Shown here: in pieces, positions 1 to 64,000 of the stretch | How the letters are laid out: the number at the start of each line of letters is the position of its first letter | Numbering within the stretch: position 1 is the first letter of the stretch | DNA from: Escherichia phage 172-1 | Sequence record: NC_028903.1 | DNA length: 64,000 nt | Direction: 5' to 3' (one strand) | The notes under the pieces: model-generated | Seen by the model: only the letters and a program-made list of their open reading frames with translations | Told to the model about the DNA's origin: nothing | Databases searched by the model: none | Translations under genes and position numbers: made by a program

Positions 1-21
1 CCCGATTGGGCAGCCTTTTAT

Positions 22-273
22 TTATTTCTGTTTTAAACCAAGCAGACGGTTTTGTAAAAACTCATCTTCTGCGTTATAAAGGAATGCGAACATTAATTCC
101 TTAGCCATATCTCTTGAGCAATTAAGACACTTAGAGATTTGCGTTAGTTGCATGTTGCGATCAGTGTGTTCCATCAAGGCAATGCGAATGATCTCTCGCA
201 TACCTATTACATGGGTTGTTTTAACCGGCATAGGTCCAATTACCTTGCTTATTACGGATGGCTGACATTGCAT
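22..273 (-). CDS. hypothetical early protein
   Basis: 83 aa ORF at distal end of leftward early operon; no recognisable motif. Confidence 0.35.
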   Translation of the reverse strand: MQCQPSVISKVIGPMPVKTTHVIGMREIIRIALMEHTDRNMQLTQISKCLNCSRDMAKELMFAFLYNAEDEFLQNRLLGLKQK

Positions 274-718
274 GAACCCAGAAGCCTTCCAGTTTCAGAG
301 CACCGTTAGCTACTGCATCCATACGTTCAGGGCGGTTCATACGTTTGGTTGATACTTTCATACCTATCTCTCTTTGTTAGTGGAGGCATTATTGCCAGTT
401 GATATAAGGGATAGCCCTAGTCAGTAGACTAATCCTGACCGCGTACTCATTGCCGACCTTCTCTGCCTAAGAGTTCAGGTTCTAGAGCTATCTCTTATTC
501 CAACTGGTGAAGACTCCCTACCCCTAGGAAGTCTCCTGAATCCCAAACCAATACGTACCCCTACATATCAGAAAGTCTTTCGAAAATTGACAGGTTTTAG
601 TCTAGCACCGGATGTTCGAGCAAGCTCTCCCTAGCGGTGTGGCATATGCCTGATTAATAAGTTAATGAGGAACACCCTCACATAGCCCTCTGATAAACAC
701 AAGGGCTATAAGTCGGTG

Positions 719-937
719 TTACTTTTGAGATAAACACAGATCAGGACGTGGCATAACAGTTGTTGATAGACCAAAGACTTCAACATAACCACTGTTCAAG
801 TTAGCAGCTTTACACAGACCATCAGGAGTTTTATCTTCTAGCATCAGCCAGAAACGTCTATCGTAAGAGAAAACATCACCACCCTTAACGTCTTCTGCAT
901 TTGCATATTTAGGATAATCGACTACTTTAATTTCCAT
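719..937 (-). CDS. small early protein, GDVF-motif paralog family (member 1)
   Basis: 72 aa; shares KGGDVF-type N-terminal motif with four neighbouring ORFs. Confidence 0.5.
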   Translation of the reverse strand: MEIKVVDYPKYANAEDVKGGDVFSYDRRFWLMLEDKTPDGLCKAANLNSGYVEVFGLSTTVMPRPDLCLSQK

Positions 938-947
938 CTAATTGCCC

Positions 948-1166
948 TTATTGATAAATAGAAAGGTGGATGAGTTTATTCACATGAGCGAAGTTAGGTA
1001 GGATTTGCATCTCATTGTTGAAGATATTAAAACAACGAACCCCGCCCTCTACAGCATAAGCAGATTTCTGAAACAGACTACCTCCCCACACAAATACATC
1101 ATGTGTTTCAAGAGATCGTAACTGAACAGCCTCGTCAACAACCTTCTTTTCGATGTTCATGTTCAC
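948..1166 (-). CDS. small early protein, GDVF-motif paralog family (member 2, divergent)
   Basis: 72 aa; THDVFVWGG motif resembles the family core; tandem position. Confidence 0.4.
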   Translation of the reverse strand: MNMNIEKKVVDEAVQLRSLETHDVFVWGGSLFQKSAYAVEGGVRCFNIFNNEMQILPNFAHVNKLIHLSIYQ

Positions 1167-1414
1167 TTCCGATTAGTAACTACTGCATCATGGATAACTG
1201 AAACAGGTAAGTTTGAATCTAGCTTCATTACTTGATTGGTGCTTAAACTAAGCACTACACAACCATTCCGAAGATCAGTCTCTGACACATGTGGTGTATA
1301 TAACTGAACGATCATGTAATAATCAATACATGTTGCCTTAACTTGGAACACATCGCCAAGTTTCAAATCACCCACACGCAATTCTTTAGCTTTCATCTCA
1401 AGATCAATCTTCAT
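1163..1414 (-). CDS. small early protein, GDVF-motif paralog family (member 3)
   Basis: 83 aa; LRVGDLKLGDVFQV motif; 4 nt overlap with neighbours. Confidence 0.5.
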   Translation of the reverse strand: MKIDLEMKAKELRVGDLKLGDVFQVKATCIDYYMIVQLYTPHVSETDLRNGCVVLSLSTNQVMKLDSNLPVSVIHDAVVTNRK

Positions 1415-1640
1415 CTTTAGCCTCTATGTTGGTTATGTGGAGATCACTACGCACTTGGCAGACCTCATCCCGTTTAATAGGCATGAGCTTTCCAGTAATC
1501 ACATCAACACAGTTCACATAATTTTCTGCGTATAGAGTGTCAGTTCTGATATAAAGGAACCCTTTAGATTCAAACAGAACCCCCGGCTTCATGTTGTTTA
1601 AGCGAAGCATGGTACGATCAGATTTAATATTGACTTTCAC
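1404..1640 (-). CDS. small early protein, GDVF-motif paralog family (member 4)
   Basis: 78 aa; NNMKPGVLFESKG motif in same relative position. Confidence 0.45.
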   Translation of the reverse strand: MKVNIKSDRTMLRLNNMKPGVLFESKGFLYIRTDTLYAENYVNCVDVITGKLMPIKRDEVCQVRSDLHITNIEAKDED

Positions 1641-1642
1641 TG

Positions 1643-1864
1643 TTAATCCACCTTATTGGTAAGTCGAGCGTTAACTTTCTTAACAACTTCATGAGTGAAA
1701 CCACCATAAATCTCACCAGTTGAAAGGTTAATATATTTTCTCTGATCTCCTGATTTGCTATAAGCACTTGAGGACATATAATAATCACTCGGGTTCAGAG
1801 GGAACTGGAACACATCACCTGATTCTAAATCCCCAAGAGTTAAAACCTTTGGGGCGTTGTTCAT
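1643..1864 (-). CDS. small early protein, GDVF-motif paralog family (member 5)
   Basis: Start moved to internal ATG (MNNAPKV...) just after stop of upstream gene; LTLGDLESGDVFQF motif. Confidence 0.5.
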   Translation of the reverse strand: MNNAPKVLTLGDLESGDVFQFPLNPSDYYMSSSAYSKSGDQRKYINLSTGEIYGGFTHEVVKKVNARLTNKVD

Positions 1865-1865
1865 A

Positions 1866-2162
1866 TCAATTATCACTGTTAATCTCCTGCTGCTTAGCAA
1901 TAGCCACTCGCAAGTCTTCATTAGCACGAGCAAGGCGCAACACTTCATGATTGAGATTCTGAAGACGCTTGTTTCTGTCTTCAACTTGCATAATAAGATC
2001 GTTAAGAGTTGCTTTAACTTTCTCATTATACATCTCATCCACTCGAACTAGGGACTTATACATTCTCTCCCAGCTTGCTGCTTTGTTTCTAAGGATAATA
2101 AATCCTAGAACGCTGATAGTTAAACAGAGTACAAAAAGGAATTTATATACTTCTAAAGTCAT
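1866..2162 (-). CDS. membrane-anchored coiled-coil protein
   Basis: 98 aa; N-terminal hydrophobic helix then heptad-like charged region. Confidence 0.45.
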   Translation of the reverse strand: MTLEVYKFLFVLCLTISVLGFIILRNKAASWERMYKSLVRVDEMYNEKVKATLNDLIMQVEDRNKRLQNLNHEVLRLARANEDLRVAIAKQQEINSDN

Positions 2163-2361
2163 ATTATTTACCCTTTATCAGAGATTAAAAGTAATATTAT
2201 TTAAGTAAGTTATATTTAGTAAACTTATTTTCTAAGAAATTTTCAAAGGGTCTATATACAGAGCATTACCCATAGTCCCAGAATACTACCATCTTTTTCA
2301 ATAAATTTACTAAGTGGTTGGTTTATAAAGGAATTTAGTTTGTCAAATCTGGCACTAGTGA

Positions 2362-2751
2362 TTATTCCCTAGAGCTATTATCGAACACTAAATCGCCACA
2401 ATACATAGGATTGGCATACCATTTTGGCACCCCTTCGCTCTTACTCTGAAAGTAAGTCCCACTATACAGCGGAACATAATTCTTCTTAAGGGCACGTTTA
2501 GCAAGTCGCTCGCTTTCTCCAATGGCTTGCTTAGTCATCGGATTTTTATCACGAATCAGCTTTACATAACGTTTATAAGGTTTCTCCTGTTTTAATAGTA
2601 CCGGAATCCACTCAAACTGGTTCTTTTGTCTTATCACCTGTTCAGCGGTCAGTTTTCGTTGGGCCATTCTATTTATCACGGTATCCGCAACTAAAGCCTT
2701 ACATGCGGTTGGCTGGTTCCCTGCCTCATAATAAATAGTCAATGTCAACAT
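2362..2751 (-). CDS. SleB/CwlJ-like cell wall hydrolase
   Basis: 129 aa; IYYEAGNQP...VADTVINR and NQFE motifs typical of SleB hydrolase domain. Confidence 0.55.
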   Translation of the reverse strand: MLTLTIYYEAGNQPTACKALVADTVINRMAQRKLTAEQVIRQKNQFEWIPVLLKQEKPYKRYVKLIRDKNPMTKQAIGESERLAKRALKKNYVPLYSGTYFQSKSEGVPKWYANPMYCGDLVFDNSSRE

Positions 2752-2864
2752 TAGCTGGGCCGTTGTTATCAGAACTTGCTACCTCCTGTTTTGTTGTTTC
2801 AATAAACACCCTCGAAAAGATGCTTATAGAAACACCCATCCCTTTCGGAATAGGTGCTATCTTT

Positions 2865-3182
2865 CTATTTATAACTTACACCATCACCTTTTACAGCTAT
2901 TGTAAGTGGCGATCTGGTGTTTAATGGGGTGAAGTTCATGTCCAGCTCATATCCCACTTTGAGAATCAATTTCAACAATGTGTCGATGGAGAACTTTGAA
3001 AGCTGTCCATTCATGAGGCTACTAATCCTCGGCTGGCTAACACCTAGCTTCTCTGCGGCAACACACTGCGACCAACCTTGATCACGAATTAACTTCGTAA
3101 GAATAATGATCAGCTTGGACTTCAATGAAAGCATGTTGGCCTCTACAGGGTCTGTACTTATCAGCTCGAACGGGTTTTTCAT
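2865..3182 (-). CDS. XRE-family HTH protein resembling HigA-type antitoxin
   Basis: 105 aa; HTH core AAEKLGVSQPRISSLMNGQ followed by FSIDTLLKLI; ATG at 3180-3182. Confidence 0.6.
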   Translation of the reverse strand: MKNPFELISTDPVEANMLSLKSKLIIILTKLIRDQGWSQCVAAEKLGVSQPRISSLMNGQLSKFSIDTLLKLILKVGYELDMNFTPLNTRSPLTIAVKGDGVSYK

Positions 3183-3206
3183 ATAAAATTCCTATACAAT
3201 AGGCAT

Positions 3207-3232
3207 AAAAAAGCCCCAGCCGTAGCCGGGGC
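3207..3232 (-). terminator. rho-independent terminator-like hairpin
   Basis: GCCCC-a-GC / GC-c-GGGGC stem preceded on plus strand by A6, giving a T6 tail on the minus transcript. Confidence 0.45.
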
Positions 3233-3381
3233 GGTTATTAACGTGATACTGCTTCCATGAATCCTATCATAAGTATCAATAAGGTGATAATAACACCAAA
3301 AAGCATACCACATAGGAAGAAAAATCCACCTTCCCCTAAATATGAAATAGCTGATTCCACGGATAACTCCTACAGCAACGC

Positions 3382-3403
3382 AAAAAGCCGCTCAAAGGCG
3401 GCT
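3382..3403 (-). terminator. rho-independent terminator
   Basis: AGCCGC / GCGGCT stem with 6 nt loop, U-run on minus transcript; follows gene 3484..3927. Confidence 0.5.
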
Positions 3404-3483
3404 ATGTGGAAGCTTCAAATGGGGAGAGGGCACGACGCGACAGAAAGAGCGTCATAGTACTAAAAGAGGGGACTGTATTCCTA

Positions 3484-3927
3484 CTACTTAACCCTTGCCT
3501 CTTTGATGGGGTCAATGTATTTCTCAACGCCCCACTTGTGTTTACTGTCTGCGTAGAAAACATCAGGCGCACACTGGCTACTTTTAGGGAATGCTTGAGG
3601 GTCTTTCGTGCTACCTTTAAACTTCTGCTTACCACGGGTGCGACCATTACAGAAGATTTCTAACTTCTTCTCCTCTTCTGTTTTAGCTCCCCCGCTCTTT
3701 AATAAAGAACGTTTATGATCGGCTAACAATAACGCATCAGCACGATGAACGCGATGGCCTACACGCTTTGCCACACTAGAAGGAATATGAGATTCAGCCT
3801 CAGCCTTTGCAGCACGACGTTTTAAACTGCGCTTACTGACGTGATTGGTTGCCTTTGGCTTCTCTTTCTCCAGTTCAGAGATAGAAAAACAACGCCCGCC
3901 TTTCATGCTGATTTTTGATTTAGCCAT
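3484..3927 (-). CDS. basic hypothetical protein
   Basis: 147 aa, K/R-rich; no recognisable domain. Confidence 0.45.
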   Translation of the reverse strand: MAKSKISMKGGRCFSISELEKEKPKATNHVSKRSLKRRAAKAEAESHIPSSVAKRVGHRVHRADALLLADHKRSLLKSGGAKTEEEKKLEIFCNGRTRGKQKFKGSTKDPQAFPKSSQCAPDVFYADSKHKWGVEKYIDPIKEARVK

Positions 3928-3996
3928 TGTCTTATTCCTTTTAGTGATAAGTTATATCGGGCAAGCCCATCAAGGTGACAGGCTTGAACAAATAAC

Positions 3997-4206
3997 TCAA
4001 TCAAGTAAACCGAATGACTTCCAACTGCGTAGAAGGATTGTACCATCATCCATAGTCACGCATAACTTTAGTAGTTTCTTATTGGCACTGCTTACCGTTG
4101 TAATTCGTCCGGTTGTGCATTTACCTTTATTGCTGTAAAGATATATAACACGACGGCCTAACAAACGAGATGGCGCTTTCTTAAACTCTGAAATATTAGT
4201 GATCAT
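3997..4206 (-). CDS. hypothetical protein
   Basis: 69 aa ORF in tightly packed operon. Confidence 0.4.
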   Translation of the reverse strand: MITNISEFKKAPSRLLGRRVIYLYSNKGKCTTGRITTVSSANKKLLKLCVTMDDGTILLRSWKSFGLLD

Positions 4207-4427
4207 AATGCTTGATACCTTTGAATATGTTCAATACGGGTAGATTGAGCAAATGACGCTTTAACCGCCATCTTTCTAACTTCTTCCTTACGTTGGTTAG
4301 TGTGCACAGTATCCCAATGATTGTTATCACGTTGGCGCTGTAATATCTTACTACATTTGCGATGGTTCCCCGTGCTGCGATGTTTCTCACAAATAGGACA
4401 CTTGCCAAAATTATTACTGAATATCAT
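4203..4427 (-). CDS. hypothetical protein with Cys/His cluster
   Basis: 74 aa; CPICEKHRSTGNHRKC suggests a small zinc-binding motif. Confidence 0.4.
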   Translation of the reverse strand: MIFSNNFGKCPICEKHRSTGNHRKCSKILQRQRDNNHWDTVHTNQRKEEVRKMAVKASFAQSTRIEHIQRYQAL

Positions 4428-4642
4428 TTTCTTAATCCCATCTTTCTTAAGATACGGCCTAACGTTGTTTCTTGCGTGATAATATAGCTGATCGCCTCAC
4501 GTTCCAACGTTTCAATTTTCATTGGCGACGGATACCATTCACCAGTAAGCACGCATTTACATTCAACGCCATACTTTTTAGATAGTCGGTAATGTTGACC
4601 GTTGACAAGATTCCGATAAATCGTGGTATGCGTAATTAACAT
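4424..4642 (-). CDS. hypothetical protein
   Basis: Track start is GTG; nearest ATG at 4640-4642 (MLITHTT...). Confidence 0.4.
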   Translation of the reverse strand: MLITHTTIYRNLVNGQHYRLSKKYGVECKCVLTGEWYPSPMKIETLEREAISYIITQETTLGRILRKMGLRK

Positions 4643-4672
4643 GATCGTCACCTTTGATTATATTCTTTGATT

Positions 4673-4695
4673 AATGCACTGAATCAATGCACTGA
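4673..4695 (-). repeat. tandem decamer AATGCACTGA x2 (3 nt spacer) upstream of gene 4424..4642
   Basis: Exact direct repeat read in sequence; candidate operator. Confidence 0.6.
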
Positions 4696-4729
4696 TAAAA
4701 GAAAAGGCGCTACCCGTTAAGATAGCGCC
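4696..4729 (-). terminator. rho-independent terminator
   Basis: GGCGCTA / TAGCGCC stem, 10 nt loop, UUUUCUUUU tail on minus transcript; follows 4754..5653. Confidence 0.55.
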
Positions 4730-4753
4730 TCATGTTTATTATAATCGTATTAC

Positions 4754-5653
4754 TTATACTGCCTGACGTGCCGCCATAATCTCAGCTGCCTTGCGCAATA
4801 CTTCTTCCTCTTCTTCTTTCGCAGCTTGTTCGGTACGGGTAGCAACCGTTGAAGAGATACGACCGCGCAGACTTTCTAACTTCTCCTGAATAGCCGCAAT
4901 AGTCTTTTCCATTTCATCAGCGTATGAATCGAGCGATTCCAGCTCCTTGCTTGATGCGTTCATCAGATAATCGTCTGAGATCGCTACCGTTGAGGCCGTG
5001 ACTTTCTTGATGAGTGAATCAAAGGACTTTTTAACCTTGCCCACGTCTTCACTCAAGGCAATAGTGTTATCACTGGTAGCGCCATTGCGCTCATCAGCCA
5101 GCAATTTGGCTTCAATACGGATTGCATTCAAGCGTTCAACTAAAGAGTAAATATCCTGATTAAAATCTTCCTTATTTTTCGCCGGGATTTGAAGGTGGGC
5201 CGCCACGTTGTCATTGCAACCTTTGAAGAAGTTAGGATTATCGACTTCAATTTCACGGCCTAAAGCAAAGTTTTCGAAAGCATTTGACCAGCGAGCGCGG
5301 TTTTGTTCCATTTTGGCCTTAATTTGCGCTTCTTTCGCATCTTCTTTCGCTTTCGCTTCACCTTCCAGATTAATCCACTTTTTACGCCCATTTGCCGCAT
5401 CGGTGTTGAACTTGATAGGAGTTAAGAAAGTAATTGCAGTGGCGATCACGTCCATATCGCGGAAACGTTCGGTTAACAGAAAATCAACTGCCGACTGCAA
5501 TACGTCCAGCTTTTTACCGTTACTGCGGAAGTGCTGCAAGTGCCCTAACAGAAAATTAGAAACATCCTGTTTAATCGCCGCGTTATTGCTGCGGATATTG
5601 TTAGCCAGTGCGTTAAAGCCAGATTCTTTTACCAGATTGAAAATTTTAGCCAT
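4754..5653 (-). CDS. first early protein after leader (function unknown)
   Basis: 300 aa; ATG at 5651-5653 with GGTGA RBS; helical, charged C-terminus. Confidence 0.55.
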   Translation of the reverse strand: MAKIFNLVKESGFNALANNIRSNNAAIKQDVSNFLLGHLQHFRSNGKKLDVLQSAVDFLLTERFRDMDVIATAITFLTPIKFNTDAANGRKKWINLEGEAKAKEDAKEAQIKAKMEQNRARWSNAFENFALGREIEVDNPNFFKGCNDNVAAHLQIPAKNKEDFNQDIYSLVERLNAIRIEAKLLADERNGATSDNTIALSEDVGKVKKSFDSLIKKVTASTVAISDDYLMNASSKELESLDSYADEMEKTIAAIQEKLESLRGRISSTVATRTEQAAKEEEEEVLRKAAEIMAARQAV

Positions 5654-5754
5654 GATATTCACCTTTCAATTGTAAGGGCACTATGCCCCGCTCTCTATGA
5701 GCTTTTTAAGTCGCCATTGACTTATCAATAAACACTCATCATTAAGTAATTATT

Positions 5755-5802
5755 GATAAGCGGGGCGGTCTTATCAGGAGTTAACCTTGCCGCCCCCTTA
5801 TC
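5755..5802 (-). other. long stable hairpin in early leader (candidate RNase III or regulatory site)
   Basis: GATAAG-c-GGGGCGG pairs with CCGCCCC-CTTATC, 13 bp stem with one bulge, 21 nt loop, ~100 nt upstream of first early ORF. Confidence 0.4.
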
Positions 5803-6473
5803 CGTGATGTTTCATCTGGTATCTTTAATTAGTCGCTATAAACGAAGCCGACCTGATAGCGATGATCAATCATCACAATAAGGCAGTGCGTCCGACTCTA
5901 TTTAATTACATTGCTGTAACCGTCGGCAATATCGTTTATTATACTTTCGCTCTCGCTTATCCTTTATATCAGCTCTCAATCGCTAGTCATCGCCCACTAC
6001 GGGATACTGTTGCGAAAAAGTCACTAACCGCCTAACATTCCGGCGTTTTATATCTTTCGGCGAGTTTACTACATAAACCGACTATGTACTTTCATCATAA
6101 GACGAATCTCAAGCCGTTCGCATCGTAAACGTTCACACTAAACCTTATTGTTAAATAGCAATTTGCTACCCTTTAACCACCCCCCGCCGCTCTCAATTGA
6201 GCGTTAATTCGTCGGGCTTGTCTGCCCTGATTAGCTTTTTCACTGTAGCACCGTGTTAGCGATGGCCGCCGCTACCCTTAACCGTGGGCGATTAGCTTAA
6301 ACCGTTGCGTGTACTCAATGAGTCCGCTTATCAGTGGTGACGTTTCCAGTTAAGGGATTGTAAAACTGTTTACCCTGATGTTTTAGGGAGTTTTACGCCG
6401 TTTTATCTGGTATGCTTTCCGATGGTTATTATCTTCCAGCATATTTAACCGATATATGGGGACGTTTAAATTA

Positions 6474-6484
6474 TTAAAGAGCGG
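6474..6484 (-). promoter_or_regulatory. boxA-like element (CCGCTCTTTAATAAT on minus transcript)
   Basis: Matches rrn/lambda boxA core GCTCTTTAA. Confidence 0.45.
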
Positions 6485-6572
6485 TAAATCTGTCAGTGTG
6501 CTTTCTCACACTACGCAACTGTTAGCCGTTGTTACGCTTTTCACTGAAGCGGTGTTTTGCTTGAGTGTGCTC

Positions 6573-6601
6573 ATTATGGACCATGATGTTTTCGCTGTCA
6601 A
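6573..6601 (-). promoter_or_regulatory. sigma70-type early promoter P3 (TTGACA-N17-CATAAT)
   Basis: -35 at 6596-6601, -10 at 6573-6578 read on minus strand. Confidence 0.6.
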
Positions 6602-6706
6602 TCGCTTTTTTAATCTTTTTCGTCGTTCCCTTTATTGGGAGGATATATCAATCAGCTTTATTTGATTGAAGATTAAGCGATAAGGCTTAACTCATGATTC
6701 ATATTG

Positions 6707-6717
6707 TTAAAGAGCGG
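6707..6717 (-). promoter_or_regulatory. boxA-like element (CCGCTCTTTAACAAT)
   Basis: Near-identical to E. coli rrn boxA GCTCTTTAACAA. Confidence 0.5.
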
Positions 6718-6834
6718 TTACTACATTCACAGCTTAACACGTCGTGTTAGCTTGTCAAACTCTTTTTATCATCTTCTTTTATTCTTTTCCCTTATCTCGC
6801 GTGAATCTATGCGAAAGGGCAAGATGATAAATTT

Positions 6835-6845
6835 TTAAAGAGCGG
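6835..6845 (-). promoter_or_regulatory. boxA-like element (CCGCTCTTTAAAAAT)
   Basis: ~25-40 nt downstream of P2 start site. Confidence 0.45.
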
Positions 6846-6876
6846 GGATGTTTCACGTCATCGCTGACTTGTGCTC

Positions 6877-6904
6877 ATTATAGGTTAGGCTTTCCAGTTG
6901 TCAA
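6877..6904 (-). promoter_or_regulatory. sigma70-type early promoter P2 (TTGACA-N16-TATAAT)
   Basis: Perfect consensus hexamers; -35 at 6899-6904, -10 at 6877-6882 on minus strand. Confidence 0.7.
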
Positions 6905-6943
6905 ATACTTTTTCAAGTATTTTTTCACTTTCTAGCCTGATTT

Positions 6944-6953
6944 TTAAAGAGCG
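6944..6953 (-). promoter_or_regulatory. boxA-like element (CGCTCTTTAAAAA)
   Basis: Inside repeat copy A. Confidence 0.4.
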
Positions 6954-7092
6954 TTTAAAGCTGTATGGCTCCCATAACACCATTTGATAATCAGATAACC
7001 TGCGATTATTCCGGGGAATGGTATCCGCCTGCCTGCGTCTGACTTGCTTCACTCACTAGGGAGTTACTTGAGCGGTCATCTTGTCTTTCTAA

Positions 7093-7173
7093 GCTCATTA
7101 TAGTTCAGGCTTTCCGGCTGTCAAATACTTTTTCAAGTATTTTTTCACTTTCTAGCCTGATTTTTAAAGAGCG
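7093..7173 (-). repeat. ~81 bp direct repeat copy B (promoter P1 plus AT hairpin plus boxA)
   Basis: Near-identical to 6873..6953. Confidence 0.8.
7097..7124 (-). promoter_or_regulatory. sigma70-type early promoter P1 (TTGACA-N16-TATAAT)
   Basis: Perfect consensus hexamers; -35 at 7119-7124, -10 at 7097-7102 on minus strand. Confidence 0.7.
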
Positions 7174-7174
7174 G
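7164..7174 (-). promoter_or_regulatory. boxA-like element (CCCCGCTCTTTAAAAA)
   Basis: Inside repeat copy B. Confidence 0.4.
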
Positions 7175-7293
7175 GGCAAGTTTCCTTGCCTTGTATGTTT
7201 TACATCGTACCCGATACAAATCAGTATACGCCAGCTTTCACGAAGTGCAATAGGGTAAGGCAAATTATTTTAAACTTTTTCACTATAGGAAGA

Positions 7294-7305
7294 TAAAAGA
7301 GCGGG
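7294..7305 (-). promoter_or_regulatory. boxA-like element variant (CCCGCTCTTTTA)
   Basis: Sixth copy of the AGAGCGG core in the same orientation. Confidence 0.35.
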
Positions 7306-7411
7306 CGCACGTGATACATCAAAGGAAACGGCTTGCATTGCAACAATAGGCGGCCTAAAACGCACTATAGCGAGCTAAAAGGGAGTAAGGTATACAATCA
7401 CCTTATAAAAG

Positions 7412-7436
7412 AAAAAAGCCTCATGGCGAGGCTTTT
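7412..7436 (-). terminator. rho-independent terminator (weaker on plus strand)
   Basis: GCCTC / GAGGC stem, A6 upstream and T4 downstream on plus; ends the 8855..7511 operon. Confidence 0.6.
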
Positions 7437-7510
7437 AGGGAGGTTTTAAAGCATCAGATAGATTATGACCATAGGCATGACCACGGCACAATAAAGGAGA
7501 AAGATCAAGC

Positions 7511-7876
7511 CTATGGATTTACACATTGACCATTACCGGACTCAATTTCATTCATGGACTCATCAAAGAGCGTCAACGATGAGCGCATCAAGTGATTGAC
7601 CGTGATTTGTTTACCAGTGATTTCATTTACCAGTAAAATAGTTTTACTATCTGATTGCACATGATCAAAATCATTTACATGCAAAATAATAACCTTAGGT
7701 GACTTTTTACCGGTTTCATAGTTTTCTATAAGGTAGGTACATTGCAAGCCGTCAACCGTAGCAGGGGAAAACGTTGCAGCCTTAACGCTACCCATAGCCG
7801 ATAACAGCACACCTAACAGAAGAATGACCAGAAAAAAGCCTACAACCGTTTTAATGACGAATCTAATAAACCACAT
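7511..7876 (-). CDS. secreted early protein (signal peptide)
   Basis: 121 aa; N-terminal hydrophobic segment followed by AxA-like cleavage region. Confidence 0.5.
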   Translation of the reverse strand: MWFIRFVIKTVVGFFLVILLLGVLLSAMGSVKAATFSPATVDGLQCTYLIENYETGKKSPKVIILHVNDFDHVQSDSKTILLVNEITGKQITVNHLMRSSLTLFDESMNEIESGNGQCVNP

Positions 7877-8069
7877 AACAATAAACCTCTTTAATTAGTT
7901 TAAGAATATCGAAAGCGGCAACAATCAATAAATAGTTTAAAGAAACGAAGCCAATGACAAACAAAAACAGAAAGAACACAACCGGACACCTAAAAAACGT
8001 AAGAATAAAGCATATCAGCGACGAACAACGCCACTGCAACAACGAATAAGCAACGCAAAAAATAATCAT
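7863..8069 (-). CDS. small membrane protein
   Basis: 68 aa, strongly hydrophobic. Confidence 0.35.
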   Translation of the reverse strand: MIIFCVAYSLLQWRCSSLICFILTFFRCPVVFFLFLFVIGFVSLNYLLIVAAFDILKLIKEVYCYVVY

Positions 8070-8082
8070 GAATCATTTTTTG

Positions 8083-8334
8083 TCACCATTTTGGCAGATC
8101 ACAATCAAGAAGACCAGCAAGCGACAAATCACCGTCAACATAGATCGAACGAAAATCATCGCGATTAATATCAATGCGCACCAATTGGAGCCATCTTTTG
8201 GCCTCGTTAAAACTCATGGAACAAAAGGCAACGGTAGGCAGTATTACGCTACCTTCTTTCAAGCCGAACGAGATAAAAGTATCACAAACAAAACAAGAAA
8301 CACCGCTGGATAATTTGATCACTTTGTTACTCAT
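8083..8334 (-). CDS. hypothetical protein
   Basis: 83 aa ORF in operon. Confidence 0.4.
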   Translation of the reverse strand: MSNKVIKLSSGVSCFVCDTFISFGLKEGSVILPTVAFCSMSFNEAKRWLQLVRIDINRDDFRSIYVDGDLSLAGLLDCDLPKW

Positions 8335-8363
8335 TTTTTTGTTACTCCTGAAAAATAGGTTAT

Positions 8364-8855
8364 TTATTTACTGGCCTTGATGCAGTTGGCTAAATTAATG
8401 TGAACGGTATAAACAGCGTTATCAGCGTTATTGTAAACAGTAGTCGCAATCATCGACTGATTAACCGGGCCATAACTGACCAGATTCGTGACAGCTTTCG
8501 CATGGCTGTAACGTTGTACAGTGCCATACGTCACCATATCCGCATCGTTATCAGTACGCTTGAGAACTAGATCACTGTTAGACTGATTGTCTAGTGTTTT
8601 GGTACTAACGACCAGACCATCACGGGAAACGTTACTAAATTTAACCTTTAAAACGACCTGATTGGTGTCACTATCAGCACCATTGCAAATCATCCAACCT
8701 TTATTGATGGAACTAACGAAGACACTAGCCGCATCAGTTGCAGGAGCAGGACTAGCAACAGCCTTATCAGGAAAGGAAGTTACCAGCGCACTAACACCGA
8801 TCGCGGCGACTAGTGCATAACTTGCCAGATTAATCATCTGCATTGGTTTAGTCAT
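8364..8855 (-). CDS. secreted early protein (signal peptide)
   Basis: 163 aa; N-terminal MTKPMQMINLASYALVAAIGVSALV... signal-like segment. Confidence 0.5.
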   Translation of the reverse strand: MTKPMQMINLASYALVAAIGVSALVTSFPDKAVASPAPATDAASVFVSSINKGWMICNGADSDTNQVVLKVKFSNVSRDGLVVSTKTLDNQSNSDLVLKRTDNDADMVTYGTVQRYSHAKAVTNLVSYGPVNQSMIATTVYNNADNAVYTVHINLANCIKASK

Positions 8856-8890
8856 TTGTGAAGCCTCATTGATATGTAATAGATAGGGAT

Positions 8891-8919
8891 ATAATAGGAC
8901 ACGCTTTCTTACATTGCAA
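8891..8919 (-). promoter_or_regulatory. sigma70-like promoter (TTGCAA-N17-TATTAT) for operon 8855..7511
   Basis: Hexamers read on minus strand ~30 nt upstream of start. Confidence 0.5.
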
Positions 8920-9154
8920 CCATCTTCCTAACTTTCTTTCTTTCTACTAAAAGTAGCGCCATTGAACTTACTAGTCCTATTTCTTGGGCTTAACTTGCTA
9001 TCAGTGAACGATTCGACTACTTCACAAACGATCAGAACAAGTAAAGGAAATACTACAGCCATTGCCATCATTATTAAGATAATCATTTCTATCACTTCAA
9101 TCACTCAATCAATAGGCTTCAATTTACTACTACTTAACAAGGAAGACAAGCGAC

Positions 9155-9222
9155 CACGGGTAAACTATTTCTACTATATAGGACGGGGCATACAACAACC
9201 GCAGAACAGACCACGGGGAAAC
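9155..9222. repeat. three CACGGG(G)-core direct repeats (~28 bp period)
   Basis: ccacgggtaaac, gacggggcatac, ccacggggaaac read in sequence. Confidence 0.5.
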
Positions 9223-9565
9223 ATAGCAAGATAGTGCGGTAATAATATACCACTTAAATAATTGTATAACTCAAACATCAAAGATCATTCGCTACGCTCA
9301 TGCACGCTGAAAAAGAAAGTAATAAAAGAAATAATAACATACATCAATCATTATCCACTTAATTAATACATACATCATTATTGCACTCATAATAATAACT
9401 ATTGAAACTATTTACAATCAAACTATGGGGGAAGTGGGTAGTAACTAGGGGGTATTATTAGCCTATTCATAGTGCCTTAATCTGATTGCTATACAGTGAC
9501 TAGCCTTTCACTCACTCTTTAAAGGGGAACTAAATAAACGGGTAGGTAATGAATAGGATGGTATA

Positions 9566-9605
9566 CACGGGGAAAGAATAACGGGGAGTAGGCACGGGGA
9601 AAGGT
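9566..9605. repeat. three tandem ~14 bp repeats (c)ACGGGGA(AAG)
   Basis: cacggggaaagaat / aacggggagtagg / cacggggaaaggt. Confidence 0.55.
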
Positions 9606-9787
9606 TGGAACGTGGAAGGAGGTGTAAAGGCATTGCCAATAACCATTTTTTATTTGAGGACTCCCCCTTTTTAACAATTCGCCGCAGAGCGCCCAGCCCC
9701 ACTCGGTCAAATCAGAATTTTAAACAGATATATACATCTTTATTTTTTATAAATCTGTATTTTAAACTGTTATATATAAGGTTAAGT

Positions 9788-9949
9788 ATGAATCTAATTA
9801 AAGTATTTAGACGGATGAAGTGTAAGCACAATTACTATCTTCTTCGTAAAGCTTACGGGGATGAAAGGATACATGGTTTGTACCTATCAACATGGAAGTG
9901 TAAGGAATGTGGTAAGTTGAGATTCAGTACATGGGTGGATAGGCCTTAA
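9788..9949 (+). CDS. small zinc-ribbon-like protein
   Basis: 53 aa from ATG 9788; CKHN...CKEC motif pair. Confidence 0.35.
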   Translation: MNLIKVFRRMKCKHNYYLLRKAYGDERIHGLYLSTWKCKECGKLRFSTWVDRP

Positions 9950-9954
9950 CATGA

Positions 9955-10050
9955 CATGGCCTTTATGAGAGTACCCTTTACTTCAGAGTACACGGGTTGT
10001 TGGTATGAGGGTGCCTTTACGGGTTGGTCTTATGATGTGCCCTTTATACT
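9955..10050. repeat. iteron-like direct repeats TATGA(G/T)nGTGCC(C)TTTA(C/T) x3-4
   Basis: Copies at ~9964, 10004 and 10031, with a partial copy at 9955. Confidence 0.5.
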
Positions 10051-10168
10051 TTTATTCAGAGGATAAGAATATGAGGTTTTTAAAAGAACTACACTCCTTG
10101 ATTTATAAGGACATAGTGTACTCAGTATCCCGCAATGCATGGTTCTACCAAAAAGGTGGCAACGGTGA

Positions 10169-10459
10169 ATGGGTAGATTGAATCTTACTCAGAGGAGAAG
10201 AATTATGAATTTAGTATTAGACTTTTTATCAGAGATGGTGCCTCGGTTCAGAACGGAGACATACGCTTTCGTAGTCAACAGTGACTCTGAAGATGGGATG
10301 GAAGCTACGTGCTTAGGTCGTCTTGTTGATTTAGATGATGAAACAGGTTTCGATATTACAATTGATGTGAGTAGCTTAGGTTGGCTCTTCTTCAGAGCAT
10401 TCCGCACTTACAAAGTAGAAACATATAAAGATTACAGTAAGGGAGATACAGATGAATAA
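10169..10459 (+). CDS. hypothetical protein
   Basis: 96 aa; alternative start at 10205 has the better GAGGAG RBS. Confidence 0.4.
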   Translation: MGRLNLTQRRRIMNLVLDFLSEMVPRFRTETYAFVVNSDSEDGMEATCLGRLVDLDDETGFDITIDVSSLGWLFFRAFRTYKVETYKDYSKGDTDE

Positions 10460-11015
10460 TTTAATCAAAGCGATGGACCTTAACGAGTATAATTCACAGC
10501 TATGTCGCTCTGGTTGTAGCTTACAGCATTTAGAAACTATGGGAAACATCTCAGGATTGGCTGTACAAGATTTGTATAGTGGAAGTATTCTTAAACCAAA
10601 TATTACGGAGAACAAAAACATGTTAGATTTGATTCATACTACTCGCCCTAATTCTAAAACACAACCATCTACTCTGGAAGTAGTTGAATACGAATCTACT
10701 AAACATGACCACCTCCCTGACTATGCTCGTGCAATGATTGAGATGATTGAAGAAGCTGAATATGAAATGCTCCATGATTACATTACCTCCAAAGATGAAT
10801 GGCATCGTGATGTTCGAATTGAAGAAGATGGTACAGAAACAATTACGTGGATTCACAAGAGTGAGTTAGTAGACGACGCACTGCGAGACTACGAAAAATT
10901 TTTGGTCGACGGCTCTATTCTTTTAGAGGAAGAGAAGGGTGTAGAACTTCCGTGGGAGGGTGAGGTAGTTACTTTAGGTAAGATGTTTAACCTGTCCGTT
11001 GGTGATTGTAAGTAA
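10452..11015 (+). CDS. acidic hypothetical protein
   Basis: 187 aa, D/E-rich. Confidence 0.45.
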   Translation: MNNLIKAMDLNEYNSQLCRSGCSLQHLETMGNISGLAVQDLYSGSILKPNITENKNMLDLIHTTRPNSKTQPSTLEVVEYESTKHDHLPDYARAMIEMIEEAEYEMLHDYITSKDEWHRDVRIEEDGTETITWIHKSELVDDALRDYEKFLVDGSILLEEEKGVELPWEGEVVTLGKMFNLSVGDCK

Positions 11016-11020
11016 TGTTT

Positions 11021-11041
11021 GCCTCCCTTGGGAGGCTTTTT
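11021..11041 (+). terminator. rho-independent terminator
   Basis: GCCTCC / GGAGGC hairpin followed by TTTTT. Confidence 0.55.
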
Positions 11042-11071
11042 GTGTTGTTGATAATGTAGAAGGAGTATAAA

Positions 11072-11545
11072 ATGTTTGGAGAAAACGGAGAACTCACACC
11101 TGCACAGGTAGCTGAGATTACAGGAAGATTACCCGGAGTAACGGAAGAACTTGAAAGCCGTGGTATGAACCCAAGCAATGGGAAGTTTCAAAAGGGAAAT
11201 AAATTCGGACGACCCAGAGGTAGTAGAGGTAAACTGACACAATTAATGTTGGACCGTGTTGCTGCAAGTCATTTGTCTCCTGATGAAGTGTTAATTCAAA
11301 TTTACGAAGATCCTAATATTCCACCTGATCTTAGATTCAAGGCTGCATCAAAAGTTGCAGATCTGGTATATCCTAAGGCGGCCTCTGTTGAAGTTAAGAT
11401 TGAGGAAGAGAATGTAATTAACGAAGAATCATTGAATGCACAAATCAAGGACTTCTTGACTGGAGCACTTGGTATCGATGTTATGCCTCCAGAAGAAGAC
11501 AACTCTGAGGACGCTGAAAAGGGGGAGGAAGCGGACGAGAGTTAA
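11072..11545 (+). CDS. putative terminase small subunit (position-based)
   Basis: 157 aa, directly upstream of large terminase; basic mid-region and acidic C-terminus; no definitive motif. Confidence 0.3.
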   Translation: MFGENGELTPAQVAEITGRLPGVTEELESRGMNPSNGKFQKGNKFGRPRGSRGKLTQLMLDRVAASHLSPDEVLIQIYEDPNIPPDLRFKAASKVADLVYPKAASVEVKIEEENVINEESLNAQIKDFLTGALGIDVMPPEEDNSEDAEKGEEADES

Positions 11546-11667
11546 TTAAAGGAAACAGGGAGCTGTCGAAGATCATCTGATTAACAATCTAAGGGTTGTT
11601 ATAGTTTTATTGCCACGATGTTCTTTTACAGTGTACCCTTGTAGTGGAGAGGGGAGGTTCTTTGACG

Positions 11668-11692
11668 AAGGGACTTTCCCTTTTCTATTTTT
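11668..11692 (+). terminator. hairpin with T-run (attenuator-like) upstream of terL
   Basis: AAGGGA / TCCCTT stem followed by ttctattttt. Confidence 0.3.
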
Positions 11693-11706
11693 AAACTGGA
11701 GGAAGT

Positions 11707-13248
11707 ATGTCATTAGATAAACAAATTTATGAAGCTCTAACTGGTAACAATCTTAGTGTAGACGAAAAGAAAGCACTATTGAATATGTTGAAAGAGCGTG
11801 ACCAATGGAGGAAGTATAATAGGATTTTGTCTTTCAAGGCGTATGACTTCCAAAAGAAATTTTATGCAGCAGGATTGAAGCATCGCTTTAGATTCTTGTG
11901 TGCAGCGAACCGTGTTGGTAAATCTTATAGCGAGGCATACGAGTTTGCTTGTCATGTCACAGGTCGCTACCCAACTTGGTGGACAGGATATAAATTTAAA
12001 AGACCTATCTTAGCATGGGCAGTTGGTATTACAGGGGATTCCACAAGGAAGGTATTGCAAAAGGAATTGTTTGGTACACCTATCGGAAAGGATACAAATT
12101 TATTAGGGACAGGTGTCATTCCTCGTGATGCTATCGTCATTGATACGATAGAACGAGATGGTAACAAACTTCAAATCGTACAAATCAAACATCAAAATGA
12201 GAGAGGAGAGTTTGACGGTTTAAGTACATTAGAATTCCGTTCAACCCAACAGGGTGAACACACATTGATGGGTGCAACAGTTGACTATATATGGCTTGAT
12301 GAAGAGGATCCATATGAGTCTATGGCTATATTCGCACAGTGCGTCACACGTACACTCACAACTAAAGGTCTAGTTACAATTACAGCTACACCAGAGAACG
12401 GTTTAACTGAACTGGTAGATAAATTTATGAAAGGTGAAGGGGATGAGAACACAGGTTCTCTATATTTCCAGAATGCTTCTTGGTGGGATGCTCATGCAGA
12501 CCTAGGTGGACACATCACTGACCAAGATATAAAAGATATGACTGAAGGTATTCCAGCATGGCAGTTAGAGATGCGTTCAAAAGGTATGCCATTGTTAGGA
12601 AGTGGTTTGATATATGATGTATCGGATGACACAATTAAATGTGAACCATTCGAAATTCCTGATACGTGGAAACGTGTCTGTGCAATTGATATTGGTATCG
12701 ATCACCCAACTGCTGCTGTTTGGACAGCTTACGATGCAAACACGGATACTATCTATGTTTACGACTCATATAAAGAAGGTGGCTTTACTCCAGTGTATCA
12801 TGCTCCAGCTATTAATGGTCGTGGTCAGTGGATTCCTGTCATCCTACCGCATGATGCGGACAATACTGAGAAAGGTAGTGGTTCATCTGTTGCTCAATTC
12901 TATAAGAATGCAGGAGTTAACGTACAGAGTGAGACCTTCTACAACAAAATTGGAATGGATGGTAAAAAGAACTTCTTTGTAGAACCGGGAATCACAGATA
13001 TCCGAGAAAGAATGATGAGTGGACGCTTTAAAGTCTTTAACACAGCCGCTAACGCTAAGCTATTCGAAGAGAAAGCTAGATATCACCGTAAGGTTGGTAA
13101 GATTATTAAAGAACATGATGACTTAATGGATGCAATGCGCTATTCAGCGTGCTCTGTTACACATCGTGGTCGCTCTAAGCATGATGTTAGCTACGGAAGC
13201 GCTTCTTTGTATGAGGCAAACGTAAGCAGATGGAATCAGAGCTACTAA
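11707..13248 (+). CDS. terL: terminase large subunit
   Basis: 513 aa; Walker A-like AANRVGKSY, Walker B-like IWLDEE; precedes portal. Confidence 0.85.
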   Translation: MSLDKQIYEALTGNNLSVDEKKALLNMLKERDQWRKYNRILSFKAYDFQKKFYAAGLKHRFRFLCAANRVGKSYSEAYEFACHVTGRYPTWWTGYKFKRPILAWAVGITGDSTRKVLQKELFGTPIGKDTNLLGTGVIPRDAIVIDTIERDGNKLQIVQIKHQNERGEFDGLSTLEFRSTQQGEHTLMGATVDYIWLDEEDPYESMAIFAQCVTRTLTTKGLVTITATPENGLTELVDKFMKGEGDENTGSLYFQNASWWDAHADLGGHITDQDIKDMTEGIPAWQLEMRSKGMPLLGSGLIYDVSDDTIKCEPFEIPDTWKRVCAIDIGIDHPTAAVWTAYDANTDTIYVYDSYKEGGFTPVYHAPAINGRGQWIPVILPHDADNTEKGSGSSVAQFYKNAGVNVQSETFYNKIGMDGKKNFFVEPGITDIRERMMSGRFKVFNTAANAKLFEEKARYHRKVGKIIKEHDDLMDAMRYSACSVTHRGRSKHDVSYGSASLYEANVSRWNQSY

Positions 13249-13253
13249 AGTAA

Positions 13254-13283
13254 GGGGAGGTTTGTCCTCCCTTCTTTTATTTA
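13254..13283 (+). terminator. rho-independent terminator
   Basis: GGGGAGG / CCTCC(C) hairpin followed by T-rich run. Confidence 0.5.
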
Positions 13284-13308
13284 AGCTATCAACCGAGGGA
13301 GAGAATAG

Positions 13309-15552
13309 ATGGCTAAGCAAAAATATAGTGAAGAGGTGTTGGACGAGTTACGTGTTGACCTTCAACGTCGTTTTAATTACGCTCAAGGCTACGTAGACAC
13401 AGCTGTTAAGGGCTATGCTCGTGAAGCTTGGGAATATTTCTATGGTAACTTACCTGCACCAGTAACTGCTGGCAGCTCTAGTTGGGTAGATCGTACTGTT
13501 TGGGAATCTGTTAACGGTACACTGCAAGATATTATTAACGTATTCTGTTCTGGTGATGAAGCAGTTACTTTTGTAGCTGACAACCAACAGGACTCTGATG
13601 CTGCTGATGTAGCAACTAAATTAGTTAACCAAATTCTTCTGCGTGATAATCCGGGATACAATATTATCTCCTCTGCTGCACAAGAATGTCTGGTTACTCG
13701 TAACTCTTTTATCAAATACTATTGGGATGAGCACACTTCTACTCAAACTGAAGAAGCTGAAGGTGTACCACCGGAAGCATTGGCTGCATATGTTCAGGGA
13801 TTAGAAGCTGGTGGACTCAAGAATCTGGAAATCTTCACTGAAGAAAACGAAGATGGTACAGTTGATGTTAAAGTTACTTACGAACAAACTGTTAAACGTG
13901 TGAAAGTTGAATATGTTCCTTCAGAGCAAATCTTTGTTGATGAACATGCTACCTCTTTTGCAGATGCACAATACTTCTGTCATCGTGTACGTCGTTCTAA
14001 AGAAGATCTGGTTGCTATGGGCTTCCCTAAAGATGAGATTGAAGCATTCAACGACTGGACAGACACGATGGATACCACTCAATCTACAGTTGCTTGGTCT
14101 CGTACTGACTGGCGTCAGGACATTGATGCTGACATTGGTACAGATACTGAAGATATCGCTACTATGGTTTGGGTTTATGAGCACTACATCCGTACTGGTG
14201 TTCTAGATAAGAATAAAGAATCTAAACTCTATCAGGTTATTCAAGCTGGTGAGCATATCCTTCACACTGAAGAAGTAACTCACATTCCGTTTGTAACCTT
14301 CTGTCCGTATCCGATTCCGGGTTCCTTCTACGGTCAATCAGTCTATGACATTACGAAAGATATTCAGGATTTACGTACCGCGTTAGTTCGTGGTTATATT
14401 GATAACGTCAACAATGCTAACTATGGTCGATACAAAGCTCTTGTTGGTGCATACGATCGTCGCTCTCTGCTTGATAACCGTCCCGGTGGAGTGGTTGAAA
14501 TGGAACGTCAGGACGCTATTGATCTGTTCCCATACCATAACCTACCTCAAGGTATTGACGGCCTCCTAGGCATGTCTGAGGAGCTTAAAGAGACACGTAC
14601 CGGTGTAACTAAACTTGGCATGGGTATCAACCCTGATGTGTTTAAGAATGATAACGCTTATGCAACCGTAGGATTGATGATGAATGCTGCACAGAACCGT
14701 CTCCGTATGGTATGTCGTAACATTGCTCACAATGGTATGGTTGAATTGATGCGTGGTATTTACAGCCTTATCAGAGAAAACGGTGAAGTTCCTATTGAGG
14801 TACAAACCCCTCGTGGTATGGTTCAGGTTAACCCGAAACAATTACCAGCTCGTCATAATCTTCAAGTTGTTGTAGCCATCTCTCCTAATGAGAAAGCAGA
14901 ACGTGCACAGAAACTGATTAGCTTGAAACAGCTGATTGCAGCAGATGCACAGTTAGCACCTCTCTTCGGTTTGGAGCAAGACCGTTACATGACTGCACAG
15001 ATCTTTGAGTTGATGGGTATTAAGGACACTCATAAATACTTACTGCCTCTGGAACAGTATCAGCCTCCTGAGCCGTCTCCGATGGAAATCCTCCAGCTTG
15101 AGATGACTAAAGCACAGGTTGAGAACGTACAGGCTTCTTCTCAGAAGATGATTGCTGATGCATTCGACCAGCGTGAACGTACTACATTCGAACAGCAGAA
15201 AGCTGCGGATGAATTAAGTCTGCGTCAGGAAGAGTTGCAGTTCAAGCAAGAAAATGCAGCAGATGCTATGACTCTGGAAAACCGTAAAGAAGATAACAAT
15301 GCAACTCTGGAACAAGCTAAGCACAAGTTAGCTCTTATGCAACAGCAGGTCCGTCAGTATGAGTCTGTACTGAAAGAATTGCAGATGGTTATGGAACATC
15401 AGGTTGACCAAGAGAAGATTGTTCAGCAAACTCGTGTTCAGGATAAAACTTTGGAACTCCAGAAGAAAGAAGCAAATGTAACTAAGAAAGAGCAACAAGC
15501 TTCTCTCAAAGATTCACGGATTCCAGGCAAACGTCTTGGAAGTAAAAAGTAA
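13309..15552 (+). CDS. portal protein
   Basis: 747 aa, immediately after terL; size and order typical; C-terminal coiled coil. Confidence 0.75.
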   Translation: MAKQKYSEEVLDELRVDLQRRFNYAQGYVDTAVKGYAREAWEYFYGNLPAPVTAGSSSWVDRTVWESVNGTLQDIINVFCSGDEAVTFVADNQQDSDAADVATKLVNQILLRDNPGYNIISSAAQECLVTRNSFIKYYWDEHTSTQTEEAEGVPPEALAAYVQGLEAGGLKNLEIFTEENEDGTVDVKVTYEQTVKRVKVEYVPSEQIFVDEHATSFADAQYFCHRVRRSKEDLVAMGFPKDEIEAFNDWTDTMDTTQSTVAWSRTDWRQDIDADIGTDTEDIATMVWVYEHYIRTGVLDKNKESKLYQVIQAGEHILHTEEVTHIPFVTFCPYPIPGSFYGQSVYDITKDIQDLRTALVRGYIDNVNNANYGRYKALVGAYDRRSLLDNRPGGVVEMERQDAIDLFPYHNLPQGIDGLLGMSEELKETRTGVTKLGMGINPDVFKNDNAYATVGLMMNAAQNRLRMVCRNIAHNGMVELMRGIYSLIRENGEVPIEVQTPRGMVQVNPKQLPARHNLQVVVAISPNEKAERAQKLISLKQLIAADAQLAPLFGLEQDRYMTAQIFELMGIKDTHKYLLPLEQYQPPEPSPMEILQLEMTKAQVENVQASSQKMIADAFDQRERTTFEQQKAADELSLRQEELQFKQENAADAMTLENRKEDNNATLEQAKHKLALMQQQVRQYESVLKELQMVMEHQVDQEKIVQQTRVQDKTLELQKKEANVTKKEQQASLKDSRIPGKRLGSKK

Positions 15553-15561
15553 GGACGTCGA

Positions 15562-15798
15562 ATGAACATTAGGCATCAATTCAATAAAGAGCACGCCGCC
15601 GCTTTGGCGGCTCTCAATCTTAACGGCAGTCTTGACGCAGCATTAGAGGCATTGAAAGAAAGACTCATGACAGAGATAGTTCAAACTGAACCTCATGAGA
15701 ATAAGAAACGCGAAGATTGTTATCAAAAGTATAAAATGGTGGGTAGCTTAAAAGAGGTCATAAAAGCTGCTATCAATAGTGCAGGAGATGTTTCATAA
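15562..15798 (+). CDS. hypothetical head-module protein
   Basis: 78 aa between portal and scaffold. Confidence 0.4.
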   Translation: MNIRHQFNKEHAAALAALNLNGSLDAALEALKERLMTEIVQTEPHENKKREDCYQKYKMVGSLKEVIKAAINSAGDVS

Positions 15799-16883
15799 TG
15801 CCACAAGATAATTATATTGACCCGAACGATTTTAAATCTTTCCTCCAACTGGATGACCTGAAAGGCTCTTTTAAAGAAGAGCTTGGTCGATTAGAATCTG
15901 AACAAGAACCAGAAGTGGACATTGACGACGAGTTCCCGGAAGATACCGGTGACAACTTCGACTTTGATACCGACCTTCTCGGTGAAAGCGATGAGCTTAA
16001 GTTCGAAGATGAAGATGGTTGGGAAGATCATGATGAGGAAGGCGAAGTCGAAGAAGATGGGGATGACTCTGACGAAGGTGATGAAAACACTGAAGCAGAA
16101 GAGGAAGACTCAAGCGATGCAGGATATGAAGATGATTCTGCTGACGGTGATGGTGAAGTCTTTGATGTAGACTACGAAACCGTTATCACCCTTCCTGATG
16201 GACGTGAGATGACTATTGAAGAACTCTCCAATGGCTATCTTACTGGTGCTGACATGACTGAACGAGAATCAACTCTTCAGCGTCACATGGAAGCATTTGA
16301 GGAACGTGTAGTAGGTTTGAAGGATGTATTAGAATTAGCGTCTTTAGAAGCAGACCGAGTAATTGAAGATTACAACGGATTTGATTGGGACAAGCTTGCA
16401 GTAGAAGATCCTCAAGCATATGTTGAAAACAAACGTTTCCTAGAGAAGTACACAGCTCGTCGTAACCAGCTTGAACAGGCTCAGATGCGTGTTAAGCAGG
16501 AAGCAGCAGCTAAAGAACAGGAAGCTTTCCAAGCCAAAAGTGTTGAGTGCGTTAATATTCTGAAACGTGAGATTCCAAATTGGGATGAAAACTTATATCA
16601 AAACTTAATGCAATATGCAATTGACTTAGGTGCTACTGAAGAAGAAGTATTGAAGGAAAACCGTCCGTCTATTTTCCTAGCTCTCCATAAAGCATACCAA
16701 TTTGATAAAGGTAAGCAGCAGGTGATGGCTAAGATTAAACGTCCCGGTGCTCCACGCAAGGTTGTGAAGTCTGATGCTGCAAAGTCTCGTACTTCCAATA
16801 AGCCAGACAACGCTAAGGTTGCCAAGGCATTCGCAGAGGGTCGCGTTAGTCACGAAGACGCATTCAAATTCCTCGTAGATTAA
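15798..16883 (+). CDS. putative scaffolding protein
   Basis: 361 aa, extremely acidic N-terminus, helical; sits between portal and capsid genes. Confidence 0.5.
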   Translation: MPQDNYIDPNDFKSFLQLDDLKGSFKEELGRLESEQEPEVDIDDEFPEDTGDNFDFDTDLLGESDELKFEDEDGWEDHDEEGEVEEDGDDSDEGDENTEAEEEDSSDAGYEDDSADGDGEVFDVDYETVITLPDGREMTIEELSNGYLTGADMTERESTLQRHMEAFEERVVGLKDVLELASLEADRVIEDYNGFDWDKLAVEDPQAYVENKRFLEKYTARRNQLEQAQMRVKQEAAAKEQEAFQAKSVECVNILKREIPNWDENLYQNLMQYAIDLGATEEEVLKENRPSIFLALHKAYQFDKGKQQVMAKIKRPGAPRKVVKSDAAKSRTSNKPDNAKVAKAFAEGRVSHEDAFKFLVD

Positions 16884-16924
16884 TCGACAAATTAATTATT
16901 TAATAGTATAGGAGCTAACATAAC

Positions 16925-17986
16925 ATGGCTAATCCAACTTTATTTGTATCGTATGACCAGAATGGTAAAAAACTTTCTTTTGCTAACTGGATTTCTGTTC
17001 TGTCCCCTCAGGATACTCCGTTCGTATCTATGACCGGTAAAGAGTCTATCAACCAGACTATCTTTAGCTGGCAGACCGATGCACTGGCAAGCGTTGATGG
17101 TAATAACGCACACGTCGAAGGCTCTCGTGCTGAAGACGGCGAAATGAAACCGACTGTTATCAAGTCTAACGTTACTCAGATTCTGCGTAAGGTTGTTCGT
17201 GTTTCTGACACTGCTAACACCACCGCTAACTACGGTCGTGGTCGTGAACTGATGTATCAGCTGGAGAAGAAAGGTAAAGAGATCAAGCGTGACCTCGAGA
17301 AAATCCTTCTGTCCGGTCAGGCTCGTACCGACGTTCTGGCTGACCAGTATCTGACTAACTCCGCAGCTGATCCGACTCAGATTGGTAAGAACGACACCCA
17401 TGCAGCTCGTAAGACTGGTGCATTCCAGTTCCTGTGTGCTCACGGCGGTCTGACTGGTGGCGTTGTTGACAAAACCAAGAATGGTCCTGCTGACCCAGAT
17501 ACCGGTGCTGTAACTGTTAAAGTTGCACAGAACACTTCTAACCCGGCTACTAACATCGGTTTTGATGAAGCAGATATCTTTGATATGACTCTGCAACTTT
17601 ACACCGCTGGTTCTGAAGCAGATATCATCATGATTAACCCGGCTCATGCTAAGATCTTCGCTGGTCTGCAAGAAAACACTCAGGGTTCACGTAAGCGTAT
17701 CTTTGAGAACACCAAGCAGTTCATCTACGAAGTTAACAGCATCACTGACCCGCTGGGCCAGAGCTACAAAATCATCGTTAACCGTTGGATGCCTACCGAT
17801 GCAGTTTACTTCTTCCGTAGCGCTGACTGGACCCAGATGGTTCTGCGTGCTCCGAAACGTACCGAACTGGCAAAAGATGGTTCTTACGAAAAATGGATGA
17901 TTGAGATGGAAGTTGGTCTGCGTCACCGCAACCCGTATGCTTCCGGTGTTCTGTTCACTGCTGCGGGAAAGGCAGTGGCGGCGTAA
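16925..17986 (+). CDS. major capsid protein
   Basis: 353 aa; canonical position after scaffold; slippery heptamer near its 3' end. Confidence 0.8.
   Translation: MANPTLFVSYDQNGKKLSFANWISVLSPQDTPFVSMTGKESINQTIFSWQTDALASVDGNNAHVEGSRAEDGEMKPTVIKSNVTQILRKVVRVSDTANTTANYGRGRELMYQLEKKGKEIKRDLEKILLSGQARTDVLADQYLTNSAADPTQIGKNDTHAARKTGAFQFLCAHGGLTGGVVDKTKNGPADPDTGAVTVKVAQNTSNPATNIGFDEADIFDMTLQLYTAGSEADIIMINPAHAKIFAGLQENTQGSRKRIFENTKQFIYEVNSITDPLGQSYKIIVNRWMPTDAVYFFRSADWTQMVLRAPKRTELAKDGSYEKWMIEMEVGLRHRNPYASGVLFTAAGKAVAA
17965..17971 (+). other. -1 programmed ribosomal frameshift slippery site G GGA AAG
   Basis: Canonical X XXY YYZ heptamer in capsid frame, 13 nt before capsid stop; -1 frame stays open to 18513. 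Confidence 0.6.
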
Positions 17987-18513
17987 CAGTAGATACCATA
18001 ACTGTTAGTCCTTCGTCGGTTGCAAGCCTTCCGACGGGGGCTACTCAGCAGTTTACAGCTACAGCACAAATGAGTGATAGCTCCACATCAACAACTGGAT
18101 TTGTTTGGTCCGTTGAGGGTGGTGGGGCTATTTCTGTTTCTGGACTGTACACTGCACCGAGTGCGTCGCAAGAAACCCCGATCACAGTGAAAGCTACTAA
18201 AGGTGGTAAATCCGGTACATCTACAATCTCAGCTATTGCTGACCCTGAACCTACAATTGTAAGTCGTGGTCCTATTGCTGGTAAAGTCGGTGGTTCTACT
18301 ACTGCCTTCTCTACAATGTTTACTGTAACCAATTCTGCTGGTAGTGATTATGATTTTGTTGTAACCCCTACTGAAGCAGGTGCTGTCAGTGCAGCTGGTC
18401 TTTTGACTCTTGCTGATGCTGCTACTGGTACAGTCTCTGTTGCAGCTACACACAAGACTAAACCTCTTGTAACAGCCACTTGTGAATTCACAGGTGTTAC
18501 CCCCAAAGCCTAA
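17965..18513 (+). CDS. capsid C-terminal Ig-like extension reached by -1 frameshift
   Basis: -1 frame open from 17905 to 18513; encodes Thr/Ser/Gly-rich beta-strand repeats resembling bacterial Ig-like (Big_2) domains; first ATG only at 18070. Confidence 0.55.
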   Translation, partial: GKGSGGVTVDTITVSPSSVASLPTGATQQFTATAQMSDSSTSTTGFVWSVEGGGAISVSGLYTAPSASQETPITVKATKGGKSGTSTISAIADPEPTIVSRGPIAGKVGGSTTAFSTMFTVTNSAGSDYDFVVTPTEAGAVSAAGLLTLADAATGTVSVAATHKTKPLVTATCEFTGVTPKA

Positions 18514-18519
18514 AACTAA

Positions 18520-18548
18520 AGCTGCCTTCGGGTGGCTTTTCTTGTTTT
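18520..18548 (+). terminator. rho-independent terminator
   Basis: AGCUGCC / GGUGGCU stem (two G-U pairs), UUCG loop, U-run. Confidence 0.5.
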
Positions 18549-18580
18549 AAGACCTATACAAGCTAGTGTGTAATGTATAT
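18549..18580 (+). promoter_or_regulatory. phage middle/late promoter (AAGACCTA-N14-TAATGTATAT)
   Basis: Core at 18571-18580, 33 nt upstream of ATG 18613. Confidence 0.55.
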
Positions 18581-18612
18581 TCTTTGTCTACATATAACAA
18601 GGAGGACAACCT

Positions 18613-19365
18613 ATGGCGATGCCAGAAGTGCAAAACCCGATTAACACGTATGGCTGGCTTAAGAAAGCTGTTGCCTTGTGGGCCGATCGAGACGATGATG
18701 AATTTGTTAATCAAATTCCAAACTTTATTAACTTTGCAGAGAAAGAGATTTATCGTAACTTACGTATCCCTCCTCTGGAAAAAGAAGTGTATTTAGATAT
18801 TAAAGATGGAGTAGCTTACATTCCTCCTGATTACTTAGAAGCTCAGTGGATGATGAGAGCCAAAGATGGTACAATCTTCCAAGTAACGTCTCCTGAAGAG
18901 ATTAGCTATCGTAGACAGCATGGAACAATTAACCCATCTCATTGGAATAACCAACCTGTTAACTTTGCTCGTTTCGGTAGTCGTTTCATTTTCTATCCTA
19001 GCATCGAAGCAGATACTCCTGTTTATCCTGATGATGGAAGCCCTTTGATTCCAGCAGAAAACTCAGTAATTCTCAGTTATTATGCAGACCCACCGGAATT
19101 CCATGAAGATACAGACACTAGTGCTATCCTTACTATTGCACCAGAACTTCTTCTATATTTCACTCTACGTCATGCTTGCTTGTTTGTTCAAGATGATAAT
19201 GGAGTTCAGAAATGGTCTGCATTAGGAAAAGCTATCCTTGATGAAATGGTAGAGCAGAATAAGAAACAAGAGTACTCAGGTTCACCTATCGCAATTCCGA
19301 ATAACATGACTCGGCTTCAGAGCAGCTTGCCTGACATTTATGGTATTCGTACTTCTCGTGTATAA
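18613..19365 (+). CDS. virion structural protein (possible head-tail adaptor)
   Basis: 250 aa, own promoter and RBS; between capsid and tail fibre genes. Confidence 0.4.
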   Translation: MAMPEVQNPINTYGWLKKAVALWADRDDDEFVNQIPNFINFAEKEIYRNLRIPPLEKEVYLDIKDGVAYIPPDYLEAQWMMRAKDGTIFQVTSPEEISYRRQHGTINPSHWNNQPVNFARFGSRFIFYPSIEADTPVYPDDGSPLIPAENSVILSYYADPPEFHEDTDTSAILTIAPELLLYFTLRHACLFVQDDNGVQKWSALGKAILDEMVEQNKKQEYSGSPIAIPNNMTRLQSSLPDIYGIRTSRV

Positions 19366-19374
19366 GGAGATAAT

Positions 19375-21933
19375 ATGATCGTTTATAATAACCAAGCACC
19401 TGATGCAGTGAATAACGTTGGGCAGTTTGGTGCTACTGAAGGCTCTATCGGAGCTTACAAGCAAGCAGCAGAATACGCAGCTGACTCCAAATATTGGGCA
19501 CTGCTAGCGGAATCTAAGTTTGGTACAATTGATGACTTGATCGCTGAAGTAGAACGTCTGTATCAACAAGGTGTTCTGATGAAGCAGGATATTGAAGATC
19601 TTAAACAAGATTTTAAAGATCAAGATGCTCGTCTTATGACCTTGATTGCCCAGACTAACGCAGCTGTTTCTGATGCGAATAACGCTGTTGCTTTAATCAA
19701 TCAGAAACTTATTGAAGTCCAGAATCAGCTTGACGTTCTGTTAGGAATGTCCGTTGATGTAACCACACTTCCTCCGGGAACTCCGGCTACTGGTTCTTTT
19801 AATCCTAACACTGGTGTAATCTCTCTAGGTATCCCAGAAGGCGAACCCGGAAAGGATGGTTCTGTTAAGGATTTAGACACAGCTCCTACTGGTGTTCCAG
19901 AGCTAGGTGATTTAGGTTTCTATGTTGACAAAGATGACAATACCGTCCACAAAACTACTCTAGATAACATTGCTAACTTAATCCCATCTGTTCGTTCTGT
20001 CTCTATTAACGGCGGTCCAGCTCTTGATGGAGAGGTTGCTCTAACACTTAACAAAGAGACGGTAGGTTTAGGAAATGTTCTGAACGTCGCTCAGTACAGT
20101 CGTCAAGAGATTAATGACAAATTTGACAAGACTACCAAGACATACCAATCAAAAGCAGAAGCTGATGCTGATGCTCAGTATCGTCAAGTAGGTGAGAAAG
20201 TTTTAGTTTGGGAAGCTACTAAGTATGAATTCTATACTGTTGCTGCTAACAAAACACTGACTCCTGTTAAAACTGAAGGTAGAATTCTTACCGTTAACTC
20301 TCGCTCTCCAGACTCAAGCGGTAATATCGATATCACGATTCCAACAGGTAACCCGTCTTTGTATCTTGGTGAAATGGTAATGTTCCCTTACGACCCATCT
20401 AAGAATATCTCCTACCCAGGAGTTCTTCCTGCTGATGGTCGTCTGGTATCAAAAGAATCTGCTCTCGACTTAGGCCCATCTCTTGTCAGTGGTCAGCTTC
20501 CTGTAGTCTCTGAAACTGAATGGCAAGCAGGGTCTAAACAATATTTCTCATGGGGTAAGCTAGCAGATGGGATTACTGATGCGGATTCTACTAATTTCAT
20601 CAATATTCGACTTCCTGATTGGACTGGAGGGGAGGCAATAAGAGCACCAGATTCTGATAAAGATTCTCAATACAATGGGTCTGTACAGGCTCAGAAACCT
20701 TATGTTGTCACGGTAAATAACCAAGCTCCTGATGAGATTACAGGGAACGTAACCCTCTCCAGATCTATCTTGGGAGCAGCTTCTTCTGGTGCAAACTCTG
20801 ATATAACATCCCTGACAGGACTCACTACAGCTCTCTCTATCGCTCAAGGTGGTACAGGAGGGAAAACTCCATCTGAAGCTAGGGCAAACCTAAATCTTGA
20901 AAGATTTCAACAAGACAACTCGCAGACTTTGATATATTCTCCTGATTATGCCCGTCGTGTTTATGTTGACAACACTGGTGGTTCTTGGGGGTGCCAGAAC
21001 GTAACAGATGGCGGTTTTATTGCTCTTGGTATTCCTCAAGGGGGTACAGGAGCTAAGGATGCTGCTGGTGCACGAAGTAATCTCGGTTTGGGTTCAGTGT
21101 CCACACTAAACAATATACCCGTAGCTAATGGAGGTACTGGAGCAACTACTGCTGCTGGTGCTCGTTCCAACTTAGGTCTTGGGAGTGTTTCTACTCTGGA
21201 TAATGTACCTATTGCTAATGGTGGGACAGGGGCAGCTGATGCTGCTGGTGCAAGGTTTAATATTGGAGCACTAAGTAGCACCCCAGCAAATACAGGTGTT
21301 GGTGGTACTGGTAATCGCGTCCAACATGCATCCGGGAATGGCCTGTTTACTTTAGACATGTTTAACTGCTACTGGTATATGCAGCCAGAGGATACTAACT
21401 TCTGGGTTGCCCACAGTGTATCATATGCAGGATCTGGTGGCGAAGCCTCTGGATACGGTCGTATAACTTACGCAATAAAGATTGCAGATGGAACAACAAA
21501 ATATGTCCATTGTCTTACAAACAAAAATACTATTACCGATGTAAGCGGTTTTATCAAAGCGGCATCTCCGGTAGTTAATATTTACGCCAACGGTCGATAT
21601 GAGACGAACGATGAATCTGAGGGGGTCAATGTCATTCGGCAAGGTGTCGGTGAGTATTTGATTACCGGTTGCCTAGGCTTAAACGCAGATGCAAAATGGG
21701 GAGGTATCGACGGCGGCTTTGAAATCCCTATTGACCGCAACAAACAGCCTAGGGTTTGGCTTGATTATGAGGTTAAAGAAGATGGTTCTATTTTAGTCAA
21801 GACCTATCACAGAACCCATTCAACATCCCCAGTTTTTGCTAGAAACGAGTTGGAAGGTTTTTCTGACGGTGACCCAATCGATATCCCTGCCGATGCTTTC
21901 GTATCAGTTCGTGTTGAAATGCCTTCTAATTAA
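19375..21933 (+). CDS. tail fibre protein with phage-fibre repeats
   Basis: 852 aa; repeated GGTGAxxAAGARSNLGLGS motifs typical of phage tail-fibre repeats. Confidence 0.75.
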   Translation: MIVYNNQAPDAVNNVGQFGATEGSIGAYKQAAEYAADSKYWALLAESKFGTIDDLIAEVERLYQQGVLMKQDIEDLKQDFKDQDARLMTLIAQTNAAVSDANNAVALINQKLIEVQNQLDVLLGMSVDVTTLPPGTPATGSFNPNTGVISLGIPEGEPGKDGSVKDLDTAPTGVPELGDLGFYVDKDDNTVHKTTLDNIANLIPSVRSVSINGGPALDGEVALTLNKETVGLGNVLNVAQYSRQEINDKFDKTTKTYQSKAEADADAQYRQVGEKVLVWEATKYEFYTVAANKTLTPVKTEGRILTVNSRSPDSSGNIDITIPTGNPSLYLGEMVMFPYDPSKNISYPGVLPADGRLVSKESALDLGPSLVSGQLPVVSETEWQAGSKQYFSWGKLADGITDADSTNFINIRLPDWTGGEAIRAPDSDKDSQYNGSVQAQKPYVVTVNNQAPDEITGNVTLSRSILGAASSGANSDITSLTGLTTALSIAQGGTGGKTPSEARANLNLERFQQDNSQTLIYSPDYARRVYVDNTGGSWGCQNVTDGGFIALGIPQGGTGAKDAAGARSNLGLGSVSTLNNIPVANGGTGATTAAGARSNLGLGSVSTLDNVPIANGGTGAADAAGARFNIGALSSTPANTGVGGTGNRVQHASGNGLFTLDMFNCYWYMQPEDTNFWVAHSVSYAGSGGEASGYGRITYAIKIADGTTKYVHCLTNKNTITDVSGFIKAASPVVNIYANGRYETNDESEGVNVIRQGVGEYLITGCLGLNADAKWGGIDGGFEIPIDRNKQPRVWLDYEVKEDGSILVKTYHRTHSTSPVFARNELEGFSDGDPIDIPADAFVSVRVEMPSN
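21042..21266 (+). repeat. intragenic ~90 bp tandem repeat (2.5 copies) in tail fibre gene
   Basis: Repeated DNA units encoding the fibre-repeat peptide. Confidence 0.6.
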
Positions 21934-21942
21934 TTTAACAAC

Positions 21943-21961
21943 GCTCCCTTCGGGGAGCTTT
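21943..21961 (+). terminator. rho-independent terminator
   Basis: GCTCCC-ttcg-GGGAGC hairpin followed by TTT. Confidence 0.5.
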
Positions 21962-21973
21962 AAGGAGATTTAA

Positions 21974-24181
21974 ATGGCTAGAGAATTAATGCCCAAATCT
22001 GGCATAATGATGCCTCATGTAGTTGTGACTAGAGATGCGGCAGTTGTTGGTGTTTCTACAGTAGATGGTCAGGCAGGAGCTGTGAATCTGACTGATAAAT
22101 ACTTACAGAAGACAGACGCAGCTGCTACATATCAAACTAAAGTGGAAGGAGCATCTAAAGATTTTGTACTGGATTCGATTCAACCTATTATGTCTGGTGC
22201 CCTATTCAGGGAAGATCCTTGGGTTGTTAACGACACTCCTTTCCGTTCTACTGGCGCTAACGGTGTAGAGTCAGTTGATATGATGAAGGTTACTTCTGAT
22301 AACTCAATCAAGATTGGTAGCTATGCCTCTTCAGTTCAAGGGGTAGAGATTCATTCTGCCGGACGTCTTCAAGTAGTAGACCAGAACGACTCTGGAGTAG
22401 AAACTAAATATCCAGTTTATTCTAAACGTTATCGCCCAGAGATTGAGGATTTGCCTTTTGCTGCAATTGGTTCTTATGTCAAAGATTCTAAGGGTCGTAC
22501 TGTTGGGGTTACTCGTACAGGGATTAACTCTGATATCAAACAACTCACACAGAAGGTTACTTTCTCTCAACCTGTAACTGTTCCTGATGCAGTTGGAGAT
22601 TATGATGCAGTTACTTTGAGGCAGCTTCGTAATAGCGGTGGTGGTTCTGGTGGTCCTACAATGAGTGGCATTTCTAACTTTGGGGTTGGGGATTTTCATT
22701 TACGTGATAGTCGTGCTTTCATCCCAGCTTTTGAGGTGGTGTCTGATGGTCAGCTTTTAAACCGCGCTGACTATCCAGATCTGTGGGCTTACGCTCAGCT
22801 CTTATCCCCTATTTCTGACGAGGTTTGGAAATCCTCAATGTACAACAGAGGTAAGTACTCTACTGGCGACGGTTCTACTACTTTCCGCGTCCCTGACCGA
22901 AATGGTGTGCAGAGAAATGGTGTTAATGGCTTTACTGGTGAAGACTCTCTCGGTGCCTTATATGGTAGAGGTGATGGTGGAGGGTCTTCTAGCAATGGCC
23001 TCGTTTTTGATTCAGCAGCGCCTAATATCACTGGTTTTATTAGAACAGCTACAAATGCTTCTGTTTTCGAGTCTGGGTTAAATGGAACATCTGGTGTTTT
23101 TTATGGAGAAGAGTTTCAGAGGTATGCAAACATACAGCCAACAGAGGGGGCGACAAGCTCCTACCCAAGAACTGTCCAGTTTAATGCATCTAGGAGTAGC
23201 CCTATCTATGGACGCTCTGATGGTGAAATCATGGGTCGTAACTTTGTTGGTGTTTGGACTATTCGTGCTCATGGTGGCTTTACTGCTGCTAACACTTCTT
23301 GGTCTGTTATTAATAGTGATGCTTCAGAACAACCTTCAGGTACTCCTATTACTGGTGGATTGGTTTCTTCTAAGTATGTAGTTGGAGGTGTGGATAAGTA
23401 TCGGTCTTCTATCCAGTTGATAGGGTCTAATGAAGTTGATTTATCAACTAGAATTACGACTATAAATGATAGATATTCCATCGGGGCTGCAACTTGGGAT
23501 TTTAAGTTAGATGGTAAACTTGTGTTCAACAAGAGTCTGAATCCTATGGGAACAGGGAATTCTCCTGGAAACACCTATTTAACTCTAGCTAATACTTGGA
23601 TGAGTTCTTCATACGCTGGATATGTAGGGCTTGTTGGTGGTGGGGTTGGGGTTTCTAACGGAGGTTGGAGAAACTTCATTTCTTTAGGCGCTCTAATCTA
23701 CCCGAACAGTGCTCACCCAACTGCTGTTATTTCTCAGGTTTATGACTATGACCTTCCTACAGGAAATCAACCTAATGGAGATATTGTCAGAAACACCTCT
23801 TTCAATGCGGAGAGCTATGATATCACTTTCGGGAACAACAGTGGGACTACTAATTACATCTTCAGTAAATCTCCAGTCTCTGACGAGCGTCTAAAACATA
23901 GCATCAAAGAGGAGGGGACAGCCACAGCTCTTTCTAACCTAAACAAGATGGAGTATAAAACCTTTATCTATAATTATGATGAGAAAGCAACTGTAAGGCG
24001 TGGGTTTATTGCCCAGCAACTTGAAGCTATTGACCCTCAATATGTTAGGAAGTATAAAACCTTCAAAGGTACTGATACCCTAGCTTTAGATGAGAATGTG
24101 TTGCTTTTAGATGCAATTGCTGCTATCCAAGAGCTTTCTAAAAAGGTTGAGGCTTTAGAAGCAAAACTAGCAGAGAAGTAA
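21974..24181 (+). CDS. tail fibre/spike with collar domain and C-terminal intramolecular chaperone
   Basis: 735 aa; GDGSTTFRVPDRNG collar-like motif; C-terminal SDERLKHSIKEE...coiled coil typical of S74 auto-processing chaperone. Confidence 0.7.
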   Translation: MARELMPKSGIMMPHVVVTRDAAVVGVSTVDGQAGAVNLTDKYLQKTDAAATYQTKVEGASKDFVLDSIQPIMSGALFREDPWVVNDTPFRSTGANGVESVDMMKVTSDNSIKIGSYASSVQGVEIHSAGRLQVVDQNDSGVETKYPVYSKRYRPEIEDLPFAAIGSYVKDSKGRTVGVTRTGINSDIKQLTQKVTFSQPVTVPDAVGDYDAVTLRQLRNSGGGSGGPTMSGISNFGVGDFHLRDSRAFIPAFEVVSDGQLLNRADYPDLWAYAQLLSPISDEVWKSSMYNRGKYSTGDGSTTFRVPDRNGVQRNGVNGFTGEDSLGALYGRGDGGGSSSNGLVFDSAAPNITGFIRTATNASVFESGLNGTSGVFYGEEFQRYANIQPTEGATSSYPRTVQFNASRSSPIYGRSDGEIMGRNFVGVWTIRAHGGFTAANTSWSVINSDASEQPSGTPITGGLVSSKYVVGGVDKYRSSIQLIGSNEVDLSTRITTINDRYSIGAATWDFKLDGKLVFNKSLNPMGTGNSPGNTYLTLANTWMSSSYAGYVGLVGGGVGVSNGGWRNFISLGALIYPNSAHPTAVISQVYDYDLPTGNQPNGDIVRNTSFNAESYDITFGNNSGTTNYIFSKSPVSDERLKHSIKEEGTATALSNLNKMEYKTFIYNYDEKATVRRGFIAQQLEAIDPQYVRKYKTFKGTDTLALDENVLLLDAIAAIQELSKKVEALEAKLAEK

Positions 24182-24184
24182 GAT

Positions 24185-24203
24185 AAGCCCCTTCGGGGGC
24201 TTT
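24185..24203 (+). terminator. terminator-like hairpin
   Basis: AAGCCCC-ttcg-GGGGCTT. Confidence 0.45.
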
Positions 24204-24273
24204 AGTAGTGAGTACCCTTAGTAAGTAATGAAACTAATATATCCCAAGAGGTTAATATATAGGAGACAATCAA

Positions 24274-24492
24274 ATGAAAATGATGAAACAGGCTGCATAC
24301 GGTTTAATCTGTTTAGGTGCAGGTGTTGTGGTGTCAACCGCAGTTCCTGTAAGCGCAGTTCATCCATTAGTAACTGTCCCTGCTCCAGTAGAGAAGCTTA
24401 GCTCTCAATGTAAGCAGAGAACAATTCAAAATAACCTAGTTGTTATTTGTCCTGATGCTGAATCTAACGCTCTGAGAAAGATACTACCTTAA
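24274..24492 (+). CDS. small secreted/membrane protein
   Basis: 72 aa; N-terminal hydrophobic signal-like segment; immediately upstream of lysozyme. Confidence 0.4.
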   Translation: MKMMKQAAYGLICLGAGVVVSTAVPVSAVHPLVTVPAPVEKLSSQCKQRTIQNNLVVICPDAESNALRKILP

Positions 24493-24520
24493 TTTAAAGG
24501 GACTACAAAGGAGGTTAGAA

Positions 24521-25012
24521 ATGGATAACGCCGCATTGCCACCTGTACAACTAAACTTAAGCCCAGCTGGAATGGAATTCATCATGAAGCATGAGGGTAT
24601 GAGAACCAAAGCTTATAAAGATTCCGCAGGTATCTGGACGATATGTGTAGGGGCTACGCGCGATATGAATGGTTATCCGGTTAGACAAGGATTAACGTAT
24701 TCTATAGAGGATTGTCTAGCTCTGCTAGATAGAGACACACAAGACTCTGTTCGTGCTACTCAGAAGAACATAAAGGTTCCTTTACTAGTTCACGAGTTTG
24801 ATGCACTCACTTCTTTCAACTTCAATGTTGGCAGTGGTGCTTTGAGAACATCTAAGTTAAGGAAGGTTATCAATGGAGAAGTGAAAGGGGATGTTTATTC
24901 CGAATTTCTTCGTTGGGATAAAATAACGGTCAGGGGAGAAAAGCAGAGAAGTCAGGGTCTTCATAACAGAAGGGTTGCAGAAGCTGATCTTTACACTGAA
25001 GGTAAATATTAA
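24521..25012 (+). CDS. GH24 (T4/lambda-type) lysozyme
   Basis: 163 aa; MKHEGMRTKAYKDSAGIWTICVGAT is the classic phage lysozyme N-terminal motif. Confidence 0.75.
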   Translation: MDNAALPPVQLNLSPAGMEFIMKHEGMRTKAYKDSAGIWTICVGATRDMNGYPVRQGLTYSIEDCLALLDRDTQDSVRATQKNIKVPLLVHEFDALTSFNFNVGSGALRTSKLRKVINGEVKGDVYSEFLRWDKITVRGEKQRSQGLHNRRVAEADLYTEGKY

Positions 25013-25024
25013 TGGAGGTGCCTT

Positions 25025-25828
25025 TTGGCTATCGAAACTAATGCGGTAGTTATTACCGACTTAAACCCACTCTATCCTAGAGACAGGGATTACATCTACG
25101 AAGGGGCGGCTCAAATCCGCCTCATTAAACAAACACTACAGAATACATTCCCCAATGTTACAGAACCAGTTGATATAGATTCTGATACCTTTAAGATTAT
25201 GTCAGAGAAGCTCAAGTTTACTGGCGATGCAATGGATGTTGGTGGTCTGATGATTAAGAACGTCACTCCGGGGACTGGTGACAAAGATGTTGTTACTAAG
25301 GGTCAGATGGAAGCGTTCATGAAGAACTGGATGGAGAATAAACTCTATCGAATTGGCTCTTACTATATCACTGAAGAAGATATTAACCCCGGTGATTCTA
25401 TCTCCTTAGGGTTTGGCTCTTGGGCTAAAGTGACTGGTGTTATCATGGGTACTGGTGTTGTAAACCCTGATGGCTCTGTTCCTAATGCTCAGAGAGTTGA
25501 GTTCCAAGCAGGTGGCACAGGTGGTCGTGTCTTCAATACTATTCGTACAGAGAACGTACCTTTGATGACAGTTAATGGCTCTAGCTTCTCCTTATCCAGC
25601 AACACCCATAGTCACAACATGGTGTTTGGTCGTGGGGATGCTAGTGGTCATAACAGCTCACCTAACTGGTATAGTCCGGGTGGTGGTTACAGTCAGAGAA
25701 CAGAGAATGATACACACTCTCATACAATCTCTGGTAGTGTAAGTCTTGGTCGTGATGATATCTCTCGTCAACCTATTAACACTTTGCCACCATTCAGAGC
25801 GGCTCACATTTGGAGACGTATTAGCTAA
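25025..25828 (+). CDS. tail fibre-like protein (TTG start)
   Basis: 267 aa; GGAGGT RBS 5 nt upstream of TTG; N-terminal GDxMxGxL...DVVTKGQ fibre-adaptor motif. Confidence 0.5.
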   Translation: MAIETNAVVITDLNPLYPRDRDYIYEGAAQIRLIKQTLQNTFPNVTEPVDIDSDTFKIMSEKLKFTGDAMDVGGLMIKNVTPGTGDKDVVTKGQMEAFMKNWMENKLYRIGSYYITEEDINPGDSISLGFGSWAKVTGVIMGTGVVNPDGSVPNAQRVEFQAGGTGGRVFNTIRTENVPLMTVNGSSFSLSSNTHSHNMVFGRGDASGHNSSPNWYSPGGGYSQRTENDTHSHTISGSVSLGRDDISRQPINTLPPFRAAHIWRRIS

Positions 25829-25837
25829 GGAGGAATT

Positions 25838-28800
25838 ATGGCGCTGTATCCAATAAAGTCACTAGGTGCTGTAGGCGTTATCGCTGATCAAGCTCCGACA
25901 GACTTAGCTCCTAATGCTTTCACTAATGCTATAAATGCTCGATTTGTTGAGCAGAGAGTATTTAAGACGGGGGGCAATGCCCCTCTTTCTTATGTAGACG
26001 AAGATAAGGACTTAACCCCTCTGTCTTTCGTGTCTATGCCTTTCGATTATTATAGCGCAGGTAATAGCTTTCTTGTTGTAGGTACGGATAAGAAGTTATA
26101 TAAACTGACAGATGAAAGCTTGACTGACATTAGCCGTAAGGTTGCTACAGTCACTAAAAAGGCTTCTGCCTCAATTAAGATTTATCCAGTTGTTTCTCAA
26201 ATCGTTCCTAAAGAATCAACCATCTCAATGAACTTCAATCAGACTAAGAATCTAGAAGTTTCTCTTCTTCCTGCTGATGCTAACAATACCGATCTTGTTT
26301 GGGAGGTTAGTAATTCAACCTATGGGAGTATTACAGTAGACCCTGATGATTCTAAACTTGCTACTCTAACATCTTTTGAGAGAGAGGGTAATCTTGTAGT
26401 AACCATCTCTACTGCTGATGATTCTGTAGTGGCTCAGATTGCTGTGAACATTATAGATGGTGATTCAGGCATCTTCTTGAGTCAAGATACTGTTACTATC
26501 CGTAAAGGAGGGACTACCACTCTTACGGCTGTTACTGGTAAAACCCCTGTAACTTGGTCCAGCAGCAATGCTTCTATTGTATCCGTAACCCCTAACGCTA
26601 ATTCCCTAACTGCTGTTATTGCTGCTAATGGTGAGGGCAATGTAACAATCACTGCTGATAATGGAACGAAGACTGCTTCTTGTGAGGTTGTTTCCATTCC
26701 TCAGATTGACAGTATCACTTTAAGCCAGTCAGATGTGATAGTTAGTAGAGGTTCTCAATACATCTTAACTGCTACCCTTTCTCCTGCTAACGCCCCTAAT
26801 CAAAACATTACTTGGACTTCTTCTAATCCAAATATTGCAACAGTATCAGGGACCAGCACACAAGGGACGATCAATGCTTTACTTGCAGGCTTTACTGAGA
26901 TTACGGCTACCACTGAAGAAGGTAACAGGGTTGCTGTCTGTACTGTACGTGTAGATTTAGCTGGTAGGACAATGAGAACAAGTGCTATGGCATTTGCTGC
27001 TCCTGTATCAGAGCCAATTGGATCACAAGAGGAAGAAGTAGTAACTCCACCTGAAAGTGAAGAGACGGTTTATTTTGCTGAGCCTACGTCTGGTATTGAC
27101 ACATCTGGTATGTACGAAGGTAACAGCTTCTACGACTATTCTAACGTAAACGATATTGAAGGTTTTGCAAGAGCTTCTTTGTTCGCAACTCCTTTGTCAT
27201 CCGTAACCTTAGATGTTGTCAGCGCTTCTCTCGATGTTGGTGAAGAGATTGTTATCACAGCTACAGCTTCTCCAGAAGGTGAGTATTCCTATCAGTGGTC
27301 TGTTGATAAGACTGGTTATGTTTCTACAACTTCAGTTACTGGTAAATCTATCAAACTGGTTGCTCTTCGTAAAGGAGAGGTTAACGTAACATGTACTGTC
27401 AGTCAGATGACTCAGAAGGATTACGATGCTTTTGATGACTATCCTTGGTATCACGCTGTTATCTCTAACTGTGCAGTTGCTACAACCCACTATGAAACTC
27501 CTCAGGTAAAAGAATTCGAATCAGAATACTTTGTAGACCTTCCGGGATGGGGTGAGCAAACAGTTGTTGATAACGATGGAAACCCTTCAGTCAAGAAGTT
27601 TAACTGGAAATGTGAGAGAGTAAGATCTTTTAACAACCGTCTTTTTGCTCTGAATATGAGAGAGGCTAATGCTTCTGGTGTTACCACTAACTACCCGCTT
27701 CGTCTTCGTTGGTCTAACTTTGCCAATGAGAACAAAGCTCCTACACTGTGGGATGACTTTGCCTATGATCGAGTTGTGTCTTCGGACTTAGCTTCTAATA
27801 TCGTAGGACAGACTCAGGCTTTGGAGAATGGGTATGCTGGTTACATTGACCTAGCGGACTCTAATGGTAGCTTGATTGATATTCTTCCTCTTAAAGATTA
27901 CTTGTTCGTTTATACAGAGTTTGAAACGTATATTGGTTCTCCGACTAATAACACATACCAACCTCTGATGTTCAAGAAACTCTTTAATGACTCTGGTATC
28001 CTTGCTCCTGAGTGTGTGGTTGAAGTAGAAGGTAGCCACTTCGTAGTTACTCAGAACGATGTAATCCTACACAATGGTGCAACCAAGAAGTCAATTGCAT
28101 CTAACCGTGTTAAGAACATGCTGATTAATGAGGTGTGTCTGGTTAACCCTCTAGCAACTCGAGTACACTTGCATCAGGATAAGAAAGAAGTTTGGGTTCT
28201 CTATGTAGGTCCGGGAGAGCCGAAAGAAAGCTTCGCTTGCACTAAAGCTGCTGTATGGAACTACGAGTTTGATACTTGGTCTTTCCGTACTATCCCTTAT
28301 GCTCAGTGTATCGGTCTGGTTGATCCTCCTGTTCTAGAGAGAGGTCCAATCTGGTCTGACTTCCAAGAGATCACTTGGGATGACCCATCTATCAAAGAAC
28401 TCGTTTGGAGAAAGGATGCAACAAACTTTAGACAGAGGGTTACGATAGTAGGTTCGTTCTTGAGGGGATTCTACCAAGTGGATGTAGGTGCTCTTGATTA
28501 TTTCTATGACAGGTTAAATGATGTTGTTATAGAGAAGCCTCTGGAGATGAGGTTGGAGAGAACTGGTCTAGATTTTGATAATGTGACAAATGAGTGGAAT
28601 CAGAAGCATATTAACAGATTCCGTCCTCAGACAACCGGCTCAGGCACTTATACCTTTGAAGCTGGAGGTAGTCAATTCTCAAATGAATATGGACACCCAC
28701 ACACATCTAAGACTTATACAATCGGTGTTGACAGGCATGTCTCGGTGAGACTGAACCATCCATACCTTTTCTATAATGTTATAGATAATGATGTTAACAG

Positions 28801-28855
28801 TAATGCTGCTATCAATGGGTTAACGATAGAGTTTGCTGTTGGCGGACGGAGATAA
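25838..28855 (+). CDS. large tail/virion protein with multiple Ig-like domains
   Basis: 1005 aa; several ~80 aa Thr/Ser-rich beta-repeats resembling Big_2 domains, large C-terminal domain. Confidence 0.55.
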   Translation: MALYPIKSLGAVGVIADQAPTDLAPNAFTNAINARFVEQRVFKTGGNAPLSYVDEDKDLTPLSFVSMPFDYYSAGNSFLVVGTDKKLYKLTDESLTDISRKVATVTKKASASIKIYPVVSQIVPKESTISMNFNQTKNLEVSLLPADANNTDLVWEVSNSTYGSITVDPDDSKLATLTSFEREGNLVVTISTADDSVVAQIAVNIIDGDSGIFLSQDTVTIRKGGTTTLTAVTGKTPVTWSSSNASIVSVTPNANSLTAVIAANGEGNVTITADNGTKTASCEVVSIPQIDSITLSQSDVIVSRGSQYILTATLSPANAPNQNITWTSSNPNIATVSGTSTQGTINALLAGFTEITATTEEGNRVAVCTVRVDLAGRTMRTSAMAFAAPVSEPIGSQEEEVVTPPESEETVYFAEPTSGIDTSGMYEGNSFYDYSNVNDIEGFARASLFATPLSSVTLDVVSASLDVGEEIVITATASPEGEYSYQWSVDKTGYVSTTSVTGKSIKLVALRKGEVNVTCTVSQMTQKDYDAFDDYPWYHAVISNCAVATTHYETPQVKEFESEYFVDLPGWGEQTVVDNDGNPSVKKFNWKCERVRSFNNRLFALNMREANASGVTTNYPLRLRWSNFANENKAPTLWDDFAYDRVVSSDLASNIVGQTQALENGYAGYIDLADSNGSLIDILPLKDYLFVYTEFETYIGSPTNNTYQPLMFKKLFNDSGILAPECVVEVEGSHFVVTQNDVILHNGATKKSIASNRVKNMLINEVCLVNPLATRVHLHQDKKEVWVLYVGPGEPKESFACTKAAVWNYEFDTWSFRTIPYAQCIGLVDPPVLERGPIWSDFQEITWDDPSIKELVWRKDATNFRQRVTIVGSFLRGFYQVDVGALDYFYDRLNDVVIEKPLEMRLERTGLDFDNVTNEWNQKHINRFRPQTTGSGTYTFEAGGSQFSNEYGHPHTSKTYTIGVDRHVSVRLNHPYLFYNVIDNDVNSNAAINGLTIEFAVGGRR

Positions 28856-28859
28856 CAAC

Positions 28860-28888
28860 AAGGGGCTTCGTGCCCCTTTTATTGTTTT
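28860..28888 (+). terminator. rho-independent terminator
   Basis: AAGGGGC-ttcgt-GCCCCTT followed by T-rich run. Confidence 0.55.
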
Positions 28889-28898
28889 GGAGGAACTT

Positions 28899-29867
28899 AT
28901 GGGTGCAGGTGGTTTTCGTAAGAACACTGGTCGTAATAACACCACACTCCCGTACAACGTTGGGTTTCTCAATAATGTACAGGACACAGAAACATATAAC
29001 GTAGCCGTATATGACGAGCTACAGAAAGTCAGTACAGCTACTAACCAAATGTTCCAAGCTATTGATGAGATTCACGATGAGATTGATGTTCGTATCAAAG
29101 CTCTTCATGCGATGAATCTACAATTTGATGAGCTTGAGAACAGAATTACCACAGAGATTGAAACAGCTATCGCAGATATTATAACACAGATGGGGAATCT
29201 CTCCACTGAAGATATTTGGGATAATTCTGTTCAACCTCCTGTAAAATTAGAAAGCACTGTATCTGGCTTTAAGACAAGTATTGAAGGTAACACAACTAAG
29301 ATTCAAACGGTAGAAGGGATTGTTAACGACCAAGGTCAAGAGATTGCTTTAGTTCAGACAGAGATTCAAAATATCAATGGAAGCCTCTCTCAGTATATGA
29401 AGCTTTCTGAGTATGAAGCTACTTGGGGTGTTAACTCTACGGTCAACGGAAGATACGCTGGGGTCAAGTTAACTAACAACGGAACAAACAGTCAATTCCA
29501 AGTAACAGCTAACAAGTTTATTGTTGGTGATGGCAGCTCTGGTAATACCCCTTTTGTATTTGAAGGCGGAAGAGCTAGGATGGAATTCGCTGACATAAAG
29601 AACGTCAACATCACAACAGCTCAGATTGCCAACGCTAGAATTCAATGGGCACAGATTGATAACGTATCTATCTCCAATGCTCAAATTCAGAACTTATCAG
29701 CGGATAAAATCACTGCTGGTTCTATGTGGGGTTCTAACTGGAGACTTACTGTTGGGGGTGACTTTGTTATGGGTGGCACAGGTGGTTCTCAGTTGTGGAT
29801 GAATGGTAATAGAATAGATTTTTATGATGGGAGTGGAACTCTTCGCATAAGAATAGGGAGTTGGTAA
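28899..29867 (+). CDS. tail-associated protein
   Basis: Start moved to ATG 28899 (GGAGGA RBS) downstream of terminator; 322 aa. Confidence 0.45.
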   Translation: MGAGGFRKNTGRNNTTLPYNVGFLNNVQDTETYNVAVYDELQKVSTATNQMFQAIDEIHDEIDVRIKALHAMNLQFDELENRITTEIETAIADIITQMGNLSTEDIWDNSVQPPVKLESTVSGFKTSIEGNTTKIQTVEGIVNDQGQEIALVQTEIQNINGSLSQYMKLSEYEATWGVNSTVNGRYAGVKLTNNGTNSQFQVTANKFIVGDGSSGNTPFVFEGGRARMEFADIKNVNITTAQIANARIQWAQIDNVSISNAQIQNLSADKITAGSMWGSNWRLTVGGDFVMGGTGGSQLWMNGNRIDFYDGSGTLRIRIGSW

Positions 29868-29868
29868 T

Positions 29869-30903
29869 ATGGCGTATGGAATATGGACAAGACCGGTCGG
29901 TCCGGGGCCAGCAGCACCTGCTGATATTTACATTGACAGTGGTAGCACATTCCCTCAGTTAAGAAACAGGGTCAGTGGTAATTTTTCTTTTAATGGTAAC
30001 ACATGTGATCTACCTATAAGCGGTTGGGATGGAAGTGGTCAGATAGTTGTAGTCCCAACAGGGTCTGTTGTTTGGGAGAGATACATACCTCCTAATGTAA
30101 CATCTGATGTGTATTGGCTAACGGATATATCTGTTATTAATAACTCAACCTTCAGAGTTACTATGGATTATAATGTAAACGGTTGGGTATTTGATATGGC
30201 TTTTAATGTATATCAAATATGGCCTAGAGCTAACAGGAACTATGGAATCACATTCTCCAACTCTGCTGACTATTTCTCAATCTCTGATTCTGGAGTTGTT
30301 GGTCAATGTATTTGGGCTTGGGAGGGTGACATAAATGGTGCTCTTCAAATACCAGATATTGGTGGTTTTGATATGAGCCGAGCAACTGTCTACGCGAATT
30401 GGAGTAACGGCGGAGCAGGTCTGCTATACAACCCATCCAATAGGGTTGTTTATGTGTACCAGAACAGGTCTCATGATAATGGTAACACAAACCAAACAGG
30501 GTACATTGGTGGTGTTAGGATTGCCGTCTTCTGTGATGGTTCGGGAGTACCAACCCACAATGGAGGTTTAAATATCTTTTCTCCAAATGGGTCTCAGTGT
30601 GTTTTTTCTACATATAGAACCCCTTTTAGTGTTGAGGGGTTTATGCCTATGAGTGGTGGTAACACATCTTTGGCCTATCCAATGATACCTCTATCTTATG
30701 GTGCTGGAGCAATAAGAGGTAAGGCTAGTGGTTGGTATTTTCAACACACAAGATCTCACATGATGAATGGCTCTTCTTTTGGTACAGGTTTCGGAAGGAT
30801 GATTTACTCTTGGAGTAGTCAATATGATTTAGGAGGGGGTGGTGCCCTCGGGTTAAGTATTCCAATATTAGATGCTAGAAAGATATTCAGGAGTATACAA
30901 TAA
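29869..30903 (+). CDS. tail-associated protein
   Basis: 344 aa; Gly/Ser/Asn-rich beta-type composition. Confidence 0.45.
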   Translation: MAYGIWTRPVGPGPAAPADIYIDSGSTFPQLRNRVSGNFSFNGNTCDLPISGWDGSGQIVVVPTGSVVWERYIPPNVTSDVYWLTDISVINNSTFRVTMDYNVNGWVFDMAFNVYQIWPRANRNYGITFSNSADYFSISDSGVVGQCIWAWEGDINGALQIPDIGGFDMSRATVYANWSNGGAGLLYNPSNRVVYVYQNRSHDNGNTNQTGYIGGVRIAVFCDGSGVPTHNGGLNIFSPNGSQCVFSTYRTPFSVEGFMPMSGGNTSLAYPMIPLSYGAGAIRGKASGWYFQHTRSHMMNGSSFGTGFGRMIYSWSSQYDLGGGGALGLSIPILDARKIFRSIQ

Positions 30904-30912
30904 GGAGATATT

Positions 30913-31695
30913 ATGGCAATTAGAATGGGTATCGAAGAACTAGACCCAATGGTACAGCAAGCTTCAAAGAAGTATGGGATTCCTGCTGCTTTGATTCATG
31001 CTGTAATCCAAAGAGAGTCTAGTGGACGTCCTAAAGTAGCCTCTGGAACTGGTCCTGTAGGTCTAATGCAGATCAGTAAAGGGTTGGCTAAAGACTATGG
31101 ATACAAACTAGAAGATAGACTGGACCCAGCAAAGAATATTGACATGGGTGCTCGTTATATCAGAGATAACTTAAAAGCTTTTAATGGTGATGTTAAGAAA
31201 GCAATGGTTGGTTACTCTGAAGGGACAGGGGGTGCTAGGCAGATGTTTGCTGGTAAGAAAGGGTTTACCCCTCAGGCTCTAGACTCAATGAACAATAAAC
31301 ATTTTCTTCCTTTTTACGGTGATGCAGCTTCTCAGATTGCTAACCCAATTGGGGCTTTACAAGCTGTTCAACCAGCCAATCAGTTTAATCCTGACCTGTT
31401 AGATAGAGAGAAGGCTGCACAAGCTCCCACTCAGGCAGAGATTGCTGCTTCTAAGACGGGTGCTTTAGGTGGTAATCCGGTAGAGTTTTACTCTGATGAA
31501 GTACAGGAGGGTGAAGACCAGAAGCCTCAACAGAACTTTGGTAATGCAGTATTAGGAGTAGCTGCTATGCTTGCTGGTAAACCTCCTACTTCTCAAACAG
31601 TTCAGAGGGCAAGTGCACCTCATGCAGCAGGTTCTCAGTACAGTCCACAAACACAAGCAGTGCTTAGACGTTTGGCTAGCATTGGTGTTAAGTAA
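30913..31695 (+). CDS. lytic transglycosylase (SLT domain) virion protein
   Basis: 260 aa; AVIQRESSGRP and PVGLMQISKGLAKDYGY motifs. Confidence 0.75.
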   Translation: MAIRMGIEELDPMVQQASKKYGIPAALIHAVIQRESSGRPKVASGTGPVGLMQISKGLAKDYGYKLEDRLDPAKNIDMGARYIRDNLKAFNGDVKKAMVGYSEGTGGARQMFAGKKGFTPQALDSMNNKHFLPFYGDAASQIANPIGALQAVQPANQFNPDLLDREKAAQAPTQAEIAASKTGALGGNPVEFYSDEVQEGEDQKPQQNFGNAVLGVAAMLAGKPPTSQTVQRASAPHAAGSQYSPQTQAVLRRLASIGVK

Positions 31696-31714
31696 TAGTC
31701 ATTAAGGAGGACTT

Positions 31715-32767
31715 ATGTCTTTATTTGGAAAATCAGCTTCTAGCAAAACCACAGTGGCTCCTTCCTCTCAGGTTGATGCCCTGCTGAAGCAGATTGTTGC
31801 TAATGCTCAGAATATGCAGAACAACGATCAGGGATTTATTTCCCAACAGCTGGCTGGGTTTAATGGCAACCAACAAGGTGCTCTGAATAACTTAGCAGCT
31901 TCTACAACTCAAAAACAATTGGCTGATATGTACACACCTCGTACACAGCAAGGTTTGGACCAACTGAACTCTCTTGCCAAACAGTATCAGAATATTGTTA
32001 ATGGTGGCGGTTTAACTGCTGATGGTGTTAACAACTTTAGTAAAGGATTAAATAGCTCAGCTCTTTCTCAGGCTACTAGCAAAGCAGCTTCTAATGTTTC
32101 TCTTGGCAATGGCTCTGATTCAGGCTCTCTCCGTAGGGCTGCGGCTCAAGGGGCGGCTTTGAATGGTGCTAATACAAATCTATCTCGTACCATCAATGGT
32201 AAGAACATGGGAATCAGTGCTCTTCAACAAGACCAGAACTTCCAGAGAGGTTTGCTTGGTGCTCAGTCTGGTTTAGCTGGACAGAATCTCAATCTTGGTG
32301 CTCAAGGTGTTCAGTCAACTCAGCAAGCTATCCAGAATCAACTTATGGCTGGTAATCTACAACAGCAACAAGCTCAAGCTCAAGCAGATATCAATTGGCA
32401 AAACGCTATTGGTTCTCAGCAGTATGGATGGAATCAGCTTAACAACCAGCTTAATGTATTAAACAGTGTAAGCCCGATGGCTGGATACACAATTAAGAAT
32501 GCTGCTCCGGGAGTTAATACTGGACAACAGCTCCTAGGTGCTGGTATCACTGGCTTGGGTATTGCAGGTCGTTTGGGTGCTTTCTCTCCTAACCAACAGA
32601 CCCAGAATGCTTGGAGTTCCTATAACAACTCAGGTGGGCAGTCTGGTATGGCTGGTCCTATGATTGGAGGTTCTAATCTTTCTCAACAGAAAGGTCAGTC
32701 TAACTGGTTATCCACAACGGGTAATAATATCTTAGGCGGCGTCTTAGGGGCATTCGGAGCAAACTAA
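31715..32767 (+). CDS. Q/N/G-rich virion protein
   Basis: 350 aa low-complexity, poly-Q stretches. Confidence 0.45.
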   Translation: MSLFGKSASSKTTVAPSSQVDALLKQIVANAQNMQNNDQGFISQQLAGFNGNQQGALNNLAASTTQKQLADMYTPRTQQGLDQLNSLAKQYQNIVNGGGLTADGVNNFSKGLNSSALSQATSKAASNVSLGNGSDSGSLRRAAAQGAALNGANTNLSRTINGKNMGISALQQDQNFQRGLLGAQSGLAGQNLNLGAQGVQSTQQAIQNQLMAGNLQQQQAQAQADINWQNAIGSQQYGWNQLNNQLNVLNSVSPMAGYTIKNAAPGVNTGQQLLGAGITGLGIAGRLGAFSPNQQTQNAWSSYNNSGGQSGMAGPMIGGSNLSQQKGQSNWLSTTGNNILGGVLGAFGAN

Positions 32768-32779
32768 AGGAGATTTAAT

Positions 32780-33748
32780 ATGGCACTTTTCGGAGGCGGG
32801 GGTAGTAAGACTACTTCTCAAATGATTCGCCCTGAATACATCCAACAGTATATTGACCAGCTTAATCAACAGATTGGTAATACTAGTTCAGGGGATTATG
32901 TTTATCGTGACAATGTAGGATTCAATAACAACCAGACAGAAGCTCTTAACAACTTAGCACAATCTGGTGCCCTAGGGACTCTCTCACAGCAATACATGGA
33001 TGCAGCAGGTCAAGGGTTGGGTTATCTAGATAATGCCTATAAAGGCTATCAGAGCCTCTCTGGACAAGGTGGGATTACTGGGGAACAGATTGGTGCTCTT
33101 GCTGGTCAACTGTATGATGACGATGCTGTTCAGGCAGCTATTACAGCTAATAATGAACAAGTTCAGCAGAACCTAGCACGCAACGCTCTTCCTCAGCTAG
33201 CTCAGCAGTATGCTGGTCAGCAGGGTTCAGGTGCTCGTATGGCTAAATCTTTTGCTCAAGGTGATGCTCTGAATCAGATGCAAAGCCAAGCAACAGATAT
33301 TACTAACAGTGCTTATAACTCGGCTATCAACCAAGCTGAAAGCATTCTCTCTGGTAATAGACAGAATCAGGCAGCTGCTCTCTCAGGTCTTTCTACTATT
33401 GGTTCTAACCTTTCCAATTTAGGTCAACAAGGTGCTGATCTATCTCAACAACAAATATTAAACCAATGGAAGGCTGGGTTGCAGCAACAACAGCAACAAC
33501 AGAATGAATATGATAATGCCTACCAGAATGCTCAGAACGCAGCTAATTGGGGATGGCAAGATATCAACAACCAACTCGGTGCAGCAGGTGTACTTAACGG
33601 CGCTCTCGGACAAACTACAACTACTAAAACATCTGGTGGGGGTGGTGGCTTCTTAGGTGGAGCTATGAGTGGTGCAGCAGCTGGCTCTTCTTTTGGTCCT
33701 TGGGGTGCCTTGGCTGGAGGGGTGATTGGCGGGATGGCTAGTTCTTAA
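32780..33748 (+). CDS. Q/N/G-rich virion protein
   Basis: 322 aa, similar composition to upstream gene. Confidence 0.45.
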   Translation: MALFGGGGSKTTSQMIRPEYIQQYIDQLNQQIGNTSSGDYVYRDNVGFNNNQTEALNNLAQSGALGTLSQQYMDAAGQGLGYLDNAYKGYQSLSGQGGITGEQIGALAGQLYDDDAVQAAITANNEQVQQNLARNALPQLAQQYAGQQGSGARMAKSFAQGDALNQMQSQATDITNSAYNSAINQAESILSGNRQNQAAALSGLSTIGSNLSNLGQQGADLSQQQILNQWKAGLQQQQQQQNEYDNAYQNAQNAANWGWQDINNQLGAAGVLNGALGQTTTTKTSGGGGGFLGGAMSGAAAGSSFGPWGALAGGVIGGMASS

Positions 33749-33761
33749 TTAGGAGATAAAT

Positions 33762-35417
33762 ATGCAACAGACAACTTACGCTCAGGTCAGAAGTCGTGAC
33801 CCGAGAAATACTTTCTATGGTGTTAATCCGGGAGCGGCTTCGGCCTCTCCTTATATGGCTAGACCTACTCAGACAGCGGATGTTTCTATGTACCAGCGTC
33901 CTGCTGTACCTTCATCTCTCGCAGGTCTTGTCTCTCAGGCAGAAGAAGATCAGAATGCTATGGTGAATCCGGGATTCCAGCAACGTCTTATGGAACAACA
34001 GAATCAAGGAACCCCAACAAGTCTTCAGGGTATTGACATTGGAGCACCAGCCCCTGTAGCAGCTAATCCTAATTTATCTACTGATCAAGGTTTGCAGGAT
34101 GCTGGACTTATGCCTAGTGACCCTCTTCCGGTGACACCTCCTGCCAAGCCACTAGAAACTGGTCCTATGGAGTTTACTCCTTCTCAGGTTGAACAAGCAC
34201 AAGGTGTTGTTAATACTCTTGCTCAAGGACAAGACACCGGTGACGGAATGGCTGCTGCTACTCGTACTAAAGATCAAGAGCGTGTTAACAATGATATCTT
34301 GCAAGTTGCAAAAGCTAAAGATCCTTCAGAAGCTTGGAAGAAGTTACAGAAAGAACCTTTCTATCAGAACTCTAGTTTCTATACAGGTTTAATGGGTGTA
34401 GGTCTTTCTATCATGTCAGGTAAATCTCCTATCGAAGCATTCCAGATTGGTCAGGGGATGGCTAATCAAGATGAGACTAAAAAGCAACTGGAAGCTAACC
34501 GTGATGCTCTGATTGAACAAGGTTTCTCTCAAGACTCAATTGCAGCTGCTATAGCTCAGGGTGATCCTTCTCTTCTGAAGATGAAAGCTAAAGACCCTCT
34601 TCAACAGGAAGCTCTGTATGCTGCTCGTGAAGAACGTCAGAATGCTGAATGGGATAGACGTCAACAGATTCAAGAGCAGTCTATGCGTGAACGTGCTGAG
34701 GAAACTCGTCGTGCTGCTGAAAAGAGAACTGACATGAACTTTGAACGTCAGAAAGAGTTGATTGGTTATCGTGATAAAGTTAAGGCTGAACGTGCTGAAC
34801 AAGTTGCTCAGAGTTTTAACTTCCCCACGAAAGAAATTCGTAACGCTCAGAATACAGCTGAAGGTACAATTGCTAAGCAGTGGGCAGAGAAAGGTGGCCT
34901 GTTTAACCAGTCTAACAAAGACTTGGATTTGGCTGATAAAGCTGTTAAGGACAAGGATTACCAGACGGCCCGTTCTGCTTACATGCAGGCTATCATGAAC
35001 TCCGCAAGGGCTGAAATCGGCTCTACTCGTTCTCTTACTGAAGAAGACTTGGGACATTTTGCAGAAGACCCATCAATCTTTATCCGTGTAGGTAACAAGT
35101 TCGCTCTGAAGTCTGGGTGGCGTCCTACTGATTCTGCTCTTGCTTATGCTCGTAAACAGGCTAACGTCGGTCATACCTCTGCTATGAAAGGTGTTGCTGA
35201 TGCTAAGAGAGATACTATCAACGCTTATGTTGGTTCTGGTATGGATAAGAAGAGAGCTACTGCATTGGTTAACCGTGCAATTCCTTCTGGCGGTTTCTAT
35301 GACCCTCTCGGTGTTTTCTCTGATGAAGCAGAAGATTATGTTGGTGGTGCAGCAACCAACCCTAAACTGAACGGTGCTTTATCAGCTGTCGAAGACACTA
35401 GCTGGTTCACGCAATAA
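33762..35417 (+). CDS. virion-associated protein
   Basis: 551 aa; position between internal proteins and large virion protein. Confidence 0.45.
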   Translation: MQQTTYAQVRSRDPRNTFYGVNPGAASASPYMARPTQTADVSMYQRPAVPSSLAGLVSQAEEDQNAMVNPGFQQRLMEQQNQGTPTSLQGIDIGAPAPVAANPNLSTDQGLQDAGLMPSDPLPVTPPAKPLETGPMEFTPSQVEQAQGVVNTLAQGQDTGDGMAAATRTKDQERVNNDILQVAKAKDPSEAWKKLQKEPFYQNSSFYTGLMGVGLSIMSGKSPIEAFQIGQGMANQDETKKQLEANRDALIEQGFSQDSIAAAIAQGDPSLLKMKAKDPLQQEALYAAREERQNAEWDRRQQIQEQSMRERAEETRRAAEKRTDMNFERQKELIGYRDKVKAERAEQVAQSFNFPTKEIRNAQNTAEGTIAKQWAEKGGLFNQSNKDLDLADKAVKDKDYQTARSAYMQAIMNSARAEIGSTRSLTEEDLGHFAEDPSIFIRVGNKFALKSGWRPTDSALAYARKQANVGHTSAMKGVADAKRDTINAYVGSGMDKKRATALVNRAIPSGGFYDPLGVFSDEAEDYVGGAATNPKLNGALSAVEDTSWFTQ

Positions 35418-35448
35418 GACCTAAGTCCTGCCTTCTATAATGTATATA
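35416..35448 (+). promoter_or_regulatory. phage middle/late promoter (AAGACCTA-N14-TAATGTATATA)
   Basis: Same bipartite arrangement and spacing as 18549..18580; 36 nt upstream of ATG 35485. Confidence 0.55.
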
Positions 35449-35484
35449 GGGGGTAGGACATTTTTATTTATAAAAGGAGACGTT

Positions 35485-38400
35485 ATGGCTAACATTAAAC
35501 CGTGGGAAGAAGCTTCCAAAGCTCCTGCGTATCTGAATGCCTCTCCGGAGCAGCAAGCTCAAATGAGAGAACAATATAAGGCAGCAGGTGGCTCTATTCC
35601 TGAGGAACAGCCAGTAGCACAACCACAACAAGAAGAACGTGGTGTTATAGGTGAGTTTGCTCAAGGTGTGTCAAATGCTCTTCAATCTGGTGGTGCAAAT
35701 ATTGCAGCTAGTGCTGCTAAAGGTATTGGTGGTTTAGTTGAGATTGGTGAGAATCTAGCTGGAGCACAAACTAGTTATGGAAAGCGTATCCAAGAGAACT
35801 CTCAGAACCTTCTGAAAGAACGTATGGATAAGATTGAGGATGGGATTGGTAAAACTGCTGGGCAATATGCTGGCGTTGTTGGTGATATTGGTTTGACTGT
35901 TGCTAACCCATTAGCTGCCGCTGCTATCATTGCAGGTCGTGAGACAGGTCGTGCATATGCAGACCAAACTCCTGAAGAGGGAGAAGATAAGTCTGTTCTG
36001 GATGCCGCTCTAGTTGGTGGTGCTAACTATGCAGCTCAGAGAATCCTTCCGGGTGCTGTTGGTACAGCTGAGTCTACACTTGGTCGTATTGGTCAGAACG
36101 TTGCTAGTAACGCAGTGGCTGGTGCTAAAGGTGGTGCTCTTGTAGGTGCTGCTGAAGCTCAGAACAAACATGGTGATGACACAACCTTTGCTAATGTCTT
36201 AGAAGGTGCTATTGAAGAAGGCGCTATGGGTGCTGCATTCGGTGGTGCAGTTGGTGGTGTTCATGGTTTGATTAGTCGTCCAGATTCTACTGTCTTCAAG
36301 AATACTCCAGAGTATGCGAAGACTGATATTGCTGCTGATGATGAACTGATTCGTAGTGCTAAGAATGTTGATGAACTGAAAGAAGCTTATTCTAAAGCTG
36401 AAACTGCTAACGCTGCTTCCGCTCTTAATCTTCTGGATGAGAATGGATTCCGTATTACTGATGCTGTTGCTGTAGACTCTCCTGCTGCTCAGCGTATTCT
36501 TAATACAGACCAAGCTCGTGCTGAGAAAGCTGCTTCTGCTCAGAAAGAGCATTCTAACATTCCAGGACTCAATCCTTTGGCTTCTCCTGCTAAGGTTCGT
36601 GGTAAAGCATTCGCTGATAATGAGCACAATCAGAAGCAAGCTGTCGCTATGAAAGATGCAATGGCTGACTACACCAAGGATAACACGAAAGCTCTTACAG
36701 ATGTTCTAGATAACCTAGACCGTGAATTAACTTCTCTTAGAGCATCTGGACACTTCACCGGTAGTCCACTTGACGTTAAGAATCGCACACAAGCTGACCG
36801 TGATTTCATTGATGCTTACAAGACTTTCTACAACGAGGCGAATCGATTCAAAGCTCGTGATGGTGAAGACTTTAATAACTTTGTAGAGAAAGCTGCTGAG
36901 CTACAGAAGATGGCTGATAACGTTTCTCCAGAGATGAAGAAAGCTATTGGCGGGTTGAAGAAACTGAAAGGTATGCCTGAAGGTTTTAATCCCATTCAAG
37001 ATGCCTACACTCTGAACAATACAGCTAAATTCATGAGCAACCAAGACCGTGGTTGGACTTCCCTGACTGATGATGGCTTCCGTGAGACTTCTTCTCCTAG
37101 TCTGGTTATGAACACCCTTGGTGCTGCTAAGTATGCTATAAACCGCTTCTCTTCTCAGCGTGCTCGCTCTCAACGTGTTAAGCAACAAGAGGCTAACAGT
37201 GAAGCTATCCGCTCTCTGGCTCGTGGTGATTTGGAAGTTGCTCGTGCTAAATCTACTGCTGATGAAGCTCGTGCTAAAATGGAAGAAGAACCAGTTGTTG
37301 ATGACATTAAATTCAAGACGCAAAATGACGTAGAAACCGAACCGGTTCGGGAGCCTTCTTCTAGTACTGTGACGGAAGAAAATCTTCCTTCTTCTGCTCC
37401 TCAAGAATCTCCTCTTACAGCTCGTGATTTAGTTGCGCAAAGACGTGCTATCCGTCAGGCTGAACAGCGTCGTGCTGAAGAAGAGGCAGCTGCTGCTCAA
37501 GAAGCTCCGGTTGAACAGGCTCCACAGGCTGAACCACTCCCTGCTCGTAATCCTTTAGAGGAACGTCGTGCAATGGAACAGCAACGTGCTCAAGAAGAGG
37601 CCGCACAGGCTCCAGAACCAACCGTAGAGGAACCAACAGCCAAAGCTGAGCCATTACCTGCTCGTGCTCCTAAAGCTCCTGAGGAAGCTGTACAGGACGT
37701 TAAACCGGAAAGCGGTATAGAGTACCTAGCTGCTATGTCAAGTACTGCTCGTCAAGTTGCTAGAGATCGTGCAACACGTTTTGCTAAATCCTTATACTCT
37801 AAGGCTGCTAAGGCTAAAGCTACTGCTGAAAACTTCTTAGCTTACAAAGGCGACCCTTTGGAGTTGATGCGTCGTATTCGTCGGGAAGATAATGCTATCA
37901 ACACTGAACGTCATGAAGAGATGGCTCGTAATCAGTTAGCTTCTCAGCAAGGTATTGCTACTGCTAAGAACAACACTGTACGAACTAATTTTGCTGAATG
38001 GGTTAAGGAACGTGGTCTGCCAGAAGACATTGCTACTAAGGCATTACGTGCTGAAGAGAAAGGTTTAGGTGGGAACGTGACTAACTTAGATAGTCTGAAA
38101 CGTCGTGCTGAGAGATTGTATCAGAAGCAGCGTGAGGATGAGTTTGATAGGCTGTACCAAGAAGCTCTGGAAGAGAACAAAGCTTTCGATAAGAAGGATG
38201 CTCCTAAATTGGTTGACCAGAAGAAAGAGCTTCAGTCTGAGATTGATACTTTGATTGATTCAGAACCTTTACGTCCTGCTCAGAAAGATGCTATGCGCAA
38301 GCTGATGAATGATTATGTAGATGGGAAGTTTAAATCTTCAGAGAAGGCTGGTAGAGAAGAGGCTTTGGAAGTTGGTCAGATGAAGGATGTTTGGGATGGG

Positions 38401-39906
38401 TTTATTAACACCTATAACAGAGAAGTGAATGCCTTCAACAAAGCTAACAAGAACTCTCAATACGAAGCTGCTGCTAAACACTTGCAGGCTCGTGAAGAAC
38501 GTCTTGCTACTCTGAGAAATAAAGCTCAGGCTCGTTCAGATGCTAAAGCTGCTGTTGAAAATGAACGTAAAACTCTAGAGGCTATTGCAGCTCAGAAGAG
38601 TGAGATTGAGAAGATGATGGAAGGTTTACCTAAGCCTGTTCGTGAAGCTCAGGAATCTCGTACATTGAAACAGTTGGCTGCTCACCATGATAAGAACTCT
38701 CCAGTTCCTCCAGAGAAGTTCCGTAGTTACATTGAACGTATCCATAACGCCGAGTCAGATTACCTTGACCGTCAGCGTCGTTTAACTGATGCAGAGGAAG
38801 ATGCTCGTCAGGCTAAGTGGAATAAGATGTATGAGCAAGCGGAAGAGATGGACCGTAAATTTGATATAGACAAAAGAGTTAAACGCAGTGAAGAGCTTAA
38901 AGCGGCTCAGAAGCGTGAGAATGATCTCATGGCAGTACAACGTCAACGTGACGACATTCATCGTCGCCTGATGCATACTTTGGAAGATAAAGGCATATCT
39001 AAAGAGGATGCTGAAGCATTTGCTGGTTCCTACATGGATAACCGTTATGCACTTCTTGATAAGCCTATGACTCCTACTGAACATCAGAATGCTCGTTCTC
39101 GTATCGAAGCTGATGTTGAGAAGTTTGCTAAGAAGTACGAATCAATGACCCCTATCGAGAAAGAGATTGTTAAGATTACTGGAGATACTGAAGGTAAGCT
39201 TGATAACTTGGATGCGGATACTAGGAAGGCTGTTGAGGAGGCTCAGAAGGTTGACTCTGATATTAAGAAACTGCAAGAGGAAGAGTTGGAGATGGAGAAG
39301 ATTCGTTCTGCTCTGCCTGACGATGAAAAATCTCAAGCAAATTCTGATATCTTGGAAAGTATTAAACAGCAGGAAGAAGTCTTTGCTGATAAAGTAGAGA
39401 AAGCTTTCTTGAGTGGGAAGAGCTTGGATGAGTTGGCTAGTGTGGCTGAAGTTTTAGACAGGGTTCATGGTGCAGACAAGGCTGGTAACAACCGTCGCTT
39501 TGTACGTGCATTGCAGACTGCTGCTGAAAACAAGAAGAAGTATGGTGATAATCCGGTAGCTTGGTTTAGTGCTGATGATTATTCTGCTATTGCTAAACTT
39601 GGTGCTTCTTCCGCAGGTGGTAACAAATCTAGAGCACTGGAGAAGATCTTTGGTTCTACAGCTGAACAAGCTAAGAGTAAGTTGCTTGGTAGGGATGATG
39701 TAGCGAAGATGAGACGTGTAATTGAAGAGAACCCTGATGTTAAGATTCCTTCTTACAAGACAACGAATCGTACTGAGTACTTGCAGTTCTTGGAGAAGTT
39801 TAATGACGAAGGGAAGCCGAAGATTAAACGTGGCTCATTGTCAGAGAAGCTTGAACGCAGTAAGCGTCAATCGAGACTCCGTGTAAGAGTTCGACCTAAG
39901 GAGTGA
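35485..39906 (+). CDS. large virion protein (~1470 aa; ejection/internal protein or tape-measure-like)
   Basis: Start placed at ATG 35485 with AAGGAG RBS; track start 35440 lies inside the promoter motif; A/E/K-rich with long helical regions. Confidence 0.5.
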   Translation: MANIKPWEEASKAPAYLNASPEQQAQMREQYKAAGGSIPEEQPVAQPQQEERGVIGEFAQGVSNALQSGGANIAASAAKGIGGLVEIGENLAGAQTSYGKRIQENSQNLLKERMDKIEDGIGKTAGQYAGVVGDIGLTVANPLAAAAIIAGRETGRAYADQTPEEGEDKSVLDAALVGGANYAAQRILPGAVGTAESTLGRIGQNVASNAVAGAKGGALVGAAEAQNKHGDDTTFANVLEGAIEEGAMGAAFGGAVGGVHGLISRPDSTVFKNTPEYAKTDIAADDELIRSAKNVDELKEAYSKAETANAASALNLLDENGFRITDAVAVDSPAAQRILNTDQARAEKAASAQKEHSNIPGLNPLASPAKVRGKAFADNEHNQKQAVAMKDAMADYTKDNTKALTDVLDNLDRELTSLRASGHFTGSPLDVKNRTQADRDFIDAYKTFYNEANRFKARDGEDFNNFVEKAAELQKMADNVSPEMKKAIGGLKKLKGMPEGFNPIQDAYTLNNTAKFMSNQDRGWTSLTDDGFRETSSPSLVMNTLGAAKYAINRFSSQRARSQRVKQQEANSEAIRSLARGDLEVARAKSTADEARAKMEEEPVVDDIKFKTQNDVETEPVREPSSSTVTEENLPSSAPQESPLTARDLVAQRRAIRQAEQRRAEEEAAAAQEAPVEQAPQAEPLPARNPLEERRAMEQQRAQEEAAQAPEPTVEEPTAKAEPLPARAPKAPEEAVQDVKPESGIEYLAAMSSTARQVARDRATRFAKSLYSKAAKAKATAENFLAYKGDPLELMRRIRREDNAINTERHEEMARNQLASQQGIATAKNNTVRTNFAEWVKERGLPEDIATKALRAEEKGLGGNVTNLDSLKRRAERLYQKQREDEFDRLYQEALEENKAFDKKDAPKLVDQKKELQSEIDTLIDSEPLRPAQKDAMRKLMNDYVDGKFKSSEKAGREEALEVGQMKDVWDGFINTYNREVNAFNKANKNSQYEAAAKHLQAREERLATLRNKAQARSDAKAAVENERKTLEAIAAQKSEIEKMMEGLPKPVREAQESRTLKQLAAHHDKNSPVPPEKFRSYIERIHNAESDYLDRQRRLTDAEEDARQAKWNKMYEQAEEMDRKFDIDKRVKRSEELKAAQKRENDLMAVQRQRDDIHRRLMHTLEDKGISKEDAEAFAGSYMDNRYALLDKPMTPTEHQNARSRIEADVEKFAKKYESMTPIEKEIVKITGDTEGKLDNLDADTRKAVEEAQKVDSDIKKLQEEELEMEKIRSALPDDEKSQANSDILESIKQQEEVFADKVEKAFLSGKSLDELASVAEVLDRVHGADKAGNNRRFVRALQTAAENKKKYGDNPVAWFSADDYSAIAKLGASSAGGNKSRALEKIFGSTAEQAKSKLLGRDDVAKMRRVIEENPDVKIPSYKTTNRTEYLQFLEKFNDEGKPKIKRGSLSEKLERSKRQSRLRVRVRPKE

Positions 39907-39914
39907 TAAAAGAA

Positions 39915-39950
39915 AAGCCCCAACCGAAAGGAAGGGGCTTTATTTATTTC
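39915..39950. terminator. bidirectional rho-independent terminator between convergent arms
   Basis: AAGCCCC / GGGGCTT stem with T-rich tails on both strands. Confidence 0.6.
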
Positions 39951-40575
39951 TAGATTTTCTTGTAAGTGATAGTTCCTTCTTTAACAGCTTTATCATAAGC
40001 CGCTTTGAACTTTTTCATCATATCAATTTTGCTCTGTTTTATCTTTTCAAAAACCATCAAATTCGTCATACATCCCAATTCTCTTCAGAAGTCTGGATGT
40101 TCATCTTCAAAGCATCCTGAGATGCCTCCGTAGAACCAATCTGATTTACTGCCAAGGATAACAACTTCTTCATTCATATACCCTCCTAGATTGTGTTTAT
40201 AAAATTAGTAAGTTTCTCTTCGCTTTCATCAAAAGCTTTTCCAGCTGCTTCCATCTCCCAAGTCTCGGCATTGTCAATAAAGCTCTGAGCTTCTAATAGA
40301 TCGTGGATTAAGTCGAAGAGTTTATTTTTATCTGCTTGTGTGATCATGTCAGTTCCTAGATTAAATCGTAATACTGAATAATGTCAGAGAGTTTGAACTC
40401 TCGAATCTCATCTTTCTCTATATCTATCGCTGTCATAATCCAACAAGGTTTGCCACCGTTATGAAAACGGGAGCTAGCAACGGAGGTTCGGAGTGGAATA
40501 ACGGACCGGTCAGCAACCTCGCCTCTCCAATTGCGATAGCGAAAGCGAAGCACTTGTTGCGTAGATTTTTGATCA

Positions 40576-41028
40576 TCACTCATTTCCTTTTTTGAATTGT
40601 TTTCTTGCATCATTCTCTTCTTTTGTTTTAATCTTATGACAAGGGTCTTTACATAGAACCTGAAAACCCTCTTTCTCACACAGAGCACGAGAGATGATTT
40701 CATCCCAAGTTGCTTCATGGTCAAGAGGAACTATAGGCTCTATGTGGTCAATAGCCATATCCTTTACAGGGTGGTCAGAACCACACATGGCACACTTAAA
40801 GTGCATTGCCAGTCTGCCTGTCTTTGGATTAATCTTCTGCTCTGTCTTGGCGTCTGCTAGTGCATCGAACATGGGCTTCCACTTTCTAGTCAGAGAACGA
40901 ATCCCTGACTTGATGAAAGAATTATAACGAGCTTCAGTCCACATGCCGGAGCATCTAGTTTTCTCAGACTTCGCCATAATCAGCTTCTTCCCATACGCGC
41001 TTACCCACTCGATGTGATACTTTTTCAC
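40576..41028 (-). CDS. HNH endonuclease
   Basis: 150 aa; CAMCGSDHPVKDMAIDHIEPI ... CKDPCH metal-binding HNH signature. Confidence 0.55.
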   Translation of the reverse strand: MKKYHIEWVSAYGKKLIMAKSEKTRCSGMWTEARYNSFIKSGIRSLTRKWKPMFDALADAKTEQKINPKTGRLAMHFKCAMCGSDHPVKDMAIDHIEPIVPLDHEATWDEIISRALCEKEGFQVLCKDPCHKIKTKEENDARKQFKKGNE

Positions 41029-41156
41029 GCTTTTCTTTAATATAGCGACTTCCTAATTCATGGCTATACTTAATGCGCTGCTCCTTACGAGATTCACGAT
41101 TGGAGGAGTTTTCATCATATGAACGATAATCAAATTTACCCATTATAATATCCTTA

Positions 41157-41975
41157 TTACCAAGATTTGTCTAACCATGTCCAGTCGAACAGGTCTTCCG
41201 GAGTCTGACCAACAAAGAGCAGCCGAGCATTCTCAAGCATCTTCTCTTCATCTTCAGTATCGAACTTCTTATAATACTCCATTCGTACTATATGATACAT
41301 GGTCCATTTGTCTGTAACACCAGCCAACAACTTAGCTGCTGCTTTCTTCCCTACTCCTTGGCGTCGAAGCTGAAGCTTACCGCCCCACATAACTTCTTTA
41401 CGTTCTCCACATCCGGGGATATTATCTGTTCCATCTCCAATCAACATCTGATAGAAGAAGTTTTGCCATGAAACTAAATCAGATACATAGTGAGGAGGAA
41501 CTTCTTTCTGCCTTTCTCCACAAGCCCAACGGTAGTGCCATCCGGGAGTTATCAACAAATCTTTGTCTCTAGTACAGATGATAGTGTTCTTATCTCTACG
41601 TTGCCTTTCAGCTAGTGCATCATCAGCCTCTCTCCCAAATACATCTATGTATTCATATTTACCTTTAATATAATCACCAACATTTTGCCAGTGAAAAGGT
41701 CTTTCTCCGGGAGGTCTATTTGCCTTGTAGTCTTGCTGCTTAGCAACATCGAAACGGAAGTTACCACCTTCGCTGAAGTAGAACACAACCTTACTGCAAC
41801 CTGAGCGAGCAATGATAGTATCTATCTTGTACTGAAGTCGTTCAATCATGAAATTGTAATCAACTGGAACACGTCCTGTGTCAAGGAAAGGATGCTCCTG
41901 AGTAAGAGCACCCACTTCATATCGAAGAACGTCAGCATCCACTATAGCTACTTCAGGGAGCTTAACGTCTTCCAT
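41157..41975 (-). CDS. T7 gp6-like 5'-3' exonuclease
   Basis: 272 aa; YKANR and IGDGTDNIPG motifs as in T7 gene 6 / FEN-like nucleases. Confidence 0.6.
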   Translation of the reverse strand: MEDVKLPEVAIVDADVLRYEVGALTQEHPFLDTGRVPVDYNFMIERLQYKIDTIIARSGCSKVVFYFSEGGNFRFDVAKQQDYKANRPPGERPFHWQNVGDYIKGKYEYIDVFGREADDALAERQRRDKNTIICTRDKDLLITPGWHYRWACGERQKEVPPHYVSDLVSWQNFFYQMLIGDGTDNIPGCGERKEVMWGGKLQLRRQGVGKKAAAKLLAGVTDKWTMYHIVRMEYYKKFDTEDEEKMLENARLLFVGQTPEDLFDWTWLDKSW

Positions 41976-41976
41976 A

Positions 41977-42500
41977 TTATTCTCCTAACAGCTTACGAAT
42001 TTCATTGCGGAAATTATCATACTCTTCAGGGTATTCAAACCCACATTCGAGAAGAGCGTAGTGAACAACCTTCAACAAATCCTGAGCCTTATTCTTATCC
42101 TTGTGTCGATAAGCATATTTGATCATGTTGGTTTGTTGGAAGTTCAACTGAGGGTTTGCATGGTAAAACTCAACAGGCTGAATTATCTTATTATTGGGAT
42201 TGTAGTGAGAACCTCCCACCATAGATGCTAGTGCTGGATTGCCTTGAGATGCCATTTCTAATTGCTCCGTGTGGTCATGTGAGTAGTCTACTAAAGAAGC
42301 CTTGTTACCAGTCACTTTAGGTAAAATTGCTCTAGCTATTTCTATGTACTTACCGCCATCAACATTAATTTGAAACTCCACAAGTTCATCCTGTAGTTCA
42401 TACCCTGATAAACTTGATAGCCCCTCTAGCTCATCTCTGAGAAAATCTAAAAGTTTGCTTTTAATTGCAAGAGCTTTCTTTAAAGATATCATCCCTTCAC

Positions 42501-42510
<10 letters not shown>
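41977..42510 (-). CDS. hypothetical protein (possible DUF3310-like)
   Basis: 177 aa; KYAYRHKDKNKAQDLLKVVHYAL resembles a recurrent phage motif; weak. Confidence 0.3.
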
Positions 42511-43794
<1,284 letters not shown>

Positions 43795-44042
43795 AATGCA
43801 TCTCTTTATAAACGGTTTCCGTGTTCTTCTTCCAGCTAGATAAACCGGTAAGAACTCTCTGAGCAACTTCATCGGCTGCCTTACTTCTTTCAATCTCTAA
43901 CTCTTGTTGATGTTTCTCTTTGTCTAGATTACTACTGTCTGTTTGGTACTCATTAAACTTCATACCACCAAAGAATACAAGAGCTGAGAAAACGATAAAC
44001 CCTAAGTTATCACTTAATGTGTTTTGCATGTTGTCTCCAACG

Positions 44043-44065
44043 AAAAAAGCCACCCGAAGGTGGCT
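44043..44065 (-). terminator. rho-independent terminator after SSB gene
   Basis: Perfect AGCCACC / GGTGGCT stem, cgaa loop, U6 on minus transcript. Confidence 0.6.
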
Positions 44066-44087
44066 AAGCTATAACAAGGAGAGTTAC

Positions 44088-44834
44088 TTAGAATGGGCTA
44101 TCGTTGTCGTCTTCATAAGTAGAAGCAGGTTCTTTATCAATCGTAGGGATTGAAGGAGTAGCTTCTTTCTGTTCTGTTTCAGAAGCACGAGTAATTTCAC
44201 GACCAGCCAGAGGCATGTTCTTAGCGTCATTAGCTTGAGTAAGCAGGTTGCGCTGGAACGGGAACATCAGTTGATAGGATGCTACGTTCTCATCGGTTTC
44301 TGCATACGGTTCGAAGAATACCAGAGGACTGCGAGCTTCACCAACTGCTGCACGATATTTGGTTGGGATTGGAGAAATGGTTTTGATGGAGTTTTTAACT
44401 TCACCAGCTTTATTAGTGTAAGAGTTAACCAGAATGTTAACAGGCTGACCTAACAGCACATCCTTAAACCAAGACAGATCACCTTTCAGTGCTTGAATGC
44501 TTGGGTCAATCATCTTGCAGAGATCAAGGATACCAGAGTTCTTAGCTCGTGGGTTTACATCATAGCTCTTGAACTGGCAAGCAGGACGTGGTTCTAATGC
44601 CTTACCATCGGAATCTTTACCAGTAGCATCAACACCAATCAGCTCGAAAGCCAAATCCATACGGAAAGCTGGATTCTTAGGAGTTACTGCTTTGGTCTTC
44701 GGGTCAATCCAAGGGTCACGATTGTGAACACCCAAACCTACTACACGAACAATACGTGCTTCGTACTCACCATCAGGGATGACGTCGTAGTTGGATTTAC
44801 GGGAAGAAGTTGCGATAGTTGGAATCATAGACAT
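44088..44834 (-). CDS. T7 gp2.5-like single-stranded DNA-binding protein
   Basis: 248 aa; acidic C-terminal tail ending YEDDNDSPF (terminal Phe as in gp2.5). Confidence 0.55.
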   Translation of the reverse strand: MSMIPTIATSSRKSNYDVIPDGEYEARIVRVVGLGVHNRDPWIDPKTKAVTPKNPAFRMDLAFELIGVDATGKDSDGKALEPRPACQFKSYDVNPRAKNSGILDLCKMIDPSIQALKGDLSWFKDVLLGQPVNILVNSYTNKAGEVKNSIKTISPIPTKYRAAVGEARSPLVFFEPYAETDENVASYQLMFPFQRNLLTQANDAKNMPLAGREITRASETEQKEATPSIPTIDKEPASTYEDDNDSPF

Positions 44835-44893
44835 ATTTTAATTTCCTTATTTAATTTGAAAGATTGTTGCTCTCTTTGAGCGGTTATGTATAG

Positions 44894-44902
44894 TATACAT
44901 TA
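44894..44902 (-). promoter_or_regulatory. phage promoter core TAATGTATA (leftward, upstream of SSB)
   Basis: Read on minus strand ~60 nt upstream of ATG 44834. Confidence 0.45.
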
Positions 44903-44943
44903 CGCTTATACCGATAAGAGTACTATATAATATAAGTATCTTT

Positions 44944-44976
44944 GGTAGTAGATATAACACACTAGTAATGTATATA
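44944..44976 (+). promoter_or_regulatory. phage promoter (GGTAGTAG-N14-TAATGTATATA), rightward into ORF-free AT-rich region
   Basis: Core at 44966-44976; no plus-strand ORF downstream. Confidence 0.45.
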
Positions 44977-45380
44977 TTGTATAGCTGATAAAGTTATTGC
45001 AGGCTTGTATATTGGGCAATTCACAGAATCCCTTGCAAGTACCGAAGGGCAGGAGCCACCTGCGAGATAAAAATAGAGAATTAAGGAATCCTTGATTTAG
45101 GTTGTAGGGACTCCTAGGGACTTTGATTCTCTATTTAAAAGAATATTAATTACTTACTACCTAAATAATTAACTAACTTACTTAAACCAAATTCAAGAAT
45201 GATAGATAAAAAGATTATTCCTAAGAAAGCTAAGAAGTAAAGTATATAAGTTACCATTCAAGTAAACCTTTAAAGTTAGATTGTTCTACTATCCTCTGAT
45301 AACGAAGATTAGAATCAGCTTGTTTCTTTAACATCTCATTATATTTATCTCTGATAGAGTCTTTATAAACTACAGGTTCT

Positions 45381-45881
45381 TTAAATAACGAGATCTTCTT
45401 TTCTTCTTTCATCGAAAACCTTCCTAATCTCTTGCAGAGAAACAGCTTTATAATCAATTTGCTCCATTGATGTACAGAAATATCTCCAATCATCAATTAC
45501 ATGGTTATGTGTATGAGCATAAATATTAAACTTCCCTCTCATTTCATCAGAGTGAATAGGGATATGAGTTACCCAAAACTCTTTATATTTAAAATCACCA
45601 GAGATTCTACGAAAGACTTTCATCATATCAGGGAGAAGTTCTAACCTATCATGATTCCCTAAGACCAGATGCTTCTCTCCTTTTACTTCAGCGATAATAT
45701 CAAGGGCATACTTTTCAAATACCCAATCACCAGTAAAAAAGATTTTATCACGTTTGGTTACGTGGTCAAAAGCAGCTAGAATTGCTTTGTCATGTTCTTC
45801 GATGTTTTTAAATTGCTTACGAAAACTACAGATGTTTCGATGACCTAAGTGACCATCTCCTGCAAAATAAACTTCAGCCAT
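45381..45881 (-). CDS. calcineurin-like metallophosphoesterase
   Basis: 166 aa; GDGHLGH, GDWV, GNHD and HTH metallophosphatase motifs. Confidence 0.65.
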   Translation of the reverse strand: MAEVYFAGDGHLGHRNICSFRKQFKNIEEHDKAILAAFDHVTKRDKIFFTGDWVFEKYALDIIAEVKGEKHLVLGNHDRLELLPDMMKVFRRISGDFKYKEFWVTHIPIHSDEMRGKFNIYAHTHNHVIDDWRYFCTSMEQIDYKAVSLQEIRKVFDERRKEDLVI

Positions 45882-45890
45882 AAAGACCTC

Positions 45891-46373
45891 TTAGATAGTT
45901 AATTTGTGATCTTCCTCCGCTCTGTTTCTAACAGAGACGGCTTCCTCTAGGGTTGAGAAAGTTCCTAGGTATTTAGTTTTACCCTTAATGTGGATATTGG
46001 CTATGTACTTCCCTCTTGAATTGAGGTATACACCCTTAGCCCCTGATGTGTTGTTAGAGTTCAAACCCTTGTTCCAAGAATTATTCTCGTTGTTAACTTC
46101 TCTAAGGTTGCCTATGGAATCATTGGAAGGGTTTCGATCAATGTGATCTATTTGATCTTTAGGTAAAACGCCATTAGCAAAATACCAAATGATGTGGTAT
46201 CTGTAAATGGATCTTCCTTTCACTCGGATAAGTACTCTTCCATCCTTTTTTGAAGTTCCTGCCTCATCGCCCCGCCTGCATTTTGTTCCGTTGTGAATTC
46301 TCCAGAACACTTTTCCAGATGATAAATCACAAACAAAGAACTCATCCAGAAGATCTTCTATCATATCATGCAA
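45891..46373 (-). CDS. HNH homing endonuclease with AP2-like DNA-binding domain
   Basis: 160 aa; DHIDRNPSNDSIGNLREV HNH core and GVYLNSRGKYIANIHIKGKTKYLGTF AP2-like segment. Confidence 0.6.
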   Translation of the reverse strand: MHDMIEDLLDEFFVCDLSSGKVFWRIHNGTKCRRGDEAGTSKKDGRVLIRVKGRSIYRYHIIWYFANGVLPKDQIDHIDRNPSNDSIGNLREVNNENNSWNKGLNSNNTSGAKGVYLNSRGKYIANIHIKGKTKYLGTFSTLEEAVSVRNRAEEDHKLTI

Positions 46374-46874
46374 CCATCACATACGAAATCCCCGCTCAGA
46401 GATTCTTGTAACAAACGACTTTGTTCATCGGAGACTAATTGATTAACAACTTTCTGTAACTCCAGCAGTTGATCAAAATCTATATATCCCCCTTCTTCAA
46501 GGACATTGGTTTCAATTCCCCATAAAGGTGATGGCATGTTTCCACTTGCTTTAAAAATCATTATATCTCCTTAGCTCCAAGATTTAGCTTTTACTTCAAC
46601 GTAGGTTTTAACCTCACCTTTCAGTACTTCCTGAGAAGCATTTGCACTTTCTTCAGAGGTGTGCACAACGGTGATCTCTTTCTTTCCAATCTTATAAGTG
46701 TGAACCCAAATCATTCCTCTTCCTCGTATTCCCAATTTCTTTCATAATATCCAGAGTTGTAGTTTAGGGCGCATTTCTCAGCCTCTTCTATGTCATCGGT
46801 ATTTAGGATATTAACCCATCCACCAACTTCATCAAAACCTTCATCTACTTCATTAAACCATACACTGTACTTTT

Positions 46875-47267
46875 TCATCGAATCACCAGAGGCTCTTCAG
46901 AGTACACAGGAGCGGCTATTTCTACAGGAGGTGCTGCCCTAAGGTCGTTGAGTCTTACGCCCTTCAGCATCCCATCTAGGTGGTCCTTTTTGGGGATTCC
47001 AACAGGGAAGTCGTCAATCCAGATATCTACAAAGAAACCTAGTTGTCGACATACATCATCCTTCTGGACACCATTGCAAAAGATGATAGGAATTTGCAAA
47101 CACTCTGCATCAATCTTAATGTCGTGATTATCATATCCATTAGGCTCTGCAAAGCGATAAGTTACAAAACGTACATCATAACCCTTCGCTTGCATTAATG
47201 TCACCACAGAGCGCCACAGCTCCTTATCTGAGGTGTAAGTATCATCATAATCTAAACCAATATTCAT
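46875..47267 (-). CDS. HAD-superfamily phosphatase (nucleotidase-like)
   Basis: 130 aa; N-terminal IGLDYDDT (DxDxT) and WIDDFP motifs. Confidence 0.5.
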   Translation of the reverse strand: MNIGLDYDDTYTSDKELWRSVVTLMQAKGYDVRFVTYRFAEPNGYDNHDIKIDAECLQIPIIFCNGVQKDDVCRQLGFFVDIWIDDFPVGIPKKDHLDGMLKGVRLNDLRAAPPVEIAAPVYSEEPLVIR

Positions 47268-47287
47268 TTCTAAATCCTTTAGACAAG

Positions 47288-47310
47288 AAAAGCCGCCCTA
47301 AGGCAGCTTC
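47288..47310 (-). terminator. rho-independent terminator-like hairpin
   Basis: GCUGCC / GGCGGC stem (one G-U) followed by U-rich tail on minus transcript. Confidence 0.4.
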
Positions 47311-47500
47311 TTATTTAACTATTCACTTTAGCTTCAAGAGTTTCATTTTCAATACTCAAGTCAATCACTACACCAGTAAGCTCAACAACTGCTTGGCGAA
47401 GGGCATCTTTACCCATAGAGTGTACTTGAGATAAGAAGAAAGCTTTACCTTCTTCAGTGGACAGGGTTTCTTTTAATTCAGAAGCAGTCATTGATATTCC

Positions 47501-47695
47501 TTATGTTATGTTATAAATTCGCATGATTGTACCGCCATTGGCTTCAATAGCAGCAACCATTTGGTTTCGTTCTTCATCCGTGTAAACTAACACACTTCTA
47601 AACTCACCCGTTGCATCAGTATAAAGGATGTTGTATTTCGGAGGTGGCTTACGGTAGATACCTTCCATCATTCTTTCTCCTCTCGTTCTTTCCAC
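47501..47695 (-). CDS. hypothetical protein
   Basis: 64 aa ORF. Confidence 0.3.
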   Translation of the reverse strand: MERTRGERMMEGIYRKPPPKYNILYTDATGEFRSVLVYTDEERNQMVAAIEANGGTIMRIYNIT

Positions 47696-47851
47696 AGTTC
47701 AGCAAGTTCTAAATAAAACTCAGCTTCATCAGGACGTCCTTGTTCATTACAGATGGCGCTCTGACGATAACACCAATCCGATGGCATCTCTTCCACTTCA
47801 ATCTCCTTGTTACGAACCAATCAATAAGAATAGTTCATTCGTCTTATTTAT

Positions 47852-48043
47852 TCACTCTACCAACGCAGGCACTTCTATCCTTTTAACTGTGAATGTCTTG
47901 TTTGGAAACTTTCGAACTAACTCTGCTGCTTTGGTTATTGCTAAGTTCTCTGTCTCAAAGATACACAGTTGACCATTTAATGCTACAAGAGTGGAGCCAC
48001 CACTGAAGATGGCCCAAGATTCATAATAACCTTTAACACTCAT
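47852..48043 (-). CDS. hypothetical protein
   Basis: 63 aa ORF immediately downstream of DNA polymerase. Confidence 0.3.
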   Translation of the reverse strand: MSVKGYYESWAIFSGGSTLVALNGQLCIFETENLAITKAAELVRKFPNKTFTVKRIEVPALVE

Positions 48044-48051
48044 AATTTACC

Positions 48052-49896
48052 TTAGTGCGTATGCATCCAGTTGAGTCCAATCTGACAATCAGATGCCAGA
48101 GGACATTCCATGTTCAAATACTCACCAGCCTTCTTAACACAAAGCTCGGTGTGCTCTTTGAGTTTCTGTACATCATTACGATTAACTGAGAACTGGCCCT
48201 CATCATGCATATCAATTACCTTAGCACAACGAACTCCATCCTTCTCAATCCACTTGTTAAGGAACATCATAGCATATTTCATAACAACAGCACCAGCACA
48301 TTGCAGGAGAGTGTTAAGTGCTTTATGAACCATAACCTTACCAGTGGCATCTCGTCTCATTGTAATCTTACGACCATCAACACCAATCAAGTACCCTTGA
48401 GCTGCTTTCTCTGTCATACGATCAATGAGGATTGCAATACATGGGTTCTCTGCCAAGAAACGTGCTCGCATCACTGAACCTTCATCAGCCCCACCACCTA
48501 CAATTGAACCAAGCTTAGCATCACCAGCACCATAGTTGAATGCGTAGATAAACGTCTTAGCGTTGTCACGAGTAGGAAGACCAGCAAGTCTCTGGTTGTG
48601 GGAGTGGATATCACCTTCAAGGAGAATATCACGATACATAATAGCAGAAGCTAAACCACGTTCTGCCAGAGCTTTCTTAGCTGGATTATTCTCTTCTATT
48701 GCTTCAGCAAGCATATCCCTACACTCTTTAATGAGGTAGTGTGCGAGCATACGCAATTCTAATCCAGAACCATCATACCCTAAGAATACTTCTTTACCAG
48801 CGGGTATGTAATATTTGTAAGCACCTACAGGTTTGTCTTTCTTCCCCGGCTTACCTTTCTCATAAATTACGTTAGTACCTTTTCGTATATAACAACCATC
48901 AGGAACAACGTTAGTAATAACGAAAGGACGAGAGTGATCATCATCTGAGTTATAGTCAGACTCAAACAAACCGCGACACTCATGACCAAACAAACCACGG
49001 GAGGGAATATTAACCACGATACGATGTTTGAATCGAAAAGTCGGAGTAGCGCAGCTGTTAGCTTCTGCCGAAAGTTTACCATCTTCGCGTTCCTTTGCTA
49101 TAAGTCCACTGATAAGACCTAGCCTGTGAGCCGCTACAACGCGTCTCTTAAGCAAACTTCCGACACTCCCTAGCTCACCCCCTAACCCTTCTTCAAGAGT
49201 CTCCTCGAGGTTTGTAGGAGCTGTAGGCCACTTGTTTGAGGTAGCTAGTGCTATCTTAATCTCATCAAAAGTGATAGGTCTACGTCGGTTAGGATTTAAA
49301 CCTAAACCAAAAACATAAGCCTTCATGTAGTTCTTAGTTTTAAACCTAAAGTGCTTCTCTAAGAACTTTCTGATATCAGCGTCAACCATCTCGGCTGTCT
49401 GCTTCTGTTTAGAATTACCTCGCATCCAAGCTGAATACCATGCTTGGTATGTTCCATACTTTCGCATATCTTTCTTGATTTCAAAAGTATTCCAAGGTTT
49501 CTTTGATACGTTAAACTCTGGAGGAAGAAAACCCTCATCCATAAGGGCTTCTTTAACTCGTGCATCTTTCGATGGGTCAAAGTCCACGTATTCAACACAG
49601 GTGAATGCTCCACCAATGTCCTCTCTCTTAAGTCCAACTCTATCACAATAGGCTTGAGGCCACTTCTGTAAAGCTCCAGACTTCTTAAATGGCTTCATAT
49701 AAGTAGAGCCATCTAATCTCATCTTAGGTAAGAGAGGAATTAATTCTTTGTCAATATTAACAATAATCTCTTTAAGGAGGTGAACATACCACCGAGCATT
49801 TCTTTGGTTGAAACTCACTCCGTGCTTCGCTTGCTTAGAGATTATATCAGCGACAGTCATCTCTGTCAAAAATGGGAGAGCGTCCGGGTTGCTCAC
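48052..49896 (-). CDS. family A DNA polymerase, polymerase domain only
   Basis: 614 aa; motif A DGSGLELRMLAHY, motif B RDNAKTFIYAFNYGAG, motif C HDE; no exonuclease motifs in N-terminus. Confidence 0.85.
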   Translation of the reverse strand: MSNPDALPFLTEMTVADIISKQAKHGVSFNQRNARWYVHLLKEIIVNIDKELIPLLPKMRLDGSTYMKPFKKSGALQKWPQAYCDRVGLKREDIGGAFTCVEYVDFDPSKDARVKEALMDEGFLPPEFNVSKKPWNTFEIKKDMRKYGTYQAWYSAWMRGNSKQKQTAEMVDADIRKFLEKHFRFKTKNYMKAYVFGLGLNPNRRRPITFDEIKIALATSNKWPTAPTNLEETLEEGLGGELGSVGSLLKRRVVAAHRLGLISGLIAKEREDGKLSAEANSCATPTFRFKHRIVVNIPSRGLFGHECRGLFESDYNSDDDHSRPFVITNVVPDGCYIRKGTNVIYEKGKPGKKDKPVGAYKYYIPAGKEVFLGYDGSGLELRMLAHYLIKECRDMLAEAIEENNPAKKALAERGLASAIMYRDILLEGDIHSHNQRLAGLPTRDNAKTFIYAFNYGAGDAKLGSIVGGGADEGSVMRARFLAENPCIAILIDRMTEKAAQGYLIGVDGRKITMRRDATGKVMVHKALNTLLQCAGAVVMKYAMMFLNKWIEKDGVRCAKVIDMHDEGQFSVNRNDVQKLKEHTELCVKKAGEYLNMECPLASDCQIGLNWMHTH

Positions 49897-49912
49897 TTTA
49901 TACTCCTTTAAA

Positions 49913-50335
49913 TTATTGGTAAATCAAATCCGTAAATGCTTGATTGTCTTCTATCACATCTAACACGGTAGCTTCATAACTGTAAGCCCTAACCGCCCCG
50001 TTAACAACTATCCGAGGAGTAGGTGGAGGTGGTGCATGGTTAGCCCTAGCTTCACGAGGTTGCTCTCGTACTAAATGAGCCACAACCCTTTGGTTAGCGA
50101 CTTCTTCTCTTTCTCGAATAGCTCTCTGAATGTAAGCTAACTTCATACCCCAAACTTCTTCAAACTCTTGAGGGTGTTTATCGCTGATAACTACATACTG
50201 ACGTTCAGGAATACCAGAGCGAATCTCTGACAAAAGCTCATGGAACAAATCAAGTTCATGTTCAGTGAGATTCATTTCGATATCATCCCACTTGAGAACT
50301 AGGAATCTGTTTTGGTGTCTAGCTGGTAATGGCAT
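49913..50335 (-). CDS. hypothetical protein
   Basis: 140 aa. Confidence 0.4.
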   Translation of the reverse strand: MPLPARHQNRFLVLKWDDIEMNLTEHELDLFHELLSEIRSGIPERQYVVISDKHPQEFEEVWGMKLAYIQRAIREREEVANQRVVAHLVREQPREARANHAPPPPTPRIVVNGAVRAYSYEATVLDVIEDNQAFTDLIYQ

Positions 50336-50498
50336 TCTACTCCACCTCTACTCTAACGTAAGTTCTCTCGCCAACATCATCTTTCCAGACCCATGCCTTG
50401 GCATCTTCTTCAGACTTAAAAGCTTTCACAACGCTGTATCCACCTTCCCATTCATCACCGAACCAGCGCTGTCCTACGTAAACATATTCTTTCATTAT

Positions 50499-50774
50499 TT
50501 AACCTTTTGGGAATGGCATTAAAGATTCCATAGCAGATTTAATTTCGCTATTGATTCGAGCATCTCGATAAGAGATAAACTTACCTTTGCTATCTCGTAA
50601 CATCACATGGGTTCTAGCTGTTACGTGGGGAAGTAATGTAATACTAGTTGGGATAGTGTCAATCCCTACAGAAAATTTGTCAATAGTCTTGCTTTCACTT
50701 AACAGATAAGACCAAGTTTGCTTCGGATGGTTAGGGTATGTGTCTCGAATTTGAACCATAGCTAACTTATTCAT
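50499..50774 (-). CDS. small protein, GKFISY/PFPKG paralog family (member 2)
   Basis: 91 aa; shares ...GKFISY...PFPKG C-terminus with adjacent gene. Confidence 0.45.
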   Translation of the reverse strand: MNKLAMVQIRDTYPNHPKQTWSYLLSESKTIDKFSVGIDTIPTSITLLPHVTARTHVMLRDSKGKFISYRDARINSEIKSAMESLMPFPKG

Positions 50775-50775
50775 A

Positions 50776-51027
50776 TTAAACTCCTTTAGGGAATGGGATG
50801 AGGTTTTCTACTGCAACACGGAACTCTTTCTCTACGTTTTTATTCTTATAAGAAATGAATTTACCATCAGCCCCACGGAGGATTACGTTAGTACGAGCTG
50901 TTTTTGGGTTATGACCAATCTGGTTTGCAATAATATTAGCAATGCCGTGGTTATTGGTAAATTTCCATTTAACCATACGATTGTTAGACATTACATCAAT
51001 GATATTTACAGATTTTACAATAGACAT
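50776..51027 (-). CDS. small protein, GKFISY/PFPKG paralog family (member 1)
   Basis: 83 aa; tandem paralog. Confidence 0.45.
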   Translation of the reverse strand: MSIVKSVNIIDVMSNNRMVKWKFTNNHGIANIIANQIGHNPKTARTNVILRGADGKFISYKNKNVEKEFRVAVENLIPFPKGV

Positions 51028-51061
51028 ATTTATTACCTAAGAAGTTTAATTTGGTTTATAT

Positions 51062-51090
51062 AAAAGAAAAGGCCACCCATTTGGGTAGCC
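51062..51090 (-). terminator. rho-independent terminator
   Basis: GGCUACCC / GGGUGGCC stem followed by UUUUCUUUU on minus transcript. Confidence 0.5.
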
Positions 51091-51095
51091 TCATA

Positions 51096-51419
51096 TTACG
51101 ATGAGCTTAAAGCTCCTTTTCGCTTAGCAGCACCAGCTGCTTTTCCAGCTCGATTACCACTTTTGCCGCCGTTTGAACGGTTTGAGCTGACTGATTCAAC
51201 ACGTAAGTTGCTTGACGCATTAGAGCCTCCAGACTTGACAGCTCGTTTGTGTCCAACATCTTTACCTCTGACAGCAGCTTTTCCATCGCGCTTTTCAACG
51301 ATGCGACGTGCACGGTGGCGCTGAGCATCTCCGCTCTTGCTCCCAACGCCTGTCTCACCACGGGCAATTGCGGTACGTCTTTCTTGTGCATAATCTCTCT
51401 TTCCTACATGATCTGCCAT
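51096..51419 (-). CDS. basic low-complexity protein (possibly nucleic-acid binding)
   Basis: 107 aa, R/K/G/A-rich; own promoter and AAGGAG RBS. Confidence 0.4.
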   Translation of the reverse strand: MADHVGKRDYAQERRTAIARGETGVGSKSGDAQRHRARRIVEKRDGKAAVRGKDVGHKRAVKSGGSNASSNLRVESVSSNRSNGGKSGNRAGKAAGAAKRKGALSSS

Positions 51420-51455
51420 TTAAAACTCCTTAATATATCAGTGTACACTAAGGAG

Positions 51456-51466
51456 TATACATTATA
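51456..51466 (-). promoter_or_regulatory. phage promoter core TATAATGTATA (leftward)
   Basis: 37 nt upstream of ATG 51419. Confidence 0.5.
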
Positions 51467-51475
51467 AGTTGCTGT

Positions 51476-52213
51476 TTAAGCTTTCTTTTCCATTGCTTTA
51501 ACAATAGCTTTACAGAAACCAGAACGAACAATGTCATCTGATTCGCCGTCTACAATCTCAGCGAACTCATACAGATCATGTTCATCAATAAAGTTAGTAG
51601 CCCAAGTAAGACCACTCTCACGACCACGCATATCATGCTGGTTAGTGTCACCCATGCAGAACAATTGAGAGGTTTCTCCCAATCGAGTCATGATTGAGAA
51701 GGCTTCATCTTTAGTGGTGTTCTGGAACTCATCTACGATAACAATAGCATCGTTGAAAGAACGACCACGGAGATACTCCAGAGGTACGAACTCAATATTA
51801 CTGTTACCGAGCTGGCATTCATAGAACCCTTTACCATATCGCTGAGTAATAACATCAATGATAGGCATCAAATATGGTTCAAACTTCTCACGCATCCCTC
51901 CCGGAAGCAACCCAAGAGAATTACCCATGCCGACCGAAGGGCGACTCAGGATAATCTTCTGAATCTTACCACTCTTCAGTGCATCGATAACCGTGGAAGT
52001 GATTACAAAGGTCTTACCACAGCCCGCAGGAGCGTCTGTGAACACAACTTGTTTAGTCTTGATAGCATTGAGCAGTTCAGACTGGAACTGGTTCTGAGGG
52101 ACTACAGGCTTTGCTAAAACCACCTCTTCAAACTCGCGCTTACCCTTACGAGTGACAAGTACTTCCCGACGAAGGTCTTTCCGTGATTCTTTCCGTGATT
52201 GACGACGACTCAT
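51476..52213 (-). CDS. phoH: PhoH-like ATPase
   Basis: 245 aa; Walker A PAGCGKTF, IVDEFQN, and GDTNQ motifs. Confidence 0.8.
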   Translation of the reverse strand: MSRRQSRKESRKDLRREVLVTRKGKREFEEVVLAKPVVPQNQFQSELLNAIKTKQVVFTDAPAGCGKTFVITSTVIDALKSGKIQKIILSRPSVGMGNSLGLLPGGMREKFEPYLMPIIDVITQRYGKGFYECQLGNSNIEFVPLEYLRGRSFNDAIVIVDEFQNTTKDEAFSIMTRLGETSQLFCMGDTNQHDMRGRESGLTWATNFIDEHDLYEFAEIVDGESDDIVRSGFCKAIVKAMEKKA

Positions 52214-52422
52214 TTACGCTCTCCAATTTCTTCGTAATGACATTCAGTAGTTAAACAATCTTTACAGATTGCTGTATAAACCCTGACGTTAGTAAATCGT
52301 TTGTTCTTCCCTTTGGTTGGAGAGCCTTTGGCAAGCTCTCTGATAACCTTGTTACTTAAATGAAGGTTTGTCCCTTCACATCTAGAGCACTTCACCACAA
52401 TGTCCATTCGGTAAGAGACCAC
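52210..52422 (-). CDS. small zinc-finger protein
   Basis: 70 aa; CSRC...CKDC...CH cluster. Confidence 0.35.
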   Translation of the reverse strand: MVSYRMDIVVKCSRCEGTNLHLSNKVIRELAKGSPTKGKNKRFTNVRVYTAICKDCLTTECHYEEIGERK

Positions 52423-52588
52423 AGAGAGTCACCTATGTGGGCATTGTCATTCCTGATGAGGTCTTTGATTTTATCAACATCAGTTAAGTGAGTCACATTC
52501 AAAATATCCTCAACATCTGGGGCATATTTAAATATGGCAACAATACTGTTGTGATCTTCAGCATATCTTTCTAGAACATAAACTACGC

Positions 52589-52912
52589 TCATGCGAAGTT
52601 AACCTCTTTATGAAGTCTGTAAACAGCTGTCGCCATACAAGCAACAGCTTCGTTATGTGGGAGATGCATCCCTGTAGAACCATCCCAATCTTTGAACTCA
52701 TTGTCAAAGACTCCGGTAGGCTCTGGATACAAGGCTTGCAACTCAACCAAATCGTTAGCAACTTGTTGCCATTTATCATCAGACCAGATAGGGTCATCCA
52801 ACCAGTAATACAAATAGGAATGGATGATCAATTGCCTTCTGTGCCGATTGATTACTTCAGCGGGACTTATCTCACTTCCATTTGAAGTCCTAAATGTATT
52901 ACTGTCAATCAT
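52589..52912 (-). CDS. small protein resembling NAD-dependent ligase domain Ia
   Basis: 107 aa; HSYLYYWLDDPIWSDDKW...LQALYPEP resembles the LigA N-terminal motif; weak. Confidence 0.3.
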   Translation of the reverse strand: MIDSNTFRTSNGSEISPAEVINRHRRQLIIHSYLYYWLDDPIWSDDKWQQVANDLVELQALYPEPTGVFDNEFKDWDGSTGMHLPHNEAVACMATAVYRLHKEVNFA

Positions 52913-53157
52913 TTCACAACCTTAAATTTGAATGTTGTTGGGTGATAATAATGCAACCTGTTAATGGTGTGCTTTGTTTCAAGATATATCCTACAAGAGT
53001 GACACATCACATGATTCAGACCAGTTACAGGATTAGGTTTAAAGTTGGCGATAGGCTTCTCTTTCTTACAGAAGCTACAGACTTTCTTTTCCATCTTTTC
53101 TCCAGTGGTCAACGAACTGCTGAAACACTTTACGGTCAAATGTGAAATTACGAGCAA
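52909..53157 (-). CDS. zinc-ribbon protein
   Basis: 82 aa; CSFC...CHSC pairs. Confidence 0.35.
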   Translation of the reverse strand: MLVISHLTVKCFSSSLTTGEKMEKKVCSFCKKEKPIANFKPNPVTGLNHVMCHSCRIYLETKHTINRLHYYHPTTFKFKVVK

Positions 53158-53454
53158 TTCCGCATTCTCTAAAAGTGGCAGGCATATAATCTACATCACC
53201 TTCAGATGTATGACCATAGACTTGAATAAGTTTCTTAATCTTATCCTTCTCTCTTCGAGGAAGCATTCTAAATGCCTCCTGAATATCTGTAATATGTTTT
53301 ATCTTCATCAGAAATTCCTGCTAATCCTCTGAGTTGTGGGAACAGCAATATTCACATACTCCACAACAAGGGCAAATTTCTACACTTGGGTCATATGCAT
53401 CATCAACTGTCATCCCACACTTGGTGCAGAACACATCATCATCTTCTTCCAATA

Positions 53455-54111
53455 TTAATTCTCCAAAGTTTTCTTCAGAGCTGCCCACGAGATTGGGTAG
53501 AGTTTAGCCATCTCTTCATCCAGAGATTGAGCAAACACTCGAACTTCATACTGAGCATGGGAGGATAGTCGCTGACGACACAACTCAAACCAGCCATACA
53601 AAGAACCAGTCCACACCCACTCAGTGATCATTCCCTGAGGAAGAACAAATCGGGCTTGTTCTGGTGCAACGAACTCAATCAACTTGTCATATGCTGCTAG
53701 AGAAGCTTCATATGCATCGTTAATCAACATTAATGCTTCAGCTCGCTCTCCATTGATGAGTTGAACCCCTGAACCTGCATGGAGGTCCGAAGGTCTCGCA
53801 AAAATCTCTTTAGGGATGAAGACTTCAACTGCTCCGTCTTTATACCTCCGGGACATTTCGTTCCACGAAAACCCAATTTGGTGCTTGCCCAACTGTCTCG
53901 CAATTGCGATAGGTGCTTTGCATCGGAAACTGACTTGTGGGTGTCGGAATGGAGTAACATGCTTCTCTCTTGCGAGGAAGTTGATGAGACGTTCATCACG
54001 TTCATTTAAATCACCTTCACGGGTTACGCCAAAGGAAACTCGAGCTGCGTTTACTACGCTACGATCACTTCCCATAGCTTCGATTAATGTTGCTTGTAAT
54101 TGTTCATTCAT
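53455..54111 (-). CDS. thyX: flavin-dependent thymidylate synthase ThyX homolog (variant active-site motif)
   Basis: 218 aa; recalled ThyX-like core (VVNAARVSFG, HVTPFRH, KAPIAIARQ, SHAQ); RHR-x7-S motif replaced by KHQ-x8-S. Confidence 0.7.
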   Translation of the reverse strand: MNEQLQATLIEAMGSDRSVVNAARVSFGVTREGDLNERDERLINFLAREKHVTPFRHPQVSFRCKAPIAIARQLGKHQIGFSWNEMSRRYKDGAVEVFIPKEIFARPSDLHAGSGVQLINGERAEALMLINDAYEASLAAYDKLIEFVAPEQARFVLPQGMITEWVWTGSLYGWFELCRQRLSSHAQYEVRVFAQSLDEEMAKLYPISWAALKKTLEN

Positions 54112-54126
54112 CCGTGAATTTCCTTA

Positions 54127-54336
54127 TTAATATTCTTTTACATAATAAACCACTAAGGTTCCCATCTCTGACAATGTTGATTTATGTAAGCTTACTTTAC
54201 TATAAATCTTTGGGGCCATCTTAAGAGCCTTCTTAAAACGGCGAGCATCTTTACGAGTAGCAAAGTGCTCTGTAACAGGTATAGCCGGGTCTTGGTAGAG
54301 GTAATATACCACCGTCCAATATTTTTTCATAATCAA
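54127..54336 (-). CDS. small protein, TRxxAR/YY paralog family (member 4)
   Basis: 69 aa; ATRKDARRFKKALK core and C-terminal YY-type ending. Confidence 0.45.
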   Translation of the reverse strand: MIMKKYWTVVYYLYQDPAIPVTEHFATRKDARRFKKALKMAPKIYSKVSLHKSTLSEMGTLVVYYVKEY

Positions 54337-54605
54337 ACACCTAGGGCAGTAGTTAAGAATGCTTTCAGGTTTGCTTCGGTCTGCATACCAGAGAGACTAT
54401 AGTGTGCACCACTATTACGGTCAGGTACAACGAAAGCAGGGATGCTTCTTACACCATACTTAACAGCTTGTTCACGACCATCACCTTCAAGGATGTTAAT
54501 CTCTTCTACTTCTACATCGAACTCCTTAACAACCTTCTCAAAGGTAGGAGCCATTGCTTTACATGGAGCACACTGATCACTATAAAACTTAATCACTTTA
54601 GACAT
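54333..54605 (-). CDS. thioredoxin/glutaredoxin-like protein
   Basis: Start at ATG 54603-54605 (MSKVIKFYSDQCAPCK...); CxxC active site. Confidence 0.55.
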   Translation of the reverse strand: MSKVIKFYSDQCAPCKAMAPTFEKVVKEFDVEVEEINILEGDGREQAVKYGVRSIPAFVVPDRNSGAHYSLSGMQTEANLKAFLTTALGV

Positions 54606-54795
54606 TCTATTCCTTGTTAATAAACAGGTTGATATGACGTTGGGTAGCAGGAACAACAATAAAAGATTTATACTGACCTTTTGCTAAGTCATGAGCAATC
54701 TTCTTTGTCTGACCAAGACCCATCACACAGCCACTAACAATAATGGCGTGTGCTTGCAACTCTTCAGGGAGTTTTAGTTTCATTCTTCAGGTTCC

Positions 54796-54981
54796 TTACA
54801 GCATAGCAAGAATGATAATAAGAGGTAATGTTATAGCGAAATTAATAAGAACAGCGCTGCCTAGCTTGATAGCTTTAACATCCTCTTCTGATGGGTTTTC
54901 TTTAATTGCTAAATTTCGAGCTTTATATATAACAGTACCAATTATTAACGACCACACGGCCCACACAATCAGTGAAATCAT
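54796..54981 (-). CDS. small two-TM membrane protein
   Basis: 61 aa; two hydrophobic helices. Confidence 0.4.
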   Translation of the reverse strand: MISLIVWAVWSLIIGTVIYKARNLAIKENPSEEDVKAIKLGSAVLINFAITLPLIIILAML

Positions 54982-54990
54982 ATCAAACCC

Positions 54991-55170
54991 TTATGCAGTC
55001 AGGAGGTGAAGCAGGAATGGGATAACAACAGCTACGACAACCATGATGGTTGATGCTGTTTGAATCTCACCTTTCTTGTCAGGAGTTTCTTCAATAAGCT
55101 TGCCAGAAGCCCAATAGATACCACCACCAATAAAGACAGCCCAAATACCCCATACGATTGCTGATAACAT
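54991..55170 (-). CDS. small two-TM membrane protein (paralog of 54796..54981; not in ORF track)
   Basis: 59 aa ORF found by hand (MLSAIVWGIWAVFIGGGIYWASGKLIEETPDKK...); same architecture as neighbour. Confidence 0.35.
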   Translation of the reverse strand: MLSAIVWGIWAVFIGGGIYWASGKLIEETPDKKGEIQTASTIMVVVAVVIPFLLHLLTA

Positions 55171-55231
55171 ATATCTATATCCTTATAAATAAGTTCGCCC
55201 CACCTCGGGTTAGGAGACAGGGCGGAGGTTT

Positions 55232-55795
55232 TTAGTAAGACACATCGCCACTTGAGTGGGACATGTTGCTCTTGACGAAGTAGCAATACTTGCCAAGACC
55301 TTCATTAATTTCTTGAAGCATACTCTGATCAACTGGATAAGTGGCTAAATCACCATCAAACTCATCCATCTTCTCAATAATACACATCAAGGTCATGCAC
55401 ATATCAGAGAGCATACCGTCCATATCTAGGTCAGCATTACCCTCTGAGAACCAAGCATGGGAGAGATAATTGGCTGCTGTGGCGTCCACTTTAACACAGT
55501 GGTAACGCATACGTTCAGCAATACGATCTCCTACTTGTCGTGCGTAATCTTCCAGCTCATCAAACATACCATGAACACCCTGAAATCCTGCACCAGAGAC
55601 GTTCCAATGGTAGTTTTTAGCTTTGATATGCAAGAGTTCCATGTTAGCTTGTAAGCAGCTCAGGATGTGTTCTAGGCTGTTTCCACTAATCATACCCTGC
55701 ATTGTTTCAAGGCGAGAGATTGAAAGCTCGGACCGGTCTAACATATTGTATTCGACACGACCAATATCAGGTAAATCAAAGACATTCTTATGCAT
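55232..55795 (-). CDS. dps: Dps-like ferritin (DNA-binding ferritin-like protein)
   Basis: Start at ATG 55793-55795 with GGAGAT RBS; NYHWNVSGAGFQGVH (H-x11-H) and GDRIAE (D-x3-E) match recalled Dps ferroxidase-centre spacing. Confidence 0.6.
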   Translation of the reverse strand: MHKNVFDLPDIGRVEYNMLDRSELSISRLETMQGMISGNSLEHILSCLQANMELLHIKAKNYHWNVSGAGFQGVHGMFDELEDYARQVGDRIAERMRYHCVKVDATAANYLSHAWFSEGNADLDMDGMLSDMCMTLMCIIEKMDEFDGDLATYPVDQSMLQEINEGLGKYCYFVKSNMSHSSGDVSY

Positions 55796-56117
55796 TTGGG
55801 TTATCTCCATCAAGTTCAACTGAATTAGCAACGTTACGTTCGATGTTTGCCATCACTTGCTGCGTTATGACAATACAGTTCTGTGGGTCTACTGACTTAG
55901 AACGCCCCATTTCAGGGTCATACACCTTAACTCGCTTAGCAGTTGAACCTGTAACCTGAAGAACCTTCAACAGATATCCCTGATTACCAATAGACCAAGC
56001 AACAACATCACGATTCTTGATAAAGCGACCAAGCATATCACGATGATAAAACTGTTGCATCACCTTGGATTTTGTAATCTCTTCAGTGGGCGGGGCCACT
56101 TTACTCAAATCTAACAT
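55788..56117 (-). CDS. hypothetical protein
   Basis: 109 aa; preceded by promoter motif. Confidence 0.45.
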   Translation of the reverse strand: MLDLSKVAPPTEEITKSKVMQQFYHRDMLGRFIKNRDVVAWSIGNQGYLLKVLQVTGSTAKRVKVYDPEMGRSKSVDPQNCIVITQQVMANIERNVANSVELDGDNPNA

Positions 56118-56155
56118 AACTCTCTCCTGTAAAAATACAAATTCTTATTGTACTC

Positions 56156-56188
56156 TATATACATTTGAGAGTTACCATATCTACTACC
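56156..56188 (-). promoter_or_regulatory. phage promoter (GGTAGTAG-N14-AAATGTATATA, leftward)
   Basis: Same upstream octamer and spacing as 44944..44976; 39 nt upstream of ATG 56117. Confidence 0.5.
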
Positions 56189-56190
56189 AA

Positions 56191-56400
56191 TCAGTAGTAA
56201 ACATTCCGAGATAGCATACAAGTACTTTCTGAGAATTCAACCCAACGGTGTATGCTAACATGCTCAACCGTACCGACCAGAGCTTTCATATTCTTTTTAG
56301 CAATACGAGCCTCTTTGCGAGTGTTAAACAGTTTGATATTATCTTTTCCCAAGTGTTGCTCGTGATTCCAAACAACACGAATAGCCCACATCTTTTTCAT
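56191..56400 (-). CDS. small protein, TRxxAR/YY paralog family (member 3)
   Basis: 69 aa; NTRKEARIAKKNMK core, ends VYY. Confidence 0.45.
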   Translation of the reverse strand: MKKMWAIRVVWNHEQHLGKDNIKLFNTRKEARIAKKNMKALVGTVEHVSIHRWVEFSESTCMLSRNVYY

Positions 56401-56609
56401 CAGTAGTGTACCTTTCCGCTGATATAAACACGACCAGAGGAATACTCTCTGGCCTTATGAATACTGATGCTCTTGATCATATCTATATTAAACATGGACT
56501 TTTTAAAATCTCGAGCTTGTTGGCGAGTAGGTAGTGCAGTCATAGTCATACCGCCTGATGCCCACTTAATCTTTGCTAACCAAAACTGTCTCATAGTGAT
56601 TGGTCTCAT
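56400..56609 (-). CDS. small protein, TRxxAR/YY paralog family (member 2)
   Basis: 69 aa; PTRQQARDFKKSMF core, ends VHY. Confidence 0.45.
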   Translation of the reverse strand: MRPITMRQFWLAKIKWASGGMTMTALPTRQQARDFKKSMFNIDMIKSISIHKAREYSSGRVYISGKVHY

Positions 56610-56806
56610 TAATAATAAACCTTGCTGTTGGCAAAAAGAGCACCTTCGTTATTCACAATAGCTTTTCCTATTGTAACCTTATTGAGTCTAAAAGTAGACT
56701 TGTATTGGTTTTTGACCCTACGGGCGTGTTCTCGAGTATTAACAAAATCTACAGCTACTAACTCTCCAGTCGTGTTATCATGTACACGAACAATCCACTT
56801 TTTCAT
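56609..56806 (-). CDS. small protein, TRxxAR/YY paralog family (member 1)
   Basis: 65 aa; NTREHARRVKNQYK core, ends VYY. Confidence 0.45.
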   Translation of the reverse strand: MKKWIVRVHDNTTGELVAVDFVNTREHARRVKNQYKSTFRLNKVTIGKAIVNNEGALFANSKVYY

Positions 56807-57009
56807 TTTACTAAACCCTTCATAAAGTTATAAAGATCATTAGAGGCTTTACCCCATTCAAGGTGCTTCTTATCCATATAGCTCTTACATGCTTCTTTAC
56901 TACTTTCGACGCATATATCAAATTGATGACATGCTCGACCAAATGTCATAGCTTTTAATTGAACCTCGGTAGTCAAACCTTTCAGTTCTTGGAACTCTTC
57001 TTCAGTCAT
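56803..57009 (-). CDS. hypothetical protein
   Basis: 68 aa. Confidence 0.35.
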   Translation of the reverse strand: MTEEEFQELKGLTTEVQLKAMTFGRACHQFDICVESSKEACKSYMDKKHLEWGKASNDLYNFMKGLVK

Positions 57010-57543
57010 TTACACACCCTTAGATGCAACAACACCTTCAGAGTTATTATAACGACCCTTCACTGCATAGGAATGTTCCCCTGCATGAGAGTGCTCAAAC
57101 ATCACCATCTGACCAACACGCATACCAGCACGAACTCGTAAGCTATGATGCTTGGTTACGTTGTGGAATTCAAACGTCAGCTTACTGCTATTAAATCCAG
57201 CATCAGCCCATCCAGCATGTAGGTGGTTCAAACCACAACGAGCCATAGATGAACGAAGAACAAACAGGCTTGAGATATTATCTGGAAGATTAAACTCCTC
57301 CATGGAGTGAGCCAAGAAGAACTGACCCGGAGTGATAACCAAACCCTCTTCAGGAATCTTTACTTCCTTCCACTGAAGATTTTCTTTCGCATCAATATCA
57401 ACGATGCCATCAGCCTGTTCTTCAACAAGGATAGTATCACCAATACGGATATCCACACTAGCAGCGTTAACATACTTATGCTCCGCATCCAGATAGCCAT
57501 TGTCAATTACATCGTGCAGTTCAACACTTCCTAGTAAACTCAT
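57010..57543 (-). CDS. dcd: dCTP deaminase (dUTPase-fold)
   Basis: 177 aa; ASVDIRIG, RSSMARCGL, AGWADAGF and YNNSEGVVASK align with the recalled E. coli Dcd sequence. Confidence 0.7.
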   Translation of the reverse strand: MSLLGSVELHDVIDNGYLDAEHKYVNAASVDIRIGDTILVEEQADGIVDIDAKENLQWKEVKIPEEGLVITPGQFFLAHSMEEFNLPDNISSLFVLRSSMARCGLNHLHAGWADAGFNSSKLTFEFHNVTKHHSLRVRAGMRVGQMVMFEHSHAGEHSYAVKGRYNNSEGVVASKGV

Positions 57544-57552
57544 TCTTATTCC

Positions 57553-58908
57553 TTAGTTATTTGTTTCCATGTCAAAAGAGATTCCACGACCCGCTTCATC
57601 GGCAAACCGAACTGTACGGGTTTGAGGCTGCAATACTTCAGGGTTATCAGCAACAAAGCGATCAGCGAGACTGCGGCTGACGGTCTCAGCTAATTCACCA
57701 TGAGAAGGGATATTAAGATCGGCGAGATTATCAACCACATCTTGGGCCACGTCTTCATCAGTCCATACAGCCCTAACAGGTGCGTTGAAACTCTGACCAG
57801 AGAACTGGTGACGGCTAACAGTCAAACCATTTGATTGACCATTAGAACGTCTAGACAACCACTGCTCAAATGAATCGCCAGTAACACCAAGAGCTTCTTC
57901 AAAAGATGTTCTACGAGTAGAGCTTAGATTTCGTGCTTCGTTTGCTCGACGTCTTGCAGGGGCTACAAACACCCCTTCAACTGCATTGTGCCGATTAGGT
58001 TCATCTTCTCGACCAAGGAGATCTCCTCCTGTATTAGTTGTTAAGTTTGTCAACCCTTCAGACCAATATGCACGAATCTGGCTAGAGCCATGAACACTTG
58101 ACATTAACTGAATCTCTTCGTAAGGTATTCCAAAGAATAGACTCATGTCTCGGTTAACACAGTATTGAGCACTTGTTGTATCCTCAATAAGAGAAACCTG
58201 ACCTAATCCATTAACCAGATGACTAACTGGCTGAGGTGTAGGAAGGTATCGAGTTTGGGCCATATATTGATATGCAACAGATGGAGCTGAGAATCTTAAC
58301 ACTTGTGAATTAGGCCACTTTTTGTGAACGTATCTGATTTCACGACTAGAAACAACCACAGGGCAAGGAGCGGTCATAGCTAAATATCCATGAGGAGTCA
58401 TGAATAGGTTGTCAAGAGTCATCGCACCACGGCACATCATAGGAAAATTATCCAATACCTCTTCAATAGAAGTAGGATAATTAAACATGAATTGAATGCG
58501 GGTTCCATTCCACTGAAACTCAATAATATCAGTGAATGTTAATTGAGAACCCCCAGCATATGATTCGTTTGTAGCTTCAGCAAGAAGGGATGCATACTCG
58601 ATATCTTGTGATTCAAGCCACTCTTTCACATTGCTTTCAATCTCTCGTCCAAGAGCTTGCCAATGATCAACTGTAGTGAAAGTATTTTGAGTCCCTGGCG
58701 TCTGTCCTCTGACAACGAAGATATCAATATCGTGAGGTGCTATGTTATTAAGCACGGCATCACGAACAGCCCCACCAGTAATGATAGGGCAAATGCCGTC
58801 TGGAATCAAGTTGTTGTTAATCAACTGTTCAATGAAGTGACGACCAACAGTGATATCAGGTTGTTGAGCAACCTTATCTTCAATTCGGTTAATCGGGATA
58901 ACAATCAT
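57553..58908 (-). CDS. nucleotidyltransferase, tRNA-NT/poly(A) polymerase head-domain family
   Basis: Start at ATG 58906-58908; ITGGAVRDAVLNNIAPHDIDIFV = GGxVRD...DxD pol-beta signature; C-terminal ~300 aa unrecognised. Confidence 0.55.
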   Translation of the reverse strand: MIVIPINRIEDKVAQQPDITVGRHFIEQLINNNLIPDGICPIITGGAVRDAVLNNIAPHDIDIFVVRGQTPGTQNTFTTVDHWQALGREIESNVKEWLESQDIEYASLLAEATNESYAGGSQLTFTDIIEFQWNGTRIQFMFNYPTSIEEVLDNFPMMCRGAMTLDNLFMTPHGYLAMTAPCPVVVSSREIRYVHKKWPNSQVLRFSAPSVAYQYMAQTRYLPTPQPVSHLVNGLGQVSLIEDTTSAQYCVNRDMSLFFGIPYEEIQLMSSVHGSSQIRAYWSEGLTNLTTNTGGDLLGREDEPNRHNAVEGVFVAPARRRANEARNLSSTRRTSFEEALGVTGDSFEQWLSRRSNGQSNGLTVSRHQFSGQSFNAPVRAVWTDEDVAQDVVDNLADLNIPSHGELAETVSRSLADRFVADNPEVLQPQTRTVRFADEAGRGISFDMETNN

Positions 58909-58909
58909 T

Positions 58910-59464
58910 TTACATTTTCCAATATAATGAAGGTGGGTCGTAAGGGTCAAATCCCGTGAGTTCACACAAGTATTTATAAACCTTAACGGTTAAGTTAACG
59001 TCCTGTTCACAGTAAGTAAACATATCTTCAGTGAAAGCATCCCATGCTTCCTCTTGCTCACCGTAGTCTCCTTTAAGTTCCTCTAAGAACTCACCCCATT
59101 GCTTCAAACCATGACCTCTTGGGCCATGTCTAGGGTCACCTTTCGGATACTCAGGACTGTCACCAATACGGTCAGGTTTAAGATATCGACTAAGACACAA
59201 GGTGTCGAAGACGTTAAAACGATAGTCGATCAGATTGGGATACATCTTCTTCAGAGCACAAAGGTCGAAGTCAATAATATTATGACCTACGAGCACATCA
59301 GCTTCTGTAAGTTTACGAATCCCATCTTCAATTTGGTGAGGCCGATAGCCCCACCTTTCACCAGTTTCAACATCGAAGATGTAAATACACCACACTTTAG
59401 TTATGTCATCGTACAGTGCATTACTCTCGATATCAAATGCAAACACTTTCTTTTTCTTTACCAC
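58910..59464 (-). CDS. DnaQ-like 3'-5' exonuclease (stand-alone proofreading domain)
   Basis: 184 aa; Exo I FDIES, Exo II HNIIDFD, Exo III YCEQDV motifs. Confidence 0.7.
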
Positions 59465-61248
59465 GGTGAAGCTCCATCTGCTTGATTGACGAGAGAAGCT
59501 GCATCCTCTCCGTTAGTCAAAACGAATGGATTATCTTCATCAACTTCAAAGTCTTCCCTTTCTACAAGTCTACCGGTTTCGCTGATATACTTAGTATAAC
59601 AGACACCCGTCTGACCATAGTTACGTTCTTTCAGTAATCGAATGACTGAGAGGTTCTTAGCTAAGCCGTCAGCTTGCTTATCACGCTCAAAGCCAATGAT
59701 ACACTGACACCAACGCATAAGAGAACGAGAGCCAGTGAACTGTACTTCACGTACCTGTCCACCTTCTTCGTGAGGAGCACCACCTGCCGGAGCATTAAGG
59801 TGAGATAGCACGAAAGCGGTAAAGTCTAATTCTTTACACATACCAGCAAGCTCGGAAGCAATCTTACTGATTTCAGTGTTAATCTCTGAAGGTGTTAAAT
59901 GAGATACCAGAGCGGTAATGTTATCAAGAATGATGAACTTACACTGGTTTTCAACTACCCAGAAACGGATACACTGTTTAATATCTTCCCATTCGTTCTG
60001 CCCAAAGTTGTCATACAAGAAGAATTTGTCTGCATAACGAAGTGCTTCATTACGCAAATCCTCCTCGTCATATTCAACATCGGGTCGGTGGAAAGGAATT
60101 GATGCTGACTTACCAGCGATGTTCTTAACAGACATGCCTACCTTCTCTTCCAAGAAGAAGCCACCCCCATTAAAGCCATGCTCTAAGCACAGATGAGCAA
60201 CCAGTTCGTGAGCAATTAGTGTTTTACCACTACCTACACCACCACCGATGGCTACTACCTCTCCCCATCGAATACCGAAGGTCATCTCATTAAGAGTTTT
60301 CCACGGATATGGAATACCCCACTCCGCTTTCTTCAGAGCATCATCAAGGCAATCAAAGATTGTTACAGCACCAGCAGGAGATTCCCGCTTTGCTGAATAC
60401 TTGAGAATGTTGAATAACTCTTGACCACGACCAGACAGAAGCATGTCATTCGCATCCTTAATCTCTTTCTCCACACCGTTGTATGGGAAAGTTCCTTTAG
60501 GAATACGAGCAAACTTGACATGAGGGAATAAAGAACGACCTTTTGTTAAAGCTATCTCACCTGCATCGTCATTGTCCATGCAGAGCACAACCTCCTCAAA
60601 ACCATTTACGAAGTCTCGATTACGAGACAACACAGAAGAGATTGAACCTGCACCGAACGGTAAAGAAACACATGCTGGCTTAATATTTGTTGCATTTGTA
60701 AAAGCTGTAAGGACATGGAAACCAGACATACAAGATAGCGGGTCTTCAAAAATAAACAGCTTCTTGTTGTACACATCTCCACGTTGAGCTTGTGCCATAC
60801 CAAATAAGTCTGCTTCTTTCACACTGCCAACGTAATAAAACTTCTTACTATCTAGCAGCTTAACCTCGTAACCAACAATGTTTCCATCACGTTCACGAGG
60901 AAAGAAGTAGCTGTCTGGAGTCTGACCATCAGTCTGACTTAGACCAATGCGACACTCAAAACGCTCTGATACAGCTTTAGGGATTAAACGTCGAGTAAGT
61001 TCACCCTGAGGAAGCTCTAAGCAATCATCTAAGACTTCTCTCAATTCTTCAGGGGATAACTCTTTCTTCTCGTTTGGAGTGGGTGTAGTGCCCTTTTCGA
61101 ACACTTCGTAATTCCCACAACGGTTACAACTTCCCCACTCCTCACCTGTCTCTTCGTTACGGAAGAGAATCATGTGGTTGTGGGTTTTATCACGACCATG
61201 AGAGATACATTCCTTACAACCTGTGTCTCCCAAAATGATCTTTGACAT
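59458..61248 (-). CDS. T7 gp4-like primase-helicase
   Basis: 596 aa; N-terminal Cys4 zinc ribbon, TOPRIM region, Walker [10 protein letters not shown] and Walker B ILDN helicase motifs. Confidence 0.85.
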
Positions 61249-61274
61249 GCTCTTCCTCCTTGGAATCCTTGAGC

Positions 61275-61478
61275 TTAGTAGAACGAACGAATTTCATCCC
61301 ACACTTGTTCCTGTTCTTTCCTATAAAAAGAAAGTTGGGTCTTGAACATCTCCACTGATGATTCAAAGTTTTTAGATTGTGCAGCTTCAACGAAACGTTC
61401 ATGTCGGTTGATTTTGCACCGTAGCATTAAATACTTGGCTTCAAGTCTCCGAAGAGCCTGTCTTTTCTCAAGATTCAC
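61275..61478 (-). CDS. hypothetical protein
   Basis: 67 aa. Confidence 0.3.
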   Translation of the reverse strand: MNLEKRQALRRLEAKYLMLRCKINRHERFVEAAQSKNFESSVEMFKTQLSFYRKEQEQVWDEIRSFY

Positions 61479-61887
61479 TTTTCAGATACTCTGACCAGTC
61501 GCCAGATTCAACCAGAACGTCTTGTTCTTCGTCAATGTGATAAATCCAAGCGATAACAGTTTCACCTGAGTCCAGCTTAACGGCAATCTGGGTGCGTTGA
61601 TAGAAGCTATCTTCAGGGCTACGTTTGTTGTAACCTTCCAGTCGGTCATATGGACCTTCCAGACCTGCTTTGTCAGTAGCAAACACTTCTACACGAACAG
61701 GCTTATTGTTATTGCTGTGTGCGAGAGAGATGCTTGGGAAGTAGGAACCACCATAACGGAACAGATCGAAGTTGTCTTCAGTCCAACCTTCACCGATTGA
61801 CTTAGCACCAGCTCGGTCATTAACTAAATAGTTAGCTTGACCACGACGAAGAGAACCATAAGTTGCTACGTAAATTACTTCTGACAT
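61468..61887 (-). CDS. AIG2/GGACT-like gamma-glutamyl cyclotransferase-fold protein
   Basis: 139 aa; N-terminus VIYVATYGSLRRGQANY matches the YGTLKRGxxNH signature of GGACT/AIG2-like enzymes. Confidence 0.55.
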   Translation of the reverse strand: MSEVIYVATYGSLRRGQANYLVNDRAGAKSIGEGWTEDNFDLFRYGGSYFPSISLAHSNNNKPVRVEVFATDKAGLEGPYDRLEGYNKRSPEDSFYQRTQIAVKLDSGETVIAWIYHIDEEQDVLVESGDWSEYLKSES

Positions 61888-61956
61888 TATCTATACCTTT
61901 GTTGGTTTGTTTAGTTTATCCGAACTAGCCTCCTCTTTCGAAGAGGCTAAAGCAGA

Positions 61957-62142
61957 TTACTCTGTAATAAAGATTTTGATTACACCGCAGATTACTTCAT
62001 CATTAAAAGAAGCAACAACTTCTTTATCCTGACAGAACTCTATCTTATTGTTATAAGAGTTGAAGTAATCAGCGTCAATATCCATTGCTCGCATTTCGCC
62101 AGCTGCATTGGTATCTTTAAACAGAACTTTATATTTATTCAT
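61957..62142 (-). CDS. hypothetical protein
   Basis: 61 aa. Confidence 0.3.
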   Translation of the reverse strand: MNKYKVLFKDTNAAGEMRAMDIDADYFNSYNNKIEFCQDKEVVASFNDEVICGVIKIFITE

Positions 62143-62387
62143 AGATAAGTTACTCCCTTGTCTTGTTGTGCTTCAGTGATGATACGTTCTACGCATTCCA
62201 TAGAGTATTTATCACCACGTTTTAGGAAAGTCACAATTGCGGAGAACTGATTACCAATCATTCGCTGATTAGTAATACCCCACTCCTCACACAAATTACG
62301 CAACTCTTTACGAGAGCCTACAATAAGAGGCTCTTTTTGTTCCATCATTCCATTTTGTACTAGATCTTCCAATGAAAACATATCCAT
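62139..62387 (-). CDS. hypothetical protein
   Basis: 82 aa. Confidence 0.35.
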   Translation of the reverse strand: MDMFSLEDLVQNGMMEQKEPLIVGSRKELRNLCEEWGITNQRMIGNQFSAIVTFLKRGDKYSMECVERIITEAQQDKGVTYL

Positions 62388-62393
62388 ATATCC

Positions 62394-63590
62394 TTAGTAG
62401 TTTACAACAGTGCCATCATTCAGGGTAAGGCTATTAATCTGCAACACACGACCAAGCTGACGATCACTAATTGGTGCGTTCCATCCAGAGCGGTAGAAGT
62501 TACGACCACAGAAGAACAAGATCACATTACTTGCTACAGTCGAACCGTTTTCAGGATGCTTGATGTTAGCGATATAATAGCCACGACGTAGATTACGACG
62601 GGTTACCGGGTTGATCTCTAACCCTTGTTCTTCAACTTGCATTGTTTCAGGAACAGGCTCCGAAGACTCTTCAGCAACTGGCTCAGCTGACAATGCGAAG
62701 TTCTCGTCATCTGCTGATTCAGCAAATTCTTCTTCCACTTCTTCAACAGGCAGTTCGTAAGCAACGCGGTAGTCAGGATCAACACCAGAGAAGCTCTTAA
62801 CAAACTCAACAATATTATGAGTGTAAGTTTCTAGAGTTGTTCCAGTCAGGCCCGGAGCTGTATTAACTTCCAGAACCCAAGCGTTAGTACCTTTGCTAAT
62901 CAGGTCAACAGCACCGAAGTTCAAACCCAGAGCAGATACAGCTTTGTGAGCTTGAATCAGAACTTGATCAGGAGGCGCTTCAGTGAAGGAGTTAGAATAA
63001 ACCCAACCAGTGTGATGGTTACGAATATCTTCACGATATGTTGACAGATCGCGATAACCGTTACGACGAATCTTCTTCTGAACGTAAGTGATAACGCCTT
63101 CGAACACATGAACACGCCATTCACGACGTGGGCCTTGAATACCTTTGGTATATAGAGGGGCACGGGAAATACCTTCCGTCGGAAGACGAACAATAATACC
63201 TTCACCGGAGTGCCCATTTAGGATTCCACGCTCATAAACAATTTCGTTCTGGTTCCAATCTGAAGCCACACTCTGACTTACGGTATACTCTACAGTAGAT
63301 ACTCCAGCAGCTTCCAAAGTTTGAAAAGCTGTAACCTTATTAGCTGCTCGGTTCAATGCCACTACAGAGTTCAATACAGTTGCCCCACCAAAGAAAGAAT
63401 CGTTGTATCGACGGTTTCCGTAGTTGACAACAATATCACCAACCCGAGAACGATAACGAGAACCCTCTGATACCAGAGACATTACGTTAGCGTTTAAGCG
63501 GAGTTCCTGAATCTTAGTGTTAATTGCAGAAGTAAGTTCACGAACTGAATCAGAAGGGCCATAAGGAAGAACACGGATACGAGTAGTCAT
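62394..63590 (-). CDS. ATP-grasp ligase (RimK/GshB-like) with C-terminal extension
   Basis: 398 aa; GHSGEGIIVRLP, REWRVHVFEGV, and WVLEVNTAPGL motifs typical of ATP-grasp amide ligases; acidic linker plus ~90 aa C-terminal domain. Confidence 0.65.
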   Translation of the reverse strand: MTTRIRVLPYGPSDSVRELTSAINTKIQELRLNANVMSLVSEGSRYRSRVGDIVVNYGNRRYNDSFFGGATVLNSVVALNRAANKVTAFQTLEAAGVSTVEYTVSQSVASDWNQNEIVYERGILNGHSGEGIIVRLPTEGISRAPLYTKGIQGPRREWRVHVFEGVITYVQKKIRRNGYRDLSTYREDIRNHHTGWVYSNSFTEAPPDQVLIQAHKAVSALGLNFGAVDLISKGTNAWVLEVNTAPGLTGTTLETYTHNIVEFVKSFSGVDPDYRVAYELPVEEVEEEFAESADDENFALSAEPVAEESSEPVPETMQVEEQGLEINPVTRRNLRRGYYIANIKHPENGSTVASNVILFFCGRNFYRSGWNAPISDRQLGRVLQINSLTLNDGTVVNY

Positions 63591-63592
63591 TG

Positions 63593-63817
63593 TTAGATAC
63601 CTTTAAGTTTAAGAATTTCGTTACGAGTTTTTTGAATCTGAGCTTCAATTTCGAAGTAGTCGTTGAACGCATCGTTCTCTACTTCATCGGATGGTGCATC
63701 AATCAGACCGAAAGCGAACGGATACAGCTTTCGCTGCTCCGTTACTAATTCGATATGAACTCCTATGTAATACTGTAGGAGAGTGATCTTCGGTTTCTTA
63801 GGAACCAGATTTGACAT
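63593..63817 (-). CDS. hypothetical protein
   Basis: 74 aa, 3 nt upstream of ATP-grasp gene. Confidence 0.35.
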   Translation of the reverse strand: MSNLVPKKPKITLLQYYIGVHIELVTEQRKLYPFAFGLIDAPSDEVENDAFNDYFEIEAQIQKTRNEILKLKGI

Positions 63818-64000
63818 GAGGTTCTACCTTAATGCCTTTGATTTTTACATAATCAGCAAGTACGTTATTGATCACCGTTGGGAAAGGAACCTCAACCTGT
63901 GTCTCAAGTACTTGACCAATACCAGCTTGCATCCACTTCTGGATTGCACGAAGGTTGTCACATCCTGTGCTCGTCATCGGGATACGTCGAGTAGTTACAA
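63798..64000 (-). CDS. partial ORF (C-terminal end only; continues beyond window)
   Basis: Open minus-strand frame from window edge to stop at 63798-63800; ends ...GIKVEPHVKSGS. Confidence 0.3.
   Translation of the reverse strand, partial: VTTRRIPMTSTGCDNLRAIQKWMQAGIGQVLETQVEVPFPTVINNVLADYVKIKGIKVEPHVKSGS

Follow-up and report, generated by a model that had tools for sequence, protein, structure and literature searches.

Two tandem paralogs of the phage family phrog_6814 in the polymerase operon of an Escherichia phage of the genus Kuravirus

Two short adjacent genes precede the DNA polymerase gene in the stretch of Escherichia phage DNA analysed here (64,000 nucleotides, hereafter the window). 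A first-pass annotation of the sequence had taken them for tandem paralogs from an unknown family of about 85 residues. The locus raises three questions: whether the genes are truly related, how far their family extends, and what such proteins may do beside a replication machine. The pair encodes paralogous cytoplasmic α/β proteins of about 9–10 kDa, members of phrog_6814, a family confined to phages.

The two genes and their operon

Both open reading frames lie on the minus strand, exactly where the first-pass annotation had placed them:

50776..51027, minus strand: slot-1 paralog, 83 residues, ortholog of phiEco32 gp57 and of NJ01_066
50499..50774, minus strand: slot-2 paralog, 91 residues, ortholog of phiEco32 gp56 and of NJ01_065

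BLASTP aligned the C-terminal 40 residues of the two proteins with E=1e-16, 22 identities (55%) and 32 positives (80%). The formal pairwise alignment, on which the annotation had made the relationship depend, is thus significant, and the aligned segment is the very motif that it had quoted, TART(N/H)V(I/M)LR..GKFISY(K/R)...(E/M)(N/S)L(I/M)PFPKG. The similarity had been seen in this C-terminal motif only. The profile search that had been suggested extends it to the full length, as slot-1 matches phrog_6814 with E=1.4e-39 (residues 1–83 on profile positions 1–86 of 86) and slot-2 with E=1.7e-36 (residues 1–91 on positions 1–85 of 86). Since both copies match end to end, the similarity takes in the N-terminal halves as well; overall identity in a MAFFT alignment is about 39–41%. 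By these alignments, the paralogy of the pair is statistically solid. A scan of all open reading frames of at least 40 residues with the family HMM returned these two members only in the window.

The window is from a Kuravirus (Gordonclarkvirinae). In this region, its identity is 98.6% with Escherichia phage NJ01 and about 87% with phiEco32, and the orthologs in these two phages (phi32_56 and phi32_57, NJ01_065 and NJ01_066) all carry the annotation 'hypothetical protein'. The label 'autotransporter adhesin' given to slot-1 in some records finds no support in the analysis. Both window proteins are basic (pI 10.35 and 9.75), with neither signal peptide nor transmembrane segment. The family members of phage SU10, gp53 and gp54, are not among the proteins in the SU10 virion proteomics table.

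The proposed location in the replication arm holds, as PhoH lies on one side of the pair and the DNA polymerase on the other, within the middle/replication cluster. The order on the minus strand is PhoH, gp58-like gene, 83-residue copy, 91-residue copy, 52-residue gene, 140-residue gene and DNA polymerase. The surrounding features are the following:

51476..52213, minus strand: PhoH, upstream of the gp58-like gene
51456..51464, minus strand: perfect TAATGTATA promoter element between PhoH and the gp58-like gene, phiEco32 gp36-sigma middle/late consensus
51096..51419, minus strand: gp58-like gene, 107 residues, phrog_4590, first gene of the operon
51069..51092, minus strand: GC-rich hairpin with T-run, terminator-like, between the gp58-like gene and slot-1
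49913..50495, minus strand: two small genes of 52 residues (phrog_17007) and 140 residues (phrog_11427), between the pair and the polymerase
48052..49896, minus strand: last large gene of the operon, a family-A DNA polymerase limited to the polymerase domain
58910..59464, minus strand: 3'-5' exonuclease subunit, a separate gene about 9 kb from the polymerase
41157..41975, minus strand: 5'-3' exonuclease, a separate gene

In phiEco32, gene 58 is one of six genes downstream of a gp36-dependent promoter with the consensus tAATGTAtA, and the polymerase/nucleotide-metabolism cluster is expressed as part of the middle class (PMC8948821). By its sequence, the TAATGTATA element is likely the start of the operon for the pair and the polymerase. 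The annotation of SU7 has a terminator at the position of the hairpin at 51069..51092; the pair would then be expressed through read-through, or the hairpin may be an RNA-stability element. The slot-2 ATG lies 1 nt past the slot-1 TAA, and its Shine-Dalgarno sequence, AAAGGAG, is contained in the slot-1 K-G-V codons, an arrangement indicating that the two genes are translationally coupled. The 52-residue gene starts 3 nt past the slot-2 stop; its presence and that of the 140-residue gene vary among relatives. The split polymerase architecture has been described for the whole group (PMC9965538). No single-strand binding protein was recognized among about 20 larger open reading frames of the replication arm (at least 70 residues) scanned against PHROGs, and Rfam gave no match between 47000 and 53000.

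The gp58-like gene is a conserved neighbour upstream of the family in Gordonclarkvirinae and in phage 7-11. Its product is very basic, highly conserved even in distant relatives and 7-11, and contains an HNH-like string, KDV(D/G)H..(K)SGGSN...NLR......NRS.GGKSG. It has no Pfam match; the homolog from metagenomic contig L044 matches an HNH-endonuclease PHROG with E=3.7e-5. A 94-residue open reading frame overlaps this gene in the +1 frame (51107..51391, minus strand) and is also open in the distant relatives L010, L012 and L003. Synonymous-codon shuffles gave P of about 0.2–0.3 in 15 of 16 homologs, so that an open frame is expected from the amino-acid composition, and it was dismissed as a compositional artefact.

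Further observations were made in the vicinity. The phage encodes a thioredoxin-domain protein at 54333..54659. A dCTP deaminase and a large nucleotidyltransferase are found among the replication genes (57010..58965, minus strand); according to the BASEL authors, such genes may mean an unrecognized DNA modification that explains restriction resistance (PMC11990801). Codons 10–19 of the polymerase gene contain a perfect sigma-70 consensus, TTGACA-N17-TATAAT with extended -10 TG (49841..49869, minus strand), in a stretch that also encodes the conserved polymerase residues LTEMTVADII. This consensus occurs in 15 of the 48 loci fetched, at the same spot of the polymerase wherever comparison with the annotation was possible, with one more match elsewhere in Pseudomonas phage tf. 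It may have arisen by chance, may serve in regulation or as a decoy, or may be a promoter associated with an origin. The RefSeq record of NJ01 (L002, NC_018835.1 45160..47028) has no CDS over the stretch matching the DNA polymerase gene; the gene seems to have been missed in annotation.

Extent of the family and its gene neighbourhood

Word-seeded searches of 5.8 billion proteins with the two sequences returned 40 and 50 clusters, all of 62–94 residues, without Pfam domains and from kuravirus-like contigs; the window proteins are 97–98% identical to database clusters. An exhaustive profile search of 1.84 billion representatives (E ≤0.001) gave 31 matches, 29 of which are standalone proteins of 79–107 residues. 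The two long profile matches, a kinesin-like repeat from a eukaryote (P0113) and a lectin-like repeat from a bacterium (P0114), were discarded, as was a weak match among PDB sequences (7zoi), since each consists of a generic β-hairpin string only. In INPHARED, the family is present in 97 phage records, of which 94 are named Escherichia or Shigella phages and 3 have names without a host genus; the hosts listed for these records are all E. coli or Shigella. A metagenome scan for more loci added no further lineage. Throughout these sequence collections, the family is small, restricted to phages and made of standalone proteins. Databases already contained the genes, and PHROGs lists their family as phrog_6814; the window adds one further member to it. 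No paper naming these genes or describing their paralogy was found in the literature searched. With respect to that literature, the paralogy, the constant/variable modular pattern with its module swap, the link to 7-11-type phages and the recurrent adjacency to replisome genes are new.

Two tandem copies are present in Kuravirus, Suseptimavirus, Nieuwekanaalvirus and one uncultured lineage, and a single copy in Bas94, which lacks slot-2, and in the uncultured relatives L003, L010/L012 and L044. At least one copy is therefore dispensable. An N-terminal signature, M-x-K-L/I-x-x-V/I-Q-I-R-D, is found in the second-slot proteins of Kuravirus and Suseptimavirus and in several single sequences from the profile search; the second-slot protein of KBNP1711 (Nieuwekanaalvirus) starts with a looser form, MSLVKTIQISD. 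Because this second-slot signature is common across genera, the duplication probably predates the split of Kuravirus, Suseptimavirus and Nieuwekanaalvirus.

Remote homologs were reached through a marginal match of the family HMM to an 88-residue open reading frame of Proteus phage J3S, two genes upstream of its polymerase. A homolog search with the J3S protein returned one cluster only; its relatives are found in Salmonella phage 7-11, Aeromonas phage BUCT695, Cronobacter phage GAP52 and PKM.Lu.22.1. A Grimontviridae profile built from five tblastn-derived sequences aligned with the family profile over 67 columns (hhalign Prob 94.4%, E=9.4e-8), and the Grimontviridae and phrog_6814 HMMs are reciprocal best matches. 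Like the family, the Grimontviridae proteins (7-11 gp065, J3S/Privateer, BUCT695 gp070, GAP52 gp062 and PKM.Lu.22.1) are encoded upstream of the polymerase, 0–1 genes away, and the 7-11 homolog lies downstream of a phi32_58-like gene, as the family does here. Both groups are of similar size and share an N-terminal strand ending in R/D-D/E-Y and a hairpin RTN(I/V)xVRDxxTGRF. The Grimontviridae proteins differ in being single-copy, in having W where the phrog_6814 family has Y/F, and in ending straight after the hairpin (RTN(I/V)xVRDxxTGRFxKW), without the C-terminal helix and PFP tail. As these last elements are present here and absent there, the two groups are regarded as a superfamily rather than one family. 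Polymerase identity between the five Grimontviridae genera and the window is only about 47%.

In all lineages that were examined, no more than 0–2 genes separate a family member from a gene of the replisome. In Kuravirus, Suseptimavirus, Nieuwekanaalvirus, Bas94 and uncultured relatives, the member precedes the PolA gene. Two library matches, among the weakest, are placed otherwise, one (P0116) between the primase-helicase and the PolA exonuclease subunit in contig L046, the other (P0117) directly upstream of the primase-helicase in contig L042. The genes carried as cargo between the family and the polymerase vary, with the ORFans gp54 and gp55 in Kuravirus, a MazG-like pyrophosphatase in Grimontviridae, and a DprA-like protein (phrog_768) in L012 and L044. 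This cargo slot occupies the following coordinates:

L012, 6474..7022
L044, 3210..3698
L035, 2758..3042

A constant and a variable half

The family core, as defined by the alignments, reads D11 ... T-A-R-T-N-V-x-x-R/K-G/D-x-x-G-K/R-F-I/V-S-Y/F ... L-x-P-F-P. Both window proteins contain the motif TARTNV-x2-R-x3-G(K/R)F(I/V)S(Y/F) ... L-x-PFP (alignments A1, A2 and A4). Its hairpin part is encoded at two places:

50848..50901, minus strand: slot-1 hairpin-motif codons, T43–Y60, TARTNVILRGADGKFISY, (nearly) invariant columns in alignments A1, A2 and A3
50568..50621, minus strand: slot-2 hairpin-motif codons, T52–Y69, TARTHVMLRDSKGKFISY, invariant columns R54, T55, G64 and S68 in alignment A4, and BLASTP

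The slot-1 codons of this motif are the sole nucleotide island that blastn still detects against SU7-type phages.

The structure prediction that had been suggested yielded the same element order, β-β-α-β-β-α, in the AlphaFold (AF2) models of both copies, with a pLDDT of 88.8 for slot-1 and 78.0 for slot-2. The slot-1 model matches the BFVD model of the 92-residue second-slot protein of phage KBNP1711 (TM 0.76, E=1e-7). Foldseek returned nothing but the family itself from BFVD and, for both models, no match with E<0.1 from the PDB (best E=0.13). As sequence and profile searches gave no relative in Pfam, NCBIfam or PDB sequences either, the family has no characterized relative by sequence or fold, and the view of it as an unknown family stands.

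Conservation was compared between the C-half, taken as the last 41 residues, and the N-half. The mean column entropy in 37 slot-1 orthologs is 1.45 bits in the N-half versus 0.28 in the C-half, with a hypervariable stretch at about residues 12–42; in 51 slot-2 orthologs, it is 0.49 versus 0.26. In the codon analysis, dN/dS in slot-1 is 0.46 for the N-half (dN 0.44, dS 0.96) and 0.09 for the C-half, and in slot-2 0.21 and 0.13, respectively; the dS of the C-half is 0.35–0.52 in both slots. With dN/dS well below 1, both are real coding genes under purifying selection. The C-half is nearly invariant even across members with N-halves that cannot be aligned. These sequence comparisons indicate that the C-halves are strongly constrained, and that the slot-1 N-half, with its deeper coalescence, is under relaxed constraint or diversifying.

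The two halves also assort independently of each other. Half-by-half typing reveals mosaics, with N-types 1, 2 and 3 all on C-type 13, and N-type 1 also on the SU7-type C-half. The metagenomic contig L039 is about 100% identical to KBNP1711 on both flanks, whereas positions ~3960-4150 (the intergenic region and the slot-1 N-half) are 74–96% identical to SU7 and 33–65% to KBNP1711. The right-hand breakpoint of this 190-bp patch falls inside the conserved motif. These patterns indicate that the slot-1 N-half is exchanged by recombination.

Homing-endonuclease genes are found in the same neighbourhood. In EcoN5, an HNH homing endonuclease gene is inserted at the junction of the gp58-like gene and slot-1 (window 51028..51095; L030 2314..2808). 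YW01 and SGF2 match the query region in two separate pieces, with an HNH gene annotated beneath, at a position that is approximate relative to the junction. Endonuclease genes also break up the polymerase gene of SU7 and Bas94, and that of KBNP1711 is annotated as two separate pieces. Given the HNH gene at this junction in EcoN5, the L039 patch could be a co-conversion tract instead of, or alongside, a selected exchange of modules.

Possible roles and comparison with known systems

The explanation preferred here, and proposed tentatively, is that the pair acts as a small replisome-associated accessory or adaptor, one half constant and used for docking, the other variable. The near-invariant C-half (hairpin, helix and PFP tail) would dock onto a conserved replication component, with PolA, which lacks the exonuclease, or the partners encoded apart from it as the most plausible targets. 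The N-half (β-β-α) would present a second, lineage-variable surface, and the duplication would have led to two specialized copies, a conserved slot-2 and a fast-evolving, recombining slot-1. We infer the binding, the identity of the partner and the role in replication alike. The proposal is made because a C-half that remains near-constant across lineages sharing little else fits an interface with a conserved partner, because the adjacency to genes for the polymerase, the exonuclease subunit or the primase-helicase recurs in three arrangements and two virus families, and because the remote homologs have kept their position upstream of the polymerase in five genera of Grimontviridae. Small ORFans rarely last that long unless important. 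The operon and the gp36-type middle promoter common to the pair and the polymerase, the translational coupling, the lack of signal peptide and transmembrane segment, and the absence of gp53 and gp54 from the SU10 virion table also point to an adaptor.

Several observations speak against it. The sequence searches and predicted models gave no homology or fold match to known replication factors, and at least one copy is dispensable, as seen in Bas94 and the single-copy relatives. A hypervariable slot-1 N-half that is swapped between backbones otherwise about 100% identical is what one more often sees in genes for host interaction or in an arms race. Much of the synteny could reflect descent from one collinear module, and scans with the family HMM detected no member beside the similarly split polymerase of Pseudomonas phage tf. 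The pI of family members ranges from 4.6 to 10.6, and there is thus no consistent nucleic-acid-binding charge.

A host-takeover or anti-defence binder is a possibility to be viewed with some doubt, although it is nearly as likely as the adaptor. The hairpin would clamp a conserved host protein, the N-half would be engaged in an arms race with a polymorphic host factor or immune sensor, and the tandem duplication would widen the target range. The high entropy and dN of the slot-1 N-half within a maintained fold, the presence of at least three N-types on one C-type, and a 190-bp patch replacing exactly the N-half in a KBNP1711-like backbone are all in keeping with such a binder. So are the variable copy number and the nature of the polymerase-upstream stretch, a variable cassette (MazG, DprA-like, gp54 or gp55). 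An antitoxin gene can sit within a replication gene cluster, for which T4 dmd provides the precedent. In addition, Gordonclarkvirinae are reported to be unusually resistant to most of the defence systems tested, with no inhibitor known (PMC11990801). However, the pair is of the middle class whereas the host-takeover genes of phiEco32 group in the early region (PMC8948821), and it has been kept beside replisome genes across phages of Escherichia, Salmonella, Proteus, Cronobacter and Aeromonas. The dN/dS of the N-half, at 0.46, is relaxed yet not above 1, the patch may result from homing-endonuclease co-conversion, and the solved structures to which Foldseek found no match with E<0.1 include anti-defence proteins.

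It is unlikely that the pair is a small nucleic-acid-binding regulator, be it a translational repressor or RNA-binder tuning the polymerase operon or a DNA-binder at the origin. T4 RegA offers a positional parallel, upstream of gene 43. The basic character of both window proteins, the polar or aromatic conserved residues on the β-hairpin (T, R, T, N, R, K, F, S, Y) and the tight coupling of the genes inside the polymerase operon would suit this role, but pI is not conserved and many members are acidic, down to 4.6. A weak sub-threshold Pfam match of the 91-residue copy only, to the dsRNA-binding domain DSRM_2 (PF24995, E=0.16), would also suit it, but the score of 12.9 bits falls well short of the 27-bit gathering threshold, and the elements are not predicted to follow the order α-β-β-β-α. 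Foldseek gave no match to RegA, dsRBD, KH or other RNA-binding folds.

That the open reading frames are nearly neutral by-products, kept with little function of their own by homing-endonuclease gene conversion and embedded ribosome-binding sites, is very improbable: the HNH gene at the EcoN5 junction, the split regions of YW01 and SGF2 and the C-terminal K-G(-V) codons that double as the Shine-Dalgarno sequence of the next gene are compatible with it, but C-half dN/dS values of 0.09–0.13 with dS of 0.35–0.52 denote purifying selection at the protein level, distant lineages keep the motif despite differing codons and downstream genes, and the AF2 models are confident.

The adaptor proposal may be carried further, in a form that is rather doubtful as a whole. 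The family would be a modular subunit, unrecognized so far, of the split family-A polymerase replisome in a phiEco32/7-11 supergroup of prolate podophages, with the hairpin and PFP tail as anchor, an exchangeable N-module that meets a variable host factor or evades an immune sensor monitoring replication, and a division of the pair into a constant and a variable copy. If the adaptor reading is true, the family would fill a gap in a little-studied replication machine, in which a family-A polymerase has both exonuclease activities on separate genes, in phages that are abundant, of broad host range and under development for therapy. The combination of constant and swappable halves would make a compact natural system for changing specificity by module exchange in phage accessory proteins. 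The practical gain at present is better annotation, as two 'hypothetical proteins' become one family with a defined core motif that reaches 7-11-like phages. The family is a solid and well-delimited ORFan family, with no evidence yet of anything categorically new.

Among known systems, the DNA-mimic uracil-DNA glycosylase inhibitors Ugi and p56 are strongly acidic, unlike the window proteins, and no chain of either is among the PDB matches listed by Foldseek for both models. Thioredoxin is the processivity factor of T7 gp5. The window proteins have neither thioredoxin fold nor CxxC; a processivity factor of this type was rejected, as neither protein contains any cysteine and there is no Pfam, NCBIfam or Foldseek match. 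The likeness to a T7-type replisome accessory would be a functional analogy only, that of a protein of about 10 kDa binding and modifying a family-A polymerase; like the T7 replisome, the window has a family-A polymerase and a gp4-type primase-helicase, the latter at 59458..61248. The gene neighbourhood is what points to this replisome accessory class.

T4 Dmd, the inhibitor of the RnlA and LsoA toxins, is like the family a small phage α/β protein from a replication cluster. It recurs among the best Foldseek matches of both models, with TM of 0.32–0.46 normalized to Dmd, far from significance. The matches to 5hy3_B and 5i8j (E=0.18–4.2, probability 0.07–0.41, query-normalized TM 0.31–0.34) are not significant, and a comparison of sequence profiles aligned one column (hhalign Prob 0.09%), so that the family is not a member of Dmd. 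By profile homology and synteny, it belongs with the 7-11 gp065-like proteins of Grimontviridae at the superfamily level. The closest correspondence is with phrog_6814 itself (phi32_56 and phi32_57, NJ01_065 and NJ01_066, SU10 gp53 and gp54), of which the window proteins are members, without difference and with a gene position that matches the annotated genomes.

Follow-up and report, generated by a model that had tools for sequence, protein, structure and literature searches.

The window, i.e., the complete stretch of 64,000 nucleotides that was analyzed, stems from a phiEco32-like podovirus of the genus Kuravirus (Gordonclarkvirinae). Its bases 50000-60000 share 98% identity with Escherichia phage NJ01 and 92-97% identity with dozens of other E. 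coli phages. The thyX gene belongs to a long leftward block, which encodes a DNA polymerase, a NAD-ligase domain, PhoH, a thioredoxin, a dCTP deaminase, a nucleotidyltransferase, and a primase/helicase. The features under discussion are:

53455..54111, minus strand: thyX, flavin-dependent thymidylate synthase of a variant-motif (KHx...SRRY) subfamily; open reading frame of 218 amino acids, assigned by Pfam, TIGR02170, PHROG, and an AlphaFold2 model

53842..53886, minus strand: motif K76-H77-Q78-I-G-F-S-W-N-E85-M-S87-R88-R89-Y90, the counterpart of RHR-X7-S-G-R-Y, located by alignment to ThyX chains of the PDB and by its codons

54120..54125, minus strand: Shine-Dalgarno-like AAGGAA, 8 nt 5' of the thyX ATG, read directly from the sequence

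54333..54659, minus strand: thioredoxin-fold protein (Pfam Thioredoxin, E 2e-13) directly upstream of thyX; a "thioredoxin domain" gene also adjoins thyX in phage Bas91

57010..57543, minus strand: dCTP deaminase (Dcd) of 177 amino acids (Pfam DCD, E 3.5e-34; TIGR02274, 107.7 bits versus a cut-off of 92.8; PHROG 1663)

45381..45881: metallophosphatase, confirmed

A preliminary description of the sequence had proposed that the gene at 53455..54111 encodes a ThyX homolog, and the family models and the fold agree with this assignment. The segments quoted in its favor (SVVNAARVSFGV, KHVTPFRH, CKAPIAIARQ, SSHAQY, and GKHQIGFSWNEMSRRY) are all present in the open reading frame. Pfam PF02511 (Thy1) covers residues 8-206 of the 218 amino acids and positions 1-190 of the 191 positions of the profile (E 8.8e-44), with a score of 150 bits versus a cut-off of 24.8. 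The NCBIfam equivalog TIGR02170 (thyX) was passed with 128.8 bits versus a cut-off of 87.9, and the PHROG match is PHROG 85, thymidylate synthase. Thy1 is the sole Pfam family that was matched, and the protein does not have the ThyA (Thymidylat_synt) fold. An AlphaFold2 model, which was built with 136 homologs, has a mean pLDDT of 93.8 and a pTM of 0.88, and the top Foldseek matches of this model are all T. maritima ThyX (TM 0.82, probability 1.00, 34% identity). Judged by the curated models and the predicted fold, the protein is a full-length ThyX, which departs only from the literal RHR-X7-S signature of 2002. The minus strand upstream of the ATG reads ...TAATAAGGAAATTCACGGATG, and comparison with phage Bas91 revealed 23 synonymous and 3 non-synonymous differences, i.e., purifying selection with a dN/dS of 0.034. 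From the Shine-Dalgarno sequence and the dN/dS value the gene looks intact and expressed.

Three further enzymes had been named together with the ThyX homolog, and two of them, the dCTP deaminase and the metallophosphatase, were recovered, while a HAD phosphatase was not found among the open reading frames of the window that were tested. Dcd and thyX share the strand and the early/middle gene block, and Dcd probably acts upstream of ThyX by providing its dU nucleotide. The thioredoxin-fold neighbor is part of the nucleotide-metabolism block and is not needed for ThyX chemistry. In the complete genome of the close relative Bas91 neither a second, ThyA-like thymidylate synthase gene nor a hydroxymethylase, base kinase, DNA glycosyltransferase, glycosylase, or dUTPase gene is annotated. 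Its nucleotide-related annotation comprises a dNMP kinase, Dcd, thioredoxin, a nucleotidyltransferase, and a cluster of unknown function with amidoligase, GATase, ATP-grasp, and GGCT genes, which adjoins the replication genes.

The preliminary description had further stated that both arginines of the hallmark RHR-X7-S motif are replaced. Alignment with characterized ThyX proteins confirmed this, because in the HMMER alignments of the window segment APIAIARQLGKHQIGFSWNEMSRRY the residues K76-H77-Q78 (codons AAG CAC CAA at 53878..53886) pair with R78-H79-R80 in T. maritima TM0449 and with the RHR in T. thermophilus ThyX, and the APIxxARQ block just before the motif aligns without a gap to the solved ThyX chains. 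The spacing had been misread, however, because F81 is a one-residue insertion, which leads to K-H-Q-X8-S instead of X7. It had also been missed that the motif serine is followed by an arginine (SRRY), in contrast to the glycine or glutamine of canonical enzymes (SGRY or SQRY). The protein therefore fails the literal R-H-R-X7-S signature.

Apart from these four differences to T. maritima ThyX, i.e., R78 to Lys, R80 to Gln, one additional residue (X8 for X7), and G89 to Arg, all residues that the cited papers name as contacts of the nucleotide or the flavin are present. Counterparts exist for T. maritima H53, R74, Q75, H79, N85, E86, S88, R90, Y91, R147, R174, and Q180. The equivalents of the dUMP-binding residues R74, Q75, E86, S88, R90, R147, R174, and Q180 and of the lid residue Tyr91 are R72, Q73, E85, S87, R89, R154, R181, Q187, and Y90, respectively, and each of them is either invariant or conserved to 90% or more among 136 members of the subfamily. 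The folate-stacking histidine (H53) is kept as H57. The position of R78 is occupied by K76, and the column contains Lys in 119 and Arg in 17 of the 136 members; by alignment K76 is a conservative replacement that keeps the charge.

In the T. maritima structure the third arginine of RHR binds the phosphates of FAD. The guanidinium group of R78 is aimed at N1/C2=O of FADH- in the reduced T. maritima enzyme (PMC11940539). Further roles are known from PolB (PDB 4P5A), a member of the ThyX family that acts as UMP/dUMP C5-methylase in polyoxin biosynthesis. Its first RHR arginine (R86) forms a hydrogen bond with the ribose 3'-OH, the phosphate is contacted by R82, H83, S96', A97', R98', and R166', and the base by R193, R98', and Q206; the third RHR arginine is absent from the list of nucleotide contacts (PMC5003785). 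For M. tuberculosis ThyX, PMC12004180 describes that dUMP deprotonated at N3 is recognized via Arg199, the equivalent of T. maritima R174. Methylene transfer is driven by S88, R90, and Y91 (PMC8316439). By homology, uracil recognition thus falls to the counterparts of R174, R90, and Q180, which are invariant or nearly so in the subfamily. Because these residues do not vary and the lysine keeps the charge, the RHR change is an unlikely seat of altered base specificity.

The deviation from RHR is not a peculiarity of the window. Among the 120 closest homologs (54-93% identity), retrieved from a collection of 5.8 billion proteins, KHQ is kept in 119, down to 54% identity. When 1.84 billion cluster representatives were searched exhaustively, 6950 proteins had E <= 0.001. 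A motif pattern search was run on the best 150 of these 6950 (38-63% identity, representatives of clusters at 50% identity) and picked out 122 motifs, none of which is RHR: 68 are KHQ, 16 KHK, 9 RHT, and 6 RHQ, and in smaller numbers the third residue is T, H, E, M, V, N, S, or C. With a profile of 26 subfamily members, no fewer than 7998 clusters (90% identity) gave E <= 1e-20. In the alignment of 136 members Q73, E151, R154, R181, and Q187 are invariant, and the conservation of H57, E85, S87, R89, and Y90 is 97% or higher. Within the motif itself the counts are 124 for H77, 92 for Q78 (with Arg in only 2 members), 134 for E85, 135 for S87, 127 for R88, 134 for R89, and 135 for Y90. The central histidine is replaced by Ser or Tyr in some members, and the pattern of the subfamily can be written as [K/R]-[H/S/Y]-x...S-R-R-Y. 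According to these alignments, KHQ is the consensus motif in a very large subfamily of ThyX, which is found in phages as well as in bacteria, and the motif is not specific for Kuravirus.

The variant pattern is also present in isolated phages, among them roseophage SIO1 (KHK-X7-SRRY), the Rheinheimera Barba phages (KHK-X8-SRRY), a group of phages of about 52 kb that infect E. coli, Erwinia, and Staphylococcus, and phages of Geobacillus, Bacillus, and Streptomyces with K-Y...WNESSRRY. Ten sequences with a true RHR were available for comparison, i.e., those of T. maritima, T. thermophilus, L5, Borrelia, R7M (Alteromonas), PaMx25, S-RIM44, Hardycor2, OlgasClover, and HyRo. The motif serine is followed by Gly or Gln in 10 out of 10, with Borrelia (SGCY) deviating beyond that residue. 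Loss of the third arginine therefore coincides with the gain of an arginine after the serine of the catalytic loop. This pattern suggests that a basic side chain was relocated within one active-site loop, and thus compensation rather than a new pocket. The actinophages OlgasClover and HyRo contain RHR-X8-SGRY, which is plausibly an intermediate form. The apparent swap, i.e., third Arg lost and SRRY gained, represents a testable hypothesis on flavin or nucleotide binding, and it bears on the design of ThyX inhibitors.

Two proteins were considered as experimentally studied members of the subfamily and were rejected. Gp48 of mycobacteriophage L5 is a characterized phage ThyX, and its motif is the canonical RHR-X7-SQRY, so that it is uninformative on the subfamily. 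The ThyX encoded on lp54 of Borrelia has been functionally tested, and it is also canonical (RHR-X7-SGCY). A literature search for a published assay or structure of a KHx/SRRY member retrieved none, and for biochemical tests of a phage ThyX of this type it retrieved nothing decisive. The closest structures that have been solved share 34% identity, and RHR is present in all of them.

A scan of one genome per prokaryotic species with a query alignment of eight sequences identified 79 loci, many with the motif KHQVGLVWNEVSRRY. Five of these (L020, L028, L031, L037, and L087) were discarded as chromosomal evidence as they are prophages or mis-binned phage contigs, and the evidence was limited to three loci with neighbors confirmed by Pfam, namely L003, L005, and L013. 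On the complete 1.79-Mb chromosome of a member of the Spirochaetia (L003, OZ251568.1), thyX is translationally coupled to an SDR gene, whose stop codon it overlaps, and comes after genes for citrate synthase and 2-oxoacid dehydrogenase E2/E3. Facing it in convergent orientation are pyrD, a pyrF/pyrE fusion, pyrB, and pyrC (dihydroorotase-like). On a contig of the Chloroflexota (L005) it follows the genes for the E3, E1-alpha, E1-beta, and E2 subunits of pyruvate dehydrogenase, and in a member of the Nitrospinaceae (L013) it adjoins ispH and the gene of an AcrB pump. As read from their neighbors, genes of the KHQ type occur in bacterial housekeeping neighborhoods. Two further loci, L012 and L023, look chromosomal from their open reading frame content alone.

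In some relatives an intein is inserted inside the motif, e.g., KHQSGF-intein-SWNERS in P0122 and RHVVGT-intein-CRSETSRRY in P0187. A work of Liu and Yang from 2004 reportedly deals with a bacterial ThyX that has "distinctive motifs" and an intein; going by its title, it resembles the relatives of the window ThyX in that these likewise carry an intein, inside the variant motif. Inteins are characteristically placed in conserved active centers of enzymes of nucleotide metabolism (PMC5050341).

In our opinion, the window gene most likely encodes a functional ThyX (FDTS) of this large variant-motif subfamily, which converts dUMP to dTMP and, together with the phage Dcd, raises the dTTP supply for a genome with a low GC content. 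Because the RHR motif is necessary for the activity of M. tuberculosis ThyX, as reported in PMC2386288, which cites Ulmer 2008, we infer activity without RHR from conservation and genomic context. By homology, the enzyme would be a homotetramer with FAD at the subunit interfaces. NADPH would reduce the flavin, the methylene group of CH2-THF would be transferred to flavin N5 and further to C5 of dUMP, and a hydride from the reduced flavin would then yield dTMP and THF. The RHR triad would be remodeled: K76 would retain the charge that R78 directs both at the ribose 3'-OH and at flavin N1/C2=O, the histidine (H77) is usually retained, and the third arginine would be dispensable, with Q at its position here and K, T, H, V, or E in other members. 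R88, i.e., the arginine of SRRY in place of the glycine of SGRY, is situated beside the serine of the catalytic loop and probably assumes binding of a phosphate or of a charge.

In the proposed pathway, Dcd would deaminate dCTP to dUTP, which would be converted to dUMP by the host Dut; alternatively, Dcd would form dUMP directly if it is bifunctional. ThyX would then produce dTMP without oxidizing and consuming reduced folate, and host kinases, together with a kinase of the phage that carries the annotation dNMP kinase in relatives, would complete the route to dTTP. E. coli has a GC content of about 51%. The GC content of the window is 42.0%, and a shift of the pool from dC to dT would suit such a phage in such a host. 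For Kuravirus, ThyX would thus be an ordinary thymidylate synthase that aids the dTTP supply.

Known systems are in line with this role. The window ThyX resembles T. maritima TM0449 (PDB 1O26) and T. thermophilus ThyX (6J61; E 6.7e-31) in fold and length. A cytosine-nucleotide deaminase and a ThyX (A674R) also push the pool toward dTTP in PBCV-1, a virus with a GC content below that of its host, according to PMC10142491. In the Halorubrum virus Hardycor2 thyX and dcd are adjacent, while they are about 3 kb apart in Kuravirus; the ThyX of Hardycor2 has the canonical RHR-X7-SQRY, in contrast to that of the window.

Among the alternatives, the one that survives best, though we consider it very unlikely, is that the enzyme is a normal dTMP synthase, but that the motif reflects a different cofactor preference or coupling to a reductant, e.g., FAD that is bound less tightly or reduction by something other than NADPH, which would be suited to phage infection or to oligotrophic marine cells. 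It would fit that the divergence is confined to the positions of the RHR triad, including the arginine that binds the FAD phosphates in T. maritima, while the residues that contact the nucleotide are invariant. Furthermore, redoxin genes are found next to thyX, i.e., the thioredoxin-fold gene directly upstream in Kuravirus and a glutaredoxin gene in Rheinheimera phage Barba1A, but these may serve ribonucleotide reduction or other processes. It speaks against a changed cofactor that both the folate-stacking H57 and K76, the putative cation at flavin N1, are kept.

ThyA-family pyrimidine hydroxymethylases (T4 gp42, SPO1 gp29, and others) are the established phage route to modified pyrimidines, and their fold is unrelated to that of ThyX. 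The preliminary description had taken the KHQ variant together with the three enzymes named above as a possible sign of altered substrate specificity, for example for a modified pyrimidine. In its broadest form this idea implies a changed chemistry or substrate (e.g., methylation of dCMP or UMP, or release of 5-hydroxymethyl-dUMP), which would feed a non-canonical pyrimidine into the DNA and explain the restriction resistance of the Gordonclarkvirinae. These phages strongly resist restriction-modification systems, although they have no known modification pathway, and the authors suspect a covalent modification tied to the dcd/nucleotidyltransferase locus (PMC11990801). In the window EcoRI (13), EcoRV (29), and EcoKI (10) sites occur in approximately the expected numbers; therefore, site avoidance is ruled out as the cause of resistance to these three systems. 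It also speaks for a changed chemistry that the subfamily is biochemically uncharacterized, that the amidoligase/ATP-grasp/GATase/GGCT cluster of unknown function adjoins the replication genes, and that PolB, which methylates UMP, exemplifies that the ThyX family can evolve a broadened substrate range.

However, the motif is common to thousands of unrelated phages and to bacterial housekeeping loci, and therefore it is no marker of a modification that is specific for Kuravirus. The uracil-reading residues are invariant, and the exchange of arginines is coupled within one loop. PolB gained its specificity elsewhere, through the tyrosines Tyr124 and Tyr126 of Loop 1 and Loop 2 (PMC5003785), while its contacts follow the canonical numbering. 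The window ThyX is also closer to ordinary ThyX than to PolB (E 6.7e-31 versus 1.6e-16), and it is part of a phage replication context instead of a nucleoside-antibiotic gene cluster. The kinase, transferase, glycosylase, and hydroxymethylase partner genes of a modification pathway are not annotated in Bas91. Restriction profiling and subcloning served to map the terminal repeats of phiEco32, and phage YF01 was sequenced by nanopore (PMC9965538). In addition, the window contains only 5 CCWGG sites versus about 72 expected, 124 GATC sites versus 237-294 expected, and no PstI, KpnI, SacI, or SphI site versus about 10 expected for each; an avoidance this strong implies that restriction enzymes have access to the DNA. 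A search of the literature for restriction digests of Kuravirus DNA retrieved nothing decisive. Taken together, a change of chemistry is very unlikely, and the same holds for the modified-pyrimidine reading as a whole, which the results do not support. Its most specific version appears even more improbable, namely that an unrecognized pyrimidine modification in the DNA of Kuravirus or other Gordonclarkvirinae explains the resistance and that the KHQ ThyX, with Dcd and the adjacent nucleotidyltransferase and/or the amidoligase cluster, supplies the precursor, e.g., 5-hydroxymethyl-dUMP from the exocyclic-methylene intermediate, instead of or besides dTMP. The suggestion that deoxyuridine replaces thymidine in the Gordonclarkvirinae, which was published in the BASEL paper, was also judged unlikely; the retention of a strongly conserved ThyX counts against it, and this narrows the search for the cause of the restriction resistance.

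The least probable alternative is that the ThyX has degenerated, or has only weak activity, and is retained for a regulatory or another non-catalytic function (binding of nucleotide or flavin, inhibition of a host enzyme). This could be argued because, of the three motif residues that are reportedly required in the M. tuberculosis enzyme, two are changed, and because some members have Ser or Tyr at the central position. It is at odds, however, with the low dN/dS, the near invariance of all other catalytic and substrate-binding residues across 136 diverse members, the inteins that target the motif as is typical of active centers, the chromosomal copies beside pyrimidine biosynthesis genes, and the confident model with the full ThyX fold.

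The KHx/SRRY type also affects the definition of the family. The literal motif R-H-R-X7-S goes back to Myllykallio 2002, as quoted in PMC2826268. The KHQ-X8-S deviation is the rule in at least 7998 clusters, and therefore the motif of 2002 is too narrow as a family definition. As a textbook signature it misses a ThyX branch that is very large and mostly of viral and marine origin, and filters or annotation rules that are based on motifs can miss or mis-flag its members. For example, the filter of Stern et al. (2010) dropped sequences with more than two dissimilar residues compared to the motif, and it could have excluded members of the KHx/SRRY clade. In the record of NJ01 the corresponding thyX gene is left without annotation. 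The gene of the window is nevertheless already known, because proteins with 97-99% identity carry the annotation "thymidylate synthase thyX/thy1" in many relatives and, since 2008, in phiEco32.

Broad resistance to restriction-modification systems has been described for the Gordonclarkvirinae, with a mechanism that is not known (PMC11990801). Site counts over the whole window gave numbers near expectation for EcoRI (13 sites), EcoRV (29), EcoKI (10), and EcoP1 (104). Because the sites for EcoRI, EcoRV, and EcoKI occur at about the expected numbers, their avoidance cannot account for the resistance to these three enzymes, and this explanation is ruled out. Other motifs were depleted in the same count: PstI, KpnI, SacI, and SphI sites are absent (0 versus about 10 expected for each), CCWGG is almost absent (5 versus about 72 expected), and GATC is found at about half of the expected number.

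The authors of the BASEL study pointed to a nucleotidyltransferase gene that might have a part in DNA modification (PMC11990801). In the window, a gene for a protein with this annotation in relatives lies directly downstream of the dCTP deaminase gene dcd; it is listed here with two further ORFs:
57553..58965, minus strand: 470-aa protein, annotated as "nucleotidyltransferase" in relatives
45381..45881, minus strand: metallophosphatase
41977..42510, minus strand: ORF with DUF3310 as its sole Pfam match

The first protein matches the head domain of poly(A) polymerases and CCA-adding enzymes weakly, with 18.2 bits and thus below the cut-off of 23. The metallophosphatase of the preliminary description was borne out by a Pfam Metallophos match (25.7 bits, cut-off 21.5), while the HAD phosphatase that had also been proposed was not found among the ORFs scanned. 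The positional counterpart of the DUF3310 ORF in relatives is annotated as "dNMP kinase".

A conserved cluster adjoins the primase/helicase, and counterparts were found at two gene loci in other genomes:
61300..64000 and past the window end, minus strand: amidoligase/ATP-grasp cluster, by annotation
L001, 31462..39830: counterpart
L100, 383..8757: counterpart

The annotations within the cluster comprise a gamma-glutamyl cyclotransferase, a RimK-like ATP-grasp protein ("S6 glutaminyl transferase"), a GlmS-like glutamine amidotransferase, an amidoligase, and a COOH-NH2 ligase. The 398-aa ORF at 62394..63590 yielded no Pfam match at E <= 0.001.

Small ORFs form several groups, all encoded on the minus strand:
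54127..54336, 56191..56400, 56400..56609, and 56609..56806: four ORFs of 65-69 aa
50499..50774 and 50776..51027: tandem paralogue pair of 91 aa and 83 aa
54796..54981 and 54991..55170: tandem paralogue pair, both small membrane proteins with a length of about 60 aa

Judged by their sequences, the four ORFs in the 65-69 aa range appear to be paralogous, with MKK.W at the N-terminus, (T/N)R..AR..KK in the middle, and ...VYY or VHY at the C-terminus in common. Three of them are arranged in tandem and the fourth lies just upstream of thyX; all four are annotated as "hypothetical" in relatives. Both members of the 91-aa/83-aa pair contain ...KGKFISY... (or DGKFISY) and end with ...PFPKG or PFPKGV, and the membrane proteins start with M(I/L)S.IVW..W.

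Four ThyX relatives (P0122, P0187, P0220, and P0229) carry intein insertions, at two hot spots:
within the variant motif: KHQSGF/C...HN/SWNE and RHVVGT/C...HN/CRSE
immediately ahead of the TPF(R)H segment: EHEHM/C and REGHW/C

A variant-type thyX (locus L085) was also observed on the S. aureus plasmid NZ_CP113048.1, as well as in E. faecium (CP081503.1). The L085 protein has the motif K-Y-V-I-G...WNESSRRY and is 37% identical to the ThyX of the window. On staphylococcal and enterococcal plasmids the trimethoprim resistance gene dfrE is located directly upstream of the variant-type thyX. ThyX does not oxidize tetrahydrofolate, and therefore the plasmid-borne pair might act jointly against antifolates.

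In the record of the closest relative of the window, NJ01 (NC_018835.1/JX867715.1), the thyX region is devoid of any annotated feature, and several product names are doubtful; for example, an ORF of 66 aa is called "isoleucyl-tRNA synthetase" and one of 67 aa "putative ABC transporter".

Follow-up and report, generated by a model that had tools for sequence, protein, structure and literature searches.

Gabija is among the commonest bacterial defence systems and is reported from >15% of genomes (PMC10781630). Its antagonist Gad2 comes from Bacillus phage SPbetaL7 and a Brevibacillus prophage; knockout of Gad2 makes SPbetaL7 Gabija-sensitive, a homologue inhibits Gabija and a nucleotidyltransferase (NTase) fold is predicted for the protein (10.1101/2023.05.01.538930), the mechanism of which had still not been worked out as of 2026 (PMC12904381). 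Gad2 is a validated anti-Gabija protein. Other phage NTases of the pol-beta superfamily make competitor cyclic dinucleotides against TIR-STING (10.1101/2022.06.09.495361), and the gp16-type NTase encoded beside the primase/helicase of phage Emajogi is cytotoxic on overexpression and has homologues annotated as Gad2 family. Finally, phages of the Gordonclarkvirinae resist EcoKI, EcoRI, EcoRV and EcoPI with no known modification or inhibitor identified, and the authors of the BASEL collection point to a gene pair of an NTase and a dCTP deaminase (PMC11990801).

We analysed this NTase gene in a 64,000-nucleotide stretch, here called the window, of Escherichia phage 172-1 (NC_028903.1), a phiEco32/NJ01-like coliphage of the genus Kuravirus. 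A minus-strand open reading frame at the locus (57553..58965) opens with GTG, and the true start was assigned to the ATG at 58908 on the basis of its position 1 nt past the TAA (58912-58910) of the upstream exonuclease gene and its agreement with the annotated starts in phages NJ01 and Bas91. The gene lies between those for the exonuclease and the dCTP deaminase, as the first-pass annotation had stated, while that annotation had missed the name 'nucleotidyltransferase' that the product already carries in ~100 phages. Its orthologues include NJ01_088, phi32_73 of phiEco32, CDS74 of SU10 and Bas91_0067, and its own PHROG is phrog_12715, matched over the full length with an E-value of 5e-259. Along with the dCTP deaminase gene, the nearby genes of nucleotide metabolism include those for thioredoxin and ThyX (53455-54111), and no tRNA genes were found within the 64-kb window.

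Table. Features of the NTase locus and its encoded protein in window coordinates
Feature	Position	Strand	Remarks
Whole CDS, 451-aa nucleotidyltransferase	57553..58908	(-)	Stop codon 57553-57555 included
Upstream neighbour, 3'-5' exonuclease subunit of split DNA polymerase	58910..59464	(-)	
Downstream neighbour, dCTP deaminase (Pfam DCD)	57010..57543	(-)	Start 9 nt beyond NTase stop
Catalytic NTase head, class-II-like and Gad2-like, aa 1-160	58429..58908	(-)	
Motif A ITGGAVRDAVLNNIAPHDIDIFV, aa 43-65	58714..58782	(-)	GGAVRD...DID at aa 45-62
D127 codon, in strand aa 125-133	58528..58530	(-)	D or E in 31/31 members
Lineage-specific folded alpha/beta subdomain, aa 161-290	58039..58428	(-)	AF2 pLDDT 86-96
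Helix motif S-x-R-[DE]-x-x-Y-x-x-K-K-x-P, aa 187-199	58312..58350	(-)	D/E190, Y193 and K197 invariant
Indel-rich polar tail, probably disordered, aa 291-415	57664..58038	(-)	Judged from alignment gaps, composition and pLDDT
Conserved C-terminal peptide RFVA[DN]NPEVL[EQ]PQTRTVRFADEAGRGISFD..., aa 416-451	57556..57663	(-)	Kept within Kuravirus; preceding linker variable

All of the 96 Gordonclarkvirinae records found contained the NTase gene, in every case flanked by the genes for the exonuclease subunit and the dCTP deaminase, and the order primase-helicase, exonuclease, NTase and dCTP deaminase was constant in all loci examined. Given this presence in 96 phage records, the purifying selection described below and a peptide of the SU10 homologue that was detected by mass spectrometry (one peptide; PMC4281155), the open reading frame is a real gene and not a chance one. 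Neither Aeromonas phage LAh_6 nor the LUZ24-like phage oldone has the gene in its syntenic operon; in LAh_6 the genes for the exonuclease and the dCTP deaminase are both retained, and a 123-aa open reading frame occupying the NTase slot was unrelated. In comparison with locus L006, the primase-helicase, dCTP deaminase and exonuclease were 94.6%, 96% and 89% identical, respectively, whereas the NTase was only 36% identical, with the break in DNA identity limited to the NTase reading frame. The dN/dS ratios were 0.14-0.43 for the NTase, indicating purifying selection, against 0.004-0.12 for its neighbours. Within a replisome operon that is conserved in other respects, the gene is an insertion specific to this lineage, and its protein evolves 10-100 times faster than the neighbouring ones with its catalytic residues held constant. 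Because dN/dS stayed below 1 throughout, relaxed constraint could account for this fast evolution in place of an arms race.

An exhaustive HMMER profile search of 1.84 billion proteins (E<=1e-3) yielded a family of only 31 representatives; a second, word-index search with the family alignment added only three distant members. The AF2 model of aa 1-300 computed from the 31-sequence alignment had a pLDDT of 87.7 and a pTM of 0.84, and a Foldseek search of the PDB agreed with it. The N-terminal domain falls inside the pol-beta NTase superfamily, having its alpha-beta-alpha-beta-alpha-beta core with hG[GS], [DE]x[DE] and a third carboxylate, and this module of ~160-200 residues is a head of the class II type (CCA/PAP-like). 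The GGxVRD...DxD signature reported by the first-pass annotation was found in ITGGAVRDAVLNNIAPHDIDIFV, where G45, G46, R49, D50, D60, D62 and F64 were unchanged in 31/31 members; D/E127, Q139, P156, D/E190, Y193 and K197 were likewise invariant in all 31, which are otherwise 22-34% identical. By analogy with the architecture of pol-beta NTases, D127 is the probable third catalytic carboxylate.

The remainder of the protein had been described as ~300 aa unlike any body of a CCA-adding enzyme. Its unlikeness to the neck, body and tail of those enzymes was confirmed, but it does not form a single novel body: the NTase head continues through aa 66-~160, followed by a subdomain (~160-288), a tail (~290-415) and the terminal peptide (416-451). 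The subdomain could be aligned across the wider family only to ~aa 215, and no neck or body like it was found among the PDB structure matches. The AF2 pLDDT drops to 35 at aa 290-300, where the tail begins, and the tail contains 23% hydrophobic residues and 21% R+S with a dN/dS of 0.32-0.42. The Arg/Ser-rich stretch noted earlier was located at aa 316-375 (32% R+S). The conserved peptide at the C-terminus is a candidate docking motif, as its conservation behind a variable linker suggests. The catalytic core is acidic, with a pI of ~4.8 and a net charge of about -10.

The nearest sequence relatives of the family detected in these comparisons were confined to phages, namely the NTase module of Gad2 and the phiKMV gp16-type NTases, both of which had escaped the first-pass annotation. 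All of the 31 members matched phrog_1614, the phiKMV gp16-type family, with a best E-value of 3.5e-11. The match of the window NTase (E 6e-8) was restricted to aa 35-155 of the protein and to positions 31-138 of the 268 in the profile, and this partial coverage marks it as belonging to a sister family rather than as a member. The gp16 of LKD16, the gene for which directly follows the helicase gene, belongs to phrog_1614 (9.5e-40), and Gad2 itself matched both phrog_1614 (8e-6) and phrog_4400 (6.5e-27), the latter also being matched by 6 of the 31 family members. With a single gp16 sequence the hhalign match of the family was weak (E 4e-4, 41 columns), and a scan of viral contigs with LKD16 gp16 returned the query alone. 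The PADLOC and NCBIfam libraries gave no match for the window NTase.

The hhalign comparison of the family with a broad Gad2 alignment gave a probability of 92.1% and an E-value of 6.2e-7 over 92 columns. Under a relaxed alignment threshold (MAC) the alignment extended to R189/Y193, so that the helix at aa 187-199 aligned with the S..R...Y..K helix of Gad2. Precomputed matches to the Pfam family PF26128 'Gad2' existed for 30 of 44 kuravirus clusters and were marked as weak (1e-5 < E <= 1e-3). Direct Gad2 HMM-to-sequence scores reached at most 19 bits, mostly from motif A, and those of a purpose-built Gad2 HMM at most 12.4 bits, and the AntiDefenseFinder predictions in the BASEL supplement included no gad2 call. 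The link to Gad2 suggested by these profile comparisons is thus a remote one.

Of the other class II motifs, neither B (RRD) nor D (EDxxR) occurred in the window NTase or in 26 family representatives over their first 250 aa, and the PDB structure search, in which class II tRNA NTases were the best matches, aligned at most 167 residues (TMq <=0.42) and revealed no tRNA-binding neck, body or tail domain. The Pfam family PolyA_pol (PF01743) scored 18.3-19 bits on the window NTase against a gathering score of 23, covering profile positions 3-83 of 126; 20 of the 31 members matched it at E<=0.1 (best E 2.7e-4) and all 31 remained below the gathering score. No canonical CCA enzyme was found at E<=1e-3 in the exhaustive search of 1.84 billion proteins. 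The hhalign comparison with a Cca profile, itself of low diversity, gave a probability of 24.8% and an E-value of 7.9e-4 over 24 columns, alignments to Cca extending over just 23-24 residues, while sequence searches of the PDB returned only noise with the single sequence and, with the profile, CCA enzymes at E 0.0016 for motif A only. Of the elements that turn a class II enzyme into a tRNA CCA-adding enzyme, the window NTase has none.

Taken together, the sequence comparisons favor an active, accessory, phage-restricted NTase with a Gad2-like catalytic module that probably serves counter-defence, a tentative reading to which we assign a probability of about 0.45. The closest relation to Gad2 makes a counter-defence enzyme more likely than a tRNA repair enzyme, and the counter-defence role that had been proposed from the sequence is plausible. 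The NTase, predicted to be competent because its metal- and NTP-binding residues are all invariant, would be produced alongside the early/middle replication genes as an accessory enzyme. It would use a (d)NTP to move a nucleotidyl group onto an acceptor, which may be the 3' end of a nucleic acid (the termini of the phage DNA, for example) or else a small molecule or a further nucleotide. Like Gad2, the enzyme might thereby blunt a nuclease-type host defence, Gabija for example. Docking on a partner protein, whether part of the replisome or a target in the host, is the probable task of the variable tail and its conserved C-terminal peptide.

The strict place of the gene in the replication and nucleotide-metabolism operon and its presence across the subfamily also fit a housekeeping role in replication. 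As the BASEL authors suggest, the enzyme could serve replication, the nucleotide pool or DNA modification, acting with the dCTP deaminase to leave the genome or its ends covalently modified and restriction-proof. The invariant synteny and the attention drawn by the BASEL authors to this very gene pair both favor such a role, as does the abundance of target sites: the 64-kb window contains 13 EcoRI, 29 EcoRV, 10 EcoKI and 104 AGACC sites, so that avoidance of EcoRI, EcoRV, EcoKI and EcoP1 sites was rejected as the cause of the resistance and some active protection must exist. On the other hand, the closest outgroups with the same replisome, LAh_6 among them, do without the gene, no replisome gene evolves nearly as fast as the NTase, no further modification genes are adjacent and the genomes are sequenced routinely, and we consider this role unlikely. 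We know of no class-II-type NTase that modifies DNA bases. DNA containing dU is unlikely because the phage encodes ThyX, and the published accounts consulted yielded no restriction digests of kuravirus DNA. A bolder extension, improbable in our estimation, would make the NTase the factor behind the broad restriction resistance of Gordonclarkvirinae, nucleotidylylating phage DNA at its termini or internally, or a DNA-bound replication intermediate; the same chemistry would explain the action of Gad2 against Gabija, and the enzyme would be anchored on the T7-type replisome by its variable tail, via the C-terminal peptide.

It is similarly doubtful that the enzyme tails host or phage RNAs without a template in the manner of a poly(A) or poly(N) polymerase, for instance to hasten the decay of host RNA and feed its nucleotides to phage DNA synthesis. 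The setting among genes of nucleotide metabolism agrees with this scheme, and the Arg/Ser-rich tail is reminiscent of poly(A) polymerase I (PAP I), which has a basic C-terminal RNA-binding region. However, the core is acidic, the class II neck and body that grip RNA are absent and so is the RRD motif of ribose recognition; the tails compared across the family were not consistently basic, and a basic RNA-binding tail was therefore rejected.

Slightly less credit goes to the possibility that a signal nucleotide is made or consumed, either a decoy or inhibitory nucleotide or one that keeps the GajA nuclease inhibited. The competitor cyclic dinucleotides of Ho et al. provide a precedent, and a small-molecule acceptor would suit a core that is acidic and shows no obvious surface for binding nucleic acid, but the enzymes of Ho et al. 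belong to another clade (GS...SDxD, MNT-like), a known product or sensor is missing and the proposal amounts to one mechanism within the counter-defence reading, not to an identity of its own. The leading suggestion of the first-pass annotation, that the enzyme repairs tRNA 3' ends (CCA) to counter host nucleases or tRNA-modifying toxins, to which the intact class II motif A, the structural matches and weak sub-threshold matches (PolyA_pol, phrog_2244 and, in one member, NCBIfam CCA/PcnB) had lent some appeal, is largely refuted in silico and very improbable, given the missing motifs B and D, the missing body and tail, the sub-threshold PolyA_pol scores, the short Cca alignment, the acidic core and a window devoid of tRNA genes.

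If the Gad2 catalytic module is common to the kuravirus enzyme and the widespread gp16-type NTases of T7/phiKMV-like phages, many genes in therapeutic coliphages and Pseudomonas phages that are annotated as no more than 'nucleotidyltransferase' would become counter-defence candidates. The NTase also bears on the resistance of Gordonclarkvirinae to all tested restriction-modification systems despite genomes that are rich in sites, as judged from the window, and nucleotidylylation of DNA, if it occurs, would be a novel type of enzymatic protection for DNA. Phages Bas86-Bas93 of the BASEL collection offer tractable E. coli phages for working out the chemistry.

Compared with known systems, the window NTase has the GGxVRD...DxD motif A in common with the class II tRNA NTases (CCA-, CC- and A-adding) and PAP I, including an R-D pair that is absent from Gad2. 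The MNT-like phage NTases of Ho et al. are also phage members of the pol-beta superfamily with an anti-defence function, but they form another clade with a GS-x-AY..SDxD site and have no specific similarity to the window NTase, and an MNT-type anti-TIR-STING identity was rejected on these grounds. The gp16-type NTases of phiKMV and LKD16 (Autographiviridae) were the nearest family by HMM and structural neighbours in BFVD, and are likewise encoded beside a T7-type primase/helicase in a replication module, but at 170-230 aa they lack the subdomain at aa 160-288 and the long tail. Gad2 carries GGTITS where the window family has GGAVRD, and an invariant D (FDFT) at the site of the invariant P156. 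Its helical and beta-rich C-terminal half, placed at aa ~120-400 or more narrowly at aa ~220-400 (central helical region and beta-rich domain, YKFVxK...FEY), has no counterpart in the window NTase, which has its own subdomain and probably disordered tail instead, and no alignment was obtained past the R..Y helix of Gad2 by profile comparison. The genes also differ in setting, that of Gad2 belonging to an anti-defence locus in a temperate phage of Bacillus and that of the window to a replisome operon. Nevertheless, both families contain hGG, DxD[FY]F, IQ, F[DP]xxxC and the S..R...Y..K helix in the same order, and the short members of the Gad2 list are only 214-278 aa long, which shows that the NTase module recurs as a unit by itself.

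The minus-strand ORF of the nucleotidyltransferase (NTase) extends to 58965 in the ORF call on the window. The biologically sensible start, however, is the ATG at 58908; the exonuclease gene upstream ends in a TAA one base before this ATG, which agrees with the annotated start in related phages. Translation from this ATG gave a 451-aa product carrying ITGGAVRDAVLNNIAPHDIDIFV, the string cited in the first-pass annotation, at aa 43–65, and the start of the dCTP deaminase lies 9 nt beyond the NTase stop. The window belongs to Kuravirus (phiEco32-like, C3-morphotype coliphages of Gordonclarkvirinae). The NTase gene shares 97.6% DNA identity with NJ01_088 of phage NJ01, its full-length product falls in phrog_12715 (E 5e-259), and mass spectrometry has detected one peptide from its SU10 orthologue (PMC4281155). 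Being already annotated, the gene is not new as an entity. One kuravirus record, phage vB-EcoP-XT32 (OR757435.1, 58709–60051), has the NTase split into two annotated ORFs (358-aa product P0037), which reflects either a frameshift/pseudogene or a sequencing error.

A word-index search recovered kuravirus relatives only, all close (at least 67% identity). HMMER, run exhaustively with a profile over 1.84 billion representative proteins, recovered only 31 family representatives of 274–482 aa at E ≤ 1e-3, none of them a canonical CCA-adding enzyme. The family core was alignable from aa 1 to ~205–215, and to ~290 in closer genera. Residues G45, G46, R49, D50, D60, D62, F64, Y117, D/E127, I128, Q139, P156, D/E190, Y193 and K197 were kept in all 31 sequences, whose identity elsewhere was 22–34%. 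The metal-binding DxD is thus intact, as are the GG loop and a third acidic residue, and the NTase very probably has enzymatic activity. Among kuraviruses, aa 1–300 were strongly conserved, substitutions and indels were abundant at aa 300–415, and conservation returned over the last ~35 residues. All 31 members matched phrog_1614 (best E 3.5e-11), which consists of short NTases (170–230 aa) of Autographiviridae; phrog_10174, phrog_4400 and the tRNA-NTase phrog_2244 were matched by 12, 6 and 3 members, respectively. LKD16 ORF16, flanked by helicase and ligase genes, matches phrog_1614 (E 9.5e-40), genes of this type occur in 225 phage records, for the most part of Pseudomonas, and the BFVD structural neighbours of the NTase were also of this type.

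An AlphaFold model of aa 1–300, built from the 31 diverse family sequences (pTM 0.84, pLDDT 87.7), was folded up to about aa 288. Its structural matches were E. coli poly(A) polymerase I (3aql, 10.5), the B. stearothermophilus CCA-adding enzyme (1miv, 9.7), an A-adding enzyme (4wby, 9.5) and the T. maritima (3h37, 9.1) and human (1ou5, 8.8) CCA-adding enzymes, and the first-pass annotation therefore placed the N-terminus correctly. Residues ~160–288 were confidently predicted as a family-specific alpha/beta subdomain containing the invariant [DE]xxYxxKK helix. Residues ~290–415 are polar and indel-rich with 23% hydrophobic residues, and the Arg/Ser-rich stretch noticed in the first pass is indeed present (32% Arg+Ser at aa 316–375). 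The tails were not alignable across the family; 9 of 27 representatives end in an aromatic residue (W, F or Y; naive binomial P 5e-4), and in many of them a Trp occurs within the last ~12 residues. T7-type primase-helicases of the window and of three compared loci (L008–L010) likewise have aromatic ends (…SPW, …LPF), and T7-type helicase genes lie two genes upstream of the NTase. By analogy with T7 gp4 and gp2.5, which dock on the polymerase, these C-termini may share a docking mode on the polymerase. We infer that the NTase tail could act as a flexible tether that carries short motifs for docking.

The order gamma-glutamyl-cyclotransferase-like protein, primase-helicase, exonuclease subunit, NTase and dCTP deaminase was the same in every locus examined across cultured kuraviruses, other genera and 70–90-kb metagenomic relatives, bearing out the exonuclease and dCTP deaminase flanks described earlier. 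Among phage records whose primase-helicase shares at least 80% identity with that of the window, all 96 carry the NTase. It is missing from the nearest same-replisome outgroups, Aeromonas phage LAh_6, in which an unrelated ORF of 123 aa separates the exonuclease gene from the dCTP deaminase gene, and LUZ24-like phage oldone, with nothing but small ORFs past the exonuclease gene. Other features of the region are listed below.

Coordinates of the NTase gene and other features in the window
Feature	Coordinates	Strand	Remarks
NTase ORF	57553–58965	minus
NTase gene from ATG	57553–58908	minus
Exonuclease subunit (3'-5') of split family A DNA polymerase	58910–59464	minus	Adjoins primase-helicase; split common to LUZ24-like and LAh_6 phages
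Polymerase body	48052–49896	minus	About 9 kb from exonuclease subunit
Primase-helicase, T7-type	59458–61248
Conserved cluster upstream of replisome genes	61468–61887, 62394–63590		Gamma-glutamyl cyclotransferase-like, ATP-grasp/'S6 glutaminyl transferase', glutamine amidotransferase, amidoligase; runs past window edge; in compared loci L002, L014, L016; also in LUZ24-like Pseudomonas phages
Dps/ferritin-like protein	55232–55831	minus	Pfam Ferritin in orthologues; with next two, downstream of NTase/dCTP deaminase block
Thioredoxin	54333–54659
ThyX	53455–54111
Three tandem, abutting small ORFs	56609–56806, 56400–56609, 56191–56400	minus	Four paralogues of 65–69 aa sharing MKKxW...TRxxARxxKK and C-terminal (V)(Y/H)Y; pairwise blastp E 2e-7 to 1e-3
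Fourth small paralogue	54127–54336	minus	2 kb downstream
Adjacent small membrane protein paralogues	54796–54981, 54991–55170	minus	33% identity, E 1e-10

The NTase was by far the fastest-evolving gene of the block. Between the window and compared locus L006, identity was 94.6% for the primase-helicase, 96% for the dCTP deaminase, 89% for the exonuclease and 36% for the NTase; against phiEco32 the respective values were 99.8, 98.3, 95.5 and 78.5%. The collapse of DNA identity was restricted to the NTase ORF, and dN/dS was 0.14–0.43 in the NTase, where the tail had the highest values, and 0.004–0.12 in its neighbours. Given its retention in 96 of 96 records, absence from the outgroups, fast divergence and invariant active site, the NTase is a lineage-specific accessory gene, universally retained and rapidly diverging with a frozen active site. 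Such a pattern is typical of phage-host interface proteins; relaxed constraint, instead of selection at this interface, may also account for the divergence.

Gordonclarkvirinae resist EcoKI, EcoRI, EcoRV and EcoPI without a known modification or inhibitor, and the BASEL authors suggested that the NTase and dCTP deaminase form a possible DNA-modification pathway (PMC11990801). The window contains 13 EcoRI, 29 EcoRV, 10 EcoKI and 104 AGACC sites with no depletion, so that active protection of some kind is needed and this proposal stays alive. Against it, the outgroups retaining dCTP deaminase are without the NTase, the phage ThyX gene speaks against dU-DNA, no additional modification genes lie near the NTase, and the NTase evolves quickly. 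Avoidance of sites was ruled out as the cause of the subfamily's resistance for the tested enzymes, since EcoRI, EcoRV, EcoKI and EcoP1 sites were at or above expectation in the window (1–64000). Separately, the window strongly avoids CCWGG (5 observed, 83 expected), PstI CTGCAG (0 vs 17), KpnI (0 vs 7) and BamHI (1 vs 10) sites and GATC (O/E 0.5), and 13 6-bp palindromes are wholly missing.

The tRNA 3'-end repair role proposed in the first-pass annotation is not supported for the NTase. Pfam PolyA_pol scored 18–19 bits, below its gathering score of 23; the match left out the last third of the head profile, and the model matched 20 of the 31 members at E ≤ 0.1 with none reaching the threshold. 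Neither RRD (motif B) nor EDxxR (motif D) was found in the NTase or 26 family representatives, hhalign against E. coli Cca or a 27-sequence Cca profile aligned 23–24 residues (motif A only), structure comparison found no neck, body or tail, and the core is acidic (net charge about −10, pI about 4.8). A CCA-adding enzyme was ruled out on these grounds and, with no tRNA gene in the window, tRNA 3'-end repair is unlikely.

The counter-defence role also put forward in the first pass is plausible for another reason, kinship with Gad2. Kuravirus NTase proteins carry a precomputed Pfam PF26128 'Gad2' match, marked weak. Phage SPbetaL7 became sensitive to Gabija when Gad2, the second anti-defence protein against this system, was knocked out; a Brevibacillus homologue blocked Gabija, and AlphaFold predicted an NTase domain in Gad2 (10.1101/2023.05.01.538930). 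A 2026 review still gave its mechanism as unknown (PMC12904381). The gp16-type NTase of phage Emajogi, encoded beside primase/helicase, is cytotoxic on overexpression and has homologues annotated 'Gad2 family' (2026 preprint). By hhalign, the NTase family matched a Gad2 alignment restricted to Firmicutes with 45–55% probability (E about 1–2e-4, 100 columns), and a broader alignment, adding short and proteobacterial homologues from the list of Yirmiya et al., with 92.1% (E 6.2e-7, 92 columns, aa 41–166); a relaxed threshold carried the alignment further, so that R189/Y193 lined up with Gad2's invariant R/Y helix. Against an imperfect, low-diversity Cca profile, the controls were 24.8% for the NTase family (E 7.9e-4, 24 columns) and 0.5% for Gad2. 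Gad2 itself matched phrog_4400 (6.5e-27) and phrog_1614 (8e-6). Direct HMM-to-sequence scores were weak and concentrated on motif A (at most 19 bits, whereas shuffled controls reached at most 9.4). Nothing in the NTase corresponds to the C-terminal half of Gad2. On this evidence we class the relation as homology of the catalytic module at the superfamily level and do not place the NTase within Gad2 proper. The domain anatomy and evolutionary behaviour of the NTase are new, as is the documentation that the kuravirus family and, via phrog_1614, the podophage gp16-type NTases are linked to Gad2.
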